This document shows, one piece after another, positions 1-16,690 of a stretch of DNA of 16,690 bases. Source of the stretch: Octopus sinensis (lineage: Eukaryota); the NCBI RefSeq assembly GCF_006345805.1, contig NW_021825134.1, forward strand, positions 1-16,690, read 5' to 3'. The first letter of the stretch is position 1, and every line of letters begins with the position of its first letter. The translations under genes were made by a program, and so were the position numbers. A model generated the notes under the pieces. It was not told the DNA's origin, made no database searches, and saw only the letters and a list, made by a program, of their open reading frames with translations.

Positions 1-106
1 TGGAATATTTCTTAAGTATGTGGTTGAGTATCTGCGGCTACTGGATGTTATTTCTCCTCTGTATTAGTGTCTTGCTGAGAGTATCGTTTATGAATGAGTG
101 ATTGTA

Positions 107-128
107 TGTGTGTGTGTGTGTGTGTGTG
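107..128. repeat. (TG)n microsatellite
   Basis: Pure TG run. Confidence 0.9.
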
Positions 129-651
129 CGAGTATGCATAAGTAATGTGTAGAAGTATAGGGCTGCATTATAAAATACTCCCATGTCTTATGTGTATGTA
201 TAGATATCTATCATATGTGTGTGTGTGTTTGTGCACGTATTATATATGTTTATATAACATACATATATATGAGCGTGAGCATGTATATATATTTTTTGTA
301 TTTTGAAATTAGCTACTTCATCTTTAAATATGAGAAATTAAATATATTAGGTTTTCATTATATACTACGTTTATAGAGATTATTTTAGATCTTGATTATA
401 ATATTTATATATATATTTTTTTTCATTGATAATTTATATATATTAGTCATTTCAAATATCTATATAAGTAGATATAGACTAATGGATATTAGAATATGGA
501 TTTCTACCTTATAAATTAAAGTTAATATTTAACATTATAGTCGATTTCGATACAATCATATTTAATAATAGAGTTTATTATAAGTAAATTTTATTTTAGA
601 TTATATAGATTATTTATATCTTAAAAATATTGATTATATTTTAGATTGAAA

Positions 652-715
652 CCACCTGAAGAATGTCTACTACTCAAAGATTTGATGAAAAGAAGACATG
701 AAACAATCGTAGTGG
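652..715 (+). ncRNA. Minimal type I hammerhead ribozyme (HHR-1)
   Basis: Stem I CCAC (652-655)/GTGG (712-715); core CTGAAGA (656-662); stem II ATGTCT (663-668)/AGACAT (694-699); GAAA (700-703); C-AATC-G minimal stem III; GTA triplet (709-711). Confidence 0.85.
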
Positions 716-839
716 ATATTAATAATTGTTAAATTTTAAATAATATAAATTAATTTATGTATTGGATTAAGTCTTTCTTTGTTTGATTTGCATAATAGTG
801 GTTTTGTCTCTAATTTAATATAATATATATATATATATA

Positions 840-970
840 TACTCTTTTACTTGTTTCAGTCATATTATTATTATCATAATTATTATTTATTTTATATATA
901 TTATATATATATATATATACTCTTTTACTTGTTCCAGTCATATTATTATTATCATAATTATTATTATTTA
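840..970 (-). repeat. Two tandem copies (period 78 bp) of a SINE 3' tail plus AT-rich segment
   Basis: TACTCTTTTACTTGTT(T/C)CAGTCATATTATTATTATCATAATTATTAT starts at 840 and 918. The first ~23 nt are the reverse complement of the SINE tail seen at 12622-12648. Confidence 0.8.
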
Positions 971-1965
971 TAATATATATAAGATATATATATATATTAT
1001 ATAATATTATATAAATACATATACATATATATATATACATATATATATACATATAATACATATACATATAATACATATATACATATACACATATTATATA
1101 TACATATACACATAATAATATAATATATACATATATACATATATTACATATACATATATACATATACATATATATACATATATACATATATATACATATA
1201 TACATATATATATACATATATACATATATATACATATATACATATATATACATATATTAACATATATACACATATATACATATATATACATATATATACA
1301 TATATACACATATATACATATATAATAATATATACAATATATATACATATATATATACATATATATATACATATATATATACATATACATATATCTATAC
1401 ATATATATATATCATATATATATATACATATATATATACTAACATATATATATATATATACATATATATATACTATTCCTATACATACATATATACATAT
1501 ATATACATATATATATATACATATATATACATATATATATACATATACATATATAACATATATATTATACATATATATATACATATATATACATATATAC
1601 ATATATATATACATTATATATACATATATACATATATATACATATATATATACACATATACATATATATATACTATATATATACATTATATATAATATAA
1701 TATATACATATATATATAATATACATATATATTATAATATATACATATATATAACATATATATATACATATATTATACATATATATACATATATATATAC
1801 ATATATATACATATATATATACATATATATACATATATATATATATACATATATATATATAGATACATATATATATTATATACATATATATATATACATA
1901 TACATAATATATATATATACATATATATATATACATATACATATCATACATATACATACATATAC

Positions 1966-1998
<33 letters not shown>

Positions 1999-2161
1999 CA
2001 TATATATATACATATATATATAATATACATATATATATATACATATATATATATATACATATACATATATATACATATACATATATATACATATACATAT
2101 ATACATTATATAATATACATATATATATATATACATATATATATACATATATATATTATAC

Positions 2162-2192
<31 letters not shown>

Positions 2193-3217
2193 CATTATAT
2201 ATATAATATATATTATATATACATATAATATACATATATTACTATATATATATATACATATATATATATACATATAATAATATACATAATATATATACAT
2301 ATATATACATATACATATATTACTATATATATATATACATATATATATAATACATATATATACATATATATACATATACATATATATACATATATATATA
2401 CATATATATATACATATTATATATACATATATATATATATACATATATATACATATATATATATAACATATATTACATATATATATCATACATATATATT
2501 ACATATATATATACATATATATATATATACATATATAACATATTATATATATACATATATATCATATATCTATATATACATATATATACATATATATATA
2601 TATACATATATATACATATATATAATAATATATAATATACATATATATATACATATATATACATATATATATATACATATATTATATATATACATATATA
2701 CATATACATAGATATATATATAACATCTATACATATACATATATACATATACATATATATACATACAATATACATATACATAATAATATCTATACATATA
2801 TATATATACATATACACAGATACATATATATATATACATATACATATACATAATATACATATACATATATACATAGACATATACATATACATAGATGCAT
2901 ATACATATATACATACACATATATACATACTATATATATACATACATATATACATACATATATACATACATACATATATATATACATATATACATATACA
3001 TATATATATACATACATATATACATATATATATACATACATACATATATATATACATACATATATACATACATATATACATACATACATATATATATACA
3101 TACATATATACATATACATATATCATATATATATATACATACATATATACATACATATATACATACATATATACATATACATATATATATACATACATAT
3201 ATATATATACAATATAC

Positions 3218-3270
<53 letters not shown>
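971..3270. repeat. ~2.3-kb compound microsatellite (TA)n/(TATATAC)n/(CATA)n
   Basis: Almost only A/T with interspersed C on the + strand and very few G. It generates all the Y/I/M/C/V-rich ORFs in the track. Confidence 0.95.
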
Positions 3271-3275
<5 letters not shown>

Positions 3276-3330
3276 AAATAAATAAAAATAATAATTATGA
3301 TAATAATATGACTGAAACAAGTAAAGAGTA
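3271..3330 (+). repeat. Inverted copy of the 840/918 SINE-tail plus AT unit
   Basis: ATAATAATTATGATAATAATATGACTGAAACAAGTAAAGAGTA is the near reverse complement of the 840 unit. Confidence 0.8.
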
Positions 3331-3331
3331 C

Positions 3332-3395
<64 letters not shown>

Positions 3396-3404
3396 CATAC
3401 TCTC

Positions 3405-3618
3405 TACTCTTTACTTTTTTCAGTCATTTGACTGTGGCCACGCTGAGCACAGGCTTTAGTCAAGCAAATCAACCTCAGGACTTATTCTTTGTAAGCCTAG
3501 TACTTATTCTATCGGTCTCTTTTGCTGAACTGCTAAGTTATGGAGACGTAAACACCACCATTGGTTGTCAAGTGATGTTGTGGGGACAAACACAGACAAC
3601 AATACACACACACATACA

Positions 3619-3652
<34 letters not shown>

Positions 3653-3824
3653 TACATATATACGATGGGCTTCTTTCAGTTTCCGTCTACCAAATCCACT
3701 TACATGGCTTTGGTCAGCCGAGGCAATAGTAGAAGACACTTGCCCAAGGTGCGATGCAGTGCGACTGAACCTGGAACCATGTGGTTTGTAAACAAGCTAC
3801 TTACCACTCAGCCACTCCTGCACC
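3405..3824 (-). mobile_element. Full-length tRNA-derived SINE (family A) with internal (CA)/(TA) tract
   Basis: Reverse complement aligns end to end with the copy at 12296-12648: tRNA-like head GGAGTGGCTGAGTGGTAAGTAGCTTG...GGTTCCAGGTTCAGTC, body and GACTGAAAAAAGTAAAGAGTA tail. Confidence 0.85.
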
Positions 3825-3956
3825 TTTTAAAAAGAATATTTGCATAGCATTCAAATACAAGAGGCATATTCCTTGTTTCTGCCTGAGAGACAGAGACAGT
3901 CAGAAACAAGGAAATTGCCCCTTGTATTTGAATACTATGCAAAAATTCTTTTAAAA
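3825..3956. repeat. 132-bp near-perfect palindrome (MITE-like foldback)
   Basis: Arms of ~60 bp, TTTTAAAAAGAATATTTGCATAGCATTCAAATACAAGAGGCATATTCCTTGTTTCTG and its near reverse complement, around an ~11-nt loop. Confidence 0.85.
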
Positions 3957-4000
3957 TATTTTTTATTTAATTTTTCCAAAACTTAATTGTTTTCCATAGT

Positions 4001-4040
4001 TACAGTTGAAAAAGTCTAAATGACCGAAACCGGTGCTGAA
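4001..4040 (+). ncRNA. Decayed minimal hammerhead relic
   Basis: CAG-TTGAAAA-AGTC TAAAT GACC-GAAA-CCGGT-G-CTG. It has HHR topology and a palindromic ACCGGT stem III, but C3U, G8A and G at position 17. Confidence 0.4.
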
Positions 4041-4151
4041 ATGTTTTTTATAAAATTATTTTAGTATCTTCTACCTTGACTTTTTTCCATATATATATCA
4101 ATTCATGTGTTCCCTTTCAACCTTCTACATATATATATATACACATACAAA

Positions 4152-5063
4152 TACACACAAAAGTCACCCAAAAGAAACTGGAATTTTGCTTGCAATATTA
4201 TTTTATTCACCTAGTTTTACATTTTTACACTTTTATCACCTTTAAAGTATTCTACATTTGAAGCAATGCATTGGTCTAGACGCGTTTTCCACTGTTGAAA
4301 GCTATCCTAGAACTCTTGCAGAGTGATGCTTTTTAATGCCACCATTTTTTTTCTTCACCTTTTCCACATCTGCAAATTCCATAGCACCAGCTTTTTGTCA
4401 TCAGTAATGACCTTCGAAAAAAGGTCCAGATCAACTTCCAACTGTTCTTTCAGTTCACAACACGCATTCAGTCATGACTGTTTTTGATCTTCTGTGAGCA
4501 AGTGAGGCATAAATTTTGCTGCATCTCTTTTCATTCACAACTCCTTGCTCAAAATTTTTGGCAGGAGCTCCAGGACACACCAGACATATCAACAAGTTTG
4601 TCAGTTGTTTGGTGGCAGTCTTTCAAGATCAGTTCATGAATTTTCATGACATTTTCATTCATTCAGGGTTCAATGGGCACCCTGAACAAGGTTGGTTTCA
4701 AGCAACAAGTGACCATTCCTAAAGCATGAAAACCACTCATAAACTTGTGTTTTGCTCATGGCAGCATCCTTGTAAGTTGTTAGAAGCATAATAACTGTTT
4801 TGGCTGCCATTTTCCCCAGCAGTAAACAGAATTTCATGGAAGTACATTACTCCTTTGCTTCAATCATCGCAAAATATCGATGAACAGGGGAGAAGCACTG
4901 CAAAGCATAGATACACCACATGGCAGTAGGACTACACTTCATTCTGCCAGTCAGTTTACTGATGTTTAAGGGTGCATCAAGTGGCTTCTAGTAGCAGAAG
5001 CCTGAACTACAACAGGCTTGTCCCACAGAGAACGTTTCTTGTTACTTTTGGGTACTGCTCGTA
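4152..5063 (-). mobile_element. Internally deleted, decayed mariner (Tc1/mariner) DNA transposon
   Basis: Minus-strand translation gives mariner-like NENVMKIHELILKD, SGVSWSSCQK, CELKEQLEVDLDLFSKVITDD and C-terminal QQWKTRLDQCIASNVEYFKGD, with stops and frameshifts. Degenerate TIRs share ACCCAAAAG.AAC..GAA at ~4152-4183 and 5036-5063. Both ends abut TA-rich repeats. Confidence 0.9.
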
Positions 5064-5782
5064 TGTATATATATATATATATAATATATATTATATATTT
5101 ATATATTCAGATGGAACTTATATTAAAAACTAACAATTTCTATAGAGTATTTAAGTATAAAAATATATTTTAGTGTATCTAGCTGTATTATAACAATAGT
5201 TATGGATTTTAACCCCTTACCCAGCAAGAACAAGTTAACTTGTCTTCACACAATTTGTCCAAAACATATAATTTCAAAAACAGCCACACAAAGTTTATAT
5301 GTCAATTCTCATCATTTCTCGCTTTTTTCTGTTTCATTTTATAAATTATGCCCAGATGTCAAGCACAGAAGAGAACATTGCTAAAAGAAAAATACTAAAA
5401 AGGAAGACAAACTAAAAAAAGAGTAAAATAGATGTGTAATTCCCCTTTAGTTTTGATGATAAAGTTGGAAAAAAAAATGCAATAAATAAATAAAAATATT
5501 AAAAAAAATATGGGAAGAATAGTTGACCTCAATTTTGCTGAAAATGGTATCTTCAAAATAAAATTTCAAGTAAAATATTGGAAATGGATAAAAACAAAAG
5601 TTATTTCCATAATCAGCATTAAGAATACTATTTTAAAAAAGCAGTAAAAAAATTTGTCAGAAAATGAAACATTTTCTCCAAAAAAAGTCGCCGGGGAAGG
5701 GATTAAACAATATTTCAACAAACGCACATTAATATTGTTTTTCCATATATTTACTTTATATGCTTTAATCTATACCCATCTA

Positions 5783-6440
5783 CAATACGAAATTACATTA
5801 CTCTCATCCTTCATTATAACCAATTCTTTATTTACTTATATATTTGAACTGCTAATCTTTAATATAATGGTGTTCATATTTTTCTTATTGATATCAACCC
5901 CTATATTTCATAAACTCTGTCTATAAATCTCCTTTTAGTTTCACTTTGTTACTATTTTTTCTCTTTCTTTTCAATCTTTTATTTTCGATATTACTAATGA
6001 TAAATATATGATTTTCCTTTCCTTATACCTCAGCTATCTACTAATTATTTTTTAATATCTTAATAAGTTTCCTTTCTCTTCTTAGAAAACCATCTTATTA
6101 ATTTCTATTAATCTTATTCTTATTGTCTTCCATACTTTAAGATTATTTTCTTTAAATATTTACTTATATCTTCAAACTTTTTATTTTTTAAACTTAATAT
6201 TGTCCATATTTTCTTGTTGATATCAATCCCTATTTTTCGTAAACATTGTCTCTAAAAACTTTTATTCAGTTTCAGTTTGTTATTTTTTCTCTATTCTTAC
6301 AATCTTTTATTTTCTGGGTTATTAATGATAAATATATCACTTTCCTTCTCTTATACTAATAATATCTACAAGTTACTTTTCTTTATATTTCTAAAATTCC
6401 CTTCCCTTTGTTAGAAAACTGTCTTATTATTTTCTATTAA
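5783..6440. repeat. Diverged tandem duplication, ~329-bp unit x2
   Basis: GATATCAA at 5890 and 6219, and TTCTATTAA ending at 6111 and 6440, give a constant 329-bp offset. Identity is roughly 70-80% by eye. Confidence 0.8.
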
Positions 6441-6892
6441 GAGTGTGATGGGTGCTTTTTATGTACTAGTGGCATGGATGCTACTTGCATGGAACCACGA
6501 GTACCATTTCCATAACACTGGCAACCGCCATGACTATGGTTTCACTTAGCTTCACAAGTCTTCTCAAGTACAGCATATCGTTAAAGTCTTGGTGATTTAT
6601 CTTAAGGTTTTATGTTTTAAAATTGACTGTGTTCTTGAAACATTACATCAAGAGATTATTATTTAACACAGATGTTTTCTTCTCACTCAATGAGCTAGCT
6701 TAATGTCTGTATTGATTTAAAATACACACATGCTTATGGATATAAATATGTATGTATATTTCAGTATATATTTATGTATATATATATATGTATGTATGTA
6801 TGTATATTTATATCTATATATATAAATATTCGAATGTGTGTATTTTATTTATTTTATATTTACATTTATTATAACTTAACATTATGTACTTT

Positions 6893-7021
6893 ATAATCTC
6901 TGATGAAGCCTAGAGATATATACAAGTACCTCATGTTCATCTACCTATTACTTCAATCCACTTGAGTAATAAAGGTAGAATGAGGTATTTTTATCTACTG
7001 GCTGAAACAGCTGTAAGTTAT
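6893..7021 (+). ncRNA. Type I hammerhead ribozyme with 97-nt extended stem II (HHR-2)
   Basis: Core CTGATGA (6900-6906). Stem II (6907-7003) is closed by AGCC/GGCT, with TACCTCAT/ATGAGGTA, TCTACCT/AGGTAGA, TATTACT/AGTAATA and TCAA/TTGA helices. GAAA (7004-7007); palindromic ACAGCTGT stem III; GTA triplet (7013-7015); stem I ATAA(T)CT/AGTTAT. Confidence 0.85.
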
Positions 7022-7415
7022 TTTCCCAATTTATATTCATGTTTTTTATAATAATTTCTGGTATCCTTATATATTACTATATTTTATATATTATATGTAA
7101 AGAATATGTTATATGTATGTATATTATTGTAATTATCAGTTTAGTAAATAAATAAATAAATAAATAAGTTAACATAATATAATGTCTAAATGTTGATGAA
7201 CCACCTATTGTTCTCCTCCATTTTCTTATTGCTATATAAGTTAATGGCAAAATATCTCTTTACCTTCACCCATTTAGTACATTAAAACATTAAGTAATGA
7301 AATTGCAATGCAATAAAAAAACATGTGTATTAATAATTGGGTATTCTATCAGCAGTATATTGGATAGATATTATCCCTTAGTGGGTTGGATTCACACCCT
7401 CTAACTTTCTTGGAG

Positions 7416-7416
<1 letters not shown>

Positions 7417-7456
<40 letters not shown>
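7417..7456. repeat. (TA)20 microsatellite
   Basis: Pure TA run. Confidence 0.9.
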
Positions 7457-7458
<2 letters not shown>

Positions 7459-7573
7459 TGAGTGTATTTTTACTTGTTAACAATTAACACGGAAAAATAA
7501 ATAAATAGTTACCAGGGCACCAAAAATCTCACAAGTAAAGATGTTGTAACTCCTTGTTTATAAAGATTATAAA

Positions 7574-7650
7574 GAAGAGAAGATTGCATTGTTTATACCA
7601 TTTATTCTTTTGAATAGTATCAGTGGAATTTTCGAAACATATGTAGAAAG
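7574..7650 (+). ncRNA. 5'-damaged hammerhead motif
   Basis: GAAGA (7574-7578), stem II GAAGATT/AATTTTC with an internal hairpin, then GAAA-CATATG-TA (7634-7645, palindromic ACATATGT). The core CT is replaced by AA and the proximal 5' strand of stem I is missing. Confidence 0.45.
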
Positions 7651-7704
7651 TAAAAATACTTGTTTAAACCTGCGTTAACTCCATTTTTTATTCATAGTGG
7701 TTAT

Positions 7705-7857
7705 TCGGAGTGGTTGGCGTTAGGAAGGGCATCCAGCCGTAGAAACTCTGCCAGATCAGACTGGAGCCTGGAGCAGCCCCTGGCTTCCCAGACCCCGGTC
7801 GAACCGTCCAACCCATGCTAGCGCGGAAAACGGACGTTAAACGATGATGATGATGAT
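7705..7857 (+). mobile_element. 5'-truncated SINE (family C) ending in a (GAT)n tail
   Basis: GGTTGGCGTTAGGAAGGGCATCCAGCCGTAGAAAC...AACCCATGCTAGCGCGGAAAACGGACGTTAAACGATGATGATGATGAT. It resembles a common octopus SINE 3' half (from recollection, not searched). Confidence 0.65.
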
Positions 7858-7864
7858 ATATATA

Positions 7865-8250
7865 GGCCAACGAGGGTATGGACGCCGCTATATATAAATG
7901 TGTAGAAAAATACAAACTGGGACAAAAACGTAAAACATTTAGAAGACGATACAAAAAACACGGATGGGACATTCGAAGCCTTCAATCTTCAGTCAAGAAC
8001 CGGATCATCCTAGCAATTTCGGCTGATTAATCTTGAGATCGCTCCGATCCGGCCAACCCCAAGAAAAAACTAAGCTACGAGCATTAGATTTCTTGGAAGA
8101 AGGATCGAATGTATACAAAACAGGGATAGAAAAACGGACGATGCCACACGAATATAAAATACAAAAAACAATAATGGTAAAAACAGGACAAAAACAGCAG
8201 GTGTCTTACGACTAATAAACAGTACAAGTTTAGCTGGCGTATTTGGAAAT
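7865..8250. repeat. Unclassified interspersed repeat fragment with a structured core
   Basis: Higher-GC, CpG-containing island between microsatellites, with several complementary segments at 7993-8096. The family cannot be assigned from sequence alone. Confidence 0.4.
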
Positions 8251-8298
8251 ATATATATATATACATACAAATATATATACATACAAATATATATACAT

Positions 8299-8343
<45 letters not shown>

Positions 8344-8451
8344 AATATATATATATATATATATATATAAATATACATATATATATATACAAATACCACA
8401 CACACATATATATACATATATGTATATATATATGTGTGTGTATATATATAC
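8249..8451. repeat. Compound (TA)n/(TACAAA)/(CA)n microsatellite
   Basis: Low-complexity run that produces the ORFs at 8070-8545. Confidence 0.9.
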
Positions 8452-9239
8452 ATGTCCTTGAAACCCCTTTCATTGCTGAACAGTATTCTATGAAAAGAGA
8501 ACTTCTGAGTCGACTTAATCCTAAGAACAATATCCAACAATACACGATTTCTTTATGTATAACTATATCTTGCCAGGTGACTAAAAGTATTTTTGAAAAA
8601 CATTAAATGTTGAAGGCTTGTAAAGTTTTGATGTATGGTTATAAGTAGTCTGTGTCTCACAACCATAAAAAATGAAGTGGAGATAGTTGCTTAGAAATAC
8701 TATTTTCACAGCTTTTGAAAGGATACGGATGCCTGGGATGGTCTAGAATTTTCATGTCCAGATGCAGTCACTAGAAATAATGCTACTTTGGTAGCTGTAC
8801 TGGAAGAGAGTGGCTAGCTATTGCTATCATTCTGAGAAAGTTGAGGTGGGATCATGGAAATAAAGAGTAGTGCAATATGCAATGATAAATTACCTGTTTC
8901 CAGGGTGTAATTATAAAGTCCAGTCTTATCTAAGCAGTATTGGCTGCTGCAATAATGACCCTAAAGGCTTCTTGAGTGTGTGCTAGAGTTATCAGCAAGG
9001 TTTAGTTCAATGATCTGATCAGATTTGAGCTTGGTGATAACCTTCAGGCTTCTGATGTTGAAAAGATCCCTGTTGAGTTAGAATGGTGATGACTACCTTT
9101 CTTTCCATTCCTCTTCAAAGTAGTACTGTGAAACAGCTAAGGAGGAGGTTCAATCACACTGCATGGCGCCCTGAGCAAGTCTTCTACTATAGACTTCAGC
9201 TAATCAAAGCCTTGTGAATGGATTTGATAGAAACAGAAA

Positions 9240-9472
9240 AGGCGGCGGGCAGGCAGAAACATTAGCATGCCAGGTGAAATGCTTAGCGGTATTTCGTCTG
9301 CCATTACGTTCTGCATTCAAATTCTGCCAAGGTTGACTTTGCCTTTCATCCTTTCGGGGTCGATAAATTAAGTACCACTTACACACTGGGGGTCGATGTA
9401 ATCAACTTAATCCCTTTATCTGTCCTTGTTTGTCCCCTCCATGTTTAGCCCCTTGTGGGCAATAAAGAAATA
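9240..9472 (+). mobile_element. tRNA-derived SINE (family B), nested insertion with 11-bp TSD
   Basis: tRNA-like head with A-box-like GGCAGAAACATTAGC and B-box-like GCATTCAAATTC, and an A-rich 3' end. TSD AGAAACAGAAA at 9229-9239 and 9473-9483. Confidence 0.85.
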
Positions 9473-9491
9473 AGAAACAGAAAGAAGCCCA

Positions 9492-9571
9492 TTGTGTGTG
9501 TGTATCTTTGTGCACATATCTTTGTGTGTGTGTATCTTTGTGCACATATCTTTGTGTGTGTGTATCTTTGT
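9492..9571. repeat. 30-bp tandem repeat (~2.7 copies) in the SINE variable region
   Basis: TTGTGTGTGTGTATCTTTGTGCACATATCT with period 30. Confidence 0.9.
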
Positions 9572-9879
9572 TTCTCCTCACCACCACTTGGTGTTGCTGT
9601 GTTTATGTCCTCATAACTTAGTGGTTTGGCAAAAGAGGTTGACAAAAAAAGTACCAAGTTTCAAAAAATGAAAAAAAGTAAGTACTGGAATCAATTCATT
9701 CAAGTAAAAGGTGGTGCTCTAGCATGGCCACAGTCTAATAACTGGAACAAGTAAAAGATAAAAGTCTCCTCAAGTTAATGCTAGATCTAATAGAATACTT
9801 CTCATCTACAACTGCAGAAGAGGGCATCAGTGATACACAATCCTGACACAACTCAAACTACATCTTATCTCTAATTTTC

Positions 9880-11110
9880 TTCCTAATTAATTGCACTATA
9901 ACTGCTTTCTGCTCATACTGTAACCTCTCAGAGCATTCCACAACTCTTTCTTATCTGCTTCTGTGAATTCAAGAGTGCAAATTTCATTCCATACATACTG
10001 ACAATTTTGCAAACAAGAACACTTCAAATGATCTGATCCTCTTGTTACAGAAGATCAACAAACCACTTACTTTCAACTTTTCTTCTCAAGTATAGCAGAC
10101 ATTTCACTATCTCATATTGTTCATTCCTCCCCATTTCTTCCAATCTTTCCAGATCTGTTTCTTAGCATTAACAATTGTACCATTCATCCTCATGCCATAA
10201 CTTCCATCTGGCTGGAACCTAATTACATCAAGAGATTTGGTCTATGACCCAGAGCATGTCTGGTTGAAGCCTATAGATGTTCCCTTAATTGTAGTTTCTA
10301 TCTCCTCTGCACTCTTCATCAAATGTAGCATCTTTGAACCCACATTTTTTTTTTTATCTATTTCAGCTCACAAGCTGTATATCTTTCAGCTTTCATATCT
10401 TCCATTCCAGATTGCCATGTGCCTCTGAGTTCATCAAACCCTTACCTTGAGGTTACTGAAAAGTAGTCAATGTTGAATAGTACATTCTTCTTAGTATTTT
10501 GTCCTACTTCCTGATGAATATGAAATCTATCTGGCCTGTGTATTCACTTGAATCCTAGCTGACAAGTGACTGGCAGGTTCTCTGAAGTTAGTGTTGCAAA
10601 TTGTTAAGTCATTTGTAGCAAAGAACTCAAAGAGCTCTGACCCCACTTCATTCCTTGAACCCTATCCAAAGCTTCAAGATACATTGGAGTAGCCAGCAAA
10701 GCATGATGAAGATATTGGCCATTTGTTACATGGGTAGTGTTCAAGAGAACCTTATAGAAAACATCCTTTGGCTCAAGCACGTACATAGGAAACTACTGCC
10801 ATCATGTTGTCAATGATTAATTTAAACTTAATTATTCTGACATATTCTCCAAATACCTGAATTACTTTTTATATCCCCTTCACTGCCAACAATATGTCTA
10901 CTTGGCCTTCCACTATGCTATCATCATTTTGAAGAATTGGTATCTGTGATATTTGCAACATGAAAAGTCTGGCGAAGGCTCTCCTCCATCTTAAGTATTC
11001 TACACAGCACGCAAAAAAAAAAATAATAAACTCATTGCCACTTTAGCATCTCTATAAATTTCTCCAGACCTACCTTTCACCATGCCAACAACAATGGTGG
11101 CAGCTCTGAA
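9880..11110 (-). pseudogene. Decayed RTE-clade LINE ORF, 5' part (APE endonuclease plus linker)
   Basis: Minus-strand motifs in order across stops and frameshifts: VGMVKGRSGEI (~11058-11090), KDVFYKVLLNTT, GSRNEVGSELFEFFATNDLTICNTNFREPASHL (10563-10661), QIDFIFIRK (10507-10533), WKI*KLKD, KKQIWKDWKKWGG (~10126-10167). End points are approximate. Confidence 0.85.
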
Positions 11111-12131
11111 GTTTTGCACCTGACAGTAGGAAGAGAATACCTGGTTGAGATGTGTTGTTTGATGTCCATTTTCTGCATCTGAAAGGAAGAGAGTTGGTGC
11201 AAACATTTGATGACAGTCAAGGGATGTACACACATGACTAGATATTTACACCTAGCCACAGCACATCATGCACAGAAACTAACATGGTGTTAGTCCTACA
11301 TATGCAATATAGGTTATATGTTGCATTCAAATCTGTCATCATTTTGACGTTTGGGGTTTCTTTTTTTTTTCTGGCTGCATGGCCTTCTTATCACCAGCCA
11401 CTTACAATACAATTAGTGGCATCTTATTGTATCACCAACACTACTAACAAGACTATCTTTCAGGACTAAAAAGTCAGTTTTTATTCAAACTACTCATCTA
11501 AACATGTTGCCTTCATTGTAGTTTCTAGAGTCCAGGTTTGTAGAGAGCAGCAGACTTTTCATTTACTACTGGGTTTATTTGGAATGCCCAAGGAGAGAAG
11601 GTAAAGGATTCATTTATCAAACTATTTGTCCTAGAGAGGTCATTATGACAATGACATCACATCTGACAAAGGACTCTTAGAGTGACTGCAACTGATGTGA
11701 AGTTTACTGTAATATCTAACATTGTCTCCTAAGCAGAGTTAGGCATTTAGCTAAGAATTTATTAGATATAAGAGAAGAAAACTACTAAGCTATTTTTCCC
11801 AGACTGTCCACTAACACAGAGGTAGTACATTTTCTGTAATGATGCACACTGTAGTGGTAACAGTGGAAGCATTGAAGCAGCAGTTTCAGACAACCAAGTT
11901 TGTTCCCATAATAGACAACTGGGAGATCAAGCAAGCACAAGGATCTAAAACTCACACACACAAACACATATATGTACATGCACATACACATATATACATG
12001 CACATAGATATACACACAAATAATGTATAGAGACATTATGTGTATGCATATGTATATTCACACTCTGCCTATATCGTCATGGAAATGAAGGAAATGCAGG
12101 CAGAAGTGGTAAAATCTATTATCAGGTTTTG

Positions 12132-12231
12132 GGCTATAGTAGAAGACACTTTGCCCAACATGAAACACAGTAGGACTGAACCCAAAGCCATATGATTAGG
12201 AAGCAATGTCCTCAAACAGACAGACATACCT
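12132..12231 (-). mobile_element. Diverged 5' head fragment of SINE family A
   Basis: GGCTATAGTAGAAGACACTTTGCCCAACATGAAACACAGTAGGACTGAACCC aligns to 3722-3775. It lies head-to-head with the 12296 copy. Confidence 0.7.
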
Positions 12232-12295
12232 ACTCTTACATATACATGTGTATATGTGCCTGTACACTACATACATATATAAGTATGGATGTAGA

Positions 12296-12648
12296 GACGT
12301 AGGAGTGGCTGTGTGGTAAGTAGCTTGCTAACCAACCACATGGTTCCGGGTTCAATCCCACTGTGTGGCACCTTGGGCAAGTGTCTTTTACTATAGCCTT
12401 CGGCCAATTTGGTAGACAGAAACTGAAAGAAGCCTGCCGTGTGTGTACGTTTGTGTGTTTGTGCTTTGTCCCCCTAACATCGCTTGACAGCTGATGCTGG
12501 TGCGTTTATGTCCCCGTAACTTAGCGGTTCGGCAAAAGAGATCGATAGAATAAGTACTAGGCTTCCAAAGAATAAATCCTGGGGTTGATTTGCTCGACTA
12601 AAGGTGCATGGCCACAGTCAAATGACTGAAACAAGTAAGTAAAGAGTA
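12296..12648 (+). mobile_element. tRNA-derived SINE (family A), near full length
   Basis: Head GACGTAGGAGTGGCTGTGTGGTAAGTAGCTTGC with B-box-like GGGTTCAATCCC, 3' stem-loop CAGTC-AAAT-GACTG and tail GAAACAAGTAAGTAAAGAGTA. Confidence 0.9.
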
Positions 12649-13031
12649 TACACAAACACATTTTATATATAGATGTATATATATATATGTATATAGTATT
12701 TATATACTTATATACCTATATATCCGTCAATGGTCAAACATATTCATCCAACTCATGAGCACATCTTCTTGACTCTCTGACTCTTCATTATTCTTCTCCT
12801 TTTTCTCTTCCTTGTCTCTCCTGGACTTTCCTCTAATACCCAACAAAAGATTACTAATGATTTGTAGGGACATGGTATTTCATCATCAACCATAATATAA
12901 TGTATATGAAACATTTTTATAAATCAATAACGTGTTCTACTGTGTTAGCAGTGCACTTTACATCACTTGTTATGGTTAGCTCTACAGATATTCTTTAGAA
13001 ATTATAGCTAGCACTGTTTTTTGTAATGCTA

Positions 13032-13148
13032 TTTCATTTCTGAGATCGAAGATGTAAAATGGACATATATGCTATATTTCAGGAGGTTTTGCCCATTCCA
13101 TAGCACCCATCTCATTCTTTGTTTACATCTGACATCTCAGATATGAAA
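13032..13148. repeat. Imperfect 117-bp hairpin (old MITE or foldback relic)
   Basis: Nested complementary blocks TTTCAT/ATGAAA, TCTGAGAT/ATCTCAGA, AGATGTAAA/TTTACATCT and TGCTAT/ATAGCA. Confidence 0.6.
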
Positions 13149-13633
13149 CATCTGCTAACACAGTAGAACGTGGTACTGATGTCTAAAAACATTTAATATC
13201 TTTTATAGTATATTATGGTTGCATAACAAAATACTGTGTCGTCCCTAAAGGTCATTAATATTTACATACCAGCTTCCAGGAATGTGTTTAATATGTAAAA
13301 TTGGAATATCCAATAATGTTACGCTGCTATATTTAGTGGCTATTCAAACAATGTGTTCATAGGCAATTAAAGAGTTAGATAGGAGATGAAGGGACAAAAT
13401 CTCCTGAAATATAGCATATACACCCATTACCCTATTTTCATTCTTGATCTCATTGATTGTTTACATCTGTTGTTTTGGATGTGAAATGTCATAACAAAAG
13501 TCAGTGTTAGTTAGAATTTCTACAGAACATCTATAGAGACAACCTTAACAAGTGACAAAAGATTACATCCAAAACATTATACATTTACTCTTTAACTATC
13601 TATCTGTAATTCTTTTCTTTTTCTAACTGTCAA

Positions 13634-13667
<34 letters not shown>

Positions 13668-13904
13668 AGAAATATTGAATTTCTAAATCTCTCGTAGAGA
13701 CATGTACGGTGGTGGGGCGATAGAATGGTTGTATACTGTCAATCTAACAGGAACGTGACAGTAGGGGGTACACCACCGCTGTATAGCCCTAGGAAGTATC
13801 GAATGCCTCCTGATAGCTTTGACACATTTTTTCCTGTGTCCTTATATAGATATATAGAATTACGAAGCCGAGGCAAATATCACCAGCTGACCGGTGTCTG
13901 CTAC

Positions 13905-13950
13905 TCTAGGCCAATGAAGGACAACGATCCTGAAACATGGTGTCCCTAGA
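13905..13950 (+). ncRNA. Type I hammerhead, E1 copy 1 (G5A core mutation, likely inactive)
   Basis: TCTAGG-CCAATGA-AGGA CAACGA TCCT-GAAA-CATGGTG-TC-CCTAGA; GTC triplet 13942-13944. Confidence 0.8.
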
Positions 13951-14268
13951 TGCAGTTCTGGCAGCTGGGGGTGTTTGTCTCCCCTTCGTATATCTATATA
14001 AGGACACAGGGAAAAAATGTGTCAAAGCTATCAGGAGGCGTTCGATGCTTCCTAGGGCTATACAGCGGTGGTGTACCCCCTACTGTCATGTTCTTGTTAG
14101 ATTGACAGTATACAACCATTCTATCGCCCCGCCACCGTACATGTCTCTACGAGAGATTAGAAATTCAATATTTCTTATTTTGATAATCAGTGAATAAGCT
14201 TCACTGAATATAGATATATAGAATTACGAAGCCGAGGCAAATATCACCAGCCGACCAGTGTCTGCTAC

Positions 14269-14314
14269 TCTAGGCCGATGAAGGACAACGATTCTGAAAC
14301 ACGGTGTCCCTAGA
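14269..14314 (+). ncRNA. Type I hammerhead, E1 copy 2 (CCGAUGA core, U4C variant)
   Basis: TCTAGG-CCGATGA-AGGA CAACGA TTCT-GAAA-CACGGTG-TC-CCTAGA; 6-bp stem I; GTC triplet 14306-14308. Confidence 0.85.
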
Positions 14315-14482
14315 TGCAGTTCCGGCAGCCGGGGGTGTTTGTCTCCCCTTCGTATATCTATATAAGGACACAGGGAAAAAATGTGTCAAAGCTATCAGAA
14401 GGCGTTCGATGCTTCCTAGGGCTATACAGCGGTGGTTTACCCCCTACTGTCACATTCTTGTTAGATTGACAGTATACAACCA

Positions 14483-14484
<2 letters not shown>

Positions 14485-14528
<44 letters not shown>
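14485..14528. repeat. (CT)n(TA)n microsatellite at the right end of E1
   Basis: CT run followed by a TA run. Confidence 0.9.
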
Positions 14529-14534
<6 letters not shown>

Positions 14535-14541
14535 ATGACAT

Positions 14542-15020
14542 AAGGGATGTGCTCAAGGGAATGTAGGACAGGGCCACCCGCGCCAACCTCATCAACAGTA
14601 CAGTTCTACCTGCAATGTTATATGGTAGTGAAACATGGGCTACCACAAAGAGAGAAGAGCAGAGACTGGTAACGGCTCAAAGAGAATGAAAGGTCAATGC
14701 TCAGTATCTCGTTGAGAGAGCACATCAGTAGCGAGATCATCAGAAAGAAATCCGGCATGAGGGATGTCATCGCAGAGTATACACGTAGCAAGTTTAGATA
14801 GGCTGGACACGTCGCCCGGCTCACCGATAATCGGTGGACCCGCGCAGTTGTCGAATGATACCCGTGCGAGCAGAAACGACCACCCGGAAGTTACGATTTC
14901 AGGAGGACGATTGGGATCACGTGGATGAGAAAGGCGCGATCCAGAGAGGAGTGGACAGTGTGCTGTGACCAGTGGTGTCAAATGGACGCCTGACAGACTG
15001 GTTGGTCATGGTGAAGGTGA
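14542..15020 (+). pseudogene. 5'-truncated RTE-clade LINE, C-terminal ORF region and 3' end
   Basis: VLPAMLYGSETW (14603-14638), R*AGHVARLTDNRWTRAVVE*YP..KRPPG and WMRKARSREEW, with W-to-stop changes and a frameshift. Followed by (TA)n. Confidence 0.9.
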
Positions 15021-15269
15021 TATATATATATATATATACAGGATGCAGTGAATAAATTGTCGTCTAAATTATGGAAAAATGAAAATAACACTGACAGGGA
15101 TAGGCTTATTGCCCAGAGATAAAAGGATGGTTGCAGGCACATGTTTGTAGCTCAAAACCCATTGACAGTGCGACAATTACCCTACCTTCCCTGCAGTAGC
15201 CAAAGGACTTATACAAAATAGAGTAGAAAGTAGTATTGGCCTAGGTAATTTGCTCAAAAATGAGCTAAG

Positions 15270-15830
15270 AGAAAGAAGTCATGGTGGAGTTGTGATGTAT
15301 GCTTGTGAAGATGACCTTTAACCTTGTTGTAAGATTCAAAACTCAGTCTGTGACACACACATAGTACATTTAAAGCAACATGTGGTAATATGCACATATC
15401 ATCCACCTGATGCCTCAAAATTATAAAGTAAATTTGAGTAAAGCTTCAACGCATTAATGGACTTCTGATAAGCAACTCAATTTCCACACTCAAATGGCTT
15501 AAAGGAGACATAATCTTAGGAATGACATACAAAGAATGCAATCAAATAAGACCAATGCTTGACCACACAAAGAAAATATTCCCGGAACAAACCATACTTT
15601 TTCCAACCAGAAAAAATAGCATCTTAGGTTTCTGCTTCATGAATAGTGTAGAATTTATCCACAATGTGAAGGTATCGGTGATAATTTTCTCAGACCATAA
15701 CATAATAGAACTATTAGGACTAATTAACGATGTATTTTACACAGATAACACCCAAACCCTATCTAGTCTGAACTTGTACAAGGCTGACTGGAAGTCAATT
15801 GAAAACTATACACTTAAACAGAATTGCCTC
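15270..15830 (+). pseudogene. Decayed APE endonuclease region of a CR1/Jockey-like LINE ORF2
   Basis: HGGVVMY (15280-15300), TYHPPD (15394-15411) and DF (15460) in one frame, then EQTILFPTRKNSILG, FSDHNII and LNLYKADWKSI in ORF 15522-15851. The clade call is approximate. Confidence 0.75.
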
Positions 15831-16099
15831 AAAAAGTCTTTCTATGTGTGACATTGATATCATATTCAAAGAATGTAAACTATATACATTAAATTTATCA
15901 CAGAGAGAAGAGCCAATATGCACAAAAAAAATTATCCTTAAGACATGAGCATCCTTATGAGACAGAATAAAGATCTTAAATCATTTAAGTCAGTGGTACC
16001 CAAACTTTGGCAGGCTGCTGTCCTATTGGTACTCAGGTTACGTTTTTAGCCCCTGATCCTCCCTACTCACCACGACAAACATAGACCACTTTCTGCAGC

Positions 16100-16131
<32 letters not shown>

Positions 16132-16423
16132 GACTATATGTACATATATATATATATATATATATATGAATATACATATATGACTATATGTACATAATAG
16201 AAATATTAAAATTACTAAGTCTCTCTAAAGGAGATTACGGCAGCGTTACTGGATATTAATAGTTATCGCCATACTAATATGGCAGTCTATAAATAAGACT
16301 AAAGCTGTCACTGATTAGCTCCAAGAGGCTGTCGCCTCTAGCTAGCTATATGACACACGAACCTGCGTCCATTACAACCTTCGAACAGGGGAGGTCAGCC
16401 GCTTCACCTTGCTAGTCAGACAT

Positions 16424-16464
16424 CTGCAGACATGTTTCAGGGTTGTTGCCCTTCATCAATGCAG
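16424..16464 (-). ncRNA. Minimal type I hammerhead in E2 (UUGAUGA core, C3U variant)
   Basis: Minus strand reads CTGCA-TTGATGA-AGGG CAACAA CCCT-GAAA-CATG-TC-TGCAG, with palindromic ACATGT stem III and predicted cleavage between 16429 and 16428. It sits at the apex of hairpin 16379-16509. Confidence 0.85.
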
Positions 16465-16621
16465 CGTAGTCAGAACCAGCAGGTGTCGCTACTGACCCTC
16501 TGTTCGAAGATTTTATTTACCTAGTTACTGTGGAATACATCCACTTGTTTTCAATAATAGAAATATTAAAATTACTAAGTCTCTCTAAAGGAGATTATGG
16601 CAGCATTACTGGATATTAATA

Positions 16622-16651
16622 AAGGGCAACAACCCTGAAACATGTCTGCAG
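16622..16651 (+). ncRNA. Truncated inverted copy of the E2 hammerhead lacking the 5' core strand
   Basis: AAGGGCAACAACCCTGAAACATGTCTGCAG; the upstream CTGCA-TTGATG is absent. Confidence 0.75.
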
Positions 16652-16690
16652 CTGATGTCTGACTAGCAAGGGGAAGTATGGCGATAACTA

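What the first reader, a model, noticed from the sequence alone, without database searches (positions are those of the whole stretch)
13665..16690. Two diverged members of one ~360-nt hammerhead-bearing structured RNA family (retrozyme/viroid-like) with compensatory base changes
Seen in sequence: the E1 unit (+, 364 nt) and E2 unit (-, 360 nt) are colinear but well diverged, and they keep the same ordered hairpins. (1) The HHR is at the apex of a long stem, with stem II AGGA-CAACGA-TCCT vs AGGG-CAACAA-CCCT (A-U to G-C covariation). (2) GACACA/TGTGTC (14003-14023) vs GACGCA/TGTGTC (16352-16369, minus). (3) AGGAGGC/GCTTCCT (14033-14053) vs AGAGGC/GCCTCT (16324-16339). (4) Both have a TCTC...GAGA hairpin followed by TTAG(T)AA.TT.AATATTTCT. 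(5) GTGAA/TTCAC (14190-14204) vs GTGGA/TCCAC (16530-16544), a second A-U/G-C swap. Established: metazoan retrozymes are non-coding tandem units of a few hundred nt with type I HHRs that produce circular RNAs, and minimal HHRs also occur in Penelope-like elements. Inference: this is a structure-constrained retrozyme-like family that spreads through a circular RNA using a reverse transcriptase supplied in trans. I cannot tell whether it has been described in this lineage.
Basis: partly seen in the sequence, partly recalled or inferred. Interest (0 to 1): 0.92.

Follow-up and report, generated by a model that had tools for sequence, protein, structure and literature searches.

The report
Decayed hammerhead retrozyme insertions, Penelope-style
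The window holds two old insertions of a small non-coding mobile element (about 360 bases) that carries a hammerhead self-cleaving RNA motif and a conserved RNA fold; this is a known kind of animal "retrozyme", and both insertions look as if Penelope-like retrotransposon machinery made them.

Summary
E1 (364 nt, + strand) and E2 (360 nt, - strand) are colinear at 53-60% identity, z = 17 against shuffles. Both carry a type I hammerhead-like motif at the tip of a 43-48 bp interrupted stem. Both fold far better than shuffles as circles (z about -7). The substitutions that separate them preserve the fold (permutation z about -6.5). Seven hammerhead-proximal pairs changed on both sides and still pair.

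No copy has the canonical CUGANGA core: E1b has CCGAUGA, E1a CCAAUGA, E2 UUGAUGA. No Rfam hammerhead model matches. These are therefore probably decayed or impaired copies, and 9 of 17 differences within E1 are CpG transitions.

Each locus is also not a plain tandem. On the + strand each reads (TA)n microsatellite, then an antisense copy starting at the same homologous 3' terminus (...AATATTTCT(T/A)TTAT), then a switch at a short shared stretch, then a sense copy. Partial tandem, adjacent inverted 5'-truncated copy and a (TA)n target are the published signature of Penelope-like element integration. The window holds no RT or GIY-YIG coding sequence.

Verdict: non-autonomous, PLE-mobilised non-LTR retrozymes, a new member of a known kind. 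Circular RNA, cleavage activity and genome-wide copy number could not be tested.

The parts
13634..13667 (.). (TG)n(TA)n microsatellite next to the 3' terminus of the inverted E1 copy. Presumed target and primer side of the E1 insertion.
   Evidence: Sequence read.
13665..13854 (-). Inverted, 5'-truncated E1 copy. It runs from the conserved 3' tail (rc ...TTCAATATTTCTTAT at 13665-13679) up to the 5' arm of the long stem. Positions 13844-13854 are shared with the direct copy (palindromic microhomology TATATAGATATA).
   Evidence: I1 (149 nt, 97% complementary to 14010-14158) and I23 (13827-13854 / 13989-16).
13844..14207 (+).
   Evidence: (D2).
13906..13949 (+). Hammerhead-like motif E1a. Core is CCAAUGA (U4C and G5A), stem II AGGA/UCCU, helix III ACA-UGG-UGU. 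Predicted cleavage after C13944.
   Evidence: 2 core mismatches.
14144..14178 (+). Conserved 3' tail of E1 (TCTC-GAGA hairpin followed by TTAGAAATTCAATATTTCTTAT). 14178 is the homologue of the position where the inverted E1 copy and the E2 array end against microsatellite.
14208..14489 (+). E1 unit b, partial (282 nt, 96% to unit a). It ends 53 nt short of the canonical terminus and abuts (CT)n(TA)n.
   Evidence: (D2).
14270..14313 (+). Hammerhead-like motif E1b. Core is CCGAUGA (U4C only), stem II AGGA/UUCU with one G-U, helix III ACA-CGG-UGU. Predicted cleavage after C14308.
   Evidence: 1 core mismatch; 0 expected by chance.
14484..14534 (.). (CT)n(TA)n microsatellite bounding the E1 complex on the right.
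16100..16193 (.). (TA)n-rich microsatellite next to the 3' terminus of the E2 array.
16194..16553 (-). E2 full unit (360 nt). Its 3' terminus ...AATATTTCTATTAT lies at 16194.
   Evidence: (D3).
16424..16464 (-). Hammerhead-like motif E2. Core is UUGAUGA (C3U), stem II AGGG/CCCU. Helix III is minimal (A15.1-U16.1 capped by the palindromic CAUG loop; ACAUGU is self-complementary, the dimer type). Predicted cleavage after the C at 16429.
   Evidence: 1 core mismatch.
16554..16621 (-). Partial upstream E2 copy (unit positions 293-360, 97%), giving a 1.19-unit head-to-tail array.
   Evidence: D3.
16615..16690 (+). Inverted E2 copy. It starts inside the hammerhead core (ATTAATAAAGGGC...), overlaps the partial copy by a 7-nt shared stretch, carries a 126-nt internal deletion relative to the full unit (E2 positions 152 to 279), and runs off the window.
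   Evidence: I6, 40 nt, 93%; E2 94-152 then 279-294.

Best explanation
E1 and E2 are two diverged subfamilies of a short (360-364 nt), non-coding, non-autonomous retroelement of the metazoan non-LTR retrozyme kind. Each unit encodes a type I hammerhead at the tip of a long interrupted stem, a branched domain of hairpins, and a conserved A/U-rich 3' tail.

Proposed cycle, all steps inferred:
1. Transcripts longer than one unit are cut by the hammerhead after GUC. E1 has a 3-bp helix III and could act as a monomer. E2 has only the palindromic CAUG loop and would act as a dimer.
2. The monomers are ligated into circles by a host tRNA ligase.
3. A Penelope-like element's endonuclease and RT nicks a (TA)n microsatellite and primes on the conserved tail ...AAUAUUUCU(U/A)UUAU.
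4. The RT copies more than one unit length, which gives the partial tandem.
5. It then switches strand at a short shared stretch, which gives the adjacent inverted 5'-truncated copy.

What the sequence shows directly: the family relationship, the hammerhead-like motif, structure-preserving divergence, the shared 3' terminus, the microsatellite flanks, and the antisense-switch-sense layout at both loci.

The copies in this window are old and decaying. They differ mostly by CpG transitions, and each hammerhead has at least one core deviation. They are best read as relics, not active sources.
For: - Family relationship: z = 17 against shuffles; blastn colinear at 60%.
- Hammerhead: descriptor hits with at most 1 core mismatch only at E1b and E2, and 0 in 300 shuffles. 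In stems I and II, 96.7% of cells pair, 7 pairs changed on both sides, and slid controls gave 25-43%.
- Fold as a circle: MFE -125.9 and -125.4 kcal/mol, z -7.3 and -6.8. The complementary strands are weaker at -112.2 and -108.9.
- Structure-preserving divergence: permuting the 168 E1/E2 differences among the differing columns gives -88 +/- 6 kcal/mol, with a minimum of -107 (z about -6.5).
- Independent MFE folds give the same architecture in both units.
- Non-coding: no homologue of the 86-aa ORF and no Pfam hit.
- GC content is 44% and 42.5%.
- Architecture: inverted arms at 97% and 93%; partial tandems.
- Shared terminus: both antisense copies begin at the homologous terminus TTTCT(T/A)TTAT directly next to (TA)n.
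- Literature: retrozyme definition (PMC7229834). PLE hallmarks of partial tandem, inverted 5'-truncated copy at the 5' end and (TA)n bias (PMC8557442). Retrozymes as PLE derivatives (bioRxiv 10.64898/2026.07.22.740005).
Against: - No copy has the invariant CUGANGA core.
- No Rfam hammerhead model matches, even on 106-nt slices at E<=10.
- Only two lineages are available, so covariation rests on one comparison, and the tested structure was derived from these same sequences.
- MAFFT registers in the middle of the long stem are ambiguous, and many cells count as 'broken' there.
- Strand asymmetry is modest: 12 vs 8 and 11 vs 8 G-U pairs.
- No other copies could be retrieved anywhere. Copy number, activity and association with a PLE in this genome are therefore unknown.
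- The right end of the E1 array is not at the canonical terminus.
- The window contains no PLE.
Confidence: 0.75

Rival explanations
1. The units are severely 5'-truncated remnants, or pseudo-LTRs, of an autonomous Penelope-like element whose ORF lies outside the window or was deleted. On this reading they are not an independent short element.
For: The PLE-type architecture and the hammerhead in a terminal repeat (PMC8557442). The 2026 preprint proposes that truncated PLE ends seed retrozymes. E2 runs off the window edge.
Against: The head-to-tail junction (tail ...TTAT followed directly by TTGA(T/A)AA...) recurs at 364 and 360 nt, so the copied template was unit-length. E1 is bounded by microsatellites on both sides and has no ORF. 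No RT or GIY-YIG signal appears anywhere in the window.
Confidence: 0.12
2. A DNA-level repeat, such as a foldback or palindromic element or a small satellite. Its hairpins would reflect DNA mechanisms (snap-back, inverted duplication) and not selection on an RNA, and the hammerhead would be a fossil with no role.
For: Large DNA palindrome at 13658-14185 with 97% arms. Both strands fold well (z -4.2 and -5.4 for the complement). Core deviations are present in all copies.
Against: The hammerhead is on one strand only, with helix covariation between subfamilies. The HHR strand is 14-16 kcal/mol more stable in both families. There is a defined homologous 3' terminus at (TA)n in two independent insertions. 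There are at most 1.8 units per array and no terminal inverted repeats bounding a unit.
Confidence: 0.06
3. An endogenised copy of an exogenous viroid-like or delta-like circular RNA replicon.
For: The size, the rod-and-branch fold and the hammerhead are reminiscent of such replicons.
Against: Two diverged subfamilies were each inserted with the same retrotransposon-type architecture. There is no ribozyme on the complementary strand, no ORF with homologues, and the sequence is chromosomal between host repeats.
Confidence: 0.03
4. A chance resemblance of AT-rich repeats to a hammerhead.
For: No Rfam match.
Against: 0 descriptor hits in 300 shuffles, 0 expected pattern hits, and z = 17 for the alignment.
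Confidence: 0.01

Closest known systems
Metazoan non-LTR retrozymes (Cervera & de la Pena 2020, PMC7229834), for example the 350-390-nt Mytilus galloprovincialis repeats and the 330/350-nt axolotl repeats
   Same: Unit size. Type I hammerhead with stem I open into a long self-paired stem. No ORF. GC below 50%. Head-to-tail repeats. Predicted highly paired circle. Two helix III styles (a stable invertebrate type in E1, a single pair plus palindromic tetraloop in E2), as described for invertebrate versus amphibian motifs.
   Different: Only 1.2-1.8 units per locus. Every copy has a core deviation. No sequence similarity to a published retrozyme could be tested. Expression and circularity are unknown. 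An adjacent inverted 5'-truncated copy is present at both loci.
Penelope-like elements (Penelope/Poseidon, Neptune, Naiad; PMC8557442)
   Same: Partial tandem (pseudo-LTR logic), an inverted 5'-truncated copy directly at the 5' end, insertion into (TA)n microsatellites, and a hammerhead in the repeated terminal part.
   Different: No RT or GIY-YIG ORF. The whole element is about 360 nt. The hammerhead has full-size stems I and II with an internal loop, unlike the minimal PLE variant (though E2's helix III is of the minimal type).
Hammerhead-bearing satellite or SINE-like repeats (newt satellite 2, Schistosoma Sm-alpha, cave-cricket pDo500). These names are from my own knowledge and from PMC7229834.
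   Same: Repeats of about 330-500 nt with a type I hammerhead. From memory, the UAC internal loop in stem I and the 6-nt CAAxxA loop 2 resemble the Schistosoma-type motif.
   Different: Those form long arrays or very many dispersed copies. Here two short complexes are visible. The resemblance of the loops is recalled from memory and was not tested.
Plant LTR retrozymes and Avsunviroidae viroids
   Same: A small structured RNA with a hammerhead.
   Different: Those have type III hammerheads. Retrozymes of plants have LTRs, a PBS and a PPT. Viroids have ribozymes in both polarities and no DNA stage. None of these features is present here.

Membership tests
Hammerhead ribozyme, type I | Invariant core C3-U4-G5-A6-N7-G8-A9 ... 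G12-A13-A14 ... A15.1/U16.1-H17 | tested here: inconclusive
   GAAA, A15.1-U16.1 and C17 are present in all copies. The first core strand is CCGAUGA (E1b), CCAAUGA (E1a) and UUGAUGA (E2), so there are 1-2 deviations per copy and none is canonical.
Hammerhead ribozyme, type I | Three helices around the core, with stem I open and stems II and III capped | tested here: met
   Descriptor hits with a 5-bp stem I, a 4-bp stem II with a 6-nt loop, and helix III of 3 bp (E1) or 1 bp plus a CAUG loop (E2). There were 0 hits in 300 shuffles.
Hammerhead ribozyme, type I | Helices maintained by compensatory change | tested here: met
   20 pairs, 96.7% paired, 7 changed on both sides; slid controls 25-43%. 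Only two lineages are available, and the structure was derived from these same sequences.
Hammerhead ribozyme, type I | Match to a curated covariance model (Rfam hammerhead families) | tested here: not met
   No hammerhead hit at gathering score or at E<=10, including on 106-nt slices.
Hammerhead ribozyme, type I | Self-cleavage after H17 | not testable with these tools
   Needs in vitro transcription of monomeric and dimeric constructs.
Metazoan non-LTR retrozyme | Head-to-tail repeats of 150-450 bp, each with a type I hammerhead | tested here: met
   Periods of 364 and 360 nt. E1 has two hammerhead copies. E2 has one plus a truncated inverted one. The arrays are short, at 1.8 and 1.2 units.
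Metazoan non-LTR retrozyme | No coding capacity and GC below 50% | tested here: met
   The 86-aa ORF has no homologues and no Pfam hit. GC is 44% and 42.5%.
Metazoan non-LTR retrozyme | Predicted stable, highly self-paired circular RNA | tested here: met
   Circular MFE z of -7.3 and -6.8, with 64-65% of bases paired. The fold is preserved across 47% divergence.
Metazoan non-LTR retrozyme | Expressed as linear and circular unit-length RNA | not testable with these tools
   No transcriptome is available. The source organism was not identified.
Metazoan non-LTR retrozyme | Multicopy in the genome and co-occurring with PLEs | not testable with these tools
   No further copies were found in the window or in the searchable collections. 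No eukaryotic genome collection is on hand.
Penelope-like element (autonomous) | ORF with a PLE-type RT and a GIY-YIG endonuclease | tested here: not met
   No RVT or GIY-YIG Pfam hit in any open segment of 50 aa or more. The only RT remnant is an RTE-type LINE C-terminus at about 14560-14900.
Penelope-like element (insertion signature) | Partial tandem, plus an inverted 5'-truncated copy at the 5' end, plus a microsatellite target | tested here: met
   compared with the description in PMC8557442.
Viroid / viroid-like RNA | RNA-only replicon, with ribozymes in both polarities (Avsunviroidae) | tested here: not met
   The sequence is chromosomal DNA between host repeats, and the hammerhead descriptor hits one strand only.

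The most novel reading that the evidence does not exclude
These two loci could be direct insertion-site evidence for how animal retrozymes are integrated. Two diverged subfamilies share a conserved A/U-rich 3' tail. Each was copied from that same nucleotide off a (TA)n primer, for more than one unit or with a strand switch at a short shared stretch. That is PLE-type target-primed reverse transcription with a U-turn. The tail would then be the long-sought motif that ties non-LTR retrozymes to a particular autonomous partner, possibly in a lineage where retrozymes have not been described. From memory, the flanking SINE-like repeat looks cephalopod-like; this was not verified.
Probability: 0.3. 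Interest if true: 0.5.

Novelty: new member of a known kind. Interest (0 to 1): 0.3.

Why it matters
Retrozymes are an abundant but poorly annotated source of small circular RNAs in animals, and standard RNA-family scans miss them, as Rfam did here. A 2020 review stated that metazoan retrozymes show no conserved motif that reveals which autonomous element mobilises them (PMC7761336). The homology link to PLE pseudo-LTRs has been shown only in Xenopus (2026 preprint). If the shared 3' tail, the (TA)n target and the antisense-switch-sense layout seen at both loci hold genome-wide, they would give mechanistic, insertion-level support for PLE mobilisation in an invertebrate. They would also give a simple annotation rule for such elements. 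In itself, the finding is an ordinary pair of decayed transposable-element insertions.

Tried and rejected
1. Rfam at gathering score on the whole window, at E<=10 on 13600-16690, and on two 106-nt slices. There was no hammerhead or other ribozyme. The only hits were microsatellite-driven miRNA look-alikes and weak snoRNA noise.

2. The spurious 86-aa ORF of E1 used as a handle to fetch other copies. It is not on record and has no homologues.

3. Degenerate hammerhead patterns scanned in metagenome, prokaryotic genome and viral contig collections. All gave 0 matches.

4. RNAalifold on the 7-row alignment with partial copies returned no structure because of the gaps. On 3 rows it gave 54 pairs, but the middle of the long stem is mis-registered by MAFFT. 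I therefore used independent folds, a substitution-permutation test and the well-aligned hammerhead-proximal helices.

5. Mirroring the HHR-strand structure onto the complementary strand gave unreliable energies because of non-standard pairs. I disregarded those values and kept only the MFE and G-U counts.

6. Organism identification failed. Window ORFs are not on record. The RT fragment hits RTE-type 'endonuclease-reverse transcriptase' proteins from turtles and unnamed ENA contigs, which says nothing about lineage. SINE-like repeat strings were not found in the paper library.

7. I considered a Pol III terminator (T4) at the E1 unit boundary. It is not conserved in E2, so I dropped it.

8. 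The within-E1 'covariation' (U15-A313 versus C15-G313) turned out to be independent CpG decay. I rejected it as evidence for RNA-level selection.
Full report
**1. What is in the sequence**

The window is AT-rich, microsatellite-laden eukaryotic DNA. It contains a 2.4-kb (TA)n tract and many other simple repeats.

In 13665-16690 two repeat complexes stand out.

The E1 complex on the + strand has three parts:
- an inverted piece at 13665-13854, 97% complementary to 13989-14178;
- a 364-nt unit at 13844-14207;
- a 282-nt partial second unit at 14208-14489, 96% identical to the first.

It lies between (TG)n(TA)n at 13634-13667 and (CT)n(TA)n at 14484-14534.

The E2 complex has:
- a full 360-nt unit on the - strand at 16194-16553;
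- a 68-nt partial copy of the unit's 3' end just upstream in that orientation, at 16554-16621 (97%);
- an inverted piece on the + strand at 16615-16690. This piece starts inside the hammerhead core, has a 126-nt internal deletion and runs off the window.

A (TA)n-rich tract at 16100-16193 abuts the unit's 3' end.

**2. Are E1 and E2 related?**

Yes. blastn aligns them colinearly over about 340 nt at 60% identity. MAFFT gives 53% over 356 columns. The semi-global score is 28, against 2.4 +/- 1.5 for 500 dinucleotide shuffles (z = 17). The reverse complement scores 5.

**3. The hammerhead**

The 25-nt block RATGAAGGRCAACRAYYCTGAAACA occurs four times, with none expected.

I wrote a full type I descriptor: 5-bp stem I, CUGANGA, 4-bp stem II with a 3-8-nt loop, GAAA, helix III, UH, and the return strand of stem I. 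Results were:
- no hit with a perfect core;
- E1b (14270-14313) and E2 (16424-16464, - strand) with one core mismatch;
- E1a (13906-13949) with two;
- none with at most 1 mismatch, and 0.013 per 13.3 kb with at most 2, in 300 dinucleotide shuffles.

The first core strand reads CCGAUGA in E1b (U4 to C). It reads CCAAUGA in E1a, where the extra G5 to A change is a CpG transition. It reads UUGAUGA in E2 (C3 to U).

Helix III differs between the subfamilies. E1 has ACA/UGU with a 3-nt loop. E2 has only A15.1-U16.1 capped by CAUG, so ACAUGU is self-complementary. This is the 'single base pair plus palindromic tetraloop' type that acts as a dimer in amphibian and PLE hammerheads (PMC7229834, PMC7761336).

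Predicted cleavage sites are after C13944, after C14308, and after the C at 16429 on the - strand.

Rfam finds no hammerhead at gathering score, at E<=10 over 3 kb, or on 106-nt slices. The motif is therefore hammerhead-derived beyond reasonable doubt. Every copy here is nonetheless non-canonical, and its activity is unknown.

**4. Structure and covariation**

Folded as circles, the monomers give -125.9 kcal/mol (E1) and -125.4 (E2). Shuffles give about -88 +/- 5.5, so z = -7.3 and -6.8. The complementary strands give -112.2 and -108.9, with z = -4.2 and -5.4.

Independent MFE folds share one architecture:
- stem I of the hammerhead continues into an interrupted stem of 43-48 bp, made of the 55 nt after and the 60 nt before the core;
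- a multi-branch domain follows, with the GACACA/UGUGUC and AGGAGGC/GCUUCCU hairpins;
- then a variable central part;
- then the UCUC/GAGA hairpin, the A/U-rich tail and the GUGAA/UUCAC hairpin.

The strongest test does not depend on alignment register. I permuted the residues at the 168 columns where E1 and E2 differ. This gives pseudo-E2 and pseudo-E1 with MFE -88 +/- 6 (minimum -107 and -105), against the real -125 (z = -6.7 and -6.3). The substitutions are therefore placed so as to keep the fold.

In the well-aligned hammerhead-proximal helices, 20 pairs are 96.7% paired and 7 changed on both sides. There are three such pairs in proximal stem I, two in distal stem I, one in the next helix and one in stem II. 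Slid controls give 25-43% paired and 0-2 such pairs.

By hand:
- UUCGUA/UACGAA versus UUCGAA/UUCGAA is a U-A to A-U swap;
- GUGAA/UUCAC versus GUGGA/UCCAC is an A-U to G-C swap;
- hairpin (3) lost one base on each strand;
- hairpins (2) and (3) otherwise show only one-sided G-U changes;
- hairpin (4) does not vary.

There are limits. Only two lineages exist, the structure was derived from these sequences, and MAFFT mis-registers the middle of the long stem. The preference for the hammerhead strand is modest: 14-16 kcal/mol, and 12 vs 8 and 11 vs 8 G-U pairs.

**5. Differences within a locus are decay, not selection**

Of 17 differences among the three E1 pieces, 9 are CpG transitions. An apparent U-A / C-G 'covariation' between the copies dissolves into independent CpG decay. 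The pieces of each complex thus descend from one insertion event and have since diverged by 3-4%.

**6. Insertion architecture**

The inverted E1 piece ends, in its own orientation, at ...TTCAATATTTCTTAT followed by (TA)n. The E2 array ends at ...TTTTAATATTTCTATTAT followed by a (TA)n-rich tract. In the E1/E2 alignment these are the same homologous position, within a base or two. It lies at the end of the best-conserved block outside the hammerhead.

The head-to-tail junctions (E1 ...TTAT|TTTGATAATCAG, E2 ...TTAT|TGAAAACAAG) show that the copied unit was itself 364 or 360 nt long.

Read on the + strand, both loci have one layout: (TA)n, then an antisense copy starting at that terminus, then a switch, then a sense copy. 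The antisense copy is 0.5 unit in E1 and 1.19 units in E2. The switch falls within a short stretch shared by both orientations (13844-13854, TATATAGATATA, part of the stem's own palindrome; and 16615-16621, ATTAATA). The sense copy is 1.77 units in E1 and at least 76 nt in E2.

The sense run of E1 ends at a non-canonical point (CAACCATTCT) against (CT)n(TA)n. A variable 5'-type end would look like this if the whole complex is one continuous cDNA. That reading is an inference.

Partial tandems, an inverted 5'-truncated copy immediately at the 5' end, and a bias for (TA)n microsatellites are the published hallmarks of Penelope-like element insertions (PMC8557442). The window contains no PLE coding sequence. 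Open segments of 50 aa or more give only a mariner HTH_48 hit. The only RT remnant, at about 14560-14900, is an RTE-type LINE C-terminus.

**7. Comparison with what is known**

Size, type I hammerhead, lack of ORF, GC of 42-44%, head-to-tail repeats and a highly paired predicted circle match the metazoan non-LTR retrozymes. These are described for cnidarians, molluscs and amphibians and reported bioinformatically in rotifers, flatworms, annelids, crustaceans and insects (PMC7229834).

PLEs have been proposed as their mobilisers (PMC7761336). A 2026 preprint reports homology between Xenopus retrozymes and PLE pseudo-LTRs (10.64898/2026.07.22.740005).

The elements here are therefore new members of a known kind. 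What may be mildly new is the insertion-level evidence, namely the shared 3' tail, the (TA)n target and the U-turn layout. PMC7761336 stated that metazoan retrozymes show no conserved motif pointing to their autonomous partner.

**8. What could not be done**

No other copies could be retrieved, and the organism was not identified. From memory, the SINE-like repeat at 3400-3830 resembles abundant cephalopod repeats, but that is a lead and not a result. Copy number, canonical-core master copies, the PLE partner, expression, circularity and cleavage all remain open.

**9. Verdict**

The interpretation as a structure-constrained retrozyme-like family is largely right, but three qualifications apply:
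- the copies are decayed relics with non-canonical cores;
- 'viroid-like' is unsupported;
- the kind is already known.

I put interest at about 0.3.

Noticed in passing
window 965-3399: A (TA)n-dominated tract of about 2.4 kb (1242 copies, 75% matches). GC falls to 9-15%.
   Followed up: no
window 3400-3830 (+), 12240-12610 (-), about 9380-9670: A SINE-like repeat in at least two or three copies (arms 88-90% complementary). Each copy has an internal CA/TA-type microsatellite and a tRNA-like 'GGAACCATGTGG / GAACCTGG' segment. From memory it resembles abundant cephalopod repeats, but this was not verified. String searches in the paper library found nothing.
   Followed up: partly
window about 4400-4846 (-): Degraded mariner/Mos1-type transposase fragment with stops. 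The HTH_48 domain hit has E = 5e-8.
   Followed up: partly
window about 14560-14900 (+): C-terminal fragment of an RTE-type LINE reverse transcriptase, with stops and frameshifts, lying between the two retrozyme complexes. The best hits are 'endonuclease-reverse transcriptase' proteins, 62-79% identical, from turtles and unnamed ENA contigs.
   Followed up: partly
window about 15166-15850 (+): Open segments, including a 137-aa stop-to-stop stretch containing ...FSDHNIIE..., that look to me like a LINE apurinic-type endonuclease remnant. There is no Pfam hit, so this is unconfirmed.
   Followed up: partly
window 5829-6440: An AT-rich tandem duplication of about 328 bp (two copies, 76% identical) with no hammerhead descriptor hit.
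   Followed up: no
window 12852-13555: Several inverted repeats of 55-109 nt at 73-81% identity just upstream of the E1 complex, possibly another foldback-like element.
   Followed up: no
window 9492-9571: A perfect 30-bp x 2.7 tandem repeat (TTGTGTGTGTGTATCTTTGTGCACATATCT) inside or next to a SINE-like copy.
   Followed up: no
window 13665-14489: Differences among the three E1 pieces are dominated by CpG-to-TpG/CpA transitions (9 of 17). This suggests the host methylates this repeat DNA.
   Followed up: yes
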